IMG/VR virus record: IMGVR_UViG_3300043567_000426 | Location: 1 to 61,014 of that record | Reading direction: 5' to 3' (one strand) | Origin: a virus | Taxonomy: Duplodnaviria; Caudoviricetes | DNA length: 61,014 bases | Part shown: one piece after another, positions 1 through 61,014 of the stretch | Layout of the letters: every line of letters begins with the position of its first letter | Position numbering within the stretch: position 1 is the stretch's first letter | The notes under the pieces: generated by a model | Databases searched by the model: none | What the model was told of the DNA's origin: nothing | Seen by the model: only the letters and a program-made list of their open reading frames with translations | Program-made: the position numbers and the translations under genes

Positions 1-1188
1 ATTTTATCAAATATACTTTTGTTCCTGGTATGGGTTTTTACGATATCGGTTTACTTCATATTTTGGGTAATACCACAAACGCGGTTACTGCCGCTTGGCG
101 CGAGATGCTCGATGCCGGCATGTATGCTAACTTCCCCGGCTTCCTTATGGCGGATACTGGCGCGCGTCAGAATACGAATATATTCCGCGTTCCGCCGGGC
201 GGTGGGGCGTTAGTTAAGACGGGCGGCATGCCAATCAATCAGGCCATTATGCCATTGCCTTACAAAGAGGCTGGAGCAGGCTTGATGAACCTTGTCACTA
301 ATATTGTTGAGACGGGACAACGCGTTGGCGGCACGGCTGAAGTTGCTGTTGGCGAAGGGCGCAACGATGCGCCTGTCGGAACAACGATTGCGTTGATTGA
401 TCAGGCGACGAAGGTTCTCAACTCAGTTCACAAGCGCATGCATGCTTCGCAGGCAGAAGAGTTCCAGTTGCTTGTGCGCTGCTTCCGCGAACATCCAGAA
501 AGCTTCTGGAAGAAATGCCGCAAGCCATCAATTCAATGGAGCGAAGCTATCTTCATGCAAGCAGTCAATGACTGCGAGCTTGTTCCGCAAGCAGATCCAA
601 ACACGGCAAGTCATACGCAGCGCGTCATGAAGATCATGGCGTTGAAGCAATTGCAGCAACAAAATCCAGCTATGTATGATCCAAAGGCGATCGACATGGC
701 GGCGTTGAAGGCGATGGGCTGGAGCAACCCAGAACAGTTTATGGTTCCGGCTGAGACGCAGCAACAAGTCCCGCCGGAAGTTCAGAAGGCGATGGCAGAG
801 CTTCAGATCTTGAAGCAGGAGGCAGACGCCAAAACGGCGGTAGCCCAGGCTTCGGTCCAGGAGTCGCAAGTCGATGGCCAAGCGCGTCTGATGGATGCAG
901 AGACCAAGCGCATCCTTGCGCAAGCCAAGTTGCAAGAGACGCAAGCTAAAAGCGGCGTAGAAGCGCCACGCGGCGAAGATCCTTGGCGCCAGGTAGACGC
1001 AGAAGCAAAGATGATGGACGCAGAGACGCGCCGCATACTTGCAGAGCTAAAGGCTGCCGATCTTGGTCTTAACGTAGATAAGATGCAGATGGAATCAGAT
1101 CACCGCGAAGCTGATCGCATTCTTGATTCGCATCATCGCGCTGCTGATCGTGCAACGCAGTTGGCTAAAAACATTAATCCTGTTGAGG
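1..1188 (+). repeat. Terminal duplication, copy 1 (matches 59827-61014)
   Basis: Direct comparison by eye; about 37 substitutions, first ~127 nt identical. Confidence 0.95.
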
Positions 1189-1196
1189 GTGAATAA
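1..1196 (+). CDS. Portal protein, C-terminal part (continuation of the gene starting at 58674 across the circular junction)
   Basis: In frame with the 58674 ORF through the terminal duplication; follows terminase in gene order; podovirus-like portal features (APVGTTIALI, helical Q-rich tail). Confidence 0.85.
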   Translation, partial: FIKYTFVPGMGFYDIGLLHILGNTTNAVTAAWREMLDAGMYANFPGFLMADTGARQNTNIFRVPPGGGALVKTGGMPINQAIMPLPYKEAGAGLMNLVTNIVETGQRVGGTAEVAVGEGRNDAPVGTTIALIDQATKVLNSVHKRMHASQAEEFQLLVRCFREHPESFWKKCRKPSIQWSEAIFMQAVNDCELVPQADPNTASHTQRVMKIMALKQLQQQNPAMYDPKAIDMAALKAMGWSNPEQFMVPAETQQQVPPEVQKAMAELQILKQEADAKTAVAQASVQESQVDGQARLMDAETKRILAQAKLQETQAKSGVEAPRGEDPWRQVDAEAKMMDAETRRILAELKAADLGLNVDKMQMESDHREADRILDSHHRAADRATQLAKNINPVEGE

Positions 1197-3640
1197 TGTC
1201 CCGCATCATTGAGCGCGCTCTATCAATCATTAATGATAATCTGAAGGATCAGACCACAAGCTTTGCTGATCCTGTCAGCATCAAGCCAATGGCGCGTGGC
1301 GGCGATGTTAAAGGCCGTATTTTGCAGGACGAATATCCTACGCATTATCTTCCGCATATCGGTCGCCAAGTGATGGCTGATGGCGGTGCACCTGTTAAGG
1401 GCTTTGAGGGACGCGTATTTAGCCCACCTCCTGTTGAGGAGCCTGTCTCCGCTGAAGGCGTAGAAGCTTATCACGGTTCTCCGCATGAGTTTGAAAATTT
1501 TGATATAAGCAAGATTGGCACGGGCGAAGGCGCGCAAGTTTATGGGCATGGACTATATTTTGCTGGGAATGAAAATGTAGCAAAGTATTATAGAGACTCT
1601 CTTACTGATCCCGACAATGTTCCTTTGCATTTTAAGGGAAAGCCTGTTGATACAGTTTGGAATGATGAAATATCTGATCGATGGAAAGATATTGTAAAAA
1701 AATTACCAAAAGATCATGAGGATGATTTTCAAACAGTTATGGGTAATCTTTCTCAAATTAACAATATGTCTGACCTAAAGCATATTCGCGCTAATTTAGA
1801 TCGCAAACAAAATAATATTCTTGATAAAATTGTTTTACCGGAACTTTCTAAACCAGAGATAGGTTCCGGTCATATGTATGAAGTTCGTATTGATGCGCAT
1901 CCAGAAGAACATTTGCTTGATTGGGATAAGCCACTAAAGGATCAGCATCCTAATGTTCTAGCTGCATTTAACAAATCTGTTATTCCTATTAAAGATGACG
2001 AAGATAAGATGATACATGAGATGTATGGCAATAAGGCCGCTCATGAATATCTTGGGTTATTTGATAGAAGCAAGGGCTCTCAGGCATATAAGACGTTTGC
2101 TGAACATCTTGGTGGACCTGAGAAAGCAAGCGCCGCCTTGGCAGAAGCTGGCATTCGCGGCATCCGTTATCTTGATGCTGGCTCACGCGGTCAAGATGAG
2201 CAAAGCGGCTCGCATAACTACGTCATATTTGATCCGAAGCACATTAAGATCAAGCGCCGTTATGCAGAAGGCGGAGAGATTCCAGAAAAGGATGATGAGG
2301 GAATAGCAGCTTATGCTTTTGGTAATTCTATCCCGCATCTTGATCAAAGAATAAAAAATGAATATCAAGGTTCGCATCAATCTCCAGGGCCAGAAAATGG
2401 CGCGCCTTTATGGAGAATGCATGATTTATATCCAGATGATTTATATTCCTCAAATGGATTTAGATATTACGCAGATTATGGCCTCCCTTACGATAGAGAA
2501 GGGTATAACAGGGCGATATCCTATGTAAATCGGCCAAATAGCTTCGTAACAATTTATAGGGCGGTTCCTAAAGATACTTCTATTAAAAATATAAATCCAA
2601 GTGATTGGGTTACTTTAACAAGAAGCTACGCAAAAGATCATGGAGAATCCACTCTTGGGGGCGAATATAAGATATTAAAAAAAATGGTTAGAGCCAGAGA
2701 TCTTTTTACTCATGCAGATTCTATCCATGAATTTGGATACAATCCACAGCCTCGCGTATCTGATGACGAAATAGTTTCAAGAATGTCCGATGAAGAGGCT
2801 AAAAATAAATTAGAAAGATTGTCTCCACAGGCAAGGACCACCTTAAAGCGAGCTCTTGAAAATAGATTAGCGCCAAAGAAAGCATACGGCGGAGATGTTG
2901 AAGATAACGATATTCAACTTTCTCCTGATGCTGAGGCCATAGATGAAATGCCTGATCAGGCGTTCAATTCTGCCAAGACATCACGCAATCAGATCCCTGC
3001 ATTGTTTAATAGCCCAGCGTTTGAACGCAATAAAGGAAGCCGCAATCTAGATTACGGCGGTGGCGCTTTCGACAAGGGATCAGAATATCTTGCGCAAGAG
3101 CATGGCGTTGATAGCCAAGTTTACGATCCTTTCAATCGATCAAAAGAGCATAATGATTTTGTATTGAAGGGCTTTAAGAAAGAACCCGCAGATACAGCAA
3201 CAGTTGCAAATGTGCTTAATGTGATTGCGGAGCCAGAAGCTCGTATGCATGTCATTAAACAAGTCCATCAACATATTAAGCCAGACGGCAAAGCTTACTT
3301 CACAGTTTATGAAGGCGACGGGAAAGATAAGAACAGCGGCAACTCGCGCATGACGCGCGATGGCTGGCAAGAGAATCGCCCAACGCATTCTTATGTCGAA
3401 GAGATCAAGCAAGTGTTCCCTGATGTGCGTCTTTCCGGCAAGACGATCATCGCCAGTAAAAAGCCAGCGAAAGCTTACGGTGGCTCTATCCCTGGACCAA
3501 AGCTTACGGAAGAAAACGCCGATGACTTTGCGCGTCGTTTGATCGCTTGGACGTTCGCCACGGCGCCACTGTTCCAGCGCGCTGCTGGCGGCTCTGTTAT
3601 TGATGATCCACTTGATGTATTATCCAAACTTCGCCGTTGA
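1196..3640 (+). CDS. Multidomain polyvalent-type virion protein: two ADP-ribosyltransferase-like domains plus a C-terminal SAM-methyltransferase-like domain
   Basis: YHGSPHEF..F....IGTGEGAQVYGHGLYF motif; second VTIYRAVP...NPSDWVTL motif; LDYGGG...YDPF...NVLNVI motif; domains separated by A-x-GG motifs. Confidence 0.6.
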   Translation: MSRIIERALSIINDNLKDQTTSFADPVSIKPMARGGDVKGRILQDEYPTHYLPHIGRQVMADGGAPVKGFEGRVFSPPPVEEPVSAEGVEAYHGSPHEFENFDISKIGTGEGAQVYGHGLYFAGNENVAKYYRDSLTDPDNVPLHFKGKPVDTVWNDEISDRWKDIVKKLPKDHEDDFQTVMGNLSQINNMSDLKHIRANLDRKQNNILDKIVLPELSKPEIGSGHMYEVRIDAHPEEHLLDWDKPLKDQHPNVLAAFNKSVIPIKDDEDKMIHEMYGNKAAHEYLGLFDRSKGSQAYKTFAEHLGGPEKASAALAEAGIRGIRYLDAGSRGQDEQSGSHNYVIFDPKHIKIKRRYAEGGEIPEKDDEGIAAYAFGNSIPHLDQRIKNEYQGSHQSPGPENGAPLWRMHDLYPDDLYSSNGFRYYADYGLPYDREGYNRAISYVNRPNSFVTIYRAVPKDTSIKNINPSDWVTLTRSYAKDHGESTLGGEYKILKKMVRARDLFTHADSIHEFGYNPQPRVSDDEIVSRMSDEEAKNKLERLSPQARTTLKRALENRLAPKKAYGGDVEDNDIQLSPDAEAIDEMPDQAFNSAKTSRNQIPALFNSPAFERNKGSRNLDYGGGAFDKGSEYLAQEHGVDSQVYDPFNRSKEHNDFVLKGFKKEPADTATVANVLNVIAEPEARMHVIKQVHQHIKPDGKAYFTVYEGDGKDKNSGNSRMTRDGWQENRPTHSYVEEIKQVFPDVRLSGKTIIASKKPAKAYGGSIPGPKLTEENADDFARRLIAWTFATAPLFQRAAGGSVIDDPLDVLSKLRR

Positions 3641-3685
3641 TGGGCGAGACGGGGACGCCCGTAAAAATCCGGCCGGAGAACAAGA

Positions 3686-4963
3686 ATGTATGAATTAGCT
3701 AAAAGCTCACGCGATAAGATGAAGGCGAAAGCCCGTCGTCTCGCTAACCCAGGTGACTATTACAAAGACCAAGAGGTCTCCAGCGCGGATTGGTCTCCAG
3801 CGCCTCCTCTCAAAACTGAGATGAAGACCGGCGCGCGTCCAATTATGAAGCCATCGTCCAAAGGCACAGGCGAATCATACGCCGCTCGCGATACGAAAAA
3901 GGCTATTGGCGCAGACATGAAGCGCGGCGCTTTTAAAGCCGGCGGCGCTGTAAAAGGCAGCAAGATTCCTTCCGCAGAAGAGACGCTATCCACAAAAGCG
4001 ATCGTTGGTTCTAACCCTATTAAGCCAACGCGCGGCGCAGCTGGCCACTATAAAAAAGGCGGCGCGGTTAAAAAGGCTGATGGCGGCGATGTTGATGCTT
4101 CAAAAGCTCCGCAAAGAACCACAGCTTCGCAAAATGTTTATTCGCCTAAATATAATGAAGATGCTGTAAACAAAGCGATTGCTTCATCAAATAGATCTGG
4201 CCAACGCATTAGCGGCAAAGAATCATCGGCTATTAAAGCTTTGTTGAAGGGCCGCACTGGCCGCGCTGGCGGTGGATCGGCTCTTGAAAAAATGGTCGGC
4301 AAACCAAAAACCGGCAGCGACATGAGCCAAGTCGGAAAGATGGGAACTGCTAACTATACGCAAGAAGAGAAGGGCGCTCTTAATCGCGTATTAAACAAAG
4401 AAGATTCGTTGCCAGAACCAGCTGAAGCAGCAGAGCGTTCCGGAAAATATCAAAACTACAAGAAGGGTGGCCGTGCAGAACGCAAAGCAGGCGGCCGCAC
4501 TCGCGCCAAGGGCAAGACGAATATTAACATCGTTATCGCCGCTGGCCGCAAAGCTGGCCCAGAAGCTCCAGCGTTGGATATGGCCGCTGGCATGCCTTCG
4601 GCTCCTGCAAACATTCCTGTGCCTATGCCAGGCGCTGGCGCTCCGCCTCCAGCTGCAATGCCTATGGGCGGCCCTCCAGGCGCTCCTACGCCAGGCATTC
4701 CAGGTCTGCCTCCAGGCCGGAAGGCTGGCGGCCGCATCACCAAGATTGCAAGCTCATACAAGGATATGCAGGCTGGCTCTGGCAGCGGCGAAGGCCGTTT
4801 GCAGAAAACTGATATCGCCAAGAAGCATCATGACGCGCCTGCGCGTAAGGCTGGCGGCAAGGTCTACAGTTCCTATAAGGACATGGATGCGGGTGCTGGT
4901 TCCGGTCCCGGTCGTCTAGAAAAGACTGAGATCGAAAGGAAACAGAGAGCTCGCGGCAAGTAA
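3686..4963 (+). CDS. Basic Lys/Gly-rich low-complexity protein, probable internal virion protein
   Basis: GGAG RBS; repeated (R/K/Y)-K/A-x-GG motifs; duplicated C-terminal SSYKDMxAGxGSGxGRL segment. Confidence 0.55.
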   Translation: MYELAKSSRDKMKAKARRLANPGDYYKDQEVSSADWSPAPPLKTEMKTGARPIMKPSSKGTGESYAARDTKKAIGADMKRGAFKAGGAVKGSKIPSAEETLSTKAIVGSNPIKPTRGAAGHYKKGGAVKKADGGDVDASKAPQRTTASQNVYSPKYNEDAVNKAIASSNRSGQRISGKESSAIKALLKGRTGRAGGGSALEKMVGKPKTGSDMSQVGKMGTANYTQEEKGALNRVLNKEDSLPEPAEAAERSGKYQNYKKGGRAERKAGGRTRAKGKTNINIVIAAGRKAGPEAPALDMAAGMPSAPANIPVPMPGAGAPPPAAMPMGGPPGAPTPGIPGLPPGRKAGGRITKIASSYKDMQAGSGSGEGRLQKTDIAKKHHDAPARKAGGKVYSSYKDMDAGAGSGPGRLEKTEIERKQRARGK

Positions 4964-5047
4964 TTGCAGCGATCGGGGTCGGTCGTCATCCCCCTTTATG
5001 ACGGCCGGCCTCATTAAATTTAAAGGGACCAGTGAAAGGGGCTGGTT

Positions 5048-5260
5048 GTGGCGACGTATACAAGAACCCATATGTTTGAGCATGAGCTCAAAAAACTTAT
5101 TGAGATCGAAATCGAAAGACTGAAAGAGAATATGTCTCTTGGTTTAATCTCAGATCATGAAGAATACCGGCAGATTGCTGGGAAGATCGCGGGTTTGCGC
5201 CTCGCGATTGAATATATGGCTGAAGCAGACGCCATATGTAACGGTAAAGCGCGAGACTAA
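5048..5260 (+). CDS. Hypothetical protein
   Basis: 70-aa helical ORF between head genes, purine-rich leader. Confidence 0.55.
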   Translation: MATYTRTHMFEHELKKLIEIEIERLKENMSLGLISDHEEYRQIAGKIAGLRLAIEYMAEADAICNGKARD

Positions 5261-5277
5261 CGAAAGGGGAACCCATA

Positions 5278-5670
5278 ATGTCAGCCATGTTGATGGATCA
5301 TGAGATTGATCCAAAAGAAAAGATTTTAAAAGAGCTTGGAGATCTGTCCAATATAGAAATATTCAACAATCAGATTCTTGTCGCCGTCTATGTGCGCCCA
5401 GAAAAAACTAAGAGCGGCTTGTATCTTTCTGATTCGATGCGCTCAGAAGACCAATTTCAAGGCAAAACTGGCTTGTTAGTTGGCATGGGGCCGGCTGCTT
5501 TTAATGATGAAAGCGGTCAGTGGTTCAATAACGCCAGTTTTAATCTGCATGATTGGCTTGTGTTCCGGCCTTCTGATGGCTGGAGCATAAAAGTTAACGG
5601 CGTTTTGTGTCGAATGATGGCTGATACGCAAGTAAAGGCAAGAATTTCCGGCCCAGATCAGGTTTGGTGA
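5278..5670 (+). CDS. GroES/Cpn10-like co-chaperonin
   Basis: QILV...PEKTKSGLYL mobile-loop-like motif followed by G.LVGMGPAAF; located in the head cluster. Confidence 0.75.
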   Translation: MSAMLMDHEIDPKEKILKELGDLSNIEIFNNQILVAVYVRPEKTKSGLYLSDSMRSEDQFQGKTGLLVGMGPAAFNDESGQWFNNASFNLHDWLVFRPSDGWSIKVNGVLCRMMADTQVKARISGPDQVW

Positions 5671-5680
5671 GGAGAATTAT

Positions 5681-6601
5681 ATGTCTGATGAACAAGAACA
5701 TATTGAAGTAGAGCTAGAAGAGCCAAAAAAGGACGATGAGCTTAAAGTTGAGGTCAAAGATGACCCAGAACCAGAGAAAAAAGCGAAGAAAGCTGAGAAA
5801 ACTGAAGAAGTAGCGCCAGAAGACGGCATTCAAGAGCTTAAAAAGCGCCTTGAACAAGAAAAGCAGGCTCGCATTGAGGCTGAACGCCGCGCGCATCAGG
5901 CAAATAACCAGATCAACAAGGCTTACCAAGAGGTAAAAGATACAAATTACCAGTTGGTGACGAATGCGATTGAGACGGTAAAGAGCCGCGCTGAAATGTT
6001 GAAGAACGCCTACCGCGAATCAATGTCGGTTAGCGATTTTGACAAGGCTGCTGATATCCAACAGGCGATGATTGAGAATGATCGTCAGTTGTCTGATCTG
6101 AAAAGAGGCGAAAAAGCCCTCAAAGAGCAAATGGAGGAATCCAATGCTCAACCAGTGCGGCCAGTATCGCCTCCAGCCGCAGATCCTATTGAGCAAATGG
6201 CGCAAGCCGTTTCTCCAGCGTCTGCTGCTTGGCTGCGAGATAACCGCGACAACTTAAAAGATGAGCGCAGCATCAGAAAAATGTTCCGCGCGCATGAAGA
6301 CGCTCTTGATGAAGGTATCTTGGCGGATACGCCAGAATATTTTGGCTTCATTGAGCAACGCCTTGGCGTTCGCAGATATGAAGAAGAGGCTCCAGAGCCA
6401 TTGTCTGCCGCTTCGGCGCCAGCACCTCGCAAGTCAGTATCGCCTCCAGCTGCTCCTGTCTCTCGCGGTAACGGAACGCGCCCTGGCGTTGTCCGTTTGA
6501 CAAGGGAACAGGCTGATACGGCTAAAATGATGGGCATGACTGAAAAGGAATATGCCACGGCCATGCTGGCGCTTCGCGAAGAAGGCAAGCTTACACATTA
6601 A
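5681..6601 (+). CDS. Probable capsid scaffolding protein
   Basis: Acidic N-terminus, coiled coil, Pro/Ala linker, C-terminal VRLTREQ..AK.MGMT.KEYA; upstream of the capsid genes. Confidence 0.7.
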   Translation: MSDEQEHIEVELEEPKKDDELKVEVKDDPEPEKKAKKAEKTEEVAPEDGIQELKKRLEQEKQARIEAERRAHQANNQINKAYQEVKDTNYQLVTNAIETVKSRAEMLKNAYRESMSVSDFDKAADIQQAMIENDRQLSDLKRGEKALKEQMEESNAQPVRPVSPPAADPIEQMAQAVSPASAAWLRDNRDNLKDERSIRKMFRAHEDALDEGILADTPEYFGFIEQRLGVRRYEEEAPEPLSAASAPAPRKSVSPPAAPVSRGNGTRPGVVRLTREQADTAKMMGMTEKEYATAMLALREEGKLTH

Positions 6602-6612
6602 TGGAGATATAG

Positions 6613-7197
6613 ATGGAAACTGTAATTAAGCGTAACCCACGCCCTCGCGGCCTTCTCAATCTGAAGGCTGATGAGCCAGCTGTGGCTACAGAAGCGCCAC
6701 AAGATACGTTGAGAGGCCCTATGCGCGAAGAAGATTCTTTATCAAGAGCCGCCCAGCGCGCCGCAGAATTGCGTGGGCATTTGAAGGATGAAGTCAGCGA
6801 TTCTGAAGACAAGTTCTTCATTGACATTGATATCATCCCAGACGGCTGGACGTATGAATGGAAGCGCCACACCATTTATGGAGAAGAAGATCCTGCCTAT
6901 CAGGTTCAACTAGCCCGCGCAGGCTGGACGGCTGTCCCTGTTCATCGCCATCCTAACATGATGCCGCACAATACTGACCATAAGGTCATTACGCGTGACG
7001 GCATGATTCTGATGGAATGCCCGACGGAAATCATTGATGAGCGCCGTCGCAATGAATTGGTCAAAGCGCGCAATCAAGTTCGCCATAAAGAGGCGCAGCT
7101 TGCTGGAACGCCTGATGGAACGCTTACGCGCGATCATGCCCAGGTTAAGCCAAACATCAAGAAATCGTTTGAGGCTATGCCTGTTCCTGAGAAGTAA
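6613..7197 (+). CDS. Hypothetical head-region protein
   Basis: GGAG RBS; IPDGWTYEWKR...GW.AV...GMILME pattern typical of the gene after the scaffold in this kind of phage. Confidence 0.6.
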   Translation: METVIKRNPRPRGLLNLKADEPAVATEAPQDTLRGPMREEDSLSRAAQRAAELRGHLKDEVSDSEDKFFIDIDIIPDGWTYEWKRHTIYGEEDPAYQVQLARAGWTAVPVHRHPNMMPHNTDHKVITRDGMILMECPTEIIDERRRNELVKARNQVRHKEAQLAGTPDGTLTRDHAQVKPNIKKSFEAMPVPEK

Positions 7198-7308
7198 AAA
7201 GATAATAAAACGCTTTTCTTATTACCCAAAAATAGAGCCGTCGGAAGAAATTTCGGGGGCTCTTTACTTTTAAGTCTATGTTTGCAATAATTACTACAGG
7301 CTATCTAT

Positions 7309-7400
7309 AAGCGCGCTCCCGGTGCAGTTGCGCTTGCCCCGTCTCCCCCGGTGCGGAGATATTAACCAATCCCCGGTTCTATACTCGCCCCGGCGCGCGA
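7309..7400 (+). promoter_or_regulatory. Three hairpins with the same 8-nt loop CCCGGYGC in the capsid-operon leader
   Basis: 7309-7335 (aagcgc/gcgctt stem), 7342-7359 (tctcc/ggaga) and 7385-7400 (tcgc/gcga): stems differ, loops are conserved. Confidence 0.6.
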
Positions 7401-7431
7401 TGATGAGCCTCCTATATAAGGAGAACCCGTC

Positions 7432-8016
7432 ATGGCGAATACGTTCGCGCCTTTCGGTTTTCGTCAGTATAGCGGGAACGGCTCTGCCCCGACTTATGAA
7501 CAAGTCGAGATGCAGATTGCTTCCAACTATACGACTGCTATTTTCTTTGGTGACGCTGTCCTTCAAGACACTAACGGCACGATCACGCGCGCTGGCGATG
7601 CGCCAACGACGCAGCTTGCTGGCGTGTTCCAAGGCTGTAAATATCTTTCAACGTCTCAGAAGCGCACTGTTTGGTCAAACTACTGGCCGGGCTCAGACAA
7701 CAATGGCGTTGTCTATGCTTACGTCGTAAACGATCCAAACGCTCGTTTCCTTGTGCAAGCTGGCAGCACCACGAATGTGACGCAGGCTGGCGTTGGCGCC
7801 TCAATTTCGCTTGCTGGCGGCTCCGCTGGTAACACGGCGAACGGCATCTCTGGCATGTATGTTGAAACGCTTGGAACGTCTTCGACGGCTCCTTTCCGCG
7901 TCATCAGTCTTGTCACTGACCCGCCAGGTTCAAACGGCACCGATACGGCCTCGAATGCTAACTACGTTATTGTTGGCTTCTTGAACGTCTCGACCAAGAC
8001 GCTTGTCACAATCTAA
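7432..8016 (+). CDS. Capsid-associated (decoration/cement-like) protein
   Basis: AAGGAG RBS; beta-rich; immediately upstream of the major capsid gene. Confidence 0.6.
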   Translation: MANTFAPFGFRQYSGNGSAPTYEQVEMQIASNYTTAIFFGDAVLQDTNGTITRAGDAPTTQLAGVFQGCKYLSTSQKRTVWSNYWPGSDNNGVVYAYVVNDPNARFLVQAGSTTNVTQAGVGASISLAGGSAGNTANGISGMYVETLGTSSTAPFRVISLVTDPPGSNGTDTASNANYVIVGFLNVSTKTLVTI

Positions 8017-8029
8017 GGAGTAAGGACCA

Positions 8030-8941
8030 ATGGCTGTTAATCTTTCTGCCATTAAAGACCTTCTCCTCCCCGGTCTCCGTGGGGTTGAAGGCAAATACGA
8101 GCAGATCCCGTCGCAATACGACAAGATCTTCACGAAGCATGATTCAAAAATGGCTTTGGAACGCACCGCTGAAATGCGCTTCCTTGGTCTTGCACAGCTG
8201 AAAACCGAAGGCGCTCAGACCGCTTTCGATAACGGCGCTGGCGAACGCTACGTCTATAACCAAGAGCATACTGAAATTGCTCTAGGCTATGCGATTACGC
8301 GTAAGGCAATCGATGATAACCTGTATAAGACACAGTTTATGCCATCGAACCTTGGCCTTATTGAATCGTTCCAGCAGACGAAGGAAATTTACGGCGCCAA
8401 CGTGTTAAACACGGCGACGACGTATAATGCTTCGATCGGCGGTGACGGTAAGGCCCTTATCGCTACAGACCATCCTATCGATGGCGGCACGGTTGCTAAC
8501 CGTCCTGCGGTTGATGTTGATCTGAACGAAGCGACGTTGTTGAACGGCATGATTTCGATCAGAACAAACTTTAAAGACCAAGCTGGTCTTAAAGTATTTG
8601 CTCGCGGTCGTCGTCTTGTTGTTCCGCCTGCTCTGGAACCAGTTGCAATTCGTCTTACTAAGACTGAACTGCGCCCAGGAACGGCAGATAATGACGTCAA
8701 TGCGATCATGATGACTGCTGGCGGATTGCCAGAAGGCTACATGGTCAACGACTATCTGACGTCTGCTCGTGCATGGTTCTTGCTCACGAACATTGATGGG
8801 CTCTCATATATGGAGCGCGTAAAGTTCGAGTCCGACATGCAAGTCGATTTTGTGACTGACAACTTACTCGTAAAGGGTTATGAACGTTACAGTTTCGGCT
8901 ATTACAACTGGCGTTCGATCTTCGGATCTTTCCCAACGTAA
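8030..8941 (+). CDS. Major capsid protein (Mu gpT-like, HK97 fold)
   Basis: 303 aa; LLLPGL N-terminus, K.EG....D, ALGYAIT..AIDDNLY, LVVPPALE, RYSFG..NWR..FGS. Confidence 0.85.
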   Translation: MAVNLSAIKDLLLPGLRGVEGKYEQIPSQYDKIFTKHDSKMALERTAEMRFLGLAQLKTEGAQTAFDNGAGERYVYNQEHTEIALGYAITRKAIDDNLYKTQFMPSNLGLIESFQQTKEIYGANVLNTATTYNASIGGDGKALIATDHPIDGGTVANRPAVDVDLNEATLLNGMISIRTNFKDQAGLKVFARGRRLVVPPALEPVAIRLTKTELRPGTADNDVNAIMMTAGGLPEGYMVNDYLTSARAWFLLTNIDGLSYMERVKFESDMQVDFVTDNLLVKGYERYSFGYYNWRSIFGSFPT

Positions 8942-8950
8942 ATCAAATAA

Positions 8951-8976
8951 AAGTGGGCTCTTTAATGAGCCCACTT
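8951..8976 (+). terminator. Hairpin after the capsid gene (possible terminator or stabiliser)
   Basis: aagtgggctc-tttaat-gagcccactt inverted repeat; poor U-tract on the + strand. Confidence 0.5.
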
Positions 8977-8992
8977 CCATCTTGGAACATCA

Positions 8993-9055
8993 GTTACGTT
9001 GACCGTCCAAGCGGACTCTGCACAGACAACGTAATTAAACCTTGTGCAGAAGGAG
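8993..9055 (+). ncRNA. Pseudoknotted RNA element downstream of the capsid gene (Mu-gpT-DE-like candidate)
   Basis: gttacgttg 8993-9001 pairs with caacgtaat 9027-9035; gtcc/ggac hairpin; tctgcaca 9017-9024 pairs with tgtgcaga 9043-9050, directly before the AGGAG RBS. Confidence 0.55.
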
Positions 9056-9063
9056 TAAATTAA

Positions 9064-9522
9064 ATGGGAACGACTACGTTCACCGGCCCTATAAAGGCTG
9101 GCAATGTTCTTGATACAACTGGAACGACAGTTGGCTCAATCAAGAATGTTGGTTTTTGCCTTATGGCTCAATCGGCTGACATTGTTCAGTCAACGACATC
9201 AGCGCAGACTGCAATTACAATTCCTGCAAACAGCACGATCGTTAGCATTGACGTTCTTGTTGATGTTGCATGGTCGAGCGCGACGACGACTTACACATTA
9301 AGCGTTGGAACGTCATCAACTGCTACTGAGTTAGTTGCTGCGACGAATGCGAATGCTGTTGGCTTGCTTTCTCTTAATCCAGGCACTGATGCTACGCGCA
9401 CTGGCGTTTGGCAGGATGTTGGCACATCTGATGTTGCTATCTGGATTGATAGCGGCGCCCCAAGTGCTACGCCTGGCGCAGGCAAGCTGATCGTTACATA
9501 CATTCAAGCAAACAACGCTTAA
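9064..9522 (+). CDS. Virion structural protein (beta-rich)
   Basis: MGTTTFTGPIKAG N-terminus; Thr/Ser/Val-rich; follows the capsid gene. Confidence 0.6.
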   Translation: MGTTTFTGPIKAGNVLDTTGTTVGSIKNVGFCLMAQSADIVQSTTSAQTAITIPANSTIVSIDVLVDVAWSSATTTYTLSVGTSSTATELVAATNANAVGLLSLNPGTDATRTGVWQDVGTSDVAIWIDSGAPSATPGAGKLIVTYIQANNA

Positions 9523-9534
9523 TAGGAGATTACA

Positions 9535-9795
9535 ATGGGTGCTTACACAAGAACTGATTCTAAGAAGGTTCAAGGCGCTTCTGCTTCTTCAAAAAAATCA
9601 GGAACCGAAGACGATTCATTCGTTACGGCTGAACGCTTCAAAAAAGGCGGTAAGGCAGAAAAAGCTCACGGCGGCTGCATGAAAAAAGGCGGCAACGTAA
9701 TGTCGAAAGCTGCGCGTCCTGCTCGTAAGAGCGGCGGCGGCGTTCTTTCGTCAGCTGCTTCTGGCTCACCTCGCGGTAAAGCTTCGCACTACTAA
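9535..9795 (+). CDS. Small basic protein with K-K/S-GG motifs
   Basis: AGGAG RBS; FKKGG, MKKGG, RKSGG. Confidence 0.55.
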   Translation: MGAYTRTDSKKVQGASASSKKSGTEDDSFVTAERFKKGGKAEKAHGGCMKKGGNVMSKAARPARKSGGGVLSSAASGSPRGKASHY

Positions 9796-9862
9796 TTTGC
9801 TCCTTGGTATGCGATATTACGGGGGCGTTCGGTAACGCTCCCGTTTTTTGTAAGAGGGCATT

Positions 9863-10132
9863 ATGGCAAAGTCTCCTGCTTGGCAAAGATCTGAAGGAAA
9901 AAACCCAGAAGGCGGTTTAAACGCCAAGGGGCGCGCTTCCGCAAAGCGAGAAGGCCATAATTTAAAGCCGCCTGTTTCAAGCGAACAAGCAAAGAAAAGT
10001 CCAAAGGCTGCATCACGCCGTTCTTCTTTTTGTGCTAGAATGACAGGCATGAAAAAGAAATTGACGGGCGCCGCAGCTGCGGCAGATCCAAATAGCCGAA
10101 TCAATAAATCATTGCGAAAGTGGGATTGCTGA
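9863..10132 (+). CDS. Small basic phage protein
   Basis: AWQR.EGKNP.GGLN.KGR...RR.SFCARM...SL.KW.C pattern common in uncultured aquatic phages. Confidence 0.65.
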   Translation: MAKSPAWQRSEGKNPEGGLNAKGRASAKREGHNLKPPVSSEQAKKSPKAASRRSSFCARMTGMKKKLTGAAAAADPNSRINKSLRKWDC

Positions 10133-10305
10133 TGAGCAAGCCATTTTGGGAAAAAGATGCACCAAAAGACGCAAAGAGCAAGGCTCTTAGCTCAAAAGGT
10201 GTTAAGATAGCCAAGGCTAAAGCCAGAGCCGCCGGGCGCCCTTATCCGAATTTAGTAGATAATGTGGCTGCTGCTAGAGCCGGCCATACAAAAGGAAAAC
10301 GCTGA
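10132..10305 (+). CDS. Small basic protein
   Basis: TGATG coupling at both ends; RPYPNLVDN motif. Confidence 0.55.
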   Translation: MSKPFWEKDAPKDAKSKALSSKGVKIAKAKARAAGRPYPNLVDNVAAARAGHTKGKR

Positions 10306-10961
10306 TGCAGCCTATTTATGTTACTGTTGGCCCTTTAGCTGCGGCAAGCGCCAATGCGATTGCTTTAAGCCAGACGACTGCTGGAGCGGCGAATCTTACT
10401 CTTAATGGCGCTCTTGTAAGCAGCGGTGTCGCCATTTTGGATGAGCCAAGGCAAGTTTTAATTACCAATGTCGGCAATGATAGCGGCATTACATTTACAG
10501 TTTACGGAACTTGGATTGGCGGTCAAACGATTTCTGAGACGGTGCAAGGCACAAGCGGCAGCACTGTTGCAACCACGTTAGACTTCGCGACCGTAACTCG
10601 CGTGGCTGCAAGCGGCGCCACAAGCGTAAGTGGCGTGACTGTTGGCACAAATGGCGTTGCTGGTTCTAGCTGGTTGCGTTTTGATAGCTGGGCAGATGCT
10701 CAGACTGCTATTCAATGCAATGTTTCTGGAACTGTTAATTACACGATTCAAGTGACAATGGACGATCCAAATAGTCCGACGAATCCTGTCACAATTGAGA
10801 ATGTTGAGTGGCTAAACACCAATGACACGGATGCGGTGACTTCTGTCGCCAATGTTTTTTCTAACTTTCAATTTACGCCAACTTTTGCGCGCGTTTTATT
10901 AAACAGCGGCACGGGTTCCGTAACGGCTACCTTTGCTCAGTTTAACGTGGTGAACAAATGA
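10305..10961 (+). CDS. Virion structural protein
   Basis: Beta-rich, Thr/Gly/Val-rich, translationally coupled. Confidence 0.55.
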   Translation: MQPIYVTVGPLAAASANAIALSQTTAGAANLTLNGALVSSGVAILDEPRQVLITNVGNDSGITFTVYGTWIGGQTISETVQGTSGSTVATTLDFATVTRVAASGATSVSGVTVGTNGVAGSSWLRFDSWADAQTAIQCNVSGTVNYTIQVTMDDPNSPTNPVTIENVEWLNTNDTDAVTSVANVFSNFQFTPTFARVLLNSGTGSVTATFAQFNVVNK

Positions 10962-11275
10962 GTGGACCTGCTTGGATACCTGGCACAGGCGGCACTGCGT
11001 CTACGACGCTTCCGTATACGGGTGTGTCGGCTACTTACATTGTCCAAAATACAGATTGCATAGTAAATTGCACATCTGGAACATTTACCGTGACGCTGCC
11101 TACAGCGATTGGTAAAGAGGGGCAATATTTTATTATTAAGAATAGCGGAACTGGCGTTATCACGCTTGACGCATTTGGCTCTGAAACAATTGATGGTCAA
11201 GCACAACAAGTATTGGCCGTTCGATACGAGGCGTATTTCGTAGTTTCTAATAACGCGAACTGGATTGTTGTGTAA
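10958..11275 (+). CDS. Fibre-associated small protein
   Basis: TVTLP.A....Y.IK...ETIDG...W pattern seen in phage fibre modules. Confidence 0.55.
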   Translation: MSGPAWIPGTGGTASTTLPYTGVSATYIVQNTDCIVNCTSGTFTVTLPTAIGKEGQYFIIKNSGTGVITLDAFGSETIDGQAQQVLAVRYEAYFVVSNNANWIVV

Positions 11276-11763
11276 TGTCTCATCACATACCTCCCGGACC
11301 TCACGCGACATTTTCCAGCACTCAGACGCAAACAGTATTGAATGCGGCAAATTCGCAAGCGATCACATATAATACGACGTTAAATGCTGCTGGCATTACA
11401 TTAAATAGTAATACGCAAATTGTATTGCCGCAGATCGGCAATTATTGCTTTACATTTTCTGTGATTGGCCACAACTCAGGTTCGGCCAGCGCAAAATGGT
11501 TGAACATTTTCTTTAAGAAAAACGGAAATCTTGTCGATAATAGCAGCACGATTGTCGCAACAGTAAAGGATGAGCCTATAACTGTTGTCGCTACATTTGA
11601 TTTGGACTGCACGACTGTTGGCGATTATTACGAATTATTTATGGCTGGGCAGGATAATAGCACACAGATTCTAGCAACTGGCGCCCAAGCGGCTGTTCCT
11701 GGCGTATCTCCAGCCATGCCTGCTTGCCCATCAGTTGTTATCGCAGTTTGGCAGATTAGCTAA
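11275..11763 (+). CDS. Structural protein, C1q/BclA-C-like jelly-roll candidate
   Basis: G.Y.FTFSV ... GDYYELF pattern. Confidence 0.45.
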   Translation: MSHHIPPGPHATFSSTQTQTVLNAANSQAITYNTTLNAAGITLNSNTQIVLPQIGNYCFTFSVIGHNSGSASAKWLNIFFKKNGNLVDNSSTIVATVKDEPITVVATFDLDCTTVGDYYELFMAGQDNSTQILATGAQAAVPGVSPAMPACPSVVIAVWQIS

Positions 11764-11773
11764 GGATGAATAG

Positions 11774-12450
11774 ATGGCCACGAGCGGAACATATACTTTC
11801 AATCCGTCTCTTGGCGAGCTTACGGTATACGCCTATCAGCTAATTGGCGTTCGCCCCACTGCTCTTTTGCAAGAGCACATGGATGCTGCGCGAACAGCAA
11901 CAAATATGATGTTTACGCGTTGGAGCAACCAAGGTGTTAATCTTTGGCAGGTTGAGCTTACCACTGTCCCACTTGTCGCTGGCACATCATTTTATTCAGT
12001 TGACGCAAGCACGGTTGTGATTCTTGATGCCTATATCTCATATGGCACACCAGCGATTGACCGTATTATTCTGCCAATCAGTAGAACTGAATATGCGTCT
12101 TACCCTAATAAAACGCAGCAAGGTTTCCCGACGACTATATGGTTTGATAGAACGTTAAATCCTGGTCTTTACTTGTGGCCTGTTCCTGATGGAACGCAAA
12201 CATCATTAAAATATTATTCTGTTTTACGCCTCCAAGACGCCAATATGAACGGAACAGAGCAAGTTGACGTCCCTCCGATATGGCTGGAAGCGATGGTTTA
12301 CGGCCTTGCAGAGCGCCTTGCGATGATTTGGGCTCCAGAAAAAGCGGCTATTATGAAGCCAATGGCTGATGAGGCTTACAGCATCGCCGCCGCTCAAAAT
12401 GTTGAAACTGCCCAGCAATATATTTCGCCTCAAATTAGCGGATATTTTAG

Positions 12451-12454
<4 letters not shown>
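11774..12454 (+). CDS. Head-tail adaptor / tail tubular-type protein
   Basis: MATSGT, W.N.G.NLW, ISR.EY...PNK..QG.P, LWPVPD motifs. Confidence 0.65.
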
Positions 12455-14723
<2,269 letters not shown>

Positions 14724-14724
14724 T

Positions 14725-15603
14725 ATGAGCACAATTTCATTATACGGCGACACATCTGGATACGTTAATATAACGGTTCCGCTGACGATTGCTGTCCCTT
14801 GGACAGTGACGCTTCCATCTGCCGCTCCGACAGCGAACGGTCAATATCTTTCCTCGACAACTGCTGGCGTTACTTCATGGTCGTCGCTTGGACCTGCGAC
14901 ATACGCAACTATTGTCGGCTATACGACAACGGTTACATCAGCAAGTCCCGTTACGCTGACATCTTCAAGCACATTTTATCAATTCTTTACTGGCTCAACG
15001 GCGCAGACAGTTGTTCTTCCAGTAACAAGCACACTTGCGACGGGTTGGACTTTCAATATCGTCAATAATAGCACTGCTAATATTACGGTTAATTCGTCAG
15101 GCAGCAATCTCGTTGCAACATGCTTGCCCGGCACAACGCTTCGTCTTATTTGTATCCTGACATCAGGCACTACCGCCGCGTCTTGGGATTCTGAAGTTGT
15201 TGGCTTTACGACTGTAACCGGCACAGGAAATAATGTTTTAGCAACGGCACCAACAATTACTAACCCAACAATCACCGATTACATTGAAACATATTTCAAC
15301 ATCGGAACTGTTACTACATCAGCTTCGCCAACTCTTTCAAACGGAACTGTGCAAACATTGACGCTAACGGCGTCAACAACATGCACAGTTACAATGCCAA
15401 CGGCGACTGCTGGCAAATCATTTATACTTCTTGTTCGTCAAGCTGCATCAACAGGAAATGGCGCAGTGACGTGGTCGTCAGTTAAATGGAATAGCGGAGG
15501 AACGCCAACTGTTACCGCAACCGCTGGCAGGATGGATATTTTTACTTTTGTTGCTGATGGCACAAATTGGTATGGATCTGCCTCACAGGGATATACGCCC
15601 TAA
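14725..15603 (+). CDS. Tail/fibre protein
   Basis: Thr/Ser-rich beta protein; C-terminal DIFTF..DGTNWYG. Confidence 0.6.
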   Translation: MSTISLYGDTSGYVNITVPLTIAVPWTVTLPSAAPTANGQYLSSTTAGVTSWSSLGPATYATIVGYTTTVTSASPVTLTSSSTFYQFFTGSTAQTVVLPVTSTLATGWTFNIVNNSTANITVNSSGSNLVATCLPGTTLRLICILTSGTTAASWDSEVVGFTTVTGTGNNVLATAPTITNPTITDYIETYFNIGTVTTSASPTLSNGTVQTLTLTASTTCTVTMPTATAGKSFILLVRQAASTGNGAVTWSSVKWNSGGTPTVTATAGRMDIFTFVADGTNWYGSASQGYTP

Positions 15604-17159
15604 TGTTTTCGGCGCTTAATTTCTTTCTTGCTGGTGGTGCGGCAAGATATTCAATTGTTGAAACATTTAATGCTTCTGGAAACTGGGTTGCGCCTACAGG
15701 CGTGACGCAACTTGATAGTTATTTAATAGTTGCCGGTGGCGCATCAGGCGGCGGCGGATATGGCGGCGGGGGTGGTGCTGGCGGCTATGTTACCGGATCA
15801 AATCTTTCCGTTACAGCTGGTTCTTCATACACAGTATCCGTAGGCGGCGGTGGCACGGCCTCTGCTGGACAAGGCAATAATGGGAGCCCTAGCTCTTTTC
15901 CGGGTGCGACAACAGCAGTCGGCGGCGGTGGTGGAGGCGCTGTAGCAGCTGGGTCAAATGGCGGTTCTGGCGGCGGTGCTGGATATGGAACTTATCCGGG
16001 CGGAAACGGAACAGCACCACAAGGCTTCAAAGGCGGCGATGCGGTAAATTCTCCCGGTGTAGGCAGCACGGGCGGCGGCGGCGGCGCTGGAGCAGCTGGG
16101 GGCAATGGGACTTATACCCCAAACCCAAACAAATCAGGTGATGGCGGAATAGGCCTTAATACTTATTCTGGCTATAGCGGTTATCTCGCAGGCGGTGGCG
16201 GCGGCGGCATTTATGGCCCAGGTGGAGGAACGGCAGGACTAGGCGGAAATGGCGGCGGCGGCAATGGGGCCGCAAGCGGCGTAGGTTCCAATGGAGCAGC
16301 TAATACAGGTGGTGGTGGCGGCGGCGGGGGTCCCGGTTCTAACAGCGGTGCAGGCGGGTCTGGAATTGTAATTTTAACTTATAAAATTGCCGCAGCTACA
16401 GCGATTACGTTCACTTCTACAGCTACTGTAAAAATTCCGACCGGCTGCACATCAATTGATTATCTTGTTGTTGCTGGTGGTGGCGCTGGCGGAGATAATG
16501 CAGGAGGCGGCGGAGGGGCCGGTGGTTTTGTTACGGCATCAGGCATTGCCGTTACTGCTGGCAATACATTAACCGCGACAATAGGCGCTGGCGGCAATGC
16601 TGGTAATACGGGCAGCGCGCCCGGCGGCAATGGCAGCAACTCAACATTATCTGGAACGGCTCCATTTTCTACTGTAACCGCAACAGGCGGCGGCGGTGGT
16701 GGATATTACAATGGCAATGGAGCGAATGGTGGTTCTGGCGGTGGTGGTGGAGGAGGTTTTCCTTCTAATACAGCTGGAGGAACTGGTGTATCAAGCCCTG
16801 CTCGCCAAGGGTATGATGGCGGCACTGGCGGCTATTATAGCGCCAAGCGCAATGCCGGTGGCGGTGGTGGTGCGAGCATTAATGGAAATAACGGCGCTAC
16901 GGGCCAAGCAGGAAATGGCGGCAATGGCCTAACATTTGGTGGCGTTTATTATGCAGGCGGCGGAGGTGGCGGCGGTAACGACGTAACCAATGTCGGCGCA
17001 GGTGGATTAGGCGGCGGAGGCAGTGGCGGCACTTTCCCAAGCACAATACCGGTAGCAGGATCGCCTAATACAGGCGGTGGCGGAGGCGGAGGCGGATATC
17101 CGCCAAGCTATTATGGCACCAATGGCGGTTCTGGAATCGTAATCATTAAATTTAACTAG
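15603..17159 (+). CDS. Glycine-rich fibre/receptor-binding protein, paralog 1
   Basis: Two F..SG.W.AP.GV....YL.VAGG Gly-rich domains; ends GGSGIVIIKFN; start placed at the ATG overlapping the upstream stop. Confidence 0.7.
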   Translation: MFSALNFFLAGGAARYSIVETFNASGNWVAPTGVTQLDSYLIVAGGASGGGGYGGGGGAGGYVTGSNLSVTAGSSYTVSVGGGGTASAGQGNNGSPSSFPGATTAVGGGGGGAVAAGSNGGSGGGAGYGTYPGGNGTAPQGFKGGDAVNSPGVGSTGGGGGAGAAGGNGTYTPNPNKSGDGGIGLNTYSGYSGYLAGGGGGGIYGPGGGTAGLGGNGGGGNGAASGVGSNGAANTGGGGGGGGPGSNSGAGGSGIVILTYKIAAATAITFTSTATVKIPTGCTSIDYLVVAGGGAGGDNAGGGGGAGGFVTASGIAVTAGNTLTATIGAGGNAGNTGSAPGGNGSNSTLSGTAPFSTVTATGGGGGGYYNGNGANGGSGGGGGGGFPSNTAGGTGVSSPARQGYDGGTGGYYSAKRNAGGGGGASINGNNGATGQAGNGGNGLTFGGVYYAGGGGGGGNDVTNVGAGGLGGGGSGGTFPSTIPVAGSPNTGGGGGGGGYPPSYYGTNGGSGIVIIKFN

Positions 17160-17215
17160 CAAGAAATAAGTGGCTCAATTGGCGCATAGCTGTTAAAATT
17201 TTCTAGAGGTTCGCA

Positions 17216-18097
17216 ATGGTTGCAACAGTAAAATGCGATACGATCACGAACGCCGCTAACACCGGCACGGCGAACCTGTCGCTTGATTCCAGTGGCAATG
17301 TCACTTTTGGAAACAGTTTAACTATTTCTACTGCGAGCGCGCGTTTTCTTGGTGACTTTTCAAACGCAACTGTATCTACGCGGCTTGCTTTTCAAACAAG
17401 CACAACAAACGGCTCGACGGGCATTTACGCGCTGCCAAATGGCACATCAACTGCTGCAAGTTGGCAGGCGACGAATAATTCTGATCCAACAAATGCCAGC
17501 AAGATTTTGATTGCAACAAATGCAAGCACAGACGTCCAGCTTGTATCTGGAGTTAATGGGTCAGGCACATATCTTCCGCTATCTATTTGGAATAGCGGTG
17601 GCCAGACAGCGCAATTTAGCACGACAAGGGGCACATTTACGCTTGGTGTCGCGGGAACCGCAGCCGGTGTTTTGGTTCTTGCGGGTAGCACATCGGGCAC
17701 TGCAACCCTTAATACCGCAGCTGTTGCTGGATCTTTCACCTACACGTTCACCAATCCCGGCGTTAACGTCAATGTTGGCTATTTAGAGGTTCCACAAAAC
17801 TCACAAGGAAACGGATATACAACCGTTCTTTCTGATAGTGGAAAACATCTTTATTTTAGTGCAGGTGGCGCAACAATTACAATTGCTGCAAATGGCAGCG
17901 TTGCTTATCCACTTGGAACAGTGCTGACGTTTATTAATATGAACGCAAGCAGCTGCTCAATCGCCATATCGTCAGACACAATGTATTTATCCGGCACCGG
18001 AACAACCGGAACGCGCGCACTTGCGCAATACGGGATGGCGACGGCGATTAAAACCGCTTCAACAACTTGGCTGATCAGCGGTTCGGGATTGACCTAA
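17216..18097 (+). CDS. Tail/fibre protein
   Basis: Thr/Ser/Gly-rich; C-terminal W.ISGSGLT. Confidence 0.6.
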   Translation: MVATVKCDTITNAANTGTANLSLDSSGNVTFGNSLTISTASARFLGDFSNATVSTRLAFQTSTTNGSTGIYALPNGTSTAASWQATNNSDPTNASKILIATNASTDVQLVSGVNGSGTYLPLSIWNSGGQTAQFSTTRGTFTLGVAGTAAGVLVLAGSTSGTATLNTAAVAGSFTYTFTNPGVNVNVGYLEVPQNSQGNGYTTVLSDSGKHLYFSAGGATITIAANGSVAYPLGTVLTFINMNASSCSIAISSDTMYLSGTGTTGTRALAQYGMATAIKTASTTWLISGSGLT

Positions 18098-19683
18098 TGA
18101 GCGGCGTTCTTAACCTGCTTTTGGCGAGCGGCGGCAAGGGGCAGGCAACTGTTGTTCAAACCTTTACGGCGTCAGGTAACTGGACGGCACCGACGGGCGT
18201 CACGCAAATTGACAGCTATCTAATCGTCGCAGGCGGTGGCGGTGGCGGAGGATTTGGTGGCGGCGGCGCAGGTGGTTTTAGGACAGCGACCAATGTTGCG
18301 GTTACTGCTGGAACTACTTATGCAATCCAAGTTGGTGGCGCTGGCGCTGGTAGTGGATCTGGATCGGTAAAAGGTAATCCTGGAACCGATAGTTATATAG
18401 CCATAGGTTCATCTCCTTATTCTGCATATAGGTCCGCAGGCGGCGGTGGCGGCGGGGCTTTTAGCAACGCAAATGCGCAAGGGGCTGATGGAGGCTCAGG
18501 TGGAGGCGGCGGAACTGATAGTAGCCCGCCATATACAGGACGCGCTGGTGGCTCGCCCAGCCCTGCAACAACTCCGGCACAAGGATATGCCGGAGGGTCT
18601 GGGGCCACTGGCGGCGCGGCAGGCGGCGGCGGAGGAGGAGCTAATACATCTACGGGAACCGGAGGTAATGGTTCTGGCAGTTCTGGCGGTTCTGGCGGAA
18701 ATGGCGCTCCTTATTCTTTAGGGCCATTTGCTATTTATGCAGGCGGCGGTGGTGGAGCAGGTTCTGGTGCTCTTGGTCCTGGCGGGTCTGGCGGCGGCGG
18801 TAATGGAGAAAAATATAATTTAGCTCCAGCCGCGACTGCCGGTGGCACCAACCAAGGAGGAGGTGGTGGAGGTTCTTATGCAGGAACCCAAGCGGCCGCA
18901 GGAGGATCTGGGATTGTAATTATTTCTTACAAACAACCCGCCTCATCAGTCGCCATCTTCTATTCATCCGGCACCGTAACGATCCCAACGGGCGTTTCAA
19001 CGATTGATTATCTTGTTGTTGCAGGTGGAGGATCTGGAGCGACAGGAACAGGATCGGGCGGCGGAGGCGCTGGCGGTTATAAAGCGGGTACTACAGCCGT
19101 TACAGCCGGAACACCATATACAATAACTGTTGGCGCTGGCGGAACTTCAACAGCCGCCCCTAGTTCAGCTGTAGGAGGCGATGGAACTGGTTCAAGTATC
19201 GGGTCTTTAGTCACCACAACAGGCGGCGGCGGTGGCGGATATGAAGCTCCAAATAGAAACGGACGCAGCGGGGGCTCCGGTGGCGGGGGAGCATATGGCG
19301 GTGGCACTGGTGGGCCAGGAACACCGGGAGAAGGGAATGCTGGCGGCGCTGGCTACAATCCCGCAACAAGTCCTTATGGAGGAGGTGGCGGTGGTGGTGC
19401 TGGAGGAACCGGAGGAAGCGCGCCTAATTCAACTACTGCCGGAAATGGTGGAGCAGGAACTCCATATGGGACGCCTTCAGTAGGCTATGCAGGCGGCGGC
19501 GGCGGTGGCATTAGAACTCCTAGTCCGGCAAGTAGTGCTTCTTCGGGAGGCGGCGCTGGAGGTGTATCTGGTGCTGGAACTGCTGGAACTGCTAATAGAG
19601 GGGGCGGCGGTGGCGGTGCTGGAACCGATGCTACTTTAGGCGGCAATGGCGGCTCTGGCATAGTAATCATCAAGTTCAATTAA
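18097..19683 (+). CDS. Glycine-rich fibre/receptor-binding protein, paralog 2
   Basis: Same two-domain architecture and GGSGIVIIKFN end. Confidence 0.7.
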   Translation: MSGVLNLLLASGGKGQATVVQTFTASGNWTAPTGVTQIDSYLIVAGGGGGGGFGGGGAGGFRTATNVAVTAGTTYAIQVGGAGAGSGSGSVKGNPGTDSYIAIGSSPYSAYRSAGGGGGGAFSNANAQGADGGSGGGGGTDSSPPYTGRAGGSPSPATTPAQGYAGGSGATGGAAGGGGGGANTSTGTGGNGSGSSGGSGGNGAPYSLGPFAIYAGGGGGAGSGALGPGGSGGGGNGEKYNLAPAATAGGTNQGGGGGGSYAGTQAAAGGSGIVIISYKQPASSVAIFYSSGTVTIPTGVSTIDYLVVAGGGSGATGTGSGGGGAGGYKAGTTAVTAGTPYTITVGAGGTSTAAPSSAVGGDGTGSSIGSLVTTTGGGGGGYEAPNRNGRSGGSGGGGAYGGGTGGPGTPGEGNAGGAGYNPATSPYGGGGGGGAGGTGGSAPNSTTAGNGGAGTPYGTPSVGYAGGGGGGIRTPSPASSASSGGGAGGVSGAGTAGTANRGGGGGGAGTDATLGGNGGSGIVIIKFN

Positions 19684-19702
19684 TGAGAAAAAGGGGCTCA
19701 TT

Positions 19703-19969
19703 ATGGATAAGCAGACGAAAATATACAGGCTAATGGGTATTGATACGGCAATGCATTTATTGCGTCCCGGCGCTGCTTGGGAGATCAGCAACAATACATT
19801 CACGCGCTGGGAGGATGAACGTCCCTGCCCGACGATCGAAGAGGTTTACGAGACGATCGACAAGATCAAGGCGTTTGAGGATAGCATCAAGACGATCTAC
19901 ACGGCCAAGCAGCTTGAAGAAATGGGCGTAAAGCAGCGGGAACTAGAGGAGGCTCTCGGTGATAATTGA
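19703..19969 (+). CDS. Small fibre-assembly-like protein (XkdW-like)
   Basis: A...LRPGA.W.....W.D.RP.PT..E motif. Confidence 0.5.
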   Translation: MDKQTKIYRLMGIDTAMHLLRPGAAWEISNNTFTRWEDERPCPTIEEVYETIDKIKAFEDSIKTIYTAKQLEEMGVKQRELEEALGDN

Positions 19970-20564
19970 GAACCTTTATCCAATCCCGATTGGCTTTTTC
20001 AAGCATGAAGAGGGCATAACGGAAGCTCAAACAACATTCATGGTTGATCAGGAGCAGCGGCCTAATGACGGCAATACAAGCAGCGTCAATAGATATTTGC
20101 TGAAAGAAAAGAAGCTCGCAAATCTCACTACATTTATTGAGAAATGCGCGCATGAATATCTGATGGCGACGATCTGCCCAAAGAATGATGTTAGGCTTCG
20201 GATTACGCAATCTTGGCTCAATTGGACCAAGCCGGGGCAGTTTCATCATAAGCATGCGCATCCAAACAGCCTGATCTCTGGCTGTTATTATGTCAAAGCC
20301 AACAAGGAAACTGATAAGATATTTTTCTACAAAGATGGATATCAGCAAATTAAGTTTCCGCCTGTCGAGTGGAATAGTTACAATTCGGAGAGTTGGTGGT
20401 ATCCTGTAGGAACCGGAGATTTAGTGTTTTTCCCTTCCAGCCTGACCCATATGGTTCAGCCAGTAGGCGGCGAAGACACAAGGATCAGCCTAGCCTTTAA
20501 CACTTTCCCCGTCGGGCATGTCGGGGACGAAGACGAACTAACCGCACTTTATTTAGGAAAGTAA
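19959..20564 (+). CDS. 2OG-Fe(II) oxygenase (TIGR02466-like)
   Basis: SW.N...PG..H..H.HPNS.ISG.YY and GDLV.FPS.L.H.V......RISLAFN. Confidence 0.85.
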   Translation: MIIENLYPIPIGFFKHEEGITEAQTTFMVDQEQRPNDGNTSSVNRYLLKEKKLANLTTFIEKCAHEYLMATICPKNDVRLRITQSWLNWTKPGQFHHKHAHPNSLISGCYYVKANKETDKIFFYKDGYQQIKFPPVEWNSYNSESWWYPVGTGDLVFFPSSLTHMVQPVGGEDTRISLAFNTFPVGHVGDEDELTALYLGK

Positions 20565-20566
20565 AG

Positions 20567-20938
20567 ATGGCTCATTTTGCTGAATTAGATAACAACGACG
20601 TCGTCCTTCGAGTAATCGTCGTCTCCAATTCCGATACGTCAACGCCTGACGGCAATGAAGTTGAGAGCATTGGCATTGCTTTTTGCCAACGCCTCTTTGG
20701 CGGCAATTGGCGTCAGACAAGCTACAACGGCAATTTCCGCGTTCGATATGCGGGAATTGGTTACACATACAATTCGCAGCTTGATGCGTTTATTCCGCCA
20801 AAGCCTTATCCATCATGGGTGTTAAGCCCTGTGACGGTTGATTGGGAAGCGCCTGTTCCTTACCCAACTGATGGCAAGGTTTACTTTTGGAATGAAGGCA
20901 CTGGGTCTTGGGCATTGGTTGAGCCACAGCCTGCATAA
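20567..20938 (+). CDS. Fibre-associated phage protein
   Basis: MAHFAELD...W.QTSYN..FR..YAGIG..Y...DAFIPPKPYPSW. Confidence 0.6.
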   Translation: MAHFAELDNNDVVLRVIVVSNSDTSTPDGNEVESIGIAFCQRLFGGNWRQTSYNGNFRVRYAGIGYTYNSQLDAFIPPKPYPSWVLSPVTVDWEAPVPYPTDGKVYFWNEGTGSWALVEPQPA

Positions 20939-20949
20939 GGAATACTGAC

Positions 20950-21264
20950 ATGGCCGTAGTTATCAATGGCACAACTGGTATATCTGGCGTAGATGGCAGC
21001 GCGGGAACGCCTGCGCTGCAAGGCACAGATACCAATACGGGCATTACCTATCCCGCATCAAATGTCATTGGCTTTTCGGCTGACGGTGTCGAGCGTTTGC
21101 GCGTTACTACAAGCGGCTTGCAGTATAACGGCTCGACAAGCGGATCAATTACCTTAACTGCCACGGCTACTGCTGGCAGCAATACGCTAACACTTCCGGC
21201 TACGACCGGAACCGTTGCTACGACAGGATTTTCTGTAGCAATGGCGCTCGTTCTCGGAGGATAA
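20950..21264 (+). CDS. Small fibre-like structural protein
   Basis: Thr/Gly-rich; TLTLPATTGT motif. Confidence 0.5.
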   Translation: MAVVINGTTGISGVDGSAGTPALQGTDTNTGITYPASNVIGFSADGVERLRVTTSGLQYNGSTSGSITLTATATAGSNTLTLPATTGTVATTGFSVAMALVLGG

Positions 21265-21265
21265 A

Positions 21266-21658
21266 ATGGCTAATCCTAATATTGTTAGCGTCACATCTAT
21301 ACTTGGCGTTACGACATATCTGACGCCAAGTGTCACAACTGCAATTTCTTTGCTAAATAATCCAGCTTCTTCTAACAAGGTTTTTAAAATCGAAAGCCTT
21401 GTCGCGTCAAATAACACTGGCTCTGCTGCGACATGCACTGTTTCGTATTACACGGCGGCTAACGTGCAAGGAACAAATCCTCCTACTGGTGGCACCGCTT
21501 TTCCAATTTGCACAAGCGTTTCTGTTCCTGCAAATGCATCATTGGTTGTGATTGAAAAGAGCAACGGCATCTATTTAATGGAAAATGCCTGCATATCTGT
21601 AACGTCTGGCACGGGCAGCGCCATTACCTACACTGTTTCTTATGAGGACATCTCTTAA
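21266..21658 (+). CDS. Structural protein
   Basis: MANPNIVSV...VPA.ASL...IYL.E...SYEDIS. Confidence 0.55.
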   Translation: MANPNIVSVTSILGVTTYLTPSVTTAISLLNNPASSNKVFKIESLVASNNTGSAATCTVSYYTAANVQGTNPPTGGTAFPICTSVSVPANASLVVIEKSNGIYLMENACISVTSGTGSAITYTVSYEDIS

Positions 21659-23355
21659 TGTCTCGCAGACAAAACGGCGGCGTTCTTGGCCCTAATAATA
21701 CGCCAACAACATCTGTTGCATCCGGCGTTTGGTCCTTATTAGCGGCGCAGATTTACACAAGCCAAGGCATTTGGCCTGTTCGAAGAACCATTGTTCAGAC
21801 ATTTACTGCTACGCAAAATTGGACGGCACCTACAGGTGTAACAAGCGTCGATTATCTTGTTGTTGCTGGCGGCGGTGGGGGCGGGTATGAAACTGGCGGT
21901 GGTGGTGGCGGCGGGGGTTTTTTAGCAGGAACAGGGCAAGCTGTTACCGCAGGCGCTTCTTATACAATAACTGTTGGCGCAGCCGGATCGGCAGGAATAT
22001 CCGGATCAGCAACAGGTGGAACAGGCGGCACTTCTTCTATTGCTTTAACCGCATCTCCTTTTACCACGTTAGTATCATCTACTGGTGGTGGGGGTGGAGG
22101 CGGGCAGGCAGGAAATGGCGCGACAGGCGGAGCAGGCGGCGGCGCTAGTCGCGGAGGGACAAAAGGAACAGGAACGTCTGGTCAAGGCGCTGATGGTGGA
22201 AATGGCGGACCTTCATCTGGCGCTGATGTTGCCACTGGTGGCGGTGGTGGGGGTGGGGCCTCTACCAATATTGCGCCCTATCAAGGGGCTAACGGAACAA
22301 GCGGTGTCGGCGGGAATGGTGGTAGCGGAACTGCGTATTCTGGCACATTTTATGCTGGCGGCGGTGGCGGCAGCATCTACTCTGTGCTTAACACTGGAAC
22401 TGTAGGTTCTGGCGGTGCTGGTGGTGGTGGCAATGCAAATCAAGCGGCCGCAGGCTCAAATGGGTCTACTAATTTAGGCGGCGGCGGTGGTGGTGGTGCG
22501 CTTACTAACTCCACTACATACAATGGCGGCGCAGGCGGTTCCGGTATTGTTATTTTATCTTATGTTCAATTTGGCCCGAATGTTCTTGTTTTTAATTCTT
22601 CTGGATCTTTTGTTGTTCCTACTGGCGTATCAACAATTGATTATCTTGTTGTTGCTGGCGGCGGAGGTGGTGGCCAGCTTGGTGGCGGTGGCGGCGCTGG
22701 TGGTTTTATTACTGCATCATCCCAAAGCGTTACTGCTGGCACATCTTATACAGTTACTGTTGGTGCGGGTGGCGCTGGATCAGCTTCTGCTACTTACGCT
22801 ACTACAGGAAGCCCCGGCGGCAATTCGTCATTTGGTCCTTCAGTTACAGCAACGGGGGGCGGTGGCGCTGGAACATACGGCACCTCTTATTTGAGCGGAT
22901 TAAGTGGCGGTTCTGGTGGTGGGGCTGCTCGCCGCGATGCTTCCCCATTGGCAGCTGGAAGTGCTGGGCCTGGAACACCGGGGCAAGGCAATAATGGCGG
23001 CGGCGCTACTGCATCTTCTGGTTATTATGGCGGTGCTGGCGGCGGCGGCGCAGGCGGCGTCGGCGCAAGCATTTCTGGTGCTAATAATAATGGAGGCAAT
23101 GGTGGCGCTGGGTTACCTTCTTCAATAAGTGGAATTACTCCTTCACCATCGTATGCTGGAGGGGGGGGCGGCGCAGCAGGAAGCCCAGGAACTGGAGGAA
23201 CAGCATCTTCTGGCGGTGGCGCTGGTGTCACTAATGCTTCTGGAAACGGGACTGCCGGAACGCCAAATACTGGCGGCGGTGGCGGCGGTTGCGGAAATTA
23301 TCCCAATGTTGGCGGCAACGGCGGCTCAGGCATAGTCATCATCAAGTTCAACTAA
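21658..23355 (+). CDS. Glycine-rich fibre/receptor-binding protein, paralog 3
   Basis: SGVWSL N-terminal motif; two Gly-rich domains; GGSGIVIIKFN end. Confidence 0.7.
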   Translation: MSRRQNGGVLGPNNTPTTSVASGVWSLLAAQIYTSQGIWPVRRTIVQTFTATQNWTAPTGVTSVDYLVVAGGGGGGYETGGGGGGGGFLAGTGQAVTAGASYTITVGAAGSAGISGSATGGTGGTSSIALTASPFTTLVSSTGGGGGGGQAGNGATGGAGGGASRGGTKGTGTSGQGADGGNGGPSSGADVATGGGGGGGASTNIAPYQGANGTSGVGGNGGSGTAYSGTFYAGGGGGSIYSVLNTGTVGSGGAGGGGNANQAAAGSNGSTNLGGGGGGGALTNSTTYNGGAGGSGIVILSYVQFGPNVLVFNSSGSFVVPTGVSTIDYLVVAGGGGGGQLGGGGGAGGFITASSQSVTAGTSYTVTVGAGGAGSASATYATTGSPGGNSSFGPSVTATGGGGAGTYGTSYLSGLSGGSGGGAARRDASPLAAGSAGPGTPGQGNNGGGATASSGYYGGAGGGGAGGVGASISGANNNGGNGGAGLPSSISGITPSPSYAGGGGGAAGSPGTGGTASSGGGAGVTNASGNGTAGTPNTGGGGGGCGNYPNVGGNGGSGIVIIKFN

Positions 23356-23382
23356 TATCAGCATTCTCAGAAGGGGGAGAAT

Positions 23383-25116
23383 GTGCTTCCAATCGTCACT
23401 TGCACAGTGGACGGCAAATGCTTGCCCGTATTACAGGCGAGCATCAAAGCATATGCGCCTGATGTCCCGCATCTAATCTACAGCCCAAAGAAAGAGACAT
23501 CCGCCAAATCATACGACGTCGCGCTAAAAATAGCCTTTCAAGAATATGATGAAGTAATTGTCTGCGCTGATGATCTGGTTTTAACGCCTGATAGTTATCG
23601 CTTGATATGCGAAGACATCGACAATCTAAAAGCAATACACGGCGACAAGCTTGGCATAGTTGCGGCTCATACTGACTTCACGCGCTACACGCAAAATATA
23701 CGCTATCAGCAATCGCCATCAGACAAGCTAGAATACGGCAAATGGTCTTGGGAGCATGAGTGCAGACCAATAAAGCGTCTCAGCCCAATATTCCATTATA
23801 TGTCTAAAACAGCTTATGAAGCATGCCAGATTGCGCCAATTGAATGGTATAGCGACGACGTTTGGTGTGAAGATTTAAATGCCCTTGGCTATCATCATTA
23901 CATATCGCGATCATATGTGCATCACGCTGGCTCACAGACATTAGGGCAAAACACGCAAAAGCTGCATGACGAAGCCATGCCGTGGTTGATAAAAAATCGC
24001 CCACAATATTTGGATCTATTTTTTGGAGAAGGGGCCAGAAAAAAGATGGAAAATAAATTAAAAATCGCCGTCTATACGATAACAAAAAACGAAGAGCAAT
24101 TTATTGAGCGTTGGGCGCAATCAGCCAAAGACGCAGACTTGCTCCTCATTGCCGATACTGGATCAACGGATGACACAGTCAAAATTGCAAAAGAAAATGG
24201 AGTAACCGTTCATGAGATCTGCGTTACGCCTTGGCGCTTCGATCATGCGCGTAATGCCTCTCTTGCTCTTATTCCTCGCGATATGGACGTCTGCATTTGT
24301 CTTGACGCGGATGAGGTTATGGAACCCGGCTGGCGGGAGGAAATAGAGCGCGTTTGGACGCCTGAGACGACGCACTTACGCTACAAGTTTGATTGGAGCT
24401 TGGGGATCATTTTCTACTCAGAAAAGATCCACGCGCGGCATGGTTATTACTGGCATCATCCCTGCCACGAACACATCCGCGCAGACCTGCGAATCACTGA
24501 AGTGTGGGCGCACACTGACTTTTTGCTCATAACGCATCATCCTGACCCTACAAAAAGCAGGGGTCATTATATGGAAACGCTGGAGCTATCGGTCAAAGAA
24601 GACCCACACTGCCCACGAAACGCCTTCTATTATGCGCGTGAGCTCTATTTCTATAACCGCTATGAAGAGGCGATTGAGGCGCTTAACCGTTATCTGAAAA
24701 TGCCAGAAGCGACTTGGGTCAACGATCGATGCTACGCCATGCGCGTTATGGGTCAATGCTATGCGGCGCTTGGAGATCAAGCCGCAGCTGAAGGCTGGTA
24801 TCACAAGGCGGCGGCTGAAGCGCCACACACGCGCGAACCTTGGGTGGCGTTGACTAAATTATATTATGAACAGAACAAATGGGCTGAAAGTTATGGGGCC
24901 GCGATGCGCGCCCTATCTATCAAAAATAAAGAATTAGTTTATACTACCGACCCATCTTCTTGGGGGGCGCTCCCGCACGATCACGCCGCAATTGCCGCGT
25001 ATCGTCTTGGGCTGAAGGAAGCGGCGATAGAACAGGGCAGGCTCGCCTGTGAGCTTGATCCAGACGACAAGCGACTACAGGAAAACCTCCTGTGGTATAC
25101 GGGCGAGAAAGAATAA
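23383..25116 (+). CDS. Double GT-A (GT2-like) glycosyltransferase with TPR-like C-terminus
   Basis: N-terminal domain with ADD and YV.HAGS; second domain with I.KNEE, DTGSTD, FD.ARN, LDADE; TPR-like helices. Confidence 0.8.
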   Translation: MLPIVTCTVDGKCLPVLQASIKAYAPDVPHLIYSPKKETSAKSYDVALKIAFQEYDEVIVCADDLVLTPDSYRLICEDIDNLKAIHGDKLGIVAAHTDFTRYTQNIRYQQSPSDKLEYGKWSWEHECRPIKRLSPIFHYMSKTAYEACQIAPIEWYSDDVWCEDLNALGYHHYISRSYVHHAGSQTLGQNTQKLHDEAMPWLIKNRPQYLDLFFGEGARKKMENKLKIAVYTITKNEEQFIERWAQSAKDADLLLIADTGSTDDTVKIAKENGVTVHEICVTPWRFDHARNASLALIPRDMDVCICLDADEVMEPGWREEIERVWTPETTHLRYKFDWSLGIIFYSEKIHARHGYYWHHPCHEHIRADLRITEVWAHTDFLLITHHPDPTKSRGHYMETLELSVKEDPHCPRNAFYYARELYFYNRYEEAIEALNRYLKMPEATWVNDRCYAMRVMGQCYAALGDQAAAEGWYHKAAAEAPHTREPWVALTKLYYEQNKWAESYGAAMRALSIKNKELVYTTDPSSWGALPHDHAAIAAYRLGLKEAAIEQGRLACELDPDDKRLQENLLWYTGEKE

Positions 25117-25349
25117 TGGATTTCCAAACTCTCTTGAACTTTGGCGTTGGTGCGGCGGTAGCCGTTTTTGGTTGGTTTGCGAGGGAGCTTTGGGTCGCTG
25201 TCAAAGAGCTTAAAGAAGACATCCATAAAATAGAAGTTGAACTCCCAAGCCATTATTTAAGAAAAGACGAATTTGCCGAAGCCATGAAAGAAGTGAAAGA
25301 CATGCTTGGCAAGATATTTGATAAGTTAGACGATAAGGCCGACAAATGA
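25116..25349 (+). CDS. Small membrane protein (holin/antiholin-like)
   Basis: One N-terminal TM segment plus coiled coil, directly before the endolysin. Confidence 0.55.
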   Translation: MDFQTLLNFGVGAAVAVFGWFARELWVAVKELKEDIHKIEVELPSHYLRKDEFAEAMKEVKDMLGKIFDKLDDKADK

Positions 25350-25849
25350 AGGAAAATTATCCGCAAGCTCTTAAACAAGTATTGAAATACGAAGGCGGCT
25401 ACGTTGATCACCCCAAAGATCCGGGCGGCCCGACGAATAAGGGCATTACGCAAGCGGTCTATGATGCTTGGCAAAAGAAAAACGGTCTCCCAACCCAAAG
25501 CGTTCGCAACATCAGCGACGCAGCTGTGGCAGCAATTTATAAACAGCAATACTGGGATGCTATTTCTGGAGATGATTTGCCCTCTGGCGTTGATTTTGCT
25601 GTGTTCGATTTTGCAGTAAACAGCGGCGTATCAAGAGCGGCTAAATATCTGCAAGCAGTTGTTGGCGTCACGCAAGACGGCCAGATAGGGCCTCAGACGA
25701 TACAGGCCACCAAGACCTACGTCGCAATGGCTGTGACCAATAAGCGACTGGCGTTTATGCAATCGTTATCTATTTGGTCTACGTTTGGCAAAGGCTGGTC
25801 CGCAAGAATAGCTGATGTAAAGAATCAAATTTTGGCTTTGACTAAGTAG
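25346..25849 (+). CDS. Endolysin, glycoside hydrolase family 108 with PG-binding C-terminus
   Basis: EGGY.DHP.DPGG.TN.GIT, FD.AVNSG, DG.IGP.T, FGKGW..R. Confidence 0.9.
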   Translation: MKENYPQALKQVLKYEGGYVDHPKDPGGPTNKGITQAVYDAWQKKNGLPTQSVRNISDAAVAAIYKQQYWDAISGDDLPSGVDFAVFDFAVNSGVSRAAKYLQAVVGVTQDGQIGPQTIQATKTYVAMAVTNKRLAFMQSLSIWSTFGKGWSARIADVKNQILALTK

Positions 25850-25858
25850 GAGAGACTA

Positions 25859-26029
25859 ATGAGCGGTATTTTTAGAAATCTTCTTACGACTATCCCTGGC
25901 ATTTTTGCACTGATCACGGTCGGCATTCAAGCCTGGCAAACTAAAACGATTGATTGGCCAACTCTTCAGAATGCGCTGATCGGCGTTGGTCTTGTTTTCG
26001 CCAAAGACTTTAACGTAGTCGGTAAATGA
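25859..26029 (+). CDS. 56-aa two-TM protein, probable holin (below ORF-track cut-off)
   Basis: AGGAG RBS; MSGIFRNLLTTIPGIFALITVGIQAWQTKTIDWPTLQNALIGVGLVFAKDFNVVGK. Confidence 0.6.
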   Translation: MSGIFRNLLTTIPGIFALITVGIQAWQTKTIDWPTLQNALIGVGLVFAKDFNVVGK

Positions 26030-26265
26030 TCTACGCCATCCTGACAATTATTGGCAGCCTATTTGCGGCTGCCGGTAAGATGTTTGATTGGCTTTATGCC
26101 AAGAACCTTGTTGATGCGGGTAAAACGCAGCAACAGGTGGCAGACCTAAAGGCACAGATAGATGCGGCACATAAAGCCCTTGAAGCCCGTCTGGCTGTTG
26201 AGCGCGAGCGCCAGCTTAATCCTGGCGGGGTGCATGACGACGATGGATTCAAACGCCCCGATTAA
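26026..26265 (+). CDS. i-spanin (Rz-like)
   Basis: N-terminal TM plus coiled coil; overlapped by a lipoprotein ORF. Confidence 0.6.
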   Translation: MIYAILTIIGSLFAAAGKMFDWLYAKNLVDAGKTQQQVADLKAQIDAAHKALEARLAVERERQLNPGGVHDDDGFKRPD

Positions 26266-26395
26266 TCAGCAAGCTACCTTTTGTGCGACAGCTAAACCCA
26301 TTTACTGGAGCGATAAGGACAGCGACGGGACGATCTGGGAAGCCAAAGAGCATAACCGGGTCGGAAAAGAGCTTTGCGGCTGGGGCAAGAAGTAG
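26162..26395 (+). CDS. o-spanin (Rz1-like lipoprotein)
   Basis: Lipobox LILAG-C; further Cys residues; out-of-frame overlap with the i-spanin. Start uncertain. Confidence 0.6.
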   Translation: MRHIKPLKPVWLLSASASLILAGCMTTMDSNAPINQQATFCATAKPIYWSDKDSDGTIWEAKEHNRVGKELCGWGKK

Positions 26396-26445
26396 CCATT
26401 AGGGCGCTTATTATGGTAAACTCGCCCTAACTAGCGGGGTTTTAG

Positions 26446-27186
26446 ATGACTACGGGTCTGAGTTACGCCGGGACAGTTGCTGGCACAACAAGCTATATAA
26501 CTCAAATTGCGACTATGGCCGTTGTTGAGGAGTCGGATACTGCCTTTTTGGCGATTCTCCCTCAAATGATTACCTACGCTGAAAACCGCATTTATCGTGA
26601 CGTTGATTTCCTTTTTACCTCAATATCCAACTCAAACTATACTGTCCCGGTTAATACGCGAACAATAACAGTCCCCAGCGGGACTTTTGTCGTTCCAGAG
26701 CAAATTAACCTTCTAACGCCAGCTGGCTCGACAGACCCAGAAACGAGCACCAGAGTCCCGCTTTTACCGACAACAAAAGAGTTTCTAGACGCCGTTTATG
26801 GCGCCTCGCAGTTGATTGGGCAGCCTAAATATTTCTGCCCTTTTGATGATTATACTTTCCTTGTTGGCCCTTACGCCAACGCGACATACACAGTAGAGAT
26901 TGTTGGCACTTATCGGCCGCCAAGCTTATCTTCTACTAATACAACTACGTTTATCAGCCTTTACTTGCCTGATCTCTTTATCATGGCAAGCATGATCTAT
27001 ATTGCAGCTTATCAGCGTAATTTCTCCAGCGCGCTTGGCAATGATCCTCAAATGCCGATTACTTATGAGACACAATATCAGGCTCTCTTGAAGAGCGCGA
27101 TGTCCGAAGAAAATCGCAAGAAGTTCGAGGGCGCCGCGTGGAGTTCACAGTCTATCTCCACCACTGCAACGCCTACGAGAGGCTAA
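26446..27186 (+). CDS. Tail adaptor protein
   Basis: I.YAE.RIYR, G.PKY, TTT.IS...PDL...A.M motifs; precedes the nozzle. Confidence 0.6.
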   Translation: MTTGLSYAGTVAGTTSYITQIATMAVVEESDTAFLAILPQMITYAENRIYRDVDFLFTSISNSNYTVPVNTRTITVPSGTFVVPEQINLLTPAGSTDPETSTRVPLLPTTKEFLDAVYGASQLIGQPKYFCPFDDYTFLVGPYANATYTVEIVGTYRPPSLSSTNTTTFISLYLPDLFIMASMIYIAAYQRNFSSALGNDPQMPITYETQYQALLKSAMSEENRKKFEGAAWSSQSISTTATPTRG

Positions 27187-27189
27187 TAA

Positions 27190-29922
27190 ATGCCTCACGC
27201 TACACTCAAATTACAGCCTGGCGTCGATCAAAACAGGACGCTTACTCTTAACGAGGCGGCAATATCAGAGACGCAGCTTGTTAGGTTTGTTCCTGACAGA
27301 CAGGGCCTTGGCCTCGTTCAGAAGCTTGGCGGCTGGACAAGATATTTCCCGTCAAATGTTGGCTCACGCGTTCGCTGCTTATGGGCGTGGCAAGATACAA
27401 ACGCCAATCAATATCTTGGTCTTGGAAGCGAAAATAGAGTTGTTGCGACAACTGGAGCCACTGGCGACGGAACAACTGCAACGCTGACATTTGATGGAAC
27501 CGCCGCTTTCTCCGCTGGCGAAACGATTTATGTTTCTGGCGTTACGCCAACTGTTTATAACGGCACTTTTACAGTTACATCCGCAACCGCAACGACAGTT
27601 AGCTATGCCAGCACTGCAACCGGCGCGCAGGAAATTGCTGGAACGATTGCTGCCGGCGATGCTCTTTCTGTCATTTCTGATGGCGCTCGTGAAATCATTA
27701 CGCCAAGAACGACTGAGTTTAATACAACGCCTATCTTTGATACAACCCTTGGAAGCAATCAGGTAAGAGTTACGATAAGCAATTCTTATGTAGATAGCTA
27801 TGATAGCGCGTATATTAAAACGCAAGTTTCTGTTGGCGGGTTAGTTTTCTTTGGACTTTATCCAACAACATATATTGATGGATTAGATTATTTTTATATT
27901 TATGCCGTTGATTCTTTGGGACAGCCTGTTCTTGCAACATCTACTGTTACTAGCGGCGGCTCTGTTCCTTCTTTTGAATTTTTTGATACTCAGGCTTATT
28001 CCGATGTCACTTTGGCAAATCACGGATATGCTGTTGGAGATACATTCCCAGTTTTAGTTCCGTTACGCGCCGGTTCTATCACCATATACGGCAACTATAT
28101 TGTATCTGAAGTAGAGTCATCTAGCGTCTTCAGAATCCCTCTTGGCACATCTGCGACAACAGCTAATGTCTCTAGCGCATCTTGGAGCGGTGGAACGGCA
28201 AGTGTTATTTATGAGGGAAATTATAATTTCAATGTAGGCGATTACGTCGTTGTCGATGCTATAAATCCAGTTGGCTACAATACGGTATCAACAGGCGTTG
28301 CCGTAACATCTGCCGGTAATCCAGTTAATATTACTGCCGCGTCATGGGCGGCTGGCACGGCGACTTTAACATATACTGGCGATCGCGCCTTCACAGTTGG
28401 CGAAACGATAATAGTAGTCGGCATAAATCCTGTTGCTTATGACGGGACATATACTGTAACGGCTGAAACGGCATCAACTGTATCATTTGCGATTGCGTCA
28501 AATCCTGGGGCATATGTTGAAGGCGGTCAGATTAGGGGCCGTGTTTCTTATGCAGTTGCATCTAATCCAGGCGCATATGTTTCTGGCGGAACGGTCTTTA
28601 ACTATATTGCGCAGCTGAATGGCGGATTAGCTCAAATCGTCATTTACAATACGCCGGGGCCGTTGCCAGAAGGCACAGGATACGGCGTTGGCGGTTATGG
28701 CGAAGGCGGGTATGGTTCTGGCGTTGAGCCGCCATTTGGCTTTCAAGGCAACCCTATAACAACCACAGATTGGTCGCTTGATAACTGGGGCGAGATATTT
28801 GTTTCTTGCCCAGTAAATGATGGAATTTATACATGGCAGCCTGTAACGGGCGCAACGCGCGCATCTATTATTCCAGAGGCGCCGCCAGTAAATGACGGCA
28901 TGTTCGTCGCCATGCCTCAGAGGCAAATCATTGCATGGGGCTCAACATTTACCGGCATTCAAGATCAACTACTGATCCGCTGGTGCGATGTTAATGATTA
29001 TAATTCTTGGACAGCGCAAATAACGAATCAAGCTGGCTCTTATCGTCTGCCAAAGGGGTCAAGAATTGTCGGATGCATACAAGGCCCGCAACAAGGTCTT
29101 GTATGGACTGATCTTGGCGTATGGGCGATGCAATATGTTGGCCCTCCTTATGTTTATCAGTTCAACGAGATTGGTAATGGTTGCGGCATGATTGCCAGAA
29201 AAGCTGCCGCATCAATGAACGGTATTGTTTATTGGATGGGGCAGTCTCAATTCTTCCGTCTTGGCGGCTCCGGCGTTGAGACAATACGATGCCCAATATG
29301 GGACGTTATTTTCCAAGATTTGGACACTGATAACTTAGATCGAATTCGCGTTGCGCCAAATTCTCGCTTTAATGAGATCTCTTGGTATTACCCAACCCAG
29401 AGCAATGGCGGCGAGGTCAATGCTTACGTTAAATATAATATTGGCCTTGATCAGTGGGATTTTGGAACGCTATCAAGAACAGCGTGGATTAATCAGTCTG
29501 TTCTTGGGCCGCCTATTGGAGCAGGAACAACTGTTCCTGCCGACGAAGAGAATTTAATCTTTCAGCATGAGACATCAACAAATGCTGATGGAGAGCCGAT
29601 GATCTCCAGTTTCCAAACTGGCTACTTCGCCATGACAGATGGCGAATATAAAGTTTTTGTTGACCAAGTCTGGCCAGACATGAAATGGGGATATTACGGC
29701 GGATTACAGGACGCCGATCTCAATCTGACATTTTATGTTGCAGATTATCCTGGGGAAACAGCGACAGTCTTTGGCCCATATGCTCTAAACAGCACTACAA
29801 AATTCGTAACGCCGAGATTTCGTGGTCGCTTAATGTCGATCAAGATGGAAAGCTCAGACGCTGGATCTTTCTGGCGTATTGGCGGCACAAGATATCGCAT
29901 TCAACAGGATGGTAAATTCTAA
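27190..29922 (+). CDS. Tail nozzle / packaged-DNA stabilisation protein (beta-propeller type) with inserted beta domains
   Basis: 910 aa; QKLGGW, WSLDNWGE, IRWCD, YVGPPY, VYWMG, R.RGR motifs. Confidence 0.7.
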   Translation: MPHATLKLQPGVDQNRTLTLNEAAISETQLVRFVPDRQGLGLVQKLGGWTRYFPSNVGSRVRCLWAWQDTNANQYLGLGSENRVVATTGATGDGTTATLTFDGTAAFSAGETIYVSGVTPTVYNGTFTVTSATATTVSYASTATGAQEIAGTIAAGDALSVISDGAREIITPRTTEFNTTPIFDTTLGSNQVRVTISNSYVDSYDSAYIKTQVSVGGLVFFGLYPTTYIDGLDYFYIYAVDSLGQPVLATSTVTSGGSVPSFEFFDTQAYSDVTLANHGYAVGDTFPVLVPLRAGSITIYGNYIVSEVESSSVFRIPLGTSATTANVSSASWSGGTASVIYEGNYNFNVGDYVVVDAINPVGYNTVSTGVAVTSAGNPVNITAASWAAGTATLTYTGDRAFTVGETIIVVGINPVAYDGTYTVTAETASTVSFAIASNPGAYVEGGQIRGRVSYAVASNPGAYVSGGTVFNYIAQLNGGLAQIVIYNTPGPLPEGTGYGVGGYGEGGYGSGVEPPFGFQGNPITTTDWSLDNWGEIFVSCPVNDGIYTWQPVTGATRASIIPEAPPVNDGMFVAMPQRQIIAWGSTFTGIQDQLLIRWCDVNDYNSWTAQITNQAGSYRLPKGSRIVGCIQGPQQGLVWTDLGVWAMQYVGPPYVYQFNEIGNGCGMIARKAAASMNGIVYWMGQSQFFRLGGSGVETIRCPIWDVIFQDLDTDNLDRIRVAPNSRFNEISWYYPTQSNGGEVNAYVKYNIGLDQWDFGTLSRTAWINQSVLGPPIGAGTTVPADEENLIFQHETSTNADGEPMISSFQTGYFAMTDGEYKVFVDQVWPDMKWGYYGGLQDADLNLTFYVADYPGETATVFGPYALNSTTKFVTPRFRGRLMSIKMESSDAGSFWRIGGTRYRIQQDGKF

Positions 29923-30518
29923 TGGCTACCTTAGACGATATCCTGACAACGCAGAAAAATGGCGTTGTTGCGCTCAATAATATATCGCAAGAGTTAAAGC
30001 TAATTGAAAATAGATACATCCTCGTAACTGGCGAATTAAGATCAACAACTGTTACGTCAAGAACAGAAATTGCCGTTGGTTCTGGTCGCCTTGTATCTGT
30101 GAATATTATTGTCGCTGGCTCTGCTGCTGGATTTATTTATGATTCTAGAATACCTATCATTACAACGGCGACAAATGATGGAACAACATCCACAGTTACA
30201 TATGTTGGCGCATATGACGTTTCAGTTGGCGATACTGTAATTATTACTGGCAATAGCGTAAGCGCATATAATTCAACATTTACTGTTTCCGCAATTGGCA
30301 CAGGCGCTATACCAAATTCTTATACGATTCAATTTGCTTTGACCCCTGATCCAGGCGACGGCGTTGGAGGCTTATTATTTGATCAAAAAGCCGCAAATAG
30401 AATTGTTTCTATTCCTACATCTATTTCAGTCGTTCAAGTTGGAGCTCCATTTACAACTGGATTGGTTGTAGAACCTGGAACAGGACAATCTCTTAATGTC
30501 GTTTACTCATTAGACTGA
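29922..30518 (+). CDS. Tail-associated hypothetical protein
   Basis: Coupled to the nozzle stop; beta-rich. Confidence 0.5.
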   Translation: MATLDDILTTQKNGVVALNNISQELKLIENRYILVTGELRSTTVTSRTEIAVGSGRLVSVNIIVAGSAAGFIYDSRIPIITTATNDGTTSTVTYVGAYDVSVGDTVIITGNSVSAYNSTFTVSAIGTGAIPNSYTIQFALTPDPGDGVGGLLFDQKAANRIVSIPTSISVVQVGAPFTTGLVVEPGTGQSLNVVYSLD

Positions 30519-30525
30519 GGATAAG

Positions 30526-31062
30526 ATGCCGCTCAAAGAAGGCAAAAGCCAAAAAACAATTTCTGCAAATATTGCAGAGATGATCCGCTCTGGCCATAAG
30601 CAGGATCAAGCTATTGCTGCGGCATTAAGCACTGCGCGCAAATCCCGTGCTGAAGGCGGGGAGATGCAATCAGACCTTCCAGACGCTCCAGACAAGGATA
30701 AGATCCATGTTGGTCCTATACATAGCACTGTCGCTGGCCGCACTGATCACTTGCCAATTAACGTTCCTTCGGGTGCTTACGTTATACCAGCCGATATCAT
30801 ATCAGGCATGGGCGAAGGAAACACGATGAATGGCTTTAAGAACGCCAACCGCATGTGGGGTGAGCAACGCCTTTATGGCGATGAGATACCAACCCCAATT
30901 GTTGCGGCTGGCGGCGAATATGTCATTGACCCGCATAGCGTAGAAGAAGTTGGCGGGGGAGACGTAGACGTAGGTCATGCTGAACTGGATAAGTTTGTAA
31001 AGCAGTTTCGGGCAGACTTGATCAAAACATTGAAAGAGTTGCCTGGACCAAAACGCGATTAA
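30526..31062 (+). CDS. Probable internal virion protein
   Basis: MPLK.GKS...QA.A.ALS.A N-terminus, RAEGG, GRTD.LP......YVIPAD..S..GEG domain. Confidence 0.55.
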   Translation: MPLKEGKSQKTISANIAEMIRSGHKQDQAIAAALSTARKSRAEGGEMQSDLPDAPDKDKIHVGPIHSTVAGRTDHLPINVPSGAYVIPADIISGMGEGNTMNGFKNANRMWGEQRLYGDEIPTPIVAAGGEYVIDPHSVEEVGGGDVDVGHAELDKFVKQFRADLIKTLKELPGPKRD

Positions 31063-31072
31063 AGGGGTCGCT

Positions 31073-31579
31073 ATGCCAAGAAAAGAGATTGAGGACGTAA
31101 AAGTCAGGGTTGGAACGCCAGAAGATATAGAAGGCGTTATGAATCTGGCGATGATGGTTTGCAGAGAAAACGGGGTGTTTGAGCCAAATGTCGATAAGAT
31201 ATTTGCCGATATCTGGCCTTCTCTGCATCAGGATTTTGGCCTCATTGGCGTTATTGGCGCCCCAGGTGAGCCATTAGAGGGTTTCGTTTTGCTCCGCGTG
31301 GGAACCATGTGGTATAGTGATGCTGGGATAATCGAAGAAAAAACAGTTTTTGTGCATCCAGATTTAAGAGGCGCAGCTGGCGGCAGAGCGCGTAAGCTCT
31401 GTGAGTTCAGCAAAAAGGTTTCTGATGAACTTAACTTGCCGCTTATTATTGGCGTTTTGTCTAATAATCGGACGCGAAGTAAAGTAAGAATGTATGAACG
31501 GGTATTTGGCGAGCCGGCTGGAGCCTTTTTCTTATATGGGGCAAAAACCGGAAACTGGGTGCAGCAAGCTGCCGAATAG
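31073..31579 (+). CDS. GNAT-like acetyltransferase-fold protein
   Basis: FVHPDLRG...ARKL motif A-like; position upstream of the ejection proteins. Confidence 0.55.
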   Translation: MPRKEIEDVKVRVGTPEDIEGVMNLAMMVCRENGVFEPNVDKIFADIWPSLHQDFGLIGVIGAPGEPLEGFVLLRVGTMWYSDAGIIEEKTVFVHPDLRGAAGGRARKLCEFSKKVSDELNLPLIIGVLSNNRTRSKVRMYERVFGEPAGAFFLYGAKTGNWVQQAAE

Positions 31580-31593
31580 TTTGGAGAATGTGA

Positions 31594-34500
31594 ATGTGCG
31601 GTAAGGGCTCTTCTGGCGGCGGCGGGTTTGGTAGCCTAGCTCCAATTCAGCAATCAACTACCCAAGCCTCTCCGCAGGCTATTCAAGCCTACACCAAGGC
31701 TTTAGGTCTTGCTGATGTTGCCGCTGCGCAGCCCTTCCAGAAATATAGCACAGATCCAAATGCTTTCGTTGCGCCTCTGACAGGAACGCAGCAACAAGCT
31801 ATTGGCGGTCTTTATGGCGCCCAAGGCGCTTATCAGCCTTATTATCAAGCCGCAGGCGCTTTGACGGGCGCAGCTGGGACGACATCAACGCCACAAGTTG
31901 TCGGCCAATATATGAACCCGTTCATGCAGCAAGTTGTGAATCCTGTTCAACAGGCGCTTCAACAGCAACAAGGCCAGCAACTTGCCCAGCAACAGGCTGA
32001 AGCTATCAAGGGCGGCGCCTTCGGCGGCGAGCGCGCTGGATTGCAGCGTCAAGTTCTACGCGGCCAACAGCAACTGGGCATGGGCCAAGCTCTTAGCCCT
32101 CTTTACCAGACAGGTTATGGACAGGCGCTGCAAGCGGCGCAGGGCGATCTTTCGCGTCAATTACAGGCTGGGCAGGCTCTTGGGGCGCTTGGCACAGGCG
32201 CTCAGACGGCGGCTCTTCAAGCTCCGCAGGCCCTTCTTGGCGCTGGGACATTAGAGCAGCAAACGCAGCAAGCCGGTTTGTCGGCGCTCTATAATCAGTT
32301 CCTGCAAGAGCGCGCTTATCCTTATCAGCAAGCTCAATTCTATTCCAATATCGCCGGCGGTCTTGGGCCGCTTCTTGGCCAGCAAACATTTCAATCACAA
32401 GCTCAAAATCCTTTTGGCATGTTCCTGTCAGAGCCGGGCGCCAAAATGGGCGTCGATGGCCGGCCAGAAGCGGCTATGGGAGGCGAGCAAGATCGATCGC
32501 AGCCTGACGTTGTCGGCAAGACTTTTGATGATCAAAATATCTATGCCTATCGCTATAAGGATGGCAGCCCAGCGCAGCTTGGCCTTATGGCTGATGAGGT
32601 GCAGAGAGCGCATCCAGAAGCTGTTGGCTATGCGCCTACAGGCGATCGCATGGTTGACTATGCGGCTGCCACTGATGCGGCTGCGCGTATGGGCGGCGCT
32701 GTAAAAGATACAGGCGACTATGCCCGTGGCGGTTACGCCATCGGCGGCCATCTTTCTTATATTGATCCATCAGACCCTTCAGCTGCCGATCGTCGCCGCA
32801 TGGAGGCGCTTATCGCCAGCCATAAGGGCGGCTTATCTGGCGCAGCTTCTGAATATGGCCCAAGCGGTCAATCCTATGTGACCCAGAAGACATATGTCCC
32901 AGAGGGCAAGGTTCGCGCTGGGCAGCAATTAGAGCATGCTAGATTTTCTGCGCCTCAACAGCAAGGCGGCCTTGGCAGCGCATTGGCTACTGGCGAAAAG
33001 TTGGGCAGCCTTCTGAGCAAGGGCTATGAAGCTTATAATAAATATAAATCATCTGGCTCGACTGACGGCGAACATGCAAGAGCCGCTGGCGGTATTGTCC
33101 CTACTTCTTACATACCAGAAGAAATTACTGGTGAGGTTAGAGCATCTCAACCGCTTAGACCGGCAGAATTTGCCGAAAGGGGGCAGGATAAAGAAGGCGG
33201 CCTTAGTAAATTAATGGGCGTTGGTGAGAAGGCGCTTGATATTGGTATTAAATATGGCCCTCTTTTAGCCAAGGGCGCCACGATGCTTGCGTCTATGTCT
33301 GAGCCGCGCATGAAAACAGGCGTCCGTTCTAGCTATGCTGAAGGCGGCGAATCAAACTTTATCGATAATTTGATCAATGCGCTTTCCGGCCACGGCTATA
33401 TAACTGGAGAGACTTGGGAACGCCCAGAGCGCCCACAGCGCGAAGTCGCCACAAGAGAGCCTATGGAGCTTCATCCTGCCGCTCGATCAAAAGGCGTTGT
33501 TCCAAGTATCAGCCCAGAGCAATATCGTTATGAAAGGCGCATGGCTGAACGCAACATGGCTCCAAGACTGACTGAGGAGCAATATCAGCAAGAGTTGGAA
33601 ATGGGGCGCAACAATATGCGCATTGAAAGGCCAATGATTGCTGGCGCAACTGGTATCGTGCCGTCAAATAGATTTACGCCAGATCTAGATCGTGAATTGG
33701 CTATGGGCCGCCATAATATGCAGTATCCAACGCTCTCTGAAGAGCTTGCGATGGGTCGCCGCAATCTTGAATATCCGACGCTTGCTGAAGAGTTTGAAAT
33801 GGGGCGCCGCAATTTAGCGCCTTCGCTTACTGAAGAAGAAGCCGATAGAGAACTTGCGATGGGCCGTCAGAACATGATGTCTCATGGCGGTCGAACGGGA
33901 TATGCGACGGTAGGCGGCGTAAGGCCATCAAATGAAGATGATATCTTTGAAAAAGGAATCATTGGAGCCGAATCGCGCGGCCGTCAGTTTGACAGAGAAG
34001 GGCGCCCATTAACGTCTTCAGCTGGCGCTATTGGTATTGCGCAAGTTATGCCCGGCACGGCGCCAGAAGCTGCAAAGCTTGCTGGCTTAGAATATGATCC
34101 TGTCCGTTACCGCACTGACCCAGAATATAACAAAGCTTTAGGCAAAGCTTATTTCAATAAGCAGCTAGAGACTTTTGGATCAGAAGATAAAGCGGCGGCC
34201 GCATATAACGCCGGCCCTGGCGCATTGCAGAAAGCTCTTGCTCGCGCAGAGCGCGAAGGCGGCGATTATCTATCTTATCTCCCTGCGGAAACGCGCGCAT
34301 ATGTGCCAAAGGTTATGGGACTTGCTGGCGCGCGTGGTGAAGGCGAAGGCGTTTCAAGGATTACGCCAGAATCAGTGGCTCGCGCTAAATCTGGATTAAG
34401 TCTAGACCGTATGGCTGGCAACTTTACGCCAGAGCAACGCCGCATGATGGCGCTTGACGAATCTTCTCGTAAAGAAGGTATTGGGGCGGCAAAAGAAGGC

Positions 34501-35721
34501 GATTTAGGCGATTATCTTACAAGCGAAGAGTTCTTGATTCCTGCGCTTACAGGTCTTGGCACAGCTGCAACAACGATGCTTGGAGCGCCTACCACTAGCG
34601 TAGGGTCTGCTATTGGCATGGGTCTTGGCGCAGGAACTGTTGCTGGCGCACAGCAAGTATTGGCTACTAAAGCCAAGCAGGCTGAGATTGAGAAAGCCAA
34701 GCAAGAAGCTGGTAAAATAGGTCAGGAAGCCAAAAAGATTGGCGGGATTGATACTGAAAGAGTTCAAGCTGAAATTGATCAAATTCGCGCTGGACTTTAT
34801 CAGACTGTCGTTGTTCCTGGCGAAGGCGTTCTTCTCTTCGATAAGAACAATCCTTATGCCGGTTATACAAAAATTATGGAAGCTGATGGAACGCCTGTCC
34901 CAGGCAAAGAGCATCTTGCAGAAGCTGCTAAACAATCTGGCGCTCCAACAACTTCTCCTACATCGGCTCCTTTACAATCTTGGGAAACGCCAACAGTTAC
35001 AAATATACCCGCTAATTATAGGCCAGCGGGACAGGCTCCATTAGCACTTGATCCTGTTGCCGCTGAAGAGGCAAAAACACGAGGATATCAAGAAGCTGAA
35101 AAAGCGAGAGCTCTTGGATCAGACGCGTCACGCCAAATGATGCGTATTACAGAGATGGAAGAGGCTGTTAAAAATCTAGAATCTCCAAAGGGCGGCTGGC
35201 TTACAAAGCAAGGGCCGTGGGCTGAAAGCAGATTAAATATAGCTAAAAATATTAACTTTTTAACCTCTGCTATAACGGGTAAAGAGGCGCTTCCAGCTGA
35301 CGAAATAGCGTCAATGGAGGTTCTTAACAAAGATGCATTTAGACTTGGCTCTTCTGCAATTTCAGCTTTGTCAGGGCATCCTGCTGCATCAATAGTGCAG
35401 CAATCCGTTGTGGCGACTCCAAGCCTAGCAAATACAAGAATGGGCTATCAAAGGCTTCTTTCGGGTCTGAAAATGGCCGCTCAATATGAAAGAGATCGCG
35501 GCGCGTTTTTTAGTAATTACTACAATAAATTCCATAATACGCAGCAAGCCCAAGAACTATTTGATGAGTTAAACCCTCCTCAAAAATACGCTCAAAAGGC
35601 AATTGCTGCTGTAGTTCTTCCGGCGCATCTTGAAGCGTTAAAGAAATACGGGCCAAATATAAAAGACAAAATTGATGCGATTTATGGGGCTGGCACAACT
35701 AAAGTTTTGATGGGGCAATAA
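31594..35721 (+). CDS. DNA ejection/internal virion protein with S74-like chaperone domain and lytic transglycosylase (SLT) domain
   Basis: Q/A/G-rich N-terminus (YMNPF, GAFGG.R); IY.Y.Y...GLMA.EV...HPEAV...VDY; AES...GAIG..QVMP.TA...AAYNAGPG...ETR.YV. Confidence 0.75.
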   Translation: MCGKGSSGGGGFGSLAPIQQSTTQASPQAIQAYTKALGLADVAAAQPFQKYSTDPNAFVAPLTGTQQQAIGGLYGAQGAYQPYYQAAGALTGAAGTTSTPQVVGQYMNPFMQQVVNPVQQALQQQQGQQLAQQQAEAIKGGAFGGERAGLQRQVLRGQQQLGMGQALSPLYQTGYGQALQAAQGDLSRQLQAGQALGALGTGAQTAALQAPQALLGAGTLEQQTQQAGLSALYNQFLQERAYPYQQAQFYSNIAGGLGPLLGQQTFQSQAQNPFGMFLSEPGAKMGVDGRPEAAMGGEQDRSQPDVVGKTFDDQNIYAYRYKDGSPAQLGLMADEVQRAHPEAVGYAPTGDRMVDYAAATDAAARMGGAVKDTGDYARGGYAIGGHLSYIDPSDPSAADRRRMEALIASHKGGLSGAASEYGPSGQSYVTQKTYVPEGKVRAGQQLEHARFSAPQQQGGLGSALATGEKLGSLLSKGYEAYNKYKSSGSTDGEHARAAGGIVPTSYIPEEITGEVRASQPLRPAEFAERGQDKEGGLSKLMGVGEKALDIGIKYGPLLAKGATMLASMSEPRMKTGVRSSYAEGGESNFIDNLINALSGHGYITGETWERPERPQREVATREPMELHPAARSKGVVPSISPEQYRYERRMAERNMAPRLTEEQYQQELEMGRNNMRIERPMIAGATGIVPSNRFTPDLDRELAMGRHNMQYPTLSEELAMGRRNLEYPTLAEEFEMGRRNLAPSLTEEEADRELAMGRQNMMSHGGRTGYATVGGVRPSNEDDIFEKGIIGAESRGRQFDREGRPLTSSAGAIGIAQVMPGTAPEAAKLAGLEYDPVRYRTDPEYNKALGKAYFNKQLETFGSEDKAAAAYNAGPGALQKALARAEREGGDYLSYLPAETRAYVPKVMGLAGARGEGEGVSRITPESVARAKSGLSLDRMAGNFTPEQRRMMALDESSRKEGIGAAKEGDLGDYLTSEEFLIPALTGLGTAATTMLGAPTTSVGSAIGMGLGAGTVAGAQQVLATKAKQAEIEKAKQEAGKIGQEAKKIGGIDTERVQAEIDQIRAGLYQTVVVPGEGVLLFDKNNPYAGYTKIMEADGTPVPGKEHLAEAAKQSGAPTTSPTSAPLQSWETPTVTNIPANYRPAGQAPLALDPVAAEEAKTRGYQEAEKARALGSDASRQMMRITEMEEAVKNLESPKGGWLTKQGPWAESRLNIAKNINFLTSAITGKEALPADEIASMEVLNKDAFRLGSSAISALSGHPAASIVQQSVVATPSLANTRMGYQRLLSGLKMAAQYERDRGAFFSNYYNKFHNTQQAQELFDELNPPQKYAQKAIAAVVLPAHLEALKKYGPNIKDKIDAIYGAGTTKVLMGQ

Positions 35722-37488
35722 ATGGCAGACAAATATGAAATGCCCCCAGAAGGCTTCACACTTGATCCGATAGGACAAGAGCCTGCTCCTGCGCCTACGC
35801 AGGAGACATCAAAATATGCCGCGCCTCCTGCTAATTTCCAATTGGCCCCTATGCCAGGAGAAGCCGTTAAAAAGCCAATACCTCCTGTCCCGCAAGGCGT
35901 TTTAAGCGCAACGCAAGTTGCGCAATCTGCTTATGAGCACTTGATCCCTAGCGCGATAAAAACAGGCAAAGAGCTTGCTTATCCTTTTATGCATCCACAA
36001 GAGACGCTTGAAGGCGTAAAGACATTAGCATCTGGATTGGCTTCTAAAGCCGGCATACGGGACGATGTAGAATCTGAAAAAGCACTATCTGCAATAGGCG
36101 ATTATTACAAACAGAGATATGGCGGCATTGAAGAAGCCAAGCGCGCGTTCGCTGAAGACCCAGTTGGCGTTGCTTCTGATGTAGCAACAATATTTACAGG
36201 CGGCGGCGGCGCCATGAAGGGCCTTGCAAAAGGCGCTGAATTGGCCGGCATGGCTAGAACCGCGACGGGTCTTGGCAAAGCTGGCGAAATTATTGGTGAA
36301 ACAGGAAGATTAGTAGACCCTGTAACAGCTTCTACTAAGCTTGGAGCAATGGCGGCAGAGCCAATAACAAAAGGCGTAACGCCAGCAATACTATCTTTCA
36401 AAAGCGGTAAAACGATCAAATCTTTGCAAGACGCAGAAGAAGCTGGCGTCACATCAAATCCAGAATTTTGGCGCCATTTTTCTGGAGAGGCAAACCCGCA
36501 AGAAGTTATTGATGCAGTAAAAGACTCTATCAATAAGATAAAAGATGAGCGTAGCCAGCAATATTTTAATTCAAGCCAAGGTTGGAAATCAAGCCAAGCT
36601 CAGTTGGACATGATGCCAACTGTTAATTCTTATATGAAGGAATTAACGGCATATTCTCCCAGCGGCAAAACGCCAATTTATATGCAGGCTCCAATGAAAG
36701 ATATTGGAGAGACGCTTCGGCATTGGGGCGGCTCTAACAAAACAATGTCTGATTTTGATTTCTTAAAAAGAGATCTTGATAAATTATACAATTCTCCAAA
36801 TTTTAGAGGCAACCCAGAAGCCCAAGCTGTTCTTACAAAGGTTAGGAATCAGGCTTGGCAAACCATTGTTGATCATGATCCAAAATATGCTGAGATCATG
36901 AAAAATTATGAAAATGCCACTAAAGAGCTTGGAGAAATAACAAGCGAAGTTGGGACAAATAAAGCAGCTGCAACAACAAGATTGAAGAAGCTTATAAAAG
37001 CAAATGATAAAAAAACAATTGATAGATTGATTCAAGAAAACCCAAATCTTCCCTATATGATTGCTGGCCAAGAACTAAATCCTCTTGTCCCAGAAGGTTT
37101 AAGAGGGGCTCTTTTATCTAGCTTGGCCTATTCTATTCCTGCTATGGCTTTCCACCCTGGCGCTTTTGTTGGCGTTGCTGGCGCAAGTCCTAAAATCGCA
37201 GGCGGTCTGCAATACGGCCTTGGCGCTGCTAGAACTCTTCCAATGCAGGCTGAAAAGATGGCGATACCCCAAGCGACACGCCGCGCAGCTATGGCTGCTG
37301 AACAGCCATTTATGGAAGAAGAACAGCCTGTCGCTCGCGCCACAGGCGGCCGCGTCATGACCGCCGATCGCATGATGTCTATGGCGAAACGTGCTAAAAA
37401 AGAAATTGAAAGCCAAACAAAGGCGCTGCTTGAAGAGCCGGATGAGCATATTGTCAAGGCGCTTAAAGTAGCCAACGAACATATTTAA
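35722..37488 (+). CDS. DNA ejection/internal virion protein
   Basis: Helical, Ala/Gly-rich; follows the large ejection protein; RATGGRV motif near the C-terminus. Confidence 0.6.
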   Translation: MADKYEMPPEGFTLDPIGQEPAPAPTQETSKYAAPPANFQLAPMPGEAVKKPIPPVPQGVLSATQVAQSAYEHLIPSAIKTGKELAYPFMHPQETLEGVKTLASGLASKAGIRDDVESEKALSAIGDYYKQRYGGIEEAKRAFAEDPVGVASDVATIFTGGGGAMKGLAKGAELAGMARTATGLGKAGEIIGETGRLVDPVTASTKLGAMAAEPITKGVTPAILSFKSGKTIKSLQDAEEAGVTSNPEFWRHFSGEANPQEVIDAVKDSINKIKDERSQQYFNSSQGWKSSQAQLDMMPTVNSYMKELTAYSPSGKTPIYMQAPMKDIGETLRHWGGSNKTMSDFDFLKRDLDKLYNSPNFRGNPEAQAVLTKVRNQAWQTIVDHDPKYAEIMKNYENATKELGEITSEVGTNKAAATTRLKKLIKANDKKTIDRLIQENPNLPYMIAGQELNPLVPEGLRGALLSSLAYSIPAMAFHPGAFVGVAGASPKIAGGLQYGLGAARTLPMQAEKMAIPQATRRAAMAAEQPFMEEEQPVARATGGRVMTADRMMSMAKRAKKEIESQTKALLEEPDEHIVKALKVANEHI

Positions 37489-37497
37489 GGATGCGTC

Positions 37498-38301
37498 ATG
37501 ACGACTAAAACAAATCTATCACAGCCGGCATATAACGCGCCTAACTGGAATACGCCGCTCAATTCCAATTTTGGAAATATTGATGACGCATTGGGCAACT
37601 CTACATCAATTTCGGTTACATCTGTCGATGTTACACTTTCAGTTGAACAAGCAAGAAATATGCGAATTGTTCTTTCTGGAACGCTAACAGGCAACAGAGT
37701 TGTAAATCTGCCAAGCAGCACAACTGGCATGTGGATCGTTACTAACGGAACAAGCGGTTCTTATACAGTAACGATAAAAAGCGACGGCGGCGGCGCTACA
37801 GGAACAGTTGTTACGCAGGGCTATTCCACGATCATATTTGCCGCAGTATCTGGCGTTGCCGTTGAAGTCTTTGCAGCCGATAGCGATCGCGTAAAGACAT
37901 CTGGCGATACGATGGTCGGCTCTCTTAACTTGCCCTCCAATGGCCTTAACGTGGGATCTGGGCAGCTTCAAGTAACTGGCGGCAATGTCACTACCAGTGG
38001 CCAGTTCACTGCTACCAGCAACGTCACAGCTTATTCTGATGAGCGCCTAAAAGAAAATATCAAGCCAATTCTAAATGCATTGGCCAAGGTAAATTCAATG
38101 CGCGGCGTTACTTTTAATACGCGCAAGGATGGCGCTCCAGGCGTTGGATTTATTGCACAAGAGATTCAACCGTATATTCCAGAAGCGGTTTACGAAGACT
38201 ATGCTGGTTATCTGCATGTTGCGTATGGCAATATCACAGGTCTTCTTGTTAACGCCATTAACGAATTAACAGAGCGTGTAGAGGCTTTGGAGAATAAATA
38301 A
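37498..38301 (+). CDS. Tail fibre protein with C-terminal peptidase S74 intramolecular chaperone
   Basis: YSDERLKENI...G.IAQE....PEAV...VAYGN..GLL..AI.EL. Confidence 0.8.
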   Translation: MTTKTNLSQPAYNAPNWNTPLNSNFGNIDDALGNSTSISVTSVDVTLSVEQARNMRIVLSGTLTGNRVVNLPSSTTGMWIVTNGTSGSYTVTIKSDGGGATGTVVTQGYSTIIFAAVSGVAVEVFAADSDRVKTSGDTMVGSLNLPSNGLNVGSGQLQVTGGNVTTSGQFTATSNVTAYSDERLKENIKPILNALAKVNSMRGVTFNTRKDGAPGVGFIAQEIQPYIPEAVYEDYAGYLHVAYGNITGLLVNAINELTERVEALENK

Positions 38302-39101
38302 TGACGCTTCCAAGCAGCGGCACAATCACCCTTCTGCAAGTTTATACTGAAGCGCAATTACAGCCGACAAGCGCATGGTATGACAAAGGACCTAACATAG
38401 GCGGTTATCGCGGCTTGCAATGGTGGCAAGATAATACTGTTACTGGGTTCTTTTCTTCCGGCGCATTATCAATGTCGGATTTTTATAGCAAAAGAAGCTT
38501 TAGCCCTGTAACGCCAGGCGCGTATAGATTTTATATTTCTGGATATGATCCAACCCCAGGAGCTCCTGCTGGCGCAACGCTTGTTGCTACTTCTCAAAGC
38601 AGTTCCTTTGTTGTCCCAGTTTATAATATTTTGACTATTAGTGTTTATGGCGGCGCAGGAGGTGGCGCAGGCGGCCAAGGAGGTGGCGGTGGTGAACAGC
38701 CAGGAGGAAACGGCGTAGCTTCAACTTTTGGCTCTAGCACTTGGTATGCTTATGGCGATTATGGTCGCAGAGGGACAATTGGCGGATCTGGGAATAGAGG
38801 CGCTGATGGAACTCCGTTGAGTTCATATCCGGCAGGCGGAAGTGGCGGCTCTGGAGGCGGCGGAAACTTTGCTGCTGGCGGCCCAGGGGGCAATGGCGGC
38901 AAAACATCTTTAATAGTAGCTAATCCTATTTCTGGTGGAGGGTCTGGATATCCATCAGGACCTCCAGTTGGTTCTACAGTTTCTTTTTTTATAGGAAATG
39001 GTGGAGGCGGAGGATCGGGGGCAAGTTCAAACTTTTTCTTCCCAGGCGGCTATAATGGCTCTCCTGGTCAGTGGGGATGGATAGATGTTGTCTGGTCATG
39101 A
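38301..39101 (+). CDS. Gly-rich fibre tip/adhesin-like protein
   Basis: MTLPSSG.I...SMSDFY.K N-terminus, typical after S74 fibres; Gly-rich. Confidence 0.6.
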   Translation: MTLPSSGTITLLQVYTEAQLQPTSAWYDKGPNIGGYRGLQWWQDNTVTGFFSSGALSMSDFYSKRSFSPVTPGAYRFYISGYDPTPGAPAGATLVATSQSSSFVVPVYNILTISVYGGAGGGAGGQGGGGGEQPGGNGVASTFGSSTWYAYGDYGRRGTIGGSGNRGADGTPLSSYPAGGSGGSGGGGNFAAGGPGGNGGKTSLIVANPISGGGSGYPSGPPVGSTVSFFIGNGGGGGSGASSNFFFPGGYNGSPGQWGWIDVVWS

Positions 39102-39206
39102 TGCATCCAGATCATTTCGCGCTCATCATAAAAATTATGAGAGTTGCGCTGATGATCTTTATTGCAATATATGCATTTAAACTTGGCCGCACTGTTTATT
39201 GGATGA

Positions 39207-39689
39207 TCAGTCAACCGACTTAATTGATTGTTGTCTTGCCGGATAATAGCAAATGGCGCCATGCTCTTTGCAATAAGAGCCGTGCTCCTGCGGCTTGCCG
39301 CAAAAGATCATCTCCGGCGCTTCATCTGGCGATATTGGATAGCGGCATGAAAGGCGAGTTAAACCCATAAGATTGACGCTATGATCCTTTGTGTCTATCA
39401 CTTCTGCCTTAAAAACATTTTTCTTTGGCTTTTTAGGTTTAATTACTTTTGCTTTCTTTTCTTTTTTCTCTTTTGCTATTTTTGCTTTAACTACTTTCTG
39501 CACAAAAACATTATTTCTTAATGCGCGGAATTTCTCAAACGGGCGCTTAAATTCATAACCATTTCTCCTCTGACGATTTATAAAACCTAAAATTGAGCAT
39601 CTGGAAACGCCTAGCATCTCGCCTATAGCTTGGCCCGTCATGCCTTGTTCCCAGAGGTCAATAACTTTTTGCTTTTCGTCCTCAGTCAT
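39207..39689 (-). CDS. gcrA: GcrA-family transcriptional regulator
   Basis: N-terminal LW..G.T...I...LGVSR..I.G; C-terminal L..L...SCRYPI...FCG......SYC..H. Confidence 0.8.
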   Translation of the reverse strand: MTEDEKQKVIDLWEQGMTGQAIGEMLGVSRCSILGFINRQRRNGYEFKRPFEKFRALRNNVFVQKVVKAKIAKEKKEKKAKVIKPKKPKKNVFKAEVIDTKDHSVNLMGLTRLSCRYPISPDEAPEMIFCGKPQEHGSYCKEHGAICYYPARQQSIKSVD

Positions 39690-39704
39690 ATCAATATCTC
39701 CATA

Positions 39705-40031
39705 TCAACTAAATTCATTCTCTAGCGAATAAATTAAGGAGCGCCATTTAGTGATCATTACGCCATGAACAGTCAAGGTCTTTGCTCTTGCTACACCAGC
39801 ATGCTCAACAATTTCATTCTTGGCGGCTTTCCTAGCAATGCTGCCCCAAGCCCTATTATCGCCGTTCATAATGATGTCTGTTCTAAATTTGCGAACATCT
39901 TCTGTCGTAAAGAACGGATGATATCTGGCATATTCTACAAAAGCATCATATGCCGAATCTTTCCAATCATCACCGCAATTATCTGCGGCAATCTCAGCCA
40001 TCTCGTGGCCGATCTTTAAGCCCTCATTCAT
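39705..40031 (-). CDS. Hypothetical protein
   Basis: FTTEDVR...RAWG......A...W.S pattern seen in phage proteins. Confidence 0.55.
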   Translation of the reverse strand: MNEGLKIGHEMAEIAADNCGDDWKDSAYDAFVEYARYHPFFTTEDVRKFRTDIIMNGDNRAWGSIARKAAKNEIVEHAGVARAKTLTVHGVMITKWRSLIYSLENEFS

Positions 40032-40246
40032 CTCAAACCTCTATCTCGATTTACACTTTGTCAAAGAGTTACTTACTCTAACGCATTCTACTTTTGATTG
40101 AATGCCATCGCTTTTATAATAATATCCATTTGTATCAATGTTCCTTAAAGGGACGGAACAGGACATTAAACCTAAAGCTAGAATGCCGATTAATAGCCCA
40201 TAGAAGAGCACTTTCTCTATGAATATAATCATGCGGCCTCCTTTGG

Positions 40247-40858
40247 TTACGCATTCACCCTTGTGACTCGCGCATTCCAGCGCGGTGTTTCTACGATAAG
40301 AGTTGGGTCTTTCGCGTCTTGGGTGAGGAAGGTTGTTGCGATCGGCCCTATGCCAAGGGCCATCCAATAACGGGCGCCAGTAGATGGCTTATCGCCCCAT
40401 GATTGAAGGTATGAGAACTTCAATACATCTTGGTAATATACACCAAGAACATTCATTTGTGAAATCTCTTCTTCAAAAGCGACAATCTGAGCGCCATGCC
40501 CTGTCGCTGGCGGCCAGCATTTGAAAAAATCAAATTGCGGGTAATTGATATAATTACCGCCAATGCGCACCATCTCGCCCCAGCCGATCGGCGGGTTCAA
40601 GACCACTTTCTTTCCGCCGGGATAATCATCGCGCCATTCGGCAATGCCAAATCCAGTTCTATATTGATAGAACCATTTATTCAGCCATGTTCCTGCCGAA
40701 TCGTAATTATTGTAAAGCATGCTGTCGCTGCCGACGTCATAGCTAAACACAGACGTAAATGGCGGCACGGTAGAATCTTCGCTGACATAATCAAAACGGC
40801 GAAGCTCGTGCGTTTTAAACAATGGCCAATATGCAGGAACAAAAATATTATTGCTCAT
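40247..40858 (-). CDS. Hypothetical aromatic-rich protein
   Basis: Start re-set to MSNNIF, coupled to the upstream gene. Confidence 0.55.
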   Translation of the reverse strand: MSNNIFVPAYWPLFKTHELRRFDYVSEDSTVPPFTSVFSYDVGSDSMLYNNYDSAGTWLNKWFYQYRTGFGIAEWRDDYPGGKKVVLNPPIGWGEMVRIGGNYINYPQFDFFKCWPPATGHGAQIVAFEEEISQMNVLGVYYQDVLKFSYLQSWGDKPSTGARYWMALGIGPIATTFLTQDAKDPTLIVETPRWNARVTRVNA

Positions 40859-41054
40859 TTTCAGCCTCGATAAGTTCGACTTTTTCTCTAATGATTTTAA
40901 ACCGCGCGCCAATTGTTCTAGCATTTGACTTTCCATCCAAAGCTTCTGCCATCTGGCTATATGTCAAGCCCTGCTTACGCAGATCCAACAGCGTCTCTTC
41001 ATAAGGCGTCAGTCTTGCAGGATCTTTTAAATGATGCGTTACATCAACAGTCAT
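40848..41054 (-). CDS. Small HTH protein
   Basis: LTPYE...LR.QGLTY.QMAE.L, sigma-4/LuxR-like HTH. Confidence 0.55.
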   Translation of the reverse strand: MTVDVTHHLKDPARLTPYEETLLDLRKQGLTYSQMAEALDGKSNARTIGARFKIIREKVELIEAENEQ

Positions 41055-41691
41055 AGTCGCCCTCTCTCTCCAGTTGTTTGCGGCATGGCGGTATCCAGCG
41101 AAGAACAGTTGTCTTTTCTACGTCTGGCAAATGGTCAATATACCAAACGAGCCAGCAATAGCTGGTTGCCGTTGACGCTTTCTTGTCAATGCGCCCTTTG
41201 ACCATTGGCACACGCTCAGAAAACTGCGCGACGATGTCTGGAGGGTTTTTGAGATACATCGTTTGATAGCGCATGCATCCTTCAAGAAAAGATGTGCGCA
41301 CCAACATGGCGACTCCGTCTGTCGCTATTCTTTGCGATTTTTCAATAAATTGCTGCGCTTTATTAAACGGCGGATTGGTAATGATCCAATTAAACAAACC
41401 GCGAGTATCATCAGCGTTAAGAAAATCGCAAATAGCCTTTTGCCCATAGTCATAAATATCTGACTCCGCAACAGCTTTAAAATACTCTTGTAATGGCCGG
41501 GACATAAAGCCCCGATTAACTGCCGGCTCCCATACGTTACAATCAGCAACGCGATCTTTGCCAATAATATGCTCAATAAGAGCTCTTGTCGCCCAGGGAG
41601 GAGTTGGGAAATCGTCCAGGCTATTTTTATCTTCAATGCGTTGAGAGATAACGGCGTTAGATCTATTCCCTAGTGTGTTTGTCACTTTCAT
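41044..41691 (-). CDS. DNA amino-methyltransferase (N6-adenine type)
   Basis: DDFPTP.W, WEPA...G.M, SDI.DYG, ITNPPF catalytic motif. Start uncertain. Confidence 0.8.
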   Translation of the reverse strand: MKVTNTLGNRSNAVISQRIEDKNSLDDFPTPPWATRALIEHIIGKDRVADCNVWEPAVNRGFMSRPLQEYFKAVAESDIYDYGQKAICDFLNADDTRGLFNWIITNPPFNKAQQFIEKSQRIATDGVAMLVRTSFLEGCMRYQTMYLKNPPDIVAQFSERVPMVKGRIDKKASTATSYCWLVWYIDHLPDVEKTTVLRWIPPCRKQLEREGDYDC

Positions 41692-41902
41692 ATACCTCAA
41701 TATCAATAATATCATCGCGTTTCGGAGCGCGAACTACACCTATATCATTTTCTGGCATTACGGGCAATCCTTCGCCGCCCCAGCGGTAAAGCGAAGCATA
41801 TGCCGCATGAGGATAGCCAAGATCTGCTTCATAAACCCAGCCCTTATCCTCAAAGACTTTCTGCCGATGATGCGGCACATAAGCATAAACTTTATCAGCC
41901 AT
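41663..41902 (-). CDS. Hypothetical protein
   Basis: Likely start MADKVYAYV, overlapping the upstream stop. Confidence 0.45.
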   Translation of the reverse strand: MADKVYAYVPHHRQKVFEDKGWVYEADLGYPHAAYASLYRWGGEGLPVMPENDIGVVRAPKRDDIIDIEVYESDKHTRE

Positions 41903-42197
41903 CTTTGCGCTTTCCGCCGCCGTAGACCTTGTAGGACTTGTTATAGTAGTGTCCGTTATGTTGTTCAGCAACTCTATAAATGTGTAAGACAGTAGAATGA
42001 TCGCGCCCAAAAAGACGGCCAATGCGAGCAAAGCTAAAATCTGTTTCTTTCTTGATTCGCCAAATAGCGCGGGTGCGCGCCTGTCGCAAATGAAGATGCG
42101 GGTTTTTTCCGATGATTTCATCTAATGAAACCTTATATTCCGCCGCCACTTCTTTTAATATTTTATGGGCGTAAACTTTAACGGGCTTTTCTTCCAT
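41895..42197 (-). CDS. DnaA domain-IV-like (Bac_DnaA_C) HTH protein
   Basis: AR..A....K.....S...IGR.FGRDHSTVLH signature. Confidence 0.8.
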   Translation of the reverse strand: MEEKPVKVYAHKILKEVAAEYKVSLDEIIGKNPHLHLRQARTRAIWRIKKETDFSFARIGRLFGRDHSTVLHIYRVAEQHNGHYYNKSYKVYGGGKRKDG

Positions 42198-42238
42198 ATC
42201 AATTCTCAAAGGAAAAGGGCGCTTTTGGCGCCCTAGTA

Positions 42239-42661
42239 TTATTCTGGGATATCAAGCTCTGCGCTGACGTTTGCCATCGCTTGCTTCAGCGCGTCTTCGC
42301 TTATTGCTTTTGTTTGCGCGCCTTTCTTTCCTGCAAAAGGGAGCGTGTTCTCCGGCAAATTAATACCGCGCAGCCCAAGATCAGATGGATTGGCCCTTGG
42401 CGTTTCTGTCGCAAAGTGGCCAGCAAACGCAACGTAGTTGATCTTATCCTGCCAGCTATCAATTTTGGTCTTGTCATGCATCAAGCGCGCAGTCTTAACA
42501 AAATCCATGACCATAGCAATTTCAAACGGCGTTACTTCACGCTCAAAGAACACAGAAGCTAAAGCAGCAGCGCGGCCAAAACATTTTTCTGGAGCGCCAT
42601 AGTCGCTGCCGCGCTCAGTTAAGATGCCGGCTGACGACGTTAATATTGTATCATATCTCAT
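42239..42661 (-). CDS. DUF6378-like phage protein
   Basis: RG.DYG.P...F...A......K.AR......DSW.D..NY. Confidence 0.65.
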   Translation of the reverse strand: MRYDTILTSSAGILTERGSDYGAPEKCFGRAAALASVFFEREVTPFEIAMVMDFVKTARLMHDKTKIDSWQDKINYVAFAGHFATETPRANPSDLGLRGINLPENTLPFAGKKGAQTKAISEDALKQAMANVSAELDIPE

Positions 42662-42915
42662 ATCAATTTCTCCTGACTATTGAATACTTTTACCTTGCCA
42701 ACATATCGATGGTTAAGCGCAACATGACCACGGCTATAATATTCTGCATCTACTCTATCTTTGTAAAATTCCTCAACAATCACATAATCGTTATTGTTAA
42801 GCGCATTCACAAAGTCATCAAGGCTTGTTGACTCTTTATGCTCAACTTGCATTTGATGGACTAAATGGCCAGAATAGCTTGGCATATTCATCGTAACCAA
42901 AAAACGCATGTCCAT
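42658..42915 (-). CDS. Hypothetical protein
   Basis: Coupled ORF in the leftward operon. Confidence 0.5.
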   Translation of the reverse strand: MDMRFLVTMNMPSYSGHLVHQMQVEHKESTSLDDFVNALNNNDYVIVEEFYKDRVDAEYYSRGHVALNHRYVGKVKVFNSQEKLI

Positions 42916-43009
42916 TCCTTATGTGAGCGGGGTGTGACGCTGCTTTGCGGATAACATCACACCCCTTTATTAGGTAGCATTGGTTGGGCCGTGCTACCTA
43001 ATTACTTAA

Positions 43010-43672
43010 TCAACCAAAGTCGTCCATGCTTGGCGCAGATACGCGGGTTGATCCTGTTGATGGAGGCGTGGAGACCGACACCGTAACGGTATCTGAGGCA
43101 CTCGAACTACGCGCCTGATAAACGAGATCGTCTGGACGCGAAACCCAGCCAGTAATCTCGAAAACAGGAACGTAGTTCGTGCTCCTCGTGGCCCCTTCTC
43201 CAGAGGTCTCTGCATAACTGTCGTTCATTGTTACGACAGGTAACTTTCCAGCGTTCTTCTTGACGCCTTCTAAATATTCTCCATACAGCTTCTTGGCTGC
43301 TTTAACGAATGCTTTCGCGTTCGATGCAAGTTCGCGAACGTCGCCTCCACAGTCCTTCGCAAGCTTGACGATAACACGCACACCCTTCTTGTATCCATCT
43401 CCTGGGTTTGCGACGGGATCTCCATCTGCGAGGCGCGCAACTCTGAAGTCGGGAGCCATGCCAGCGGCAAAGCGAATATAGCCGCCTTCAAGATTCTCAA
43501 AGTCAAAAACTGCTTTAAACGTGCGTGAAATATCATGGCTATGGTTCTCTCCGCCTTCACGATCAATACGCGCCATTCTACCAGAACGCGCATCATATTT
43601 AACGATAGGAAGAAAGTCTGCGCCACCGGCGCCATTGCCACCAACATCATCAAAAAAAGAAAAGCCACTCAT
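43010..43672 (-). CDS. Probable ssDNA-binding protein
   Basis: Adjacent to the exonuclease; NY.PVFEITGWV.RP motif, flexible tail ending DDFG. Confidence 0.55.
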   Translation of the reverse strand: MSGFSFFDDVGGNGAGGADFLPIVKYDARSGRMARIDREGGENHSHDISRTFKAVFDFENLEGGYIRFAAGMAPDFRVARLADGDPVANPGDGYKKGVRVIVKLAKDCGGDVRELASNAKAFVKAAKKLYGEYLEGVKKNAGKLPVVTMNDSYAETSGEGATRSTNYVPVFEITGWVSRPDDLVYQARSSSASDTVTVSVSTPPSTGSTRVSAPSMDDFG

Positions 43673-43734
43673 GCTTTTGCTCCATTATGTAGTGATCTGG
43701 CCCACTACTCGCCTTCGCCCGATATGGGCAATTC

Positions 43735-44490
43735 CTATATTCCCCAAATCTCAAAAGCAGCTTGCGCTGTATCTGGATCGTTAAAGTAAAAGCTATCGCG
43801 CTCTGGCACCACAAATGATGCAAGCTCCGCTGGATCTTTCGATAAAGATAAAAACCGCTGTATCGTTAAGGCGATTCGTTCAACGGCTTTGACATGCTCT
43901 GCAATATTTTCAAGCCTATATGTTGCGCACTTTTTTGGCGTGACGTAGGTAAGGCGGCCATCAATATCCCCACCCGTCGCTGCACAGTAAAGGGCAACTT
44001 GACGCGCATGTTTGTTCGAGATTTTAGACGGTAATGCATGGGTTGTCTTCAGATCGACCAGAATTTTACTTTGTTCCCAAAATAAATCGTAATACCCAAT
44101 GATCGGCACTGACAGCCAATCGACGCGATATTCGATCTTACCTTGGGTCGAGGATGGTGCCCCATACGGCGCAAGCTCTTGCAAGCCGATTTTAACCATC
44201 TCTCCAACAGCGGATTTTTCTTTTTCGGATCGTGGGTCACTAGATAATACGTTAAGGCGCCAAAATTCTTTTTCCGCGACATCGACGCATTCCTTCTCGC
44301 TTGCGCCAGTTGTTAACCCATGAACAATACCTGTCTCTACAGATGTGCCTCTGTGCGCAGCTGCTCCTACCTGTCCTTTTTTCTTGAACACATAGGACAA
44401 TAGAAACGCGGCCGGAGAAGCCTCGTAAAGATTGCATGATGAAGATGATAGGTGTTCTATGCCGTGCGCGGCAAACGCGTCATTAACCAC
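43735..44490 (-). CDS. PD-(D/E)XK exonuclease (PDDEXK_1 / Cas4-like)
   Basis: HLS.SS, G..D.......DLKT, Q.ALY; start re-set to the GTG after a GAGG RBS. Confidence 0.75.
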   Translation of the reverse strand: MVNDAFAAHGIEHLSSSSCNLYEASPAAFLLSYVFKKKGQVGAAAHRGTSVETGIVHGLTTGASEKECVDVAEKEFWRLNVLSSDPRSEKEKSAVGEMVKIGLQELAPYGAPSSTQGKIEYRVDWLSVPIIGYYDLFWEQSKILVDLKTTHALPSKISNKHARQVALYCAATGGDIDGRLTYVTPKKCATYRLENIAEHVKAVERIALTIQRFLSLSKDPAELASFVVPERDSFYFNDPDTAQAAFEIWGI

Positions 44491-44519
44491 TTCTACCTCA
44501 ATTTCGATTTGATGGCCTA

Positions 44520-44548
44520 ACATAGCCACCCAGATTTTTTCAGTCAAG
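44520..44548 (-). promoter_or_regulatory. Alphaproteobacterial sigma70-type promoter for the leftward operon
   Basis: CTTGAC-N17-CTATGT on the minus strand. Confidence 0.6.
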
Positions 44549-44652
44549 CGCCAAAAAAGTGTTTGACAAAAGATTTTTTCCATTTAACCCTATATACACT
44601 GTGACGTATCGATATTGAATTAGGTGCTCTATGCAAAACACAAGTTCATCAT

Positions 44653-44737
44653 CGCATCTTGTCGAGCCTCGCGGCGTCACTGTGTCGCGTAACGCAAGGT
44701 TGCGTGGCGCGTCGTATCTCAATGCCTTACAACGCAA
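44653..44737 (+). ncRNA. Pentamer tract U1 (17 x [CGC-like + NN]); putative guide RNA
   Basis: cgcAT cttGT cgaGC ctcGC ggcGT cacTG tgtCG cgtAA cgcAA ggtTG cgtGG cgcGT cgtAT ctcAA tgcCT tacAA cgcAA. Confidence 0.75.
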
Positions 44738-44770
44738 CGTTTATCTAACGCAAACTAAATGGAGATTGAA

Positions 44771-45340
44771 ATGAGAATGTGCCGTATTAAAATTAAATCC
44801 ATCACGCCTTATTCAGCATCGCGTCCTGTCGATATTGAGAGAAATAAATCGGAAGGCCATGAGGAATTTGACAAGCGCATTTGGCGCGAGAAAGCGCACT
44901 TCACAAAAGATGAAGATGTTTTTATTCCCGGCGTTTCTTTCAAGCTGGCATTGGATGAAGTTGCATCTATGCTTAATGAAAAGATCAAAGGTAAAGGCAA
45001 TCAGACTTACGGAAAGATTGTTTCCACAGCAACTGTAGCAATGAGTGATCTTTTTATTAGTGTTAAAAAATCAGATCTAAAATCTATCACGATCTTTGCT
45101 AACCTTGATGGCAAGCGCGGCGGAACTGTTCGCGGAAATAGAACTTTCCCTATTGTGCCATCATGGGAAGGATCTGTTGATTTCCAGATCTTTAATGATG
45201 AACTTCCTGCGGAAGTCTTTGAGCGTTATATGACGCAAGCCGGATTGCTTACAGGCGTAGGCCGTGGGCGTCCGGGCATGAAGGCCCCTGCGGGTAATGG
45301 TCGTTTCCAGCCAATATCTTTTGAGTGGTCGGAAATTTAA
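44771..45340 (+). CDS. Stand-alone RAMP / Cas7-like protein
   Basis: N-terminal strand IKIKSITP, FIPGVSFKLAL (cf. IPGSSLKGAL in Cas7-group RAMPs), C-terminal G-rich loop GVGRGRP...GNGRF; 189 aa; no other cas genes nearby. Confidence 0.75.
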   Translation: MRMCRIKIKSITPYSASRPVDIERNKSEGHEEFDKRIWREKAHFTKDEDVFIPGVSFKLALDEVASMLNEKIKGKGNQTYGKIVSTATVAMSDLFISVKKSDLKSITIFANLDGKRGGTVRGNRTFPIVPSWEGSVDFQIFNDELPAEVFERYMTQAGLLTGVGRGRPGMKAPAGNGRFQPISFEWSEI

Positions 45341-45344
45341 TATT

Positions 45345-45601
45345 CGCACCATGACGTTTCGCCACGCGGCGCGACTCTTCTATCTGCAACGCAACGATAG
45401 ACAGGAGTTAACATCAAAAATGCTAGAGATCTATTTAAAAAATAGAAAGGTTTAACATCGCCTCGAAACTAATTGCGACGAAGCTAACCGTGGCGACACG
45501 CTGCGCAATACAACGCAACGGTTCATTAGACAATTTATTGTCGCTCTGTGCCGACCCGCGTCGTTACGCATCTTGACGAGTCGCGTAGCAACTCAACGCA
45601 A
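45345..45601 (+). ncRNA. Pentamer tracts U2 (45345-45394), U3 (45459-45518) and U4 (45542-45601)
   Basis: 10, 12 and 12 in-phase units, each ending in AA units with a final CGCAA; AT-rich linkers. Confidence 0.75.
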
Positions 45602-45622
45602 CAAATCACCAAGGAGAGTAAA

Positions 45623-46114
45623 ATGCCTAGAAGGCCAATGTTTAAGCAATCAGAAGAGACAATAAAAATTATTGCTCTCTTTAAGGAAATGCCGATTGGT
45701 AAGGAAATATCGTATCAAGACGCATCAGCAATCGTAGGGTTTAAGATAACGTCAACGCTTCCAGCATATCAGACAGCAAAGAAAGCTGCGGAGCGGGATC
45801 ATAACGTCGTTGTAGAAAGCATCAGAAGCTTTGGCTTTGTGCGCATTGACGGCACTGGCATGGTCGATCGCGCAAGCCGATTCTTTAAGAAAGTTCGCAA
45901 GGGCTCGCGCCGGGAGGCCCATGTGCAGGAAATCGCCATAACCACAAATCTCACGCGCGGTCAAATGATAACCGCGACTGAGCAGCTATCGCGCTTACGA
46001 ATATTAGAGACGACCGCATCAAGAGTTAAGTCTAGTAAAAACAAAGACGATGATGCGCTAAATAATTTTGTGTTTGACAATAGAGAAGCTTTGAAGGCTC
46101 TATTGACGAAATAA
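45623..46114 (+). CDS. Basic 163-aa unknown protein embedded in the pentamer array
   Basis: AAGGAG RBS before ATG 45623; flanked on both sides by tracts. Confidence 0.65.
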   Translation: MPRRPMFKQSEETIKIIALFKEMPIGKEISYQDASAIVGFKITSTLPAYQTAKKAAERDHNVVVESIRSFGFVRIDGTGMVDRASRFFKKVRKGSRREAHVQEIAITTNLTRGQMITATEQLSRLRILETTASRVKSSKNKDDDALNNFVFDNREALKALLTK

Positions 46115-46116
46115 TG

Positions 46117-46596
46117 CGGGACGCTGCTCGACGCTTTGCCGCGCGGCGCTTCTTGGCGACTTGTCGCTAATCGTAACGCCCGATTCTGCAACTCAACGCA
46201 ACGGTTCATTAGATGATTTACTACCGCAACGCTACACGCCTAGTCTTCCTGCAACGCTCTGCTCCGCATCTTAGCGCGCCTCAGTGTCACGCAACACAAC
46301 GCAACGGTTTATTTGTCAATTTACCCTCGCGGCTCATCGCACTACCCCTCAACGCAACGCAGGGTGGCGCTCTGCAACTCAACGCAACGGTTCATTATGC
46401 AATTTATTCACGCCGCTAATCGCATTGTGCCTCAACGCACTGCGTCGTGTCGCCGTGCAACTCAACGCAACGGTTCATTATGAAATTTATCTCCGTCACG
46501 CTTGGCTCCTCGCCGTATTGCATCGTTTCTCAGCATGGCGCACAGTCACGCACAGCACGGCTCCTTGACGCTACGCCCAGCAACTCAACGCAACGG
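46117..46596 (+). ncRNA. Pentamer tracts U5-U9 (46117-46201, 46225-46304, 46328-46387, 46411-46470, 46494-46593)
   Basis: 17, 16, 12, 12 and 20 in-phase units; shared end GCAAC(T/A)CAACGCAACGG followed by a TTCATTA..AATTTA-like linker. Confidence 0.85.
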
Positions 46597-46604
46597 AATA
46601 TTAA

Positions 46605-47060
46605 ATGACTGAAGCATGCATCATGGGAATAGATCCCGGCGTCTCTGGCGCCGTGGCATTTTATTTTCCAGATTACCCTAATAGAATTTCGGTATATGAT
46701 GCGCCATCGGTAGGGAAAGAAATTAATGCTCCAGCACTTGCGCAGCTTATTAAACAATATAGCCCAACAATTTGTTATATCGAATCAGTCAACGCAATGC
46801 CAAAGCAAGGCGTCACAAGCAGCTTCAACTTCGGACAAGCATATGGCTGCGTTCGAGGAGTGGTTGCAGCGTGTGGAGTTCCGACTGTTTTGGTAAGCCC
46901 ACGAAAGTGGAAAAGCTTTTTTGCTTTGGATTCGGATAAAGAAAAATCCAGAAGACTAGCAATAATGAAATGGCCTGATGGCGGTCATTTTAACAGAAAG
47001 AAAGATGACGGCCGCGCGGAAGCGGCCTTGATTGCTTTATATGGGAGCAAACAGTTATGA
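46605..47060 (+). CDS. RuvC-like Holliday junction resolvase
   Basis: GIDPG..GA, IE.V.AMP.QGV.S.FNFG, P..WK, DGRAEA.LIA. Confidence 0.85.
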   Translation: MTEACIMGIDPGVSGAVAFYFPDYPNRISVYDAPSVGKEINAPALAQLIKQYSPTICYIESVNAMPKQGVTSSFNFGQAYGCVRGVVAACGVPTVLVSPRKWKSFFALDSDKEKSRRLAIMKWPDGGHFNRKKDDGRAEAALIALYGSKQL

Positions 47061-47362
47061 GTGATTTTACTAATCTTTTAGAAAAATTGCGCAGCGAGCA
47101 TAACGACCCTTGGCAAGTAAATCCTGCCGCAAAGATAGCGGCCGACGCTATTGAATGGCTGGTAAAAGAAATCAATAATTTACGCGAAATGAGCGTTGCA
47201 GAAGAAGTTTTAGCAAATCAAATTAGAAAAGAAATTAGAGAAGATGAGCGTGAGCGTTGCGCAAAAATTGCGGAGCAGTTTTTATCAAATAACGAGCCGG
47301 TGCGCTTGACCGCAAGCAGTATAGCTGCCGCTATTAGGGAGAGAAGTAATGGGACTATTTGA
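47057..47362 (+). CDS. Hypothetical protein
   Basis: Coupled ORF; ERERCAKIAE...IAAAIR pattern common in phages. Confidence 0.55.
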   Translation: MSDFTNLLEKLRSEHNDPWQVNPAAKIAADAIEWLVKEINNLREMSVAEEVLANQIRKEIREDERERCAKIAEQFLSNNEPVRLTASSIAAAIRERSNGTI

Positions 47363-47729
47363 CAGCCCTTGGCTTAGTAAAGAAGATCATGAGCGGCTTG
47401 TCCATCTCAATCTTATTGGCCAAGTCAATATGCTTAATCTGCATAACTACGAGCTACAGGCTAAATTGGAAATGGCGCGTGGTAGGATAGTAGAACTAGA
47501 ACATCAACTGAAAGTTGAATGTGACACCTATCTCTGGAATCGCAAACTAATGTCGAGACGCATTGCGTCCTTACAGGGATGGATGAAGAAATTATTCAAA
47601 TACGGCAGTTCGTCGGAAGCAATACGCAATCAAATGACAATGACGACAGAGATACCCGACACATTGATGCGGGAAGGTGAGGATATTTTAATTGAAATAA
47701 CGCCAGCATTGGAGAACGGTAAAGAATAA
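47349..47729 (+). CDS. Hypothetical coiled-coil protein
   Basis: Coupled ORF. Confidence 0.5.
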   Translation: MGLFDSPWLSKEDHERLVHLNLIGQVNMLNLHNYELQAKLEMARGRIVELEHQLKVECDTYLWNRKLMSRRIASLQGWMKKLFKYGSSSEAIRNQMTMTTEIPDTLMREGEDILIEITPALENGKE

Positions 47730-47865
47730 AAAAGACGGCGTAGTTGGAGCTACGCCGTCGCCAGAAGTCTGGGAAGTCTCGATAAGTTTTTATAATGCAT
47801 TCTGTTAAGGAATGCAACATTTCCCCGACTCTGGTGGACAGTAAAAAACGCCAGAGGATAATAAA

Positions 47866-50151
47866 ATGATCGACTTCGATGATGAATATGCAAGCATTCG
47901 GCAATGGGCCAGAATGTATTTCGATCTTGGGCTGCAAGTTGTTCCTGCTTACAAGCCAGGAGAGCGCGATCAGTGGAAGCGCCCAGCGTTAAAGAACTGG
48001 ACGCATCTGCAAAAGCTGAAAATGTCTGAGGAGGATTTCAATCAATGGTGGGGGGATCATGGCGAGTTCGTTAACAGACATAGCCTTGGCTTCATTAATG
48101 GTTATGTTTCTGGCGATGTCTTTACTATTGATATAGACAGCTACAAAGACACCAACGCGGCCCTATGGCTCGAAGAAGCGCAAAACCTATTCAACGAAGG
48201 TAAGCTATTTAATACGCCAACGCAGACAACTGGCGGCGGCGGCAAGCAGCTTCTATTCAGAGCGCCTCCAGGTTGGTCGCCGCCAACATCAGCAAACCCT
48301 GTTATGGGAATTGATATCAGAGGCGAAGGCGGCTTTGCGATGTTGCCGCCATCTAATCATACGTCAGGCAAGCAATACGCATGGGATGATGATTATGAGC
48401 CATGGACCACACCCATCATGGAGGCTCCAGAAGGTTTCTGCGCAGCCATTGATGAGCTCTTTGGGCGGTTTAACAATAACCTTGGCGCAACGTCTCTAAC
48501 ACAAAAGGCGCTTTCAACGATTAAGATGCCAACGCCGGCATATAAGGAGGATGCTTTTGGTGGCGTAATTGATGGCCGTGAAGATCTGATGTTTCGATGG
48601 GTGTTTAAAGCATTAGTTGTTTTACACATCGAAACAAATGGCGAAGCGCCAACGGTAGATCAGGAAAGAGAAAGCTTTGAGCGGCTTTGCAAGTATTGGA
48701 TCGACAAGGTTGATTGCCAAGACCAGAACCCACCGCCGGGCTTAACAAAAGAACAGCTGCTAGACAGAGAAAACAGAGGGCCAAAATTACTCTGGAGCAA
48801 ATGGCGCCATACAATGCAGAAGCATTGGGCGGGGCGCATTGCGGAGGCGGCAAGAAATCCTAGAGAGGGTTTTAAAAGCCAGAAGGTAAATAAGCCGGAG
48901 CTCTACGATAGTTTTGATGAGATTGATTCTGAGCCTTCCGATTCGGAAGATTTTGTAGCGCCAAAGAAGAAGCTCTTCATCTTTAAAGATATGGAAGACA
49001 TTGAAAACTTCGTCCCGCCAAAAACGCTTGTCTCCTCAACCATCATCGAAAACAGCCTTGGCTTTTTCTTTGGAGCACCAGGTTCCGGCAAGACGTTCGT
49101 CTGCACATCCCTAGCTTTGTCGATCGCATATGGCGTTAAGAAGTGGTTTTGGAACACAATAATAGAGCGCCACGGTCCTGTGATTTACATCAGCACGGAA
49201 GGCACAAGCGATGTCAGGTTCCGCATAGAGGCGTGGAAGAAGCACCATAAATTAAAACGAAGAGCGCCTTTCTACCTCTTGGATGAAACGGTCAATTTCC
49301 TAGAGCGCGAAAGCGTCAACATGCTGATGGAATCAATAAAGAGCTTAATCCAGAACAAATTAGGCGGGGAAATGCCGGTGGCCATTTTTGTCGATACGGT
49401 TTCAAGGACGATCGCGGGAGCCGATGAGAATGGCCAAAAGGACATGACAAAATTTGTCGAGGTCTGCGACAAGATCCGGCGCGTCTTCAAAACCACGGTC
49501 ATCGGCGTTCACCACACCGGGCGCCAAGGCGAGACCATGCGCGGCTCAACGGTGCTAGACGGCGCTGCTGATTTCCTCATGCTGGTGAGCAGGCAGGATG
49601 GCTCCGAAAACGGAATCATCAGAGCGGAGAAGATCAAAGCCTTCAGAGACAAATGGGAGAAGCCATTCGCCTTAAAGCATATGGATTTAGGAGACATATG
49701 GAGCGAGGGTTCTCTGGTGGCTACTGACGTAGGCCCAGAGCCAAACACGGCGCCAGGAGCCTTTGGGGGCCCGCAGGAGACAGGTTTCTACCAAGCCGGC
49801 CCGATCAGGCTAACGATCGAAGAGAGAGACAATATCATAGCCTCTATAAAAGAGGATTGGGATGCATATCGCCCTTGGTCTATGGCGAGGAACATGAAGC
49901 TAGATCCACGCCATGCCTACCGCAGGCTGCATGCCGTAACGAAGCGCAGACTGAGCGAATCAAATTCATACGGGGTGATTTCTGCGTTCATTGATTCGGG
50001 TTTTGTATCCGAAGGAATACGAGATTCAAAAACCAAATTGAAGGGATTGAAAATAATTTTTGACCCCAAAAAAGCTACGGAAGTAAGCCAAAATAATTAC
50101 GGAGATGCGGAAGGAACTACCGTCTCTGAACCTAATGAAAACAACGACTAA
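47866..50151 (+). CDS. Bifunctional primase-polymerase fused to AAA_25/RepA-like helicase
   Basis: IDID, T.GGG...LF, IDIRG.GG...LPPS.H.SG..Y.W; Walker A GAPGSGKT; FVDT, HHTG, RGS..L. Confidence 0.85.
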   Translation: MIDFDDEYASIRQWARMYFDLGLQVVPAYKPGERDQWKRPALKNWTHLQKLKMSEEDFNQWWGDHGEFVNRHSLGFINGYVSGDVFTIDIDSYKDTNAALWLEEAQNLFNEGKLFNTPTQTTGGGGKQLLFRAPPGWSPPTSANPVMGIDIRGEGGFAMLPPSNHTSGKQYAWDDDYEPWTTPIMEAPEGFCAAIDELFGRFNNNLGATSLTQKALSTIKMPTPAYKEDAFGGVIDGREDLMFRWVFKALVVLHIETNGEAPTVDQERESFERLCKYWIDKVDCQDQNPPPGLTKEQLLDRENRGPKLLWSKWRHTMQKHWAGRIAEAARNPREGFKSQKVNKPELYDSFDEIDSEPSDSEDFVAPKKKLFIFKDMEDIENFVPPKTLVSSTIIENSLGFFFGAPGSGKTFVCTSLALSIAYGVKKWFWNTIIERHGPVIYISTEGTSDVRFRIEAWKKHHKLKRRAPFYLLDETVNFLERESVNMLMESIKSLIQNKLGGEMPVAIFVDTVSRTIAGADENGQKDMTKFVEVCDKIRRVFKTTVIGVHHTGRQGETMRGSTVLDGAADFLMLVSRQDGSENGIIRAEKIKAFRDKWEKPFALKHMDLGDIWSEGSLVATDVGPEPNTAPGAFGGPQETGFYQAGPIRLTIEERDNIIASIKEDWDAYRPWSMARNMKLDPRHAYRRLHAVTKRRLSESNSYGVISAFIDSGFVSEGIRDSKTKLKGLKIIFDPKKATEVSQNNYGDAEGTTVSEPNENND

Positions 50152-50350
50152 TATGCTTTACGGAAGCAATATTCTTCCGTAGTCAAAAAACAGCCTTTTA
50201 CTTACGGAGTTTTATTATGCAATATCAACGCCTTACATACGGAAGTAGGATTACGGAAGTAAATACCCCCCTTTGGGGAATCCCCCCTGCTCGCGCATCG
50301 CGCCTGACGGCGCTCGCGCTGCGCTTGGCGCTTGACGCGAGGCGCGAAGT
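50076..50350. repeat. TACGGAAG repeats followed by a GC-rich segment; candidate replication origin
   Basis: Copies at 50076, 50159, 50238, 50252 and an inverted copy at 50174-50181, at the 3' end of the primase-helicase gene. Confidence 0.5.
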
Positions 50351-50400
50351 TGGTTTAGCCTTAACGGCGATTTGATATTGAGATTAATTATTGAGGTAGT

Positions 50401-51087
50401 GTGATGGCGCGAAAGCCCCAAAAGAAACTTCCTATGTCTGATCGTGGCGTTCCGGTATCAACGCGTCCGGCAATGCCTTGGGCGACAACTCCCGGAATGT
50501 ATATCGCTGGCAAGGAGGCGTTAGACGCCGCCGACTTTCTTGGCGTGAAGATGGACAGGTATTGGGGCGTGGGCCGATTGCGCCTTCTGGTCGATAGCGC
50601 GTTGAGGGAGAAGTTCGATCGGCAACGGTATCTTCTGGCGCAGGCTCGATGGGAAGGAACGCTCGAAGACGTCAAGCGAGAGAGCCAGCGCATGGTAACG
50701 GCGTATAAGGCGCTCAACGCTTATGCGCAGGCGTTAGGAGACCCGCCCGTGGACGATAGCGTCTGGGAGGTGGGGATACCCACTGGCGTATTGGCTGGAA
50801 CGGTGCTGGCCGTCATCAAGAATGATGAGGCAATGGCGAAGGTTGTTGCAGAGGGCCGTAACGTGATTGTGATGACGCTGGATGAGGTGGCGCGGTATAT
50901 TGGGCAGGATCGCGATCTTCTGGAAATAAAGAAGACATTCCCCGGAGCGCAAATCAAAAGAGCCGAAATGCCAATAGACCCGCTTATGCCGTCTCTAACG
51001 CCAATGGATGAAGGCATGCCAGATGTGAAGGCGCCAATTGATGGCGTATTGGATTACGGCGATTTGAATGATGAAGTTCCGTTTTAG
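50401..51087 (+). CDS. Hypothetical phage protein
   Basis: MD..WG..RL..LV...LR.KF pattern; FPGA; ends DEVPF. Confidence 0.6.
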   Translation: MMARKPQKKLPMSDRGVPVSTRPAMPWATTPGMYIAGKEALDAADFLGVKMDRYWGVGRLRLLVDSALREKFDRQRYLLAQARWEGTLEDVKRESQRMVTAYKALNAYAQALGDPPVDDSVWEVGIPTGVLAGTVLAVIKNDEAMAKVVAEGRNVIVMTLDEVARYIGQDRDLLEIKKTFPGAQIKRAEMPIDPLMPSLTPMDEGMPDVKAPIDGVLDYGDLNDEVPF

Positions 51088-51422
51088 GAAAATAATATGA
51101 TTCCAATTGCGCCAATTGTAATGTTTGTAACGCACATAAACGGCATGACGTTTGTGCCATTTTATGATCTTGATTCTTGTATAAAAGCGAGAGAAGATTT
51201 AAAAAAGATGGATAGATCCATCACAACTAAATGCGTTCCAACAAGCGTAGAAACGCGTAAGGAACTAGAAGAATTACAAAAGAAATGAGTCTTTTGTAAT
51301 ATTAGCGTTCAACTACTAGGAGCAGCCATCGGAAAGACAAAGATACATACACATATCGCGTGACAACATATGTGTTAAAAAGGGGAGGCAACTTACCTCC
51401 CCTAATTCATGCAAGGCGATTT

Positions 51423-51677
51423 TTATAGGTAATCGCGCATCTCTTTTCTTATTACTCTTTCAATCCACGGCAAATCTATTTTCCCTTTATCGTATGCTTG
51501 AAGAACCATTGATACTGCGCGTGGAATGCCATGAGCGCCATTGCGCCATGACGTTACTTGGCGAAACGAAACATCAGCAATCAACATAATATCGTTATTG
51601 CACATATTATGTTTGGTCATGATTGCTTTGAACTCATCTGCCGACATTGCGTAGTATCCTTTCACGAATAGCGGCAA
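51423..51677 (-). CDS. Small HTH (XRE-like) protein
   Basis: VS.RQV.SW..G...IP..V pattern; probable start MSADEF. Confidence 0.5.
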   Translation of the reverse strand: MPLFVKGYYAMSADEFKAIMTKHNMCNNDIMLIADVSFRQVTSWRNGAHGIPRAVSMVLQAYDKGKIDLPWIERVIRKEMRDYL

Positions 51678-52572
51678 TGACGTCGCGCTCTGTCCAGTGT
51701 TCCGCAGGATAATTAATGCGACCAGTAAGAGCGCAGAAGTAAGTCCAGAGCTCTGGGTTAGCTGTGTGGCAAGGTTCCATTATTTATCCCCTCTTGTAAC
51801 GATATAAACGATGATTAACGCATTGAAAGACGCAACAATAAACGCAACAAAAAAGATCGTGAGCGTTTGTAATGCGTCATCCATTAACATATTCCTCATA
51901 GTTTAGTTGATCGTTGGTGAGAACAATGTCTTGCTCAATTTCTGCAAGCGCATCTGTTACTGATACGAGATGATCGAATGAGTGCAGGATAATTTTATAT
52001 CCTTGCTTCTCCGCCATGCCGCGAAAGATGCGCGCATCATCTGGCGTTGAAAAAGAGAATGTGCGCTCAGACACCATGTCAGTTGTGACAGGATAAGCGA
52101 CGGTTACTTTGTGGAATATACGCATATCAATCTCCAAAGAAATACCAAACAAGGGTCATTGCGGAACCTACCCCCACCGTTGCTACGGTGAGGGAGGTTA
52201 AAATGAAGTAAAGCCAGAAGCGCATTATGCTACGGCTTTGAGGTTAGCCGTGACGCGAAGCGCCTTGGTCTCTTCGCCATAATTGAAGCAGCTTTCGACT
52301 TGCTCTGCGGTAGCGCCAAGCTCCAGAAGCAACTTGGTGACTGCGTCCTTGTTGAGGGTCTTGGCGCCCTTCTTAGTGTCAACGATAACGGAGCAAACGT
52401 CACCGTCGATTTGCTTGGCGCCAGTAGCAAGGATCTCCTTTTTGGCTGCCTCTACACGAGCCTTGATTTGCTTCTCTTGGTCTTTGAGAAGAGCGTAAGC
52501 GTCAGCGAGAGGAGCTAAGTTGGAAAGCGTCATTTTGTATCTCCATGTCTAAGTCAATTTCAATGATGATAG

Positions 52573-52600
52573 GTATACCGGAAGAAACTTCCGCTGTCAA
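52573..52600 (-). promoter_or_regulatory. Early promoter with palindromic operator, copy 1
   Basis: TTGACA on the minus strand; CGGAAG-aaa-CTTCCG at 52579-52593. Confidence 0.7.
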
Positions 52601-53460
52601 CTGCCTTCTGAAACTTTTTTTATTTTTTTATTCTTCTCCCCGTGGATACATTTCTTTGAGCTCAACAATGGCTTCTTCTTCTGTGCTTCCAAAACCACGA
52701 TCCATGCGGCCGTCATCATCTGGTTCATCGTCGTCGTAATAGGCAACCCATTCGCGAGTGAAGTCCTCATAGTAAGTGTTAATTTTCATTTGTAATGCTC
52801 CGCCAGGTTTTATGGTTTAAGATGTCAGATATGGTTGAGCAGCCAACGCCATATTGCTGCGCCAACTCTCGATAGGTTACGGCGCCGGCGTCATACTGCC
52901 GGCGTATATCTTTAACGTCTTGCGCAGATAGCTTGCTGTGAGGATGTTTCTCGCCAGAAGCATAATTGCCAATAAACATCACTTGTAGGCCCTCGCATAG
53001 GCTAGATGGTGACGGGCGTCAGCTAGAAGCTTTTCAGCATGCTCTGCATTGCGTGTGATAAAAAGCTTGTAATCGCGAATCTTGCGAAGACCCATTTGCT
53101 TGTGAAATGATTCGGCGCATTTGCCGAAAGCTGCGCGGATCTGCCCTGGGTTCATGTCGTATACTGAAAGCATATCAATCTCCATAAGGTTAGGGATGTT
53201 AGGGGCCGAAGCCCCTTTGATCAGGCTGCCTTGCGGCTGCGGCGCTTTGGCGCAACATAGTTTGCGGCGCGCTCTTCATAGCAACGAACATGGCGCTCTA
53301 ATTCTTCCACAGTGTTAAAGAAAGCGCAGAATGTCATGATGTCCTGATTGATGTTTGCTGGATGATTTTGAGCTTTGCCGAGTCTGGCCATCAATTCTGG
53401 GTTGCTTTTCCATACGCTCATTTTAGTTCTCCGTTTCAATCTCAATCTCAATGATGATAT

Positions 53461-53489
53461 GTATATCGGAAGTTTCTTCCGATGTCAAG
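53461..53489 (-). promoter_or_regulatory. Early promoter with palindromic operator, copy 2
   Basis: CTTGAC-N17-ATATAC; CGGAAG-ttt-CTTCCG at 53467-53481. Confidence 0.7.
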
Positions 53490-54330
53490 CGCCTTTAAAA
53501 TATTTTTTAAAAATTTTTATAACGCCCGTTTATTAAACGCTGCACTCGAAAAACCTGAGATTTATTTTTATAAATATCTATTTGAGCATCTAATGCGGAT
53601 AGCTCCCACGCTGCCGTTATCATAAGCCATTTGCCATCATGCAGAATCTGCAATCTAAATTCTGGGTATGCGCGCATATCAATCTCCATAAGGTTAAGCG
53701 AATGATTCAGCTAAAGCATTTGCGCGTGATAGAATGCGGGTCATTTCGTCGTTGACTGTGTGGTCGCAGATGACATCATGGCCATCGTTGCCGTAGACCA
53801 GATAAACCATGCCGATGCGCATATTTTTTGAGTCTTTAAAGGTTAAATACTCTTCGTCACACTGACGGATCTCTTTCATCATGCGCTTGAAATTGATAGC
53901 GCGATTGTCATCTGGCGCGGCGATACAGGTTATCTCTTCCCCGTTAGTGTGGCTAACCGTGTATCCAAGATCCAAAGCGTTTTGGATTATCGTAAAAACG
54001 ATTTCATGCTCGATGAGGGCTATGTCCTGGCGGTTCATATCAATCTCCATAAGGTTAAAAACGAATCAGCCGATCATGTTGACGTCATGGACCGGGAAGC
54101 CATTGCGGCGAGCGGCTGCGGCAGCCTGAGTGCGATTACGCGCGAACACATAGATGCGGCCATCTCTGACGCGGCCATCGACGCTCTCAACGCTTGTGCC
54201 GATAGAATACTCGTGGCCCTTGCCAGCTTTGATCTCTACGGTGTGGCCCGCCAAGAAGTCAGCGGTTAGTGGTTTTACAAGTTCCCAAGCCATTTTGTTT
54301 CTCCGTCAATCTCAATTTCAATGATGATAC

Positions 54331-54359
54331 ATATACCGGAAGAAACTTCCGATGTCAAG
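54331..54359 (-). promoter_or_regulatory. Early promoter with palindromic operator, copy 3
   Basis: CTTGAC-N17-GTATAT; palindrome at 54337-54351. Confidence 0.75.
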
Positions 54360-55179
54360 CGCCTAATTTAAAGATTTTGCTTTTCTGATAAAATTTCCAT
54401 CAACATAAAGACCCGTCGTATGAAGGCCGCCATCGCGCACCCATTTGTGGGCTATTTGACCAGAAACTATTTTGAAGGTTCTTACTGGATCGTCGCGATA
54501 AATAGCCATCCAGCTGTCTATCTCTCCTTTTGTGTAATCATGTAAAACGCGATAGCCATTGTGTGATTCGATTACATACATTTCAATCTCCATAAGGTTA
54601 GAGGTAGGAGGGGCTAACGCCCCTCAGTCTACTGCCCAAGAATAATCGTCGCGCTGATATTCACGCTCGCGGTAGTCGTCATAGTCTGGCTCATCATCAT
54701 CACAGCTATCGTTGATGTGTTGCATGATGTCGTCTTGGACAACTGCAAGATCAGCGACCAAATCGAACATGGCGCCCGTCAACTCAAACTCTGGGCGAAT
54801 AATCTTGCTGCCTAAGTCTTGGCTAATCCAGATCTTCTCAATATCCCATTCTACGTCTTCCGCTGGGTCCCAGTAGGTAGCAGCCGCACCATGTGATGTG
54901 ATTTTATATTCGATCGTGACAACCCAATCGGTATCCATCATGTAGAGGTAGGATGTTGCAGTAGCCATATCAATCTCCATAAAGTTAAGGGGTGGTAGGG
55001 GCCGAAGCCCCAGCCATTAATCTAAGTTGATAAGAAGTTTCCACATTCCCGTATCTAACTGAACAAGTGACGCTCCACATGGAACATCATGACGAATAAG
55101 GAAGTGACGGGCTGCTTTATCTGAGTAGAAGAAGTATTCCATTTTGTCTCTCCATCAATCTCAATTTCAATGTTCATAC

Positions 55180-55207
55180 CTATAGCGGAAGAAACTTCCG
55201 ATGTAAA
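55180..55207 (-). promoter_or_regulatory. Early promoter with palindromic operator, copy 4
   Basis: TTTACA...CTATAG; palindrome at 55186-55200. Confidence 0.65.
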
Positions 55208-55447
55208 CCCCCTCCCACTCATTATTTGCTGTTTTTTGAAAAATAATTCATTTTCTAAAAAAAGGACGCCTTGCAATGAAAAACGAATTAAGAGATATTG
55301 TCGCTACTGCGATTTGTAAATTTAACATTGAGATTGATGAAAATAATAACTTCGCAGGCGCAATCTCAGACGATCGATGCGAGCAAACATGCGACTATTG
55401 CCGCTTGTTTGCTGAATATATATGCAAACAGATAAATGGAGATATTG

Positions 55448-55756
55448 ATGACAAATAACCAAATTAAGGCCCTTGTTGAGCGAATTGAGAAGCTCGAAGA
55501 GGAAAAGGCGGCAATCGCGGAAGACATCAAAGAGGTTTATGCAGAGGCCAAAAGTAATGGGTTTGATCCAAAGATTATCAAAAAGGTTGTCGCCCTCAGA
55601 AAGCAAGACGCCCAGAAGCGCGCAGAGGAGCAAGCTATTCTCGCGACTTATATGGATGCTCTGGGGATGCTGGCGACGACCCCCTTGGGAGCAGCCGCGA
55701 TAAGATCTGCCACAAATAAAGCGGCGGTAGTCGTTGAAGAGGACGATTTTATTTAA
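55448..55756 (+). CDS. gapR: GapR/DUF2312-family nucleoid-associated protein
   Basis: [28 protein letters not shown]....V.LRK...Y..ALGM. Confidence 0.85.
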
Positions 55757-55809
55757 AGTAAACAATTGAGGCGGCTTGTGATATAGTCGCCTCAACTTAG
55801 GGTTTGGAC

Positions 55810-56265
55810 ATGAGTGAAACGGCCAAAGTAAAGCGGCCTGTCGGAAGGCCATCGAAATATAAACCTGAGTATTGCGAGCAAATAATTGAGCTTGGCAAGC
55901 TAGGTAAAAGTATTGCGCAGATGGCTTCACACTTCGATGTTGATAAGGCGTCGATCTTTGATTGGGCGGCCGCTCACGAAGATTTCTCCACCGCACTCGC
56001 GCGCGCCAAGGCGCATTCGCAGACTTGGTGGGAGAATGCGGCCCAGCAAAACATGGATAACCGGAACTTCAACGCGCAGCTTTGGCTCAAAAGCGTGGCG
56101 TCCAGGTTCCGCGATGATTATACCGAAAAGCAGGTGACTGAGCTCACCGGCGCCAATGGCGGCGCGGTCCAGGTGCAGACCAAAGTTGACACTGACGCAC
56201 TGTCGGCGGAGCAGCGCAACGCCTTGCGCGATCTTATCATGGCGGCCAAGGCTGCATCGAAATGA
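55810..56265 (+). CDS. Terminase small subunit
   Basis: GRPSKY.PEYC, HTH, W...H.DF..A, ELTGANGG; upstream of TerL. Confidence 0.75.
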   Translation: MSETAKVKRPVGRPSKYKPEYCEQIIELGKLGKSIAQMASHFDVDKASIFDWAAAHEDFSTALARAKAHSQTWWENAAQQNMDNRNFNAQLWLKSVASRFRDDYTEKQVTELTGANGGAVQVQTKVDTDALSAEQRNALRDLIMAAKAASK

Positions 56266-56272
56266 GCAGCTA

Positions 56273-56557
56273 ATGTTTAACATCAGCGATCCTCACAACG
56301 ATCTGGCGCCTGATGCCAGGGAGCGCATTGAGGATCTTGCGAATAAGATGCTTGGCTCCGTTGACGAAGTTGCCAACGATCCAATGGAGGCTTTGCAAGC
56401 TTTAGCTGCTGTTCTTGCTTTTGTGATTTCAGAAGGCTTTCTGAGCCGCAAGAGCGCAGATCAGGCGCTCGCCGTCGTCATGATGGTTGTCGTCTCCAGT
56501 ATGGAGCAGGCAGAGCAAGACGGTAACACATGCTGGTCGCAGAAGACGACGCATTGA
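56273..56557 (+). CDS. Hypothetical protein
   Basis: ORF between TerS and TerL. Confidence 0.45.
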   Translation: MFNISDPHNDLAPDARERIEDLANKMLGSVDEVANDPMEALQALAAVLAFVISEGFLSRKSADQALAVVMMVVVSSMEQAEQDGNTCWSQKTTH

Positions 56558-56567
56558 GGGGAATGCG

Positions 56568-58217
56568 ATGAATAAGCATGTCTCGCCCAATGACATATTC
56601 ATGGGCGAAGATCCTGATGATCTTTTAGAGCGCCTCAGTATCTCCGACGATCGAGAAGCTTGCGACGGCAATCTCGTTGAGTTCATTAGGCGCGCCTGGC
56701 ATGTCATCGAACCTGGCGCCGAATATGTCCATGGCTGGCACATCGATTACATTGCCGAATCATTGATGGCCGTTACGTTTGAAGAAGAGTTTGAGGATGG
56801 CTCCCCGTATAACCGGCTAATGATTGCCGTGCCTCCGGGCGCTATGAAATCGCTTATGGTTAACGTCTTCTGGCCGGCTTTCGAGTGGGGGCCATGTAAG
56901 CTTCCGCACATGCGGTATATTTGCGTATCGCATAGCCAAGAGCTTGCAATTCGCGACGGTCTCAAAATGCGCCGGCTGATCGAATCAGATTGGTATCAAA
57001 AGCGATGGCCGGTGCCTCTCGCGAAAGATCAGAATCAGAAGCAGAAATTTGAGAATCTATTTACTGGCTTTCGCCAATGCTGCGCCATCAACTCAATAAC
57101 CGGCGCCCGTGCAGATCGGGTTATTGCTGATGATCTCTTGTCGGTCTCTGACGCCGCTTCTCAACAAATCAAAGATACTACGAATCAACAGTTCTTCGAG
57201 GCAATCCCGACGCGGCTCGTTAATCCAAAGCAGTCAGCCATCGTGGTTATCCAGCAAAGGCTGGCTGAAGACGACATCATCGGCAGTATCTTGGACCGGG
57301 ATTTGCCATACGATTACCTGATGCTGCCCATGCGCTATGACCCTTCCAGGGCGCAGCCATCGCTTCTTGGCCTTGAAGATCCACGCAAGCAGGAGGGAGA
57401 GCTCCTTTTCCCCGATCGCTTTCCAGAAGAGGTTGTTGCGCGCGATGAGCTCATCATGGGGCCGTGGGCGGCAGCTGCTCAATTCCAGCAATTGCCAAGT
57501 CCTAGAACTGGCGGCGTTATCAAGCGCGAATGGATACCGGAATGGAAGCGCGCTTCTTATCCTCCTTTTGATTTCATCATTGCTGCCGTCGATGGCGCCT
57601 ATACGACCAAGGCTGAGAACGATCCATCCGCCATGACCGTTTGGGGCGTTTGGTCTGGAGGCGATCAGACCGCGCAAATAACTCGATCGATCACATCTGA
57701 CGGCGAGATGATGGCCGCTGTTGAGCGAACCTACACGCAAGAGCACCCCAAGGTCATGCTCATGTATGCGTGGGCAGAGCGCCTAGAGTTCCACGATCTT
57801 GTTCAGAAAGTTCAAGAGACGATGTATGATTACGGCGTCCACAAGCTGCTGATCGAGAACAAAGCTTCTGGTATCAGCATCGCCCAGGAGATGCGCCGGC
57901 TATACGGCCATGAAGACTTCGGCGTTCAGCTGATCGATCCCAAGGGACAAGACAAGCTTGCGCGCCTCTATTCGATCCAGCATCTCTTTGCTGAAGGACT
58001 GATCTGCGCGCCAAAGCGATCGTGGTCTGAAATGGTCATCAATCAGCTGGCGGTCTTCCCGAAGGGCAAGCACGATGACTTAGTAGACACCACAAGCATG
58101 GCGCTAAAGCATTTGCGCGATCTTGGCCTTCTCGTGCGCAATGCTGAATGGACGGCGGACCTTGATCAAAGTAGATTACATCAAGGCGCTCCGCCGGAGC
58201 CGCTCTATCCCGTTTAA
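56568..58217 (+). CDS. terL: Terminase large subunit
   Basis: Walker A-like VPPGAMKS, ITG.RAD..I.DD, QRL..DD, IENKASG, FP.G.HDD.VD. Confidence 0.9.
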   Translation: MNKHVSPNDIFMGEDPDDLLERLSISDDREACDGNLVEFIRRAWHVIEPGAEYVHGWHIDYIAESLMAVTFEEEFEDGSPYNRLMIAVPPGAMKSLMVNVFWPAFEWGPCKLPHMRYICVSHSQELAIRDGLKMRRLIESDWYQKRWPVPLAKDQNQKQKFENLFTGFRQCCAINSITGARADRVIADDLLSVSDAASQQIKDTTNQQFFEAIPTRLVNPKQSAIVVIQQRLAEDDIIGSILDRDLPYDYLMLPMRYDPSRAQPSLLGLEDPRKQEGELLFPDRFPEEVVARDELIMGPWAAAAQFQQLPSPRTGGVIKREWIPEWKRASYPPFDFIIAAVDGAYTTKAENDPSAMTVWGVWSGGDQTAQITRSITSDGEMMAAVERTYTQEHPKVMLMYAWAERLEFHDLVQKVQETMYDYGVHKLLIENKASGISIAQEMRRLYGHEDFGVQLIDPKGQDKLARLYSIQHLFAEGLICAPKRSWSEMVINQLAVFPKGKHDDLVDTTSMALKHLRDLGLLVRNAEWTADLDQSRLHQGAPPEPLYPV

Positions 58218-58228
58218 TAGGAAAGACA

Positions 58229-58456
58229 ATGCGCATTTTATGCAATGCGACGGTCGATATTATCGACGCGCCGCCAGCCCACGGCAAAGGCTTGGGAAAG
58301 TTCAAAGTAGAAGTCTGGGGCAAGGAACCGCACGATTATGTGCGTATCTATGAAATAACTGCGCGAGATGATAATATGGCCGCGCGCGAAGGTCTCGACC
58401 GTTTCGTTGAAGAAATTGGCAAGCTGATTGCAGACAAAAATGAGGAAAGCGAATGA
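58229..58456 (+). CDS. Hypothetical protein
   Basis: RBS; sits between TerL and portal. Confidence 0.5.
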   Translation: MRILCNATVDIIDAPPAHGKGLGKFKVEVWGKEPHDYVRIYEITARDDNMAAREGLDRFVEEIGKLIADKNEESE

Positions 58457-58671
58457 ATTTTTCGCAGGCTCTTGACCTGATCAAGTGGGGTCAGCCAATG
58501 ACGCGCGAGGCTTGGGGTAATCCAGCCGTTTACGTCGTCAGAGATCCTCCCGTCCCAGGTGATGATTATAACATCAATAAACGATTGGCTGATGGCGCGA
58601 TGGTTCCTTGGGAGCCAACGGTTGATGACATTATGGCTAATGATTGGGCCACCACAGTAAGGATTGATTGA
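58453..58671 (+). CDS. DUF2829 / Tad2-like protein
   Basis: MNF..AL..IK.G....R..W ... PW.P...D..A.DW. Confidence 0.7.
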   Translation: MNFSQALDLIKWGQPMTREAWGNPAVYVVRDPPVPGDDYNINKRLADGAMVPWEPTVDDIMANDWATTVRID

Positions 58672-58673
58672 TC

Positions 58674-61014
58674 ATGCCGATGACGCCGGGCTTGCCCTAC
58701 AATATTCGTCAAGAGCAGCAAGCACCGGCAGGGCTTGGCGCCGCTGAAGATCTGATGGTTGAGATTGAAGAGGGGCCGGACAAGCCAAAGACTGATGAGA
58801 GCGGCAAGATCTTAACGATTGAGCATGATGACGGCTCCATCACGGTATCGCTTGATGGCCGTTCGCTTGATGGCGATTCAGATGCCGCTCGCGCAGAAGA
58901 GTGGTTTGGCAATCTCGTTGAAGACATAGACCAAGCAACGCTTGGCCGCATTGCAGAAGATCTGCTTCGCGGCGTTCGCGATGACTTAGATAGCAGGCAG
59001 GATTGGATTGAAGACCGCGCCCAAGGCATGAAGCTTTTGGGCTTGAAGGTTGAGATACCAGGTTTGCAGGGCGCCGTTGACGGTGCGCCTGTTGAAGGCA
59101 TGAGCCGCGTTCGCCATCCATTGCTACTTGAAGCGGTGCTCCGCTTCCAAGCCAATGCGCGCAGCGAGTTGCTTCCAACTGACGGTCCTGTGAAGGTTCG
59201 CGATGATGCGGATAAAGATTCGCCAGAGCAGCAACAGCTTGCTGATGCGTTGGAGAACGATCTTAATCAGTATCTGACGGCGGTAGCCAAAGAATATTAT
59301 CCTGATACTGACCGCATGCTTTTCATGCTTGGCTTTGGCGGCACGGCCTTCAAAAAAGTTTACTTCTGCCCATTGCGCGGCAGACCTGTAAGCGAGACGG
59401 TCGATGCTGATGACTTGATCGTTAACAATGCGGCGACGACGCTAGACGACGCAAAGCGCATAACGCATCGCGTCTTCATGCGCCCGTCAACTGTGCGCAG
59501 ATTGCAGATCCTTGGCGTTTATCGCGACATTGATCTGACAACGCCAAATCAATATCAGGCCGATGAGGTGCAACGCCAGAAGGCAGACGTTCAAGGTATC
59601 TCGATTGATTCGATGAACCCGGACGATCGCGACCGGGAGATCTATGAGATTTATTGTGAGCTCGACATACCGGGCTTCGAGCACAAATATAAGGGGAAAG
59701 AAACTGGCCTCGAAATTCCGTATCGCGTAACGATCGATGTGAGCTCGCGAGAGATCCTCTCAATAGTGAGGAACTACGATGAGCCAACGGGAGAAGAAGG
59801 CGACGAACTGCCTGAGTCCAGAAACAATTTTATCAAATATACTTTTGTTCCTGGTATGGGTTTTTACGATATCGGTTTACTTCATATTTTGGGTAATACC
59901 ACAAACGCGGTTACTGCCGCTTGGCGCGAGATGCTCGATGCCGGCATGTATGCGAACTTCCCCGGCTTCCTTATGGCGGATACTGGCGCGCGTCAGAATA
60001 CGAATATATTCCGCGTTCCGCCGGGCGGTGGGGCGCTAGTTAAAACGGGCGGCATGCCAATCAATCAGGCCATTATGCCCTTGCCTTACAAAGAGGCTGG
60101 CGCAGGCTTGATGAACCTTGTCACCAATATTGTTGAGACGGGCCAGCGCGTTGGCGGCACGGCTGAAGTTGCTGTTGGCGAAGGGCGCAATGATGCGCCT
60201 GTCGGAACAACGATTGCGTTGATTGATCAGGCGACGAAGGTTCTCAACTCAGTTCACAAGCGCATGCATGCTTCGCAGGCAGAAGAGTTCCAGTTGCTTG
60301 TGCGTTGCTTTCGCGAACACCCAGATAGCTTCTGGAAGAAATGCCGCAAGCCATCAATTCAATGGAGCGAGGCGATCTTCATGCAAGCAGTCAATGACTG
60401 CGAGCTTGTTCCGCAAGCAGACCCAAACACCGCAAGCCATACGCAGCGCGTCATGAAGATCATGGCGTTGAAGCAATTGCAGCAACAAAACCCAGCCATG
60501 TATGATCCAAAGGCGATCGACATGGCGGCATTGAAGGCGATGGGCTGGAGCAACCCAGAACAGTTTATGGTTCCGGCTGAGACGCAGCAACAAGTCCCGC
60601 CGGAAGTCCAGAAGGCGATGGCGGAGCTTCAGATCTTGAAGCAGGAGGCAGACGCCAAGACGGCGGTTGCCCAGGCTTCGGTCCAGGAGTCGCAAGTCGA
60701 TGGCCAAGCGCGCCTGATGGACGCAGAGACCAAGCGCATCCTTGCGCAGGCGAAGCTGCAAGAGACGCAAGCCAAAAGCGGCGTAGAAGCGCCACGCGGC
60801 GAAGACCCTTGGCGCCAAGTAGACGCAGAAGCACAGATGATGGACGCAGAGACGCGCCGCATACTTGCAGAGTTAAAGGCTGCTGATCTTGGTCTTAACG
60901 TAGATAAGATGCAGATGGAATCAGATCATCGCGAAGCTGATCGCATTCTTGATTCGCATCATCGCGCTGCTGATCGTGCAACGCAGTTGGCTAAAAACAT
61001 TAATCCTGTTGAGG
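58674..61014 (+). CDS. Portal protein (runs off the window end; about 782 aa when closed through the duplication)
   Basis: ATG 58674; NL.E, SR..W, HPLL.EA...FQA.A..ELLP..GPVK, G.AFKKVY; absent from the ORF track because there is no stop. Confidence 0.85.
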   Translation, partial: MPMTPGLPYNIRQEQQAPAGLGAAEDLMVEIEEGPDKPKTDESGKILTIEHDDGSITVSLDGRSLDGDSDAARAEEWFGNLVEDIDQATLGRIAEDLLRGVRDDLDSRQDWIEDRAQGMKLLGLKVEIPGLQGAVDGAPVEGMSRVRHPLLLEAVLRFQANARSELLPTDGPVKVRDDADKDSPEQQQLADALENDLNQYLTAVAKEYYPDTDRMLFMLGFGGTAFKKVYFCPLRGRPVSETVDADDLIVNNAATTLDDAKRITHRVFMRPSTVRRLQILGVYRDIDLTTPNQYQADEVQRQKADVQGISIDSMNPDDRDREIYEIYCELDIPGFEHKYKGKETGLEIPYRVTIDVSSREILSIVRNYDEPTGEEGDELPESRNNFIKYTFVPGMGFYDIGLLHILGNTTNAVTAAWREMLDAGMYANFPGFLMADTGARQNTNIFRVPPGGGALVKTGGMPINQAIMPLPYKEAGAGLMNLVTNIVETGQRVGGTAEVAVGEGRNDAPVGTTIALIDQATKVLNSVHKRMHASQAEEFQLLVRCFREHPDSFWKKCRKPSIQWSEAIFMQAVNDCELVPQADPNTASHTQRVMKIMALKQLQQQNPAMYDPKAIDMAALKAMGWSNPEQFMVPAETQQQVPPEVQKAMAELQILKQEADAKTAVAQASVQESQVDGQARLMDAETKRILAQAKLQETQAKSGVEAPRGEDPWRQVDAEAQMMDAETRRILAELKAADLGLNVDKMQMESDHREADRILDSHHRAADRATQLAKNINPVE
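59827..61014 (+). repeat. Terminal duplication, copy 2 (matches 1-1188)
   Basis: Direct comparison. Confidence 0.95.

What the first reader, a model, noticed from the sequence alone, without database searches (positions are those of the whole stretch)
44653..46596. Stand-alone Cas7/RAMP-like gene with an array of 5-nt-periodic non-coding tracts: candidate RNA-guided system
Seen: nine tracts (128 units by hand count) in which a semi-conserved triplet alternates with a freely variable dinucleotide with no phase slips. The triplet is CGC in 48 of 128 units and most others are close variants (TGC, CTC, CGT, CGA). One tract precedes, three follow, and five lie one gene downstream of a 189-aa ORF carrying Cas7-group RAMP hallmarks (IPGxSxK-like motif, C-terminal G-rich loop). 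No cas1, cas2, cas3, cas5 or cas6 and no canonical CRISPR array are present. Established: Cas7 RAMPs polymerise along guide RNA with a fixed nucleotide step. Inference: each subunit grips one triplet and displays NN, giving a non-contiguous guide. From memory and unverified, this resembles recently reported phage VIPR-type systems with GGY/NN units; here the scaffold is CGC-like, which would be a different variant.
Basis: partly seen in the sequence, partly recalled or inferred. Interest (0 to 1): 0.97.

Follow-up and report, generated by a model that had tools for sequence, protein, structure and literature searches.

The report
Phage VIPR guide-RNA locus, CGY-type
A lake-water phage carries a small Cas7-like protein, a DNA-binding helper gene and nine arrays of five-letter repeats that match the recently described VIPR RNA-guided silencing systems, here built on a C-G-pyrimidine scaffold instead of the published G-G-pyrimidine one.

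Summary
Nine tracts on the + strand (44653-46603) consist of in-phase pentamers: a semi-conserved triplet (C/G/Y) plus a free dinucleotide. They are the only such tracts in the 61-kb phage genome.

The 189-aa ORF is a homologue of the solved SUSP1 Vipr protein: profile E 2.5e-11 against PDB 36pp, and hhalign probability 98%. Its model has a Cas7/Csm3-like fold.

The second gene is a conserved winged-helix partner, present in 75 of 80 related viral loci. All 80 loci have period-5 tracts abutting the gene, and most show a CGC consensus.

Two near-identical phages share seven cassettes and differ by whole cassettes. Shared cassettes are better conserved than the genes beside them.

Transcription, RNA binding, the skip rule and the targets are not shown here.

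The CGY scaffold and the (CGCAA)n 3' cap are not named in the main text of the four preprints I searched. Their figures and supplements, which I could not see, may show them.

The parts
44653..44742 (+). vrRNA cassette t1: 15 guide pentamers plus tail units. The tail runs into the ribosome-binding site of vipr.
   Evidence: Phased units; recovered by the tract caller; NN identical in L004/L005.
44771..45340 (+). vipr: 189-aa single-RRM RAMP protein. GGAG lies 6 nt before the ATG.
   Evidence: PDB 36pp 'SUSP1 Vipr protein' E 2.5e-11; hhalign 98%; AF2 pLDDT 94.8; Foldseek finds Cas7/Csm3 at E 7.5e-8; 788 representative relatives.
45345..45399 (+). vrRNA cassette t2: 8 guide pentamers plus a short tail. 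It starts 5 nt after the vipr stop codon.
45459..45528 (+). vrRNA cassette t3: 9 guide pentamers plus tail.
45542..45611 (+). vrRNA cassette t4: 9 guide pentamers plus tail. The tail runs into the ribosome-binding site of the next gene.
45623..46114 (+). vap-like accessory gene: 163 aa, with an N-terminal winged helix-turn-helix followed by two long helices.
   Evidence: Homologues next to vipr in 75 of 80 viral loci; AF2 pLDDT 89; weak wHTH matches only; hhalign to SUSP1 vap1 62.6%, E 7e-5.
46117..46211 (+). vrRNA cassette t5: 14 guide pentamers plus tail. Absent from the near-identical phages L004/L005.
46225..46314 (+). vrRNA cassette t6: 13 guide pentamers plus tail.
46328..46397 (+). vrRNA cassette t7: 9 guide pentamers plus tail.
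46411..46480 (+). vrRNA cassette t8: 9 guide pentamers plus tail. Absent from L004/L005 and from one contig of run X17.
   Evidence: joint 46372->46456 skipping 83 nt.
46494..46603 (+). vrRNA cassette t9: 17 guide pentamers plus tail. The tail abuts the start of the RuvC-like resolvase gene at 46605.
   Evidence: resolvase phrog_1770 E 2.9e-32.

Best explanation
The block 44653-46603 is a VIPR (Viral Interference Programmable Repeat) system of a complete ~60-kb tailed phage from lake water. It holds, all on the + strand:
- a Vipr RAMP protein;
- a winged-helix accessory (vap-like) protein;
- nine vrRNA cassettes, arranged 1 + 3 + 5.

Each cassette is 8-17 pentamers of a C-G-Y scaffold triplet plus a free dinucleotide. 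It ends in a shared ~30-nt tail that starts with xGCAA-CTCAA-CGCAA-CGG.

Shown here:
- homology and fold of the protein;
- the repeat anatomy and its polarity;
- co-occurrence of protein, partner gene and tracts across the family;
- gain and loss of whole cassettes;
- strong conservation of shared cassettes.

Inferred by homology with SUSP1 VIPR, where it was shown by small-RNA sequencing, pull-down, cryo-EM and reporter assays in the preprints:
- the block is transcribed rightward and cut into RNAs of about 80-120 nt;
- Vipr protomers line up one per pentamer, bury the scaffold triplet and display the NN pairs;
- the string of NN pairs reads a gapped DNA site, probably NN plus one skipped base, in a rival phage or satellite, and blocks its transcription;
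- the accessory protein helps.
For: Protein. A profile of 92 family members hits PDB 36pp_D 'SUSP1 Vipr protein' at E 2.5e-11 over query 22-182. hhalign against the SUSP1 gene product gives probability 98%, E 2.7e-13, over 167 columns. The AF2 model has pLDDT 94.8 and pTM 0.89. Its best PDB matches are type VII Cas7, Csm3 and Cmr4.

Tracts. See the numbers.

Polarity. SUSP1's own GGT/NN units and 3' tail lie on the vipr strand, as here. Across 245 unique CGC-type tracts from 60 loci, NN = AA at units -2 and -3 in 149 and 138 tracts. CGCAACGCAA sits at the 3' end in 80 tracts, against 5 at the 5' end.

Co-occurrence. 80 of 80 viral loci with a homologue have period-5 segments within about 60 nt of the gene. 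75 of 80 have the partner gene on the same strand. A Roseomonas scaffold and a Gemmatimonadota MAG carry CGC/NN and CGT/NN tracts next to their homologues.

Modularity. L004 and L005 (99% protein identity) keep 7 cassettes, 6 with identical NN and t2 at 0.95. They lack t5 and t8 and carry 3 unrelated cassettes. A contig of run X17 lacks exactly the 83-nt t8 cassette.

Constraint. Shared cassettes differ at 4 of 525 positions. vipr differs at 21 of 570 (Fisher p 0.001) and vap at 35 of 492 (p 7e-8).

No self-target beyond shuffled guides at skip 0-2, as the preprint reports for its own systems.
Against: - No RNA evidence of any kind is available.
- No promoter- or terminator-like site falls in the arrays.
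- No target was found, so neither the skip rule nor DNA targeting is tested for this clade.
- The scaffold is not the published GGY.
- The SUSP1 residues said to contact G1 and G2 (H17, D177, R138, W178) align here with a gap or Ser, Arg165, Phe126 and Gly166. RNA recognition therefore cannot simply be copied from the structure.
- The cassettes fold no better than shuffles, z from -0.62 to +1.31. A structured tail like the SUSP1 pseudoknot is not supported.
- Similarity of the partner gene to SUSP1 vap1 is weak: 62.6% probability.
Confidence: 0.85

Rival explanations
1. The locus is a Vipr-vrRNA particle as above, but it does a different job. It might read RNA rather than DNA, use another skip length, or regulate the phage's own or the host's genes rather than silence rival elements.
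For: The scaffold triplet and the base-contacting residues differ from SUSP1. No rival-element target was found. The locus sits inside the replication module, between a PD-(D/E)XK nuclease, a RuvC-like resolvase and a primase-helicase.
Against: No site in the phage's own 61 kb exceeds shuffled guides at skip 0, 1 or 2. Whole-cassette turnover between near-identical phages fits a conflict system better than housekeeping control. The host genome is unknown and was not searched.
Confidence: 0.1
2. The tracts act as DNA, for example as iterons or bent DNA of a replication origin or as binding sites for the winged-helix protein. The RAMP gene next to them would then not use them as RNA.
For: They lie in a replication-gene neighbourhood. 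The winged-helix partner is always adjacent. There is no RNA evidence.
Against: The tracts follow the RAMP gene in 80 of 80 loci. They keep a fixed strand and a 3' cap relative to that gene. A variable dinucleotide inside a fixed 5-nt frame, with all 16 pairs used, is not how iterons look. The homologous SUSP1 tracts were shown to be RNAs bound by Vipr.
Confidence: 0.03
3. The locus is a decaying remnant of a VIPR system that no longer works.
For: Many triplets depart from CGC: only 37 of 103 guide units are exact. The aromatic G-loop residue that is F, W or Y in most relatives is Gly here.
Against: Both ORFs are intact. Shared cassettes are more conserved than the genes. The Gly variant is invariant in 23 of 23 sequences of the window's own subclade. 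The preprint itself notes frequent internal degeneracy of vrRNAs.
Confidence: 0.03

Closest known systems
VIPR type II: Escherichia phage SUSP1 and the P. fulva prophage (bioRxiv 10.64898/2026.04.26.720920, 10.64898/2026.04.26.720927, 10.64898/2026.10.15.759431)
   Same: A ~190-aa Vipr RAMP is followed by a ~150-aa DNA-binding-type accessory gene. One vrRNA lies upstream and an array downstream. Pentamers carry a variable NN, with a constant tail at the 3' end. Everything is on one strand and phage-borne.
   Different: The scaffold is C-G-Y, not G-G-Y. Three further cassettes lie between vipr and vap. The tail is short, starts with (CGCAA)-type units and shows no predicted fold. There is no conserved leader before each cassette as seen in SUSP1. 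Protein identity is 19%.
Non-canonical VIPR arrays reported from entropy periodicity (bioRxiv 10.64898/2026.10.21.760802)
   Same: Period-5 arrays next to Vipr-like folds whose fixed triplet is not GGY. The text names GAC, CAC, WGT and TGH as examples.
   Different: CGC, CGY, YGY and CGH do not occur in that paper's main text. Its Fig. S10 is not held, so I cannot tell whether this clade is among its 21 clusters.
Class 1 CRISPR backbone proteins: Cas7 of type VII, Csm3, Cmr4
   Same: Same RRM core, glycine-rich loop and thumb. These are the best structural matches, at E 7.5e-8 to 5e-5 and TM 0.45-0.61.
   Different: There is no CRISPR array and no Cas1 or Cas2. The step is 5 nt rather than 6. 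The guide is read as separated dinucleotides rather than a near-contiguous spacer; this last point is inferred from SUSP1.

Membership tests
VIPR (whole family, as defined in 10.64898/2026.04.26.720920) | Vipr protein: a minimal single-RRM RAMP with G-loop and thumb, homologous to described Viprs | tested here: met
   PDB 36pp_D E 2.5e-11; hhalign 98%, 167 columns; AF2 pLDDT 94.8 with Cas7/Csm3 as the top folds.
VIPR (whole family, as defined in 10.64898/2026.04.26.720920) | Intergenic tandem pentamers next to vipr: a conserved part alternating with hypervariable NN, at least 4 units. The consensus is GGY/NN or a related one; the methods name YNNGG, NNNGG, YNNNG and NNNNG. | tested here: met
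   Nine tracts of 8-17 guide units. Entropy is 0.99/1.05/1.40 bits against 1.96/1.99 bits. In the paper's register the unit reads C-NN-C-G, which fits YNNNG.
VIPR (whole family, as defined in 10.64898/2026.04.26.720920) | Constant 3' tail after each repeat tract | tested here: met
   A shared tail follows all nine tracts. The 3' cap is conserved across the clade. Whether the tail folds is unresolved.
VIPR (whole family, as defined in 10.64898/2026.04.26.720920) | Adjacent accessory (vap) gene with a DNA-interacting fold | tested here: met
   The partner gene is present in 75 of 80 loci. The model has winged-helix topology. Structural and profile matches are weak.
VIPR (whole family, as defined in 10.64898/2026.04.26.720920) | vrRNAs are transcribed, about 100 nt long, and co-purify with Vipr | not testable with these tools
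   No run on record as RNA holds the stretch.
VIPR (whole family, as defined in 10.64898/2026.04.26.720920) | NN string matches gapped DNA targets (1-nt skip rule) in other mobile elements | tested here: inconclusive
   Only about 446 kb of local sequence could be searched, and there was no excess over decoys.
VIPR type II (SUSP1 / P. fulva clade) | GGY scaffold triplet | tested here: not met
   Position 1 is C in 82 of 103 guide units and G in 6.
VIPR type II (SUSP1 / P. fulva clade) | Structured (pseudoknot) tail of about 40-60 nt | tested here: inconclusive
   Seven cassettes fold with z from -0.62 to +1.31 against shuffles. Pseudoknots are not modelled by that tool.
CRISPR-Cas class 1 | CRISPR array of direct repeats and spacers | tested here: not met
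   TRF finds only the 83-nt cassette period and coding repeats.
CRISPR-Cas class 1 | Adaptation genes cas1 and cas2 | tested here: not met
   PF01867 and PF09827 give no match in the 61-kb record, and the controls ring.

The most novel reading that the evidence does not exclude
This phage belongs to a large Vipr clade that reads a different scaffold word, C-G-Y instead of G-G-Y. It caps each guide with (CGCAA)2-3 units in place of a pseudoknot tail.

In a rough tree rooted on SUSP1, the GGC-type relatives sit near the base and the CGC types fill the crown. The C-first scaffold would then be a derived switch of RNA specificity inside one protein family.

Such a switch would make VIPR systems of co-infecting phages orthogonal: rival or decoy vrRNAs with the other scaffold could not be loaded. 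It would also give a second, independent scaffold for programmable repressors.
Probability: 0.3. Interest if true: 0.6.

Novelty: new member of a known kind. Interest (0 to 1): 0.4.

Why it matters
VIPR is a months-old class of RNA-guided DNA binders, proposed to predate CRISPR. This locus adds a complete, well-delimited natural example from an uncultured freshwater phage, with nine guides.

It also shows that a whole clade uses a C-G-Y scaffold. That covers 68 of 81 rows in my sample, plus two bacterial genomes.

GGC-type and CGC-type relatives lie within one alignable family, which makes a natural experiment for finding how Vipr reads its scaffold. One column already separates them: Arg124 in 58 of 58 CGC-type sequences against Lys in 4 of 4 GGC-type sequences. 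This is a lead, not a result.

Whole-cassette swaps between 97%-identical phages, and in a lake metagenome contig, show how guide sets turn over without Cas1 or Cas2.

Tried and rejected
Searches that gave nothing
- Pfam found nothing for either gene at E 0.1. PHROGs gave only phrog_4652, of unknown function, at E 1.9e-5 for the RAMP.
- tblastn of the RAMP against 50,697 phage records found no match at E 0.01.
- Rfam found nothing relevant in 44400-46800 at E 5 (one chance-level lncRNA row), and nothing in six related loci at E 0.01. There are therefore no hammerhead ribozymes between cassettes.
- The promoter/terminator scan found 5 promoter-like sites against 3.6 expected and 1 terminator-like site against 2.9 expected. 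None is in the arrays.
- No tRNA genes were found.

Structure and binding
- Seven cassettes fold no better than shuffles.
- Three copies of the RAMP were sent to complex prediction. The verdict was 'no answer', and I report it only here.

Target searches, all inside scripts
- Nine guides were run against the window at skip 0-3. Nothing exceeded the shuffled guides, apart from the trivial self match at skip 3.
- The same nine guides were run against 385 kb of related loci. All results were near the null.
- 271 unique guides from all loci were run against 446 kb with decoys. No excess appeared at skip 0, 1 or 2.

A hypothesis I tested and rejected
- I considered that the G-loop change Asp177->Arg explains C instead of G at scaffold position 1. 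All 81 rows have Arg there whether the triplet is CGC or GGC.
- That set was fetched with a pattern that required Arg, so it cannot test the converse.

RNA evidence
- No RNA holder is listed among 24 runs.
- Parts of the stretch without contig cover mean nothing.

Host
- Two scans of genome contigs gave no close relative. The best hits were 40% identity (Roseomonas) and 37% (a Gemmatimonadota MAG).

Literature
- 'CGC' and 'CGY' have 0 occurrences in the main text of each of the four VIPR preprints.
- Figures are not held and supplements are closed. Fig. S17, Data S4 and Fig. S10 may already show this consensus and assign a type.

Papers, and what I saw of each
- 720920: outline, Results, sections 20 and 26, and found passages.
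- 720927: outline and section 5.
- 759431: outline and found passages.
- 760802: found passages and section 33.
Full report
What is there

The window is a whole IMG/VR virus record of 61,014 bases, rated 100% complete by CheckV. It is a tailed phage with tail fibres, a DNA ejection protein and virion proteins.

Between 44,600 and 46,610 everything lies on the + strand. In order:
- a tract, t1;
- a 189-aa ORF (44771-45340);
- three tracts, t2-t4;
- a 163-aa ORF (45623-46114);
- five tracts, t5-t9;
- then, at once, a RuvC-like resolvase gene.

Upstream lies a divergent PD-(D/E)XK nuclease, and downstream a primase-polymerase/helicase.

Is the periodicity real?

Yes.
- Lag-5 identity is 0.386-0.402 in the three intergenic stretches and about 0.25 in the genes. 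The 28 strongest 100-nt windows of the genome all lie in this locus.
- Laid out in fives, every tract stays in one phase.
- In 103 guide units, position 1 is C in 82, position 2 is G in 75 and never C, and position 3 is C or T in 89. The two remaining positions carry 1.96 and 1.99 bits, with all 16 dinucleotides used.
- 79 of 103 triplets are within one mismatch of CGC, against 38.5 +/- 2.7 (maximum 50) in 2000 shuffles.
- A caller trained on the locus finds these nine tracts and nothing else in 61 kb.
- Period 5 rules out coding.

Each tract ends in a shared tail that begins xGCAA-CTCAA-CGCAA-CGG and runs on for about 15 AT-rich bases. The next cassette starts 3-4 bases later. TRF sees this as an 83-nt period.

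The protein

- It has no Pfam family, but 788 representative clusters match at E <= 0.001.
- A profile of 92 members hits one solved structure, chain 36pp_D 'SUSP1 Vipr protein', at E 2.5e-11.
- I fetched phage SUSP1 (KT454805.2). hhalign of the family against its 195-aa gene product gives 98% probability, E 2.7e-13, 167 columns and 19% identity.
- The AlphaFold model is confident (pLDDT 94.8, pTM 0.89). Its best PDB matches are Cas7 of type VII, Csm3 and Cmr4, with 111 matches at E <= 0.001.
- In BFVD, 3 matches reach E <= 0.001, one of them named a RAMP superfamily protein.

The protein is therefore a Vipr homologue with a RAMP fold.

The residues that contact G1 and G2 in the SUSP1 cryo-EM structure (H17, D177, R138, W178) are not kept. 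They align with a gap or Ser, Arg165, Phe126 and Gly166. Arg179, which holds the pyrimidine, aligns with Arg167.

The partner gene

- jackhmmer over the ORFs of the fetched loci finds homologues in 75 of 80 loci, always on the vipr strand. 73 lie downstream and 2 upstream.
- The model (pLDDT 89) has helix-strand-helix-helix-strand-strand topology, followed by two long helices.
- Structural matches are all weak: none at E <= 0.001, with the best at 0.045-0.9, mostly winged-helix regulators.
- Profile matches to the HTH of Ada/MGMT (E 0.015) and to sigma region 4 (E 0.22) are also weak.
- hhalign to SUSP1 vap1 gives 62.6% probability and E 7e-5.

I call it vap-like. Its DNA-binding role is inferred.

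The family

- A scan of IMG/VR with the G-loop pattern gave 80 loci. This pattern forces Arg at the D177 position.
- All 80 have lag-5 segments within about 60 nt of the gene. The threshold was 0.13, and the 99.9th percentile of shuffles is 0.145.
- An EM estimate of the unit gives CGC in 68 of 81 rows (window included), GGC in 6, and other or mis-phased words in 7. The rows are not independent: there are 68 unique proteins.
- GGC relatives have the canonical GGY word on the same strand. That fixes the register: this clade differs from the published code at position 1.
- A FastTree rooted on SUSP1, on a very long branch, puts the GGC, GTC and GAC types near the base and the CGC types in the crown, with the window on a long branch next to L006. 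I give this little weight.
- One alignment column separates the types: Arg124 in 58 of 58 CGC sequences, Lys in 4 of 4 GGC sequences. Shared ancestry confounds this.
- Two bacterial assemblies, Roseomonas and a Gemmatimonadota MAG, carry homologues with CGC/NN and CGT/NN tracts.

Polarity

- SUSP1's GGT/NN units and its tail lie on the vipr strand, with the tail 3'.
- In 245 unique CGC-type tracts, units -2 and -3 have NN = AA in 149 and 138 cases. CGCAACGCAA lies at the 3' end in 80 tracts, against 5 at the 5' end.
- This asymmetry, the fixed strand, and the tails that run into ribosome-binding sites all fit an RNA made rightward with the genes.

Turnover and constraint

- Two phages with 99% identical Vipr (L004, L005) share seven cassettes: six with identical NN and t2 at 0.95. 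They lack t5 and t8 and hold three cassettes unrelated to any of the window's.
- A DNA contig of run X17 joins 46372 to 46456 and so skips exactly one 83-nt cassette, with 27 ambiguous bases at the joint. This is what recombination between tails would give.
- Another contig, in X19, shares only the tail and has CGC-periodic flanks.
- Shared cassettes differ at 4 of 525 positions, vipr at 21 of 570 and vap at 35 of 492.

What is not shown

- No RNA run holds the locus.
- No promoter or terminator was called in the arrays.
- The cassettes show no fold of their own.
- No target was found in the phage itself or in about 446 kb of related loci. I did not scan the large collections with gapped guide patterns, because that would mean typing derived sequence.
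- The skip rule, DNA targeting and the identity of the rivals are therefore carried over from SUSP1.

Comparison and novelty

VIPR was described in April-October 2026 preprints with these features:
- a Vipr RAMP, a vap gene and vrRNAs of GGY/NN 'or a related consensus';
- seven types;
- alternative registers including YNNNG.

A later preprint reports 21 period-5 clusters with non-GGY words. The present locus meets every family feature that can be tested on sequence. It fails the two type II features tested or leaves them open: the GGY triplet is not met, and the structured tail is inconclusive.

The words CGC and CGY occur in none of the four main texts. The logos are in figures and supplements that I could not see.

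I therefore file this as a new member of a known kind. The CGY scaffold and the (CGCAA)n cap may be an undescribed variant.

Noticed in passing
window 1-1188 and 59827-61014: The first 1188 bases repeat the last 1188 at 96.9% identity. The record is probably a circular or terminally redundant genome of about 59.8 kb, assembled through two strain variants, although it is classed 'linear'.
   Followed up: partly
L068 1421-2520 and 3041-4080; L073 3051-4690: In two relatives, long arrays (14 and 12 called tracts) have a conserved GC-rich element with hairpin-like inverted repeats between cassettes. It occurs 12 and 9 times respectively. No Rfam family matches, hammerhead included. It may be a processing or terminator module.
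   Followed up: partly
L041 3138-3470: A GGC-type relative ends its tracts with GGCAA-CACAA-GGCAA-GG. This is the same cap pattern as the window's CGCAA-type cap, with G for C at position 1.
   Followed up: no
window residue 124 of the 189-aa protein (about 45140-45142): Arg in 58 of 58 CGC-type sequences and Lys in 4 of 4 GGC-type sequences. It lies two residues before the position aligned with SUSP1 thumb residue R138. This is a candidate scaffold-specificity residue, confounded by phylogeny.
   Followed up: partly
window 45430-45446: An AT-only inverted repeat lies between cassettes t2 and t3. L004 and L005 have about 104 extra bases in this gap.
   Followed up: no
window 13197-14723: The tail-fibre gene is full of collagen-like 9- and 18-nt repeats.
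   Followed up: no
window 15567-17159, 18067-19683, 21658-23355: Three paralogous genes share a phrog_2295 C-terminal domain, at E 5e-77, 9e-69 and 5e-78. They may be alternative receptor-binding proteins.
   Followed up: no
run X19, contig of 1475 nt laid at window 46290-46325: A contig in a lake-water run shares only the vrRNA tail with the window. Its flanks are CGC-periodic, so it is another array with the same tail in the same habitat.
   Followed up: no

What the first reader, a model, noticed from the sequence alone, without database searches (positions are those of the whole stretch)
44653..44737. Tract U1 decodes (antisense) to the catalytic H-x-x-R box of tyrosine recombinases
Seen: NN = AT GT GC GC GT TG CG AA AA TG GG GT AT AA CT. 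The reverse complement with a 1-nt gap is AGn TTn ATn ACn CCn CAn TTn TTn CGn CAn ACn GCn GCn ACn ATn, i.e. (R/S)(F/L)(I/M) T P (H/Q)(F/L)(F/L) R (H/Q) T A A T (I/M). Established: TPHxLRHTxAT is the box II catalytic motif of tyrosine recombinases. Two independent tracts pointing to the same protein family, one per strand, support the gapped code and favour dsDNA over mRNA as the target. I found no integrase in this genome, so the targets would be foreign. Caveat: 18 tract/orientation readings were inspected and many positions are two-fold ambiguous.
Basis: partly seen in the sequence, partly recalled or inferred. Interest (0 to 1): 0.92.

Follow-up and report, generated by a model that had tools for sequence, protein, structure and literature searches.

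The report
Phage guide RNA aimed at integrases
This stretch is one guide RNA of a recently described phage system (VIPR) that reads DNA two bases out of every three, and its variable bases spell the catalytic "box II" codons of a tyrosine integrase, so an integrase-less lake phage probably uses it to silence the integrase of a rival mobile element.

Summary
44650-44739 (+) is a run of 16 five-base units (Y-NN-C-G) closed by CAACGCAACG. It is one of nine such tracts (44650-46595), all on the + strand. They flank a 189-aa Cas7-like RAMP gene and a 163-aa accessory gene. This is the architecture of VIPR systems, published as preprints in 2026: a Vipr RAMP, a vap gene, and vrRNAs whose NN dinucleotides pair with dsDNA while skipping every third base. 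Here the fixed triplet is CGY, not GGY.

Read that way, V1 gives [RS][FL][IM]TP[HQ][FL][FL]R[HQ]TAAT[IM][IM]. Against a box II matrix built from 27 independently chosen integrases it scores 30.7 bits. None of 20,000 randomisations reached this in any of three null models. The exact tail is about 1e-8 per window.

Only the 1-nt skip gives DNA matches, and they lie in frame at box II. The best natural integrase genes match 78-83% of NN positions; none matched 90% or more. The claimed second integrase-pointing tract is not supported. The phage has no integrase.

Verdict: a new member of a known kind, with a plausible but unconfirmed anti-integrase guide.

The parts
44650..44729 (+). Putative vrRNA guide region.
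   Evidence: The NN are identical in a 97-99% identical relative, whose only two substitutions in the tract fall at fixed (non-NN) positions. No other letters seen in contigs of 4 lake-water runs.
44730..44739 (+). Constant 3' element CAACGCAACG (two cAAcg units) that closes every tract. Probable 3' handle.
   Evidence: 10 exact copies, all on the + strand, within 44730-46594. Conserved in relatives down to 40% protein identity.
44771..45340 (+). vipr-like gene: 189-aa minimal RAMP (Cas7/Csm3-like) with invariant G-loop GVGRGRP.
   Evidence: AF2 pLDDT 93.5, pTM 0.88. Foldseek PDB top hits are type VII Cas7, Cmr4 and Csm3, E 3e-8 to 1e-6. BFVD top hit is a phage 'RAMP superfamily protein', E 2.3e-7. 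hhalign to the ORF I take to be SUSP1 Vipr gives prob 84.5%, E 6.9e-6 over 72 C-terminal columns. 68 homologues, no Pfam domain.
45342..45396 (+). V2: 9 units plus CAACGCAACG, directly after the vipr stop codon.
45456..45520 (+). V3: 7 strict units (from 45476) to 11 loose units (from 45456), plus CAACGCAACG. Followed by spacer GTTCATTAGACAATTTAT.
45539..45603 (+). V4: 10 units, then cAAct and CAACGCAACA, ending about 20 nt before the start codon of the accessory gene.
45623..46114 (+). Accessory (vap-like) gene, 163 aa, probably a winged-helix-like DNA binder. Not detectably related to SUSP1 Vap1.
   Evidence: 53 homologues. AF2 pLDDT 84 with the order H-beta-H-H-beta-beta. Foldseek found nothing at E<=0.001; the weak top hits are GntR, MecI and OmpR-type winged helices. 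hhalign versus the presumed SUSP1 vap1 gives prob 0.55%. No Pfam family.
46114..46595 (+). Array of five tracts: V5 46114-46203, V6 46222-46306, V7 46325-46389, V8 46408-46472, V9 46491-46595. Each ends in CAACGCAACG. They are separated by ~18-nt spacers GTTYATTnnnnnATTTAY.
   Evidence: (83-nt tandem repeat). Cassette content differs in near-identical relatives. One cassette (46373-46455) is missing in contigs of 2 of 4 runs. No conserved secondary structure in the spacer.

Best explanation
The locus 44650-46595 is a VIPR (Viral Interference Programmable Repeat) system of an uncultured, integrase-less lake-water phage. It holds a minimal Cas7-like RAMP (Vipr), a small winged-helix-like accessory protein and nine vrRNA tracts.

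Mechanism, inferred by analogy with SUSP1 VIPR:
- One Vipr protomer binds each five-base unit of the transcript.
- The protomer sequesters the fixed triplet (here C-G-Y rather than G-G-Y) and presents the two variable bases.
- The NN pairs then read a double-stranded DNA target two bases out of every three.
- The bound filament blocks transcription.

V1 (the finding) is complementary, under that rule, to the coding strand of the box II region of a tyrosine recombinase gene, ...[R/S][F/L][I/M]-T-P-H-[F/L][F/L]-R-H-T-A-A-T-[I/M][I/M]. The skipped base falls at the wobble position.

The most likely function is to silence the integrase/excisionase recombinase of a competing prophage, satellite or other integrative element in the same host. 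The competitor then cannot excise or integrate, and it cannot escape by synonymous mutation.

Shown here: the anatomy, the fold, the family conservation, the statistical match to box II and the skip-1 specificity. Inferred: transcription, RNP assembly, DNA binding, repression and the identity of the real target.
For: 1. Published framework. VIPR consists of a phage RAMP, a vap gene and vrRNAs of 9-16 YNNGG units with a 3' tail. It follows a 1-nt skip rule with wobble-aligned targets on either strand, and represses transcription (10.64898/2026.04.26.720920, Results and three Methods sections read). In the cryo-EM structures one protomer binds per repeat (10.64898/2026.04.26.720927, first part of Results).

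2. Protein. AF2 gives pLDDT 93.5. Foldseek top hits are Cas7-family subunits. hhalign to the ORF I take to be SUSP1 Vipr gives 84.5%, E 6.9e-6.

3. RNA anatomy. There are nine co-directional period-5 tracts, one upstream of vipr and the others downstream, as in the SUSP1 locus that I read directly. The anatomy is conserved next to the homologous gene in 9 of the 10 non-near-identical viral relatives (L010-L019; no tract upstream of L019, though two were parsed downstream) and in L020 and L021 of the 3 genome loci; no tract was parsed in L022.

4. Box II. V1 antisense scores 30.7 bits on a 13-column matrix built from 27 box II segments. These came from 30 PF00589 loci in 5 genomes chosen without reference to V1. 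None of 20,000 randomisations reached this: maxima were 27.1 (within-tract shuffle), 22.2 (pooled NN) and 24.0 (uniform NN). The exact tail is 1.3e-8 per window (uniform NN), over 40 windows. Against the whole-integrase profile it scores 32.7 bits, placed at VTPHDLRHSFAT.

5. Skip rule. In the same panel's DNA (197,314 bases counting both strands), skip 1 gives 23, 23, 23, 21 and 19 of 32, all in frame at box II. Skips 0, 2 and 3 reach at most 19. Shuffled unit order reaches 23 in 2 of 500 trials.

6. Natural sequences.
- Nine-unit seed in viral contigs: 15 hits, 14 in integrase ORFs.
- Metagenome seed: 27 hits, 11 in integrase ORFs.
- TPHxxRHTAAT[IM][IM] pattern: 1 hit, an integrase.

7. No PF00589 in the phage, and no self-target at 80% or more for the long guides.

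8. Precedent. SUSP1 vrRNA4 targets active-site codons of a satellite recombinase and blocks excision (10.64898/2026.10.15.759431, passages).
Against: No natural sequence matches V1 well:
- 0 exact hits for the 15-unit pattern in viral contigs or metagenome contigs.
- 0 for the 11-unit core in viral contigs.
- 0 for [RS][FL][IM]TPHxxRHTAAT in viral contigs.
- 0 of 3 and 0 of 401 genomes at up to 3 mismatches.

The best natural matches (78-83% of NN positions) only just reach the published 80% criterion. They were found through seeds that themselves encode the motif. In collections this large, 80% of 30 positions is by my own estimate also reached by unrelated DNA.

At protein level, the best of the 120 listed integrases (of 556 scoring E<=10 among 573 candidates) is compatible at 12 of 16 positions. 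In the independent panel none of the 27 reaches 80%.

Only 7 of V1's 16 units have a perfect YNNCG frame.

No target was found for any other guide. The V9 probe gave 11 hits, all at chance level.

There is no RNA evidence, and no binding or repression data for a CGY-type system. The look-elsewhere cost of recognising one motif among many cannot be computed exactly here.
Confidence: 0.72

Rival explanations
1. V1 is a genuine vrRNA, but the box II reading is a coincidence. Its real target is some other sequence in a competitor that the collections do not hold.
For: No natural match of 90% or more was found. Several decoded positions are two-fold ambiguous. The other eight guides decode to nothing recognisable.
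Against: The exact tail of about 1e-8 per window over 40 windows gives about 5e-7 for this motif. Even 10,000 equally informative motifs would give about 0.005. None of 20,000 randomisations reached the score. The skip-1-only, in-frame behaviour on an independent panel is what a real coding target predicts.
Confidence: 0.12
2. V1 acts on the integrase mRNA (antisense pairing that blocks translation or promotes decay) rather than on DNA.
For: V1's NN are complementary to the coding strand, and therefore to the mRNA. VIPR filaments can pair with ssRNA targets in vitro (10.64898/2026.04.26.720927).
Against: In the same study ssRNA gave mostly incomplete 7-subunit assemblies (66% of particles), and triplex formation needed DNA. 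In SUSP1, guides against either DNA strand repress. Nothing at this locus distinguishes the two possibilities.
Confidence: 0.08
3. The tract is mainly a cis-acting leader of the vipr operon, where Vipr binds its own 5' UTR for autoregulation or processing. Its NN have no trans target.
For: V1 ends about 25 nt before the vipr ribosome-binding site. In relatives almost every gene of the operon is preceded by a tract plus CAACGCAACG. Some relatives' upstream tracts have low-complexity NN.
Against: This does not explain the box II signal. The two roles are not exclusive. SUSP1 also has one expressed vrRNA upstream of vipr.
Confidence: 0.06
4. The tract is not a guide at all: it is a TRAP-like or iteron-like array, in which a multimeric protein reads the conserved triplets and the NN are mere spacers. 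This was my first working idea.
For: The period-5 pattern of a conserved triplet plus a 2-nt spacer resembles TRAP binding sites (recalled knowledge, no call).
Against: The adjacent protein is a Cas7-like RAMP related to the presumed SUSP1 Vipr. The published system has the same anatomy and its NN carry the specificity. The NN of V1 carry a highly non-random signal.
Confidence: 0.02

Closest known systems
VIPR type II system of Escherichia phage SUSP1 (bioRxiv 10.64898/2026.04.26.720920 and 10.64898/2026.04.26.720927)
   Same: - Phage-encoded two-gene locus: a ~190-aa single-RRM RAMP plus a small accessory protein.
- One period-5 tract upstream of the genes and an array downstream, all co-directional with vipr.
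- Three fixed bases plus two variable bases per unit.
- C-terminal G-loop region alignable with the ORF I take to be SUSP1 Vipr.
- The 1-nt skip reading gives an in-frame coding target.
   Different: - The fixed triplet is C-G-Y, not G-G-Y.
- The G-loop is GVGRGRP where the presumed SUSP1 Vipr has GVGDWRP. D177 and W178, which read G1 and G2 in SUSP1, align with an invariant R and G here.
- The 3' end is a constant CAACGCAACG plus an ~18-nt spacer with no conserved structure, not a ~40-nt pseudoknotted tail.
- Tracts also sit between the genes.
- The accessory protein is unrelated to the presumed SUSP1 Vap1.
- There is no BLAST-level similarity to any cultured phage.
SUSP1 vrRNA4 against the F5 satellite excision recombinase (bioRxiv 10.64898/2026.10.15.759431; passages seen)
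   Same: A phage guide aimed, wobble-aligned, at codons of a recombinase's catalytic core. The competitor cannot excise and cannot escape without damaging its own enzyme.
   Different: That target is a large serine recombinase, with a six-unit (18-bp) footprint next to the catalytic Ser, and it was verified experimentally. Here the predicted target is box II (H-x-x-R) of a tyrosine recombinase, the guide has 16 units, and the real target element is unknown.
Non-canonical VIPR arrays (YNNNG, NNNGG and NNNNG in 10.64898/2026.04.26.720920 Methods; GAC/NN, CAC/NN, WGT/NN and TGH/NN in 10.64898/2026.10.21.760802)
   Same: Period-5 arrays with a fixed triplet other than GGY, next to a Vipr-like fold. 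YNNCG fits the published YNNNG class.
   Different: Neither text names CGY or CGC (0 occurrences). The figures and supplements that list the motifs could not be seen, so I cannot say whether this clade is already catalogued.
Class 1 CRISPR backbone subunits (Cas7: Csm3, Cmr4, type VII Cas7)
   Same: RRM core, G-rich loop and thumb. These are the best structural matches. They form a helical filament on a guide RNA with periodic base flipping (literature).
   Different: There are no CRISPR repeats, no Cas5, Cas6, Cas10, Cas1 or Cas2 genes, and no second RRM. The period is 5 with 2 paired bases, not 6 with 5 paired bases. No Pfam RAMP model is matched.

Membership tests
VIPR system | Minimal RAMP (Vipr): a single RRM with G-loop and thumb, about 190 aa | tested here: met
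   AF2 pLDDT 93.5. Foldseek gives Cas7-family hits at E ~3e-8, with 141 chains at E<=0.001. hhalign to the ORF I take to be SUSP1 Vipr gives prob 84.5%, E 6.9e-6, but over the C-terminal 72 columns only.
VIPR system | vrRNA made of tandem pentanucleotide units, three fixed bases plus NN, 9-16 units (canonical YNNGG) | tested here: met
   Nine tracts of 7-19 units in period 5. The fixed part is CGY (YNNCG), which departs from canonical GGY but fits the published alternative class YNNNG. V1 is degenerate: 7 of 16 units are perfect.
VIPR system | Invariable, structured 3' tail (a pseudoknot in the SUSP1 clade) | tested here: inconclusive
   An invariable 3' element exists (CAACGCAACG). The following spacer shows no conserved fold: RNAalifold gives -0.89 kcal/mol, 2 invariant pairs and no covariation over 8 sequences.
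VIPR system | Adjacent accessory gene (vap) with a predicted DNA-interacting fold | tested here: inconclusive
   A conserved 163-aa gene follows vipr. The model has a winged-helix-like order of elements. No Foldseek hit at E<=0.001 and no similarity to the presumed SUSP1 Vap1.
VIPR system | Encoded by a virus or provirus | tested here: met
   The window is a complete 61-kb virus record. It carries a RuvC-like resolvase, a primase-helicase and a PD-(D/E)XK nuclease. The nearest Atlas clusters are viral.
VIPR system | Targets follow the 1-nt skip rule, mostly wobble-aligned in coding sequence | tested here: met
   Tested in silico and for V1 only. Skip 1 gives in-frame box II matches (23/32). 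Skips 0, 2 and 3 give at most 19/32. Shuffles reach 23 in 2 of 500 trials.
VIPR system | No self-targeting at 80% or more NN match | tested here: met
   With the array masked, the long guides reach at most 56-68% at skip 1. Only the 7- and 9-unit tracts reach 72-79%, as expected by chance.
VIPR system | vrRNAs are expressed, co-purify with Vipr, and the RNP binds dsDNA and represses transcription | not testable with these tools
   No RNA run is listed for this phage.
Target = tyrosine recombinase (PF00589) box II | Decoded peptide fits the box II consensus around the catalytic H-x-x-R, followed by H and a small-residue A/S-T | tested here: met
   30.7 bits against a matrix from 27 independent PF00589 box II segments, with 0 of 20,000 randomisations reaching it in three null models. 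Tail 1.3e-8 per window.
Target = tyrosine recombinase (PF00589) box II | A natural recombinase gene matches the guide at the published threshold (80% or more of NN positions) | tested here: inconclusive
   The best are L032 at 26/32 (81%), or 25/30 (83%), and L037 at 25/30. The others reach 73-80%. None reaches 90% or more. The seeds used encode the motif, so this is not independent proof.
Target = tyrosine recombinase (PF00589) box II | A second guide of the array points to the same gene family | tested here: not met
   After V1 (32.7 bits) the best readings score 19.3, 17.7 (V4 antisense, catalytic-Tyr region) and 17.2 (V5 sense). All lie within the null, whose top score averaged 18.9 with a maximum of 24.2.

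The most novel reading that the evidence does not exclude
V1 is not aimed at one rival. It is a motif-level, broad-spectrum anti-integrase guide. By reading only codon positions 1 and 2 of the most conserved catalytic stretch of tyrosine recombinases, one RNA lets an integrase-less lytic phage silence the integrases of a whole subfamily of prophages, satellites and integrative elements (TPH-[L/F][L/F]-RHTAAT type). The element that carries it cannot self-target. In effect this would be nucleic-acid recognition of a protein motif.
Probability: 0.15. Interest if true: 0.7.

Novelty: new member of a known kind. Interest (0 to 1): 0.45.

Why it matters
So the headline idea is no longer new.

Three things remain of value:
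- This is a clean, conserved VIPR clade from uncultured freshwater phages whose fixed triplet is CGY. Its G-loop differs at the very residues that read G1 and G2 in the presumed SUSP1 Vipr. That makes it a natural experiment on how the protein sets the repeat frame.
- It offers a statistically strong candidate for a guide against the catalytic box II of tyrosine recombinases. This would extend the published 'hit the recombinase active site' logic from one serine recombinase of an E. coli satellite to the most widespread integrase family.
- It is a concrete, cheap test case: a 16-unit guide with a defined 47-bp target.

If confirmed, it would support the view that wobble-skipping lets phages target protein-level conservation in their rivals.

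Tried and rejected
1. My first idea was a TRAP-like or iteron-like protein-binding array with NN as spacers. I rejected it after the fold result and the VIPR papers.

2. Rfam scan of 40000-50000 at E<=1: only a chance-level isrK hit (20.7 bits against a gathering score of 50), so no known RNA family.

3. Promoter and terminator scan of 44300-46800: no + strand promoter upstream of V1, and counts at shuffle level.

4. blastn (distant mode) of 44500-46700 against 50,697 phage records: no match. tblastn of Vipr against the same records: best E 0.8.

5. Target searches for V1 that found nothing:
- Exact 15-unit pattern in viral contigs and metagenome contigs.
- 11-unit core in viral contigs.
- [RS][FL][IM]TPHxxRHTAAT in viral contigs.
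- Up to 3 mismatches in 3 genomes and in 401 genomes of the class of G001. The forward, reverse and control patterns all gave 0.

6. V9 middle 8 units in viral contigs: 11 hits, 18-24 of 36 positions, none extending beyond chance.

7. All window and L008 guides against all fetched loci at skips 0-3: nothing beyond chance except V1 at skip 1, and those loci had been fetched with skip-1 V1 seeds.

8. Protein search with the box II region of the L058 integrase returned close relatives of the query. The best of the 120 listed proteins (556 scored E<=10 among 573 candidates) is compatible with the decoding at 12 of 16 positions.

9. The second-tract claim was tested and not supported.

10. No RNA holder is listed among the 24 runs. 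The contigs laid cannot show RNA ends.

11. Host identity was not resolved. Relatives of Vipr occur in an Ancalomicrobiaceae MAG, a Lysobacteraceae MAG and Roseomonas. The Atlas gave only viral clusters.

12. I could not see figures or supplements (fig. S17 and data S3 of the discovery preprint; Fig. S10A of the Evo-PIN preprint). These may list a CGY-type clade or integrase targets.

Full report
WHAT IS THERE

The window is a complete 61-kb virus record. Between a leftward PD-(D/E)XK nuclease gene (43735-44583) and a rightward block holding a RuvC-like resolvase and a primase-helicase lies a 2-kb region. It holds all 10 exact copies of CAACGCAAC in the genome, every one on the + strand.

Laying the upstream sequence in five-base steps from each copy shows nine tracts of 7-19 units of the form Y-NN-C-G. 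The tracts are arranged as follows:
- V1 (44650-44739) lies upstream of a 189-aa ORF.
- V2-V4 lie between that ORF and a 163-aa ORF.
- V5-V9 form an array (46114-46595). Its ~18-nt spacers read GTTYATTnnnnnATTTAY. Tandem Repeats Finder sees this array as an 83-nt repeat.

One further unit lies upstream, and two constant cAAcg units close the tract.

WHAT THE PROTEINS ARE

The 189-aa protein has no Pfam family. It has 68 homologues among 114 candidates.

With a 37-sequence alignment, AlphaFold gives pLDDT 93.5 and pTM 0.88. Foldseek places the model among CRISPR backbone RAMPs: type VII Cas7, Cmr4 and Csm3, with E from 3e-8 and 141 chains at E<=0.001. In the viral library the top hit is a phage 'RAMP superfamily protein'.

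The 163-aa protein has 53 homologues. Its model shows a winged-helix-like order of elements (pLDDT 84), but there is no significant structural neighbour.

THE PUBLISHED FRAMEWORK

A literature search turned up bioRxiv 10.64898/2026.04.26.720920. I read its Results and three Methods sections. It describes VIPR systems:
- They are phage-encoded, with a minimal RAMP (Vipr) and an accessory vap gene.
- Their vrRNAs have 9-16 YNNGG units and an invariable 3' tail.
- The NN dinucleotides pair with dsDNA under a '1 nt skip rule'. The skipped base usually falls at codon wobble.
- Targets occur on either strand, and the outcome is transcriptional repression of competing phages and satellites.

A companion structure paper (10.64898/2026.04.26.720927, first part of Results) shows one protomer per repeat. 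The fixed GGY is sequestered by G-loop residues D177, W178 and R179, among others.

A later preprint (10.64898/2026.10.15.759431, passages) shows that SUSP1 vrRNA4 targets active-site codons of a satellite's serine recombinase and blocks excision.

HOW THIS LOCUS COMPARES

I read the SUSP1 locus directly. It has one tract upstream and three downstream of two small genes, all co-directional. I assigned those two ORFs as vipr and vap1 from their position only, not from the paper.

The profile of the window's RAMP family aligns with the presumed SUSP1 Vipr at 84.5% probability (E 6.9e-6) over the C-terminal 72 columns, including the G-loop. The window's locus is therefore a VIPR system.

It differs in several ways:
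- The fixed triplet is CGY.
- The G-loop is GVGRGRP, invariant in 37 sequences, where the presumed SUSP1 Vipr has GVGDWRP. The residues that read G1 and G2 in SUSP1 are thus replaced. That this explains the change of triplet is my inference.
- The 3' end is a constant CAACGCAACG followed by a spacer with no conserved fold.
- The accessory protein is unrelated to the presumed SUSP1 Vap1.

Non-GGY repeat frames are already reported: YNNNG and others, and GAC/NN, CAC/NN, WGT/NN and TGH/NN. CGY is not named in either text, and I could not see the figures that list the motifs.

The same tracts with the same terminal CAACGCAACG accompany the homologous gene in 9 of the 10 non-near-identical viral relatives (no tract lies upstream of L019, though two were parsed downstream of it) and in L020 and L021 of the 3 genome loci, at 40-60% identity; no tract was parsed in L022.

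IS THE BOX II READING MORE THAN CHANCE?

Under the published rule V1 decodes to [RS][FL][IM]TP[HQ][FL][FL]R[HQ]TAAT[IM][IM].

To avoid circularity I took 30 PF00589 loci from five genomes chosen without reference to V1. From them I extracted 27 distinct box II segments and built a position matrix.
- V1 antisense scores 30.7 bits on 13 columns.
- None of 20,000 randomisations of all nine tracts, read both ways, reached this. The maxima were 27.1 when shuffling units within tracts, 22.2 when drawing from the pooled NN, and 24.0 with uniform NN.
- Exact convolution gives 1.3e-8 per window (uniform NN) and 3e-9 to 1e-8 (pooled NN), over 40 windows.
- Even allowing for 10,000 equally informative motifs that a reader might have recognised, the expectation stays near 0.005.

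Against a profile of the whole integrase, V1 lands on VTPHDLRHSFAT with 32.7 bits. Among 45 unique tracts from the window and its relatives, read both ways, nothing else exceeds the null. The next best readings are 19.3 bits, V4 antisense at 17.7 bits on the catalytic-Tyr region, and V5 sense at 17.2 bits.

DOES THE SKIP RULE HOLD AT DNA LEVEL?

I tested this on the DNA of the same independent panel (197,314 bases counting both strands).
- With a 1-nt skip, the five best sites for V1 score 23, 23, 23, 21 and 19 of 32. All are in frame at box II (for example VTPHTLRHTAATWM).
- Skips of 0, 2 or 3 reach at most 19.
- Shuffled unit orders reach 23 in 2 of 500 trials.

NATURAL TARGETS

Exact scans for the full 15-unit pattern found nothing in viral contigs or metagenome contigs. 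The 11-unit core also found nothing in viral contigs. At up to 3 mismatches, 3 genomes and 401 genomes had no match.

Shorter seeds did find natural genes:
- A nine-unit seed (H..T) found 15 viral loci. Of these, 14 lie in integrase ORFs of the type xPHLFRHTAATM.
- A nine-unit seed (T..A) found 27 metagenome loci, 11 of them in integrase ORFs.
- TPHxxRHTAAT[IM][IM] found one viral integrase.
- [RS][FL][IM]TPHxxRHTAAT found none.

Most others lie at 75-80%. The L032, L058 and L107 ORFs are PF00589.

This only just meets the published criterion of 80%. The seeds encode the motif, and by my estimate (no call) about 4e-10 of random positions would also reach 24/30. These hits therefore show that natural integrases resemble the pattern, not that the target has been found.

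A protein-level search listed integrases that are compatible at up to 12 of 16 positions.

OTHER CHECKS

- The phage has no PF00589 match at E<=1.
- With the array masked, no long guide reaches 80% on its own genome.
- A relative 97-99% identical over the locus keeps all V1 NN. Its only two substitutions in the tract fall at fixed positions, and it carries two different cassettes in the array.
- Contigs of two of four lake-water runs lack exactly one cassette.
- No RNA run is listed.

JUDGEMENT

The locus is a VIPR system (about 0.9). V1 is a guide whose NN encode box II of a tyrosine recombinase (about 0.75-0.8 given the first). The combined confidence is 0.72.

The mechanism is inferred from SUSP1 and not shown here: Vipr polymerises on the CGY frame, the NN pair with dsDNA while skipping the wobble base, and transcription of a rival's integrase is blocked so that the rival cannot excise or integrate.

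The idea of the gapped code and of hitting a recombinase's active site is already in print. What is added is a CGY-frame clade from freshwater phages and a specific, testable anti-tyrosine-integrase guide.

Noticed in passing
window 46373-46455: Contigs from two of four lake-water DNA runs (X14, X17) join 46372 to 46456. They lack exactly one 83-nt cassette (V8 with its spacer). This is either population variation in the array or an assembly collapse of the repeat.
   Followed up: partly
L008 5500-5810 versus window 46114-46300: A relative 97-99% identical over the locus carries two vrRNA cassettes that the window lacks, and lacks the window's V5 and V8. Guide content turns over faster than the flanking genes.
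   Followed up: partly
L012, L015, L016, L017, L018 (for example L016 3971, 4610, 5140, 5370): In relatives, a tract plus CAACGCAACG sits 15-25 nt upstream of the ribosome-binding site of several successive genes, not only vipr and the accessory gene. The vrRNAs appear to be interleaved with the cistrons of one operon. This suggests processing of a polycistronic transcript at the constant element.
   Followed up: no
window 45539-45593 (V4): The antisense skip-1 reading T-T-S-[IM]-[Y*]-T-G-A-[DE]-T lands on the catalytic-tyrosine region (TTQRYTH) of the integrase profile with 17.7 bits. This is above V4's own 95% null (15.8) but within the family-wise null, so it is not significant.
   Followed up: yes
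window 45253-45273 (G-loop of the RAMP); alignment A1: The invariant GVGRGRP replaces GVGDWRP of the presumed SUSP1 Vipr at the residues that read G1 and G2 of the GGY frame in the cryo-EM structure. This may be co-variation of protein and repeat frame (CGY).
   Followed up: partly
window 13326-14415: Long runs of 9- and 18-nt tandem repeats (GGNCCNACN type) encode collagen-like Gly-X-Y repeats, presumably in a tail fibre gene.
   Followed up: no
window 43735-44583 (- strand): A PD-(D/E)XK nuclease gene, with a weak PHROG hit to 'CRISPR/Cas system associated' (Cas4-like), is transcribed divergently from V1. Whether it belongs to the VIPR module (some VIPR types carry nucleases) or to phage recombination was not examined.
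   Followed up: no
L016 3812-3861, L018 3700-3760: Some GC-rich relatives have tracts whose NN are of low complexity (CT/CA/TT/TC runs). These would specify very simple targets. They may be decoys, degenerate guides or guides to repetitive DNA.
   Followed up: no

What the first reader, a model, noticed from the sequence alone, without database searches (positions are those of the whole stretch)
46112..46201. Tract U5 decodes to the arm-binding motif of tyrosine integrases
Seen: the NN series is (TG) GA TG GA TT CG GG TT GG CT CG AT AA CC TC. Treating each NN as codon positions 1-2 with the third base skipped gives (W/C)(D/E)(C/W)(D/E)(F/L) R G (F/L) G L R (I/M)(K/N) P S. Established: WDxELxGFGLRVxPSG is the N-terminal arm-DNA-binding signature (Arm-DNA-bind_3/DUF4102) of P4-like integrases. 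Inference: this guide targets an integrase gene of a prophage, satellite or island and ignores the wobble base, so synonymous escape would not work. The leading TG comes from the unit overlapping the upstream stop and is less certain.
Basis: partly seen in the sequence, partly recalled or inferred. Interest (0 to 1): 0.93.

Follow-up and report, generated by a model that had tools for sequence, protein, structure and literature searches.

The report
Phage VIPR guide aimed at integrases
This stretch is one guide RNA of a phage-borne VIPR system, a recently described relative of CRISPR, and its two-letter code matches the DNA-binding motif of the integrases that rival mobile elements use to enter and leave the host chromosome.

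Summary
Window 44,659-46,604 is a VIPR locus (Viral Interference Programmable Repeat; bioRxiv 10.64898/2026.04.26.720920). It holds a Vipr RAMP gene (44759-45340), a vap-like gene (45623-46114) and nine tracts of 5-nt repeats, each a fixed triplet plus a free NN.

A profile of the Vipr family hits the solved SUSP1 Vipr protein (PDB 36pp_D, E=1.1e-29). The model (pLDDT 93.9) finds Cas7-type RAMPs.

Tract U5 (46113-46204) has 15 variable NN, exactly as listed. Read under the published 1-nt skip rule, it matches two metagenome contigs (L222, L231) at 29 of 30 positions. The match is in frame, inside the Arm-DNA-bind_3 domain of a tyrosine integrase. L232 matches at 28 of 30. Other skips give 17-18 of 30, and 200 shuffled NN orders give at most 21.

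A guide from a sister phage hits the catalytic end of the same integrase at 23 of 28.

Caveats:
- No 30/30 target was found.
- Three of the 12 relaxed-pattern hits lie in deoxyhypusine synthase genes (25/30).
- No RNA data exist.

The repeat is CGY/NN rather than the canonical GGY/NN, and this co-varies with two Vipr residues.

The parts
44659..44738 (+). vrRNA-like tract up0 upstream of vipr: 16 pentamers ending ACAAC GCAAC
   Evidence: Pentamer layout; periodicity scan; sequence
44759..45340 (+). vipr: 193-aa RAMP protein (Vipr homologue), G-loop GVGRGRP
   Evidence: Profile A1 hits PDB 36pp_D 'SUSP1 Vipr protein' at E=1.1e-29. AlphaFold model pLDDT 93.9. Foldseek top hits are Cas7-family RAMPs at E=1.8e-8. 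The single sequence alone gives no PDB hit and no Pfam hit; it matches phrog_4652, of unknown function.
45341..45395 (+). vrRNA-like tract up1: 11 pentamers ending GCAAC GCAAC
45455..45519 (+). vrRNA-like tract up2: 13 pentamers
45520..45602 (+). Unit A (83 nt): AT box GGTTCATTAGACAATTTA, 10 variable pentamers, then GCAAC TCAAC GCAAC
45623..46114 (+). vap-like accessory gene, 163 aa, function not established
   Evidence: Synteny: 29 of the 57 Vipr-bearing loci fetched by DNA pattern also carry a homologue. No Pfam or PHROG family. The profile gives only weak hints to winged-helix/HTH DNA-binding domains, E 0.02-0.7. The single-sequence model is poor, pLDDT 44.6.
46113..46204 (+). Tract U5 (the finding): 15 variable pentamers (NN at 46115-46186) and the constant GCAAC TCAAC GCAAC GG. 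The first pentamer overlaps the vap stop codon.
   Evidence: Target matches of 29/30.
46203..46305 (+). Unit F (103 nt), shared with relatives L009/L011
46306..46388 (+). Unit G (83 nt), shared with relatives
46389..46471 (+). Unit H (83 nt), present in the window, absent in relatives and in one contig of run X17 (exact 83-nt skip, 46372 to 46456)
46472..46594 (+). Unit I (123 nt, 18 variable pentamers), the last unit before the RuvC-like gene that starts at 46605

Best explanation
Window 44,659-46,604 is a phage-encoded VIPR system.

Inferred from the published mechanism: the tracts are transcribed on the + strand into vrRNAs. Vipr protomers (ORF 44759-45340) bind one per 5-nt repeat, bury the fixed triplet (here CGY rather than GGY) and expose the NN pairs. 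The exposed pairs then base-pair with double-stranded DNA while skipping every third target base.

Shown here: U5 is one such guide. Its 15 NN pairs spell codon positions 1 and 2 of W-D-x-E-L-R-G-F-G-L-R-(I/M)-K-P-S, the core of the arm-DNA-binding domain (Pfam Arm-DNA-bind_3) of tyrosine integrases.

Inferred: binding inside the integrase gene of a rival integrative element in the host (satellite, prophage or island) silences that gene and so blocks the element's excision or integration. Because wobble bases are not read, synonymous changes in the target do not escape.

In summary, the protein family, the repeat architecture, the NN series and its near-perfect in-frame matches are shown. Transcription, RNP formation, silencing and the identity of the real target element are inferred from the SUSP1 work.
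For: (1) Vipr identity. A profile of 36 homologues (A1) hits PDB 36pp_D 'SUSP1 Vipr protein' at E=1.1e-29 over residues 1-189. The model has pLDDT 93.9, and its Foldseek top hits are type VII Cas7, Csm3 and Cmr4.

(2) Link between repeats and protein. Of 120 viral loci fetched only by the DNA pattern (CGCNN)5CGC, 57 carry a Vipr homologue and 29 also carry the vap-like gene. In every locus where four or more tandem units were found, the dominant CGC or GGC repeat lies on the vipr strand, apart from L212, whose triplet on that strand was GCG.

(3) Repeat architecture. NN positions carry 0.01-0.02 bits and frame positions 0.5-0.8 bits. Unit lengths are 18+5n. Units come and go between phages whose vap proteins are 96% identical, and within the population.

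(4) Target. The relaxed pattern (22 fixed bases) gave 12 metagenome loci. L222 and L231 match U5 at 29/30 and L232 at 28/30, all in frame with the skip at the wobble base. The footprint is residues 63-77 of a 466-aa ORF with PF13356 (residues 44-132, E=1.4e-13) and PF00589 (E=1e-17). Nine of the 12 hits lie in Arm-DNA-bind_3 ORFs.

(5) Controls on L222. Skip 0/1/2/3 gives 18/29/17/17 of 30. Two hundred shuffled NN orders average 17.4, with a maximum of 21.

(6) Independent second guide. Tract C of sister phage L009 matches the same integrase at 1759-1800, in frame, 23/28, over GHAKRGVTERYYIR. None of 100 shuffles reached 23 on the 13 loci; the maximum was 22.

(7) No window guide reaches 80% on the window's own genome; the maximum is 75%.

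(8) Literature, sections read. The 1-nt skip rule and wobble alignment are in 10.64898/2026.04.26.720920. SUSP1 VIPR silencing a satellite's excision recombinase is in 10.64898/2026.10.15.759431, section 6.
Against: - No perfect target was found. The full 14-NN pattern has 0 hits in genome contigs and metagenome contigs. The 11-NN core has 0 hits in genome contigs. The 18-base pattern has one hit in viral contigs, at 25/30.
- L222 and L231 were retrieved with a pattern built from the hypothesis, so only 8 of the 30 positions were free; 7 of those 8 match.
- Three of the 12 hits (L223 and L229 by Pfam; L230 by an identical footprint and ORF length, not scanned) lie in deoxyhypusine synthase genes at 25/30. 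The published 80% threshold is therefore not integrase-specific here.
- The matching contigs have 58-64% G+C against 48.9% for the phage, so they are probably not from its host.
- U5's fixed triplets are degenerate, with 8 of 18 pentamers in the exact frame. Mutating GGY abolished silencing in SUSP1 (fig. S12 legend of the first preprint).
- The other eight window guides found no target. The two that were scanned, I and F, gave 0 hits, and none exceeded shuffles on the 13 target loci.
- The second guide's 23/28 is only one above the best shuffle (22).
- No conserved folded 3' tail was seen. The array folds worse than shuffles, z=+1.69.
Confidence: 0.85

Rival explanations
1. U5 is a decaying or orphan tract. 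The locus is a VIPR system, but U5 no longer works as a guide, and its likeness to integrase motifs is a fossil of past targeting or a chance match.
For: Only 8 of U5's 18 pentamers keep the exact frame. U5 is absent from the two sister contigs, where four other units stand in its place. No 30/30 target was found.
Against: A 29/30 in-frame match is far above shuffles, whose maximum is 21. The other window tracts are just as degenerate, with 5-9 exact frames each, so degeneracy is a trait of this lineage and not of U5. U5 is present in contigs of all four runs that were laid (table 2, bins 46112-46279).
Confidence: 0.08
2. U5 is a working guide, but its real target is another gene that shares the peptide, such as a deoxyhypusine synthase-like gene or a host gene, and not an integrase.
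For: Three of the 12 relaxed-pattern hits are in PF01916 deoxyhypusine synthase ORFs at 25/30 (83%), above the published 80% threshold.
Against: The three best hits (29, 29 and 28 of 30) are all in Arm-DNA-bind_3 ORFs. The deoxyhypusine synthase hits miss the first and third NN entirely. A second guide of the lineage hits the same integrase. Published VIPR targets are mobile-element genes, including a recombinase.
Confidence: 0.04
3. The array acts as DNA rather than as guide RNA: iterons or handcuffing sites around a regulator gene, a replication origin, or phased promoters. On this reading the 5-bp period serves protein binding or DNA mechanics.
For: This was my first reading. The repeats flank a small gene, as iterons flank a rep gene. 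Unit lengths are close to whole helical turns (83, 103, 123). The locus lies beside a primase-helicase and a RuvC-like gene.
Against: Units of 93 and 98 nt break the helical phasing. The adjacent protein is a Vipr RAMP. The NN positions carry no composition bias yet spell an integrase motif at 29/30. Promoter-like sites are at the chance level, 5 found against 4.1 expected. A phage with 87% identical RuvC lacks the whole locus, so the locus is not a core origin.
Confidence: 0.03

Closest known systems
Type II VIPR of Escherichia phage SUSP1 (Vipr, vap1, vrRNA1-4); bioRxiv 10.64898/2026.04.26.720920, 10.64898/2026.04.26.720927 and 10.64898/2026.10.15.759431
   Same: A small RAMP protein homologous by profile (E=1.1e-29). 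A two-gene operon with guides both upstream and in an array downstream. 5-nt repeats of a fixed triplet plus a free NN. A constant 3' end after each tract. A 1-nt skip match to coding DNA with the skip at the wobble base. A recombinase gene of a rival integrative element as the target.
   Different: The fixed triplet is CGY, not GGY. The residues that read G1 in SUSP1 (H17 and D177, per the structure preprint) are Ser and Arg here. The constant 3' part is two or three (K)CAAC pentamers plus an AT-rich 18-mer, with no detected fold, whereas SUSP1 has a pseudoknotted tail. Guides have 9-18 variable repeats. The host is an unknown freshwater bacterium. The vap-like protein showed no detectable similarity to any solved structure.
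Non-canonical VIPR repeat types: NNNGG, YNNNG and NNNNG in 10.64898/2026.04.26.720920 (Methods section 20); GAC/NN, CAC/NN, WGT/NN and TGH/NN in 10.64898/2026.10.21.760802 (passages read)
   Same: 5-nt period, a Vipr-like fold next door, and a fixed triplet that departs from GGY. YNNCG fits the published degenerate class YNNNG.
   Different: CGC/NN or CGY/NN is not named in any passage that I read. The figures (S17 and S10 of those papers) and the supplementary tables could not be seen and may already show it.
CRISPR class 1 backbone (Cas7, Csm3, Cmr4 with crRNA)
   Same: RAMP fold with a G-loop. One protomer per repeat of the guide, with periodic bases withheld from pairing. Arrays whose variable units differ between close relatives.
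   Different: 5-nt period with 3 of 5 bases withheld, against 6-nt with 1 of 6. The guide information is interleaved with the repeat, rather than lying in a spacer between repeats. There is no adaptation module and no nuclease in the locus. It is carried by a phage.

Membership tests
VIPR system | Vipr protein: a ~20 kDa stand-alone RAMP (RRM core, G-loop, thumb) | tested here: met
   193 aa. Profile A1 against PDB 36pp_D 'SUSP1 Vipr protein', E=1.1e-29. Model pLDDT 93.9. Foldseek hits to Cas7/Csm3/Cmr4 from E=1.8e-8. G-loop GVGRGRP...GNGRF.
VIPR system | Tandem pentanucleotide repeats: a fixed trinucleotide alternating with a hypervariable NN, about 9-16 per RNA | tested here: met
   146 pentamers: frame positions 0.53-0.77 bits, NN 0.01-0.02 bits. 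9-18 variable pentamers per tract. U5 has 15.
VIPR system | The canonical fixed triplet is GGY (YNNGG) | tested here: not met
   The triplet here is C(73%)-G(68%)-Y(84%), that is YNNCG, and strictly CGC in GC-rich relatives. The first preprint allows 'a related consensus' and lists YNNNG, so this does not exclude membership.
VIPR system | An invariable 3' tail after the repeat tract, structured in the SUSP1 clade | tested here: inconclusive
   All nine tracts end in CAACGCAAC. In-array units continue with GG + TTCATTAKNNNATTTA. No fold was detected: the array is less stable than shuffles, z=+1.69, and Rfam gives no match. RNA ends are unknown.
VIPR system | Adjacent vap accessory gene with a DNA-related function | tested here: inconclusive
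   A conserved 163-aa neighbour is present in 29 of 57 Vipr loci. There are only weak winged-helix/HTH hints, E 0.02-0.7. The Atlas neighbours are unnamed viral proteins.
VIPR system | Guides match coding DNA by the 1-nt skip rule, with the skip at the wobble base, at >=80% NN match | tested here: met
   U5: 29/30 on L222 and L231, 28/30 on L232, in frame. Skip 0/2/3 gives 18/17/17 on L222. This was shown for U5 and for relative guide C (23/28) only. The other eight window guides have no known target.
VIPR system | No self-targeting at >=80% NN match | tested here: met
   The best self match of the nine window guides, with the arrays masked, is 61-75%.
VIPR system | vrRNAs are expressed and co-purify with Vipr; the complex silences transcription | not testable with these tools
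   No RNA run holds the stretch.
Target: tyrosine integrase with an Arm-DNA-bind_3 (DUF4102) N-terminal domain | The footprint lies inside a PF13356 match of an ORF that also has PF00589 | tested here: met
   L222/L231: PF13356 at residues 44-132 (51.3 bits), PF00589 at 269-424 (64.9 bits), footprint at residues 63-77. L226, L227, L233 and L221 also carry both domains. L224, L228 and L232 are short or cut ORFs with PF13356 only, and L225 is below the cut-off (24.3 bits).

The most novel reading that the evidence does not exclude
The CGY/NN lineage is a separate, orthogonal dialect of the VIPR code. The first fixed base is read as C through a Ser/Arg pair at the positions where SUSP1 uses His17/Asp177 to read G, so the two kinds of Vipr would not load each other's guides.

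In freshwater phages of this lineage, the guides next to vap are aimed at the two most conserved coding motifs of DUF4102-type integrases: the arm-binding WDxELRGFGLR core and the catalytic GH...Y box. One guide could then immobilise a whole family of integrative satellites or islands, whatever their codon usage.
Probability: 0.4. Interest if true: 0.6.

Novelty: new member of a known kind. Interest (0 to 1): 0.42.

Why it matters
The tools confirm that reading for this locus.

For the field, the value is incremental but concrete:
- It is a VIPR system from an uncultured lake phage with a non-GGY repeat.
- It gives a testable pair of specificity residues for the first fixed base. Ser/Arg goes with CGY in 19 of 19 called cases, and His with Asp/Glu/Asn goes with GGY in 10 of 10.
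- It is a second, independent case of VIPR aimed at a rival element's recombinase. Here the target is the arm-binding domain, and in a sister phage it is the catalytic box.

If the Ser/Arg switch is causal, it offers orthogonal programmable DNA binders. If integrase motifs are common VIPR targets, guide content could be used to infer which integrative elements a phage competes with in nature.

Tried and rejected
Early readings, dropped once the Vipr identity emerged:
- Iteron or origin array around a rep-like gene.
- TRAP-like ring protein on triplet+NN RNA.
- Rho rut sites.
- Phased promoters. Promoter-like sites were at chance, 5 against 4.1 expected.
- Pseudo-antitoxin RNA repeats.

Searches that gave nothing:
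- blastn of the array against 50,697 phage records.
- Rfam on 44-48 kb at E<=1.
- The constant box in viral contigs found only the two sister contigs plus 25 single hits without periodicity.
- RuvC relatives: 65 loci, of which only the sister contigs and L072 carry a Vipr-like gene.
- Exact U5 patterns.
- 11-NN cores of guides I and F, and a relaxed pattern for relative guide C, in viral contigs: 0 hits each.

Local replication of the skip-rule test: 254 guides against 1.8 Mb of fetched loci, skips 0-3, with shuffled and backward controls. It was uninformative. After a complexity filter it left 2 hits or fewer for skips 0-2 and 5 for skip 3, all at control level apart from skip 3, whose hits fell in only 2 loci. 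The targets are simply not among these loci.

Other points:
- No RNA holder was listed by the look-up of sequencing runs, so expression could not be examined.
- The single-sequence fold of the vap-like protein was poor, pLDDT 44.6.
- The L222 integrase has only distant relatives (<=28.5% identity) among isolated phages.
- The primase-helicase's best isolated relative is a Rhizobium phage, 36% identity over 47% of the query. That is too weak to name a host.
- Supplementary files and figures of the four preprints could not be seen. Data S3/S4 and fig. S17 of the first, and fig. S10 of 10.64898/2026.10.21.760802, may already list CGY-type repeats or integrase targets. The word 'integrase' does not occur in the main text of the first preprint.
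- My claim that CGY/NN is not named in print rests only and the passages read.
Full report
**What is there.** The window is a complete 61,014-base virus record. Between a divergent promoter region and a RuvC-like resolvase gene (46605-47060, phrog_1770) lie two genes on the + strand and nine tracts of 5-nt repeats. The genes are ORF193 (44759-45340) and ORF163 (45623-46114). Each tract ends in CAACGCAAC. Downstream of ORF163 the tracts form an array of units of 103, 83, 83 and 123 nt. Each unit is an 18-nt AT-rich box (GGTTCATTAKNNNATTTA), then variable pentamers, then GCAAC TCAAC GCAAC. U5 is the first tract after ORF163 and starts on its stop codon.

**The observation.** The 5-nt period is real. 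In 146 variable pentamers from 12 tracts, the three frame positions are G 68%, C 59% and C 73%. The two NN positions are flat, at 0.01-0.02 bits. Each tract beats 2000 shuffles at p <= 0.002. Unit lengths in the window and in two sister contigs are 83, 93, 98, 103 and 123, always 18+5n.

**Turnover.** Two IMG/VR contigs whose ORF163 is 96% identical share units F, G and I. They lack U5 and H, and carry four other units (B', C, D, E) where U5 stands. A contig of run X17 skips exactly the 83 nt of unit H. A phage with 87% identical RuvC has no such locus. The locus is therefore accessory, and its units come and go quickly.

**Identity.**
- A contig in run X18 shared the constant box but had strict CGCNN flanks.
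- Arrays such as L131 4700-5470 are stricter copies of the window's architecture and sit next to ORF193 and ORF163 homologues. Of the 120 loci, 57 carry an ORF193 homologue and 29 carry both genes.
[quoted passage not shown] I read its Results, its Discussion and Methods sections 18, 20, 26 and 27. It describes VIPR systems: a ~20 kDa RAMP (Vipr), an accessory gene (vap), and vrRNAs of 9-16 YNNGG repeats with a constant 3' tail. The NN pairs bind double-stranded DNA while skipping one target base per repeat, usually the wobble base. The natural targets are satellites and prophages.
- A profile of 36 ORF193 homologues hits PDB 36pp_D 'SUSP1 Vipr protein' at E=1.1e-29. The single sequence does not.
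- The alignment-based model has pLDDT 93.9, and its best PDB neighbours are Cas7-family RAMPs.

The locus is a VIPR system.

**The claim about U5.**
- The exact 14-NN pattern has no hit in genome contigs or metagenome contigs, and the 11-NN core has none in genome contigs.
- An 18-base sub-pattern found one viral contig, L221: a 417-aa integrase with PF13356 and PF00589, matching at 25/30.
- A relaxed pattern fixing 22 bases (D-x-E-x-R-G-F-G-L-R-I/M-x-P-S at codon positions 1-2) found 12 metagenome loci.
- L222 and L231 read TGG GAC AGC GAA TTG CGT GGC TTC GGG CTA CGC ATG AAG CCT TCC. That is 29 of U5's 30 NN positions, and the leading TG is among the matches. The only miss is the first base of the third pair. 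L232 gives 28/30 and the rest give 25-26/30.
- L222 and L231 are the same element, 99.9% identical over 2,698 nt.
- The footprint is residues 63-77 of a 466-aa ORF with Arm-DNA-bind_3 (residues 44-132) and Phage_integrase domains.
- The three constant AA pentamers do not match the target (0 of 6), as expected if they are handle and not guide.

**Controls and results against.**
- On L222, skips of 0, 1, 2 and 3 give 18, 29, 17 and 17 of 30. Two hundred shuffled NN orders average 17.4 with a maximum of 21. This control is lenient, because L222 was selected with 22 of the 30 positions fixed. The fair statement is that 7 of the 8 free positions also match.
- Pfam on the ORFs holding the 12 footprints shows 9 in Arm-DNA-bind_3 ORFs (one below the cut-off). 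Three are in deoxyhypusine synthase genes at 25/30: two were scanned, and the third has an identical footprint and ORF length. At the published 80% threshold the match is therefore not specific to integrases. Only the top of the list is.
- The matching contigs have 58-64% G+C against 48.9% for the phage. I take them as relatives of the real target. They are recognisable because the guide reads only amino-acid-determining positions, while the skipped positions vary freely among the 11 distinct footprints (mean majority identity 0.56).
- No window guide self-targets at 80% or more.

**Second guide.** The 13 target loci were not selected with any other guide. Even so, tract C of the sister phage matches L222/L231 at 1759-1800, in frame in the same integrase, at 23/28, over GHAKRGVTERYYIR. 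By my recollection of tyrosine recombinases, this is the catalytic His...Tyr box. None of 100 shuffles reached 23; the maximum was 22. The margin is small, but the site is in the same gene. The other 11 guides stayed at shuffle level.

**Relation to what is known.**
- A later preprint (10.64898/2026.10.15.759431; outline and section 6 read) shows that SUSP1's VIPR silences the excision recombinase of its satellite at codon-determining positions.
- The structure preprint (10.64898/2026.04.26.720927; outline and section 5 read) says that G1 of GGY is read by H17 and D177.
- In the profile alignment to SUSP1 Vipr, those positions are Ser and Arg in the window protein.
- Across the 36 aligned homologues, Ser/Arg goes with CGY repeats in 19 of 19 called cases. 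The window itself was 'unclear' to the strict regular expression because its frames are degenerate. Ser/Thr goes with CGY in 2 of 2. His with Asp, Glu or Asn goes with GGY in 10 of 10. Three other combinations go with GGY, and one locus was unclear.
- Relatedness inflates these counts, because the Ser/Arg set is one clade.
- A fourth preprint (10.64898/2026.10.21.760802; passages read) reports non-canonical triplets (GAC, CAC, WGT, TGH). The first preprint lists YNNNG. CGY is not named in what I read, and the figures and supplements were not visible.

**Verdict.** The kind of system has been known since 2026, so this is a new member of it. Its own points of interest are the CGY frame with its candidate specificity residues, and integrase motifs as targets. 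Still open are the RNA ends and tail, the function of the vap-like protein, the targets of the other eight guides, and the true target element and host.

Noticed in passing
window 44759-45340, and loci of alignment A1: The first base of the fixed repeat triplet co-varies with two Vipr residues. Ser/Arg at the positions aligned to SUSP1 H17/D177 goes with CGY repeats (19 of 19 called). His with Asp/Glu/Asn goes with GGY (10 of 10). Relatedness was not controlled.
   Followed up: partly
window 46373-46455 (unit H): One contig of run X17 joins 46372 to 46456 and so skips exactly one 83-nt unit, as in sister contigs L009/L011. The unit is present or absent within the population.
   Followed up: partly
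run X18 contig laid at window 46290-46325: A 1,475-nt contig at higher depth (9.17) shares the constant box (3 differences in 36 nt) but has strict CGCNN flanks. This points to another VIPR array of the same dialect in the same lake.
   Followed up: no
L223 3131-3175, L229 8385-8429, L230 2463-2507: Deoxyhypusine synthase genes (PF01916) carry the peptide ELRGFGLRINPS and match U5 at 25/30, above the published 80% target threshold.
   Followed up: partly
L009 about 7990-8120 (= L007 2667-2800): The sister contigs carry roughly 107 extra bases, with a short ORF-like stretch, between tracts up1 and up2. The window lacks them.
   Followed up: no
L037 2200-2950: A phage with 87% identical RuvC has an unrelated ORF where the window has its VIPR locus, directly after the same divergent promoter region. 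I did not annotate the ORF with a tool.
   Followed up: no
window 13326-14415: Long runs of 9-nt-period repeats (GGN-rich units with periods of 9, 18, 27, 48, 66 and 84). They would encode collagen-like Gly-X-Y repeats, as seen in some phage tail fibres (the reading is mine and was not tested).
   Followed up: no
window 46112-46604: The array, taken as RNA, folds less stably than 98 of 100 dinucleotide shuffles (z=+1.69). It appears to be kept unstructured.
   Followed up: no
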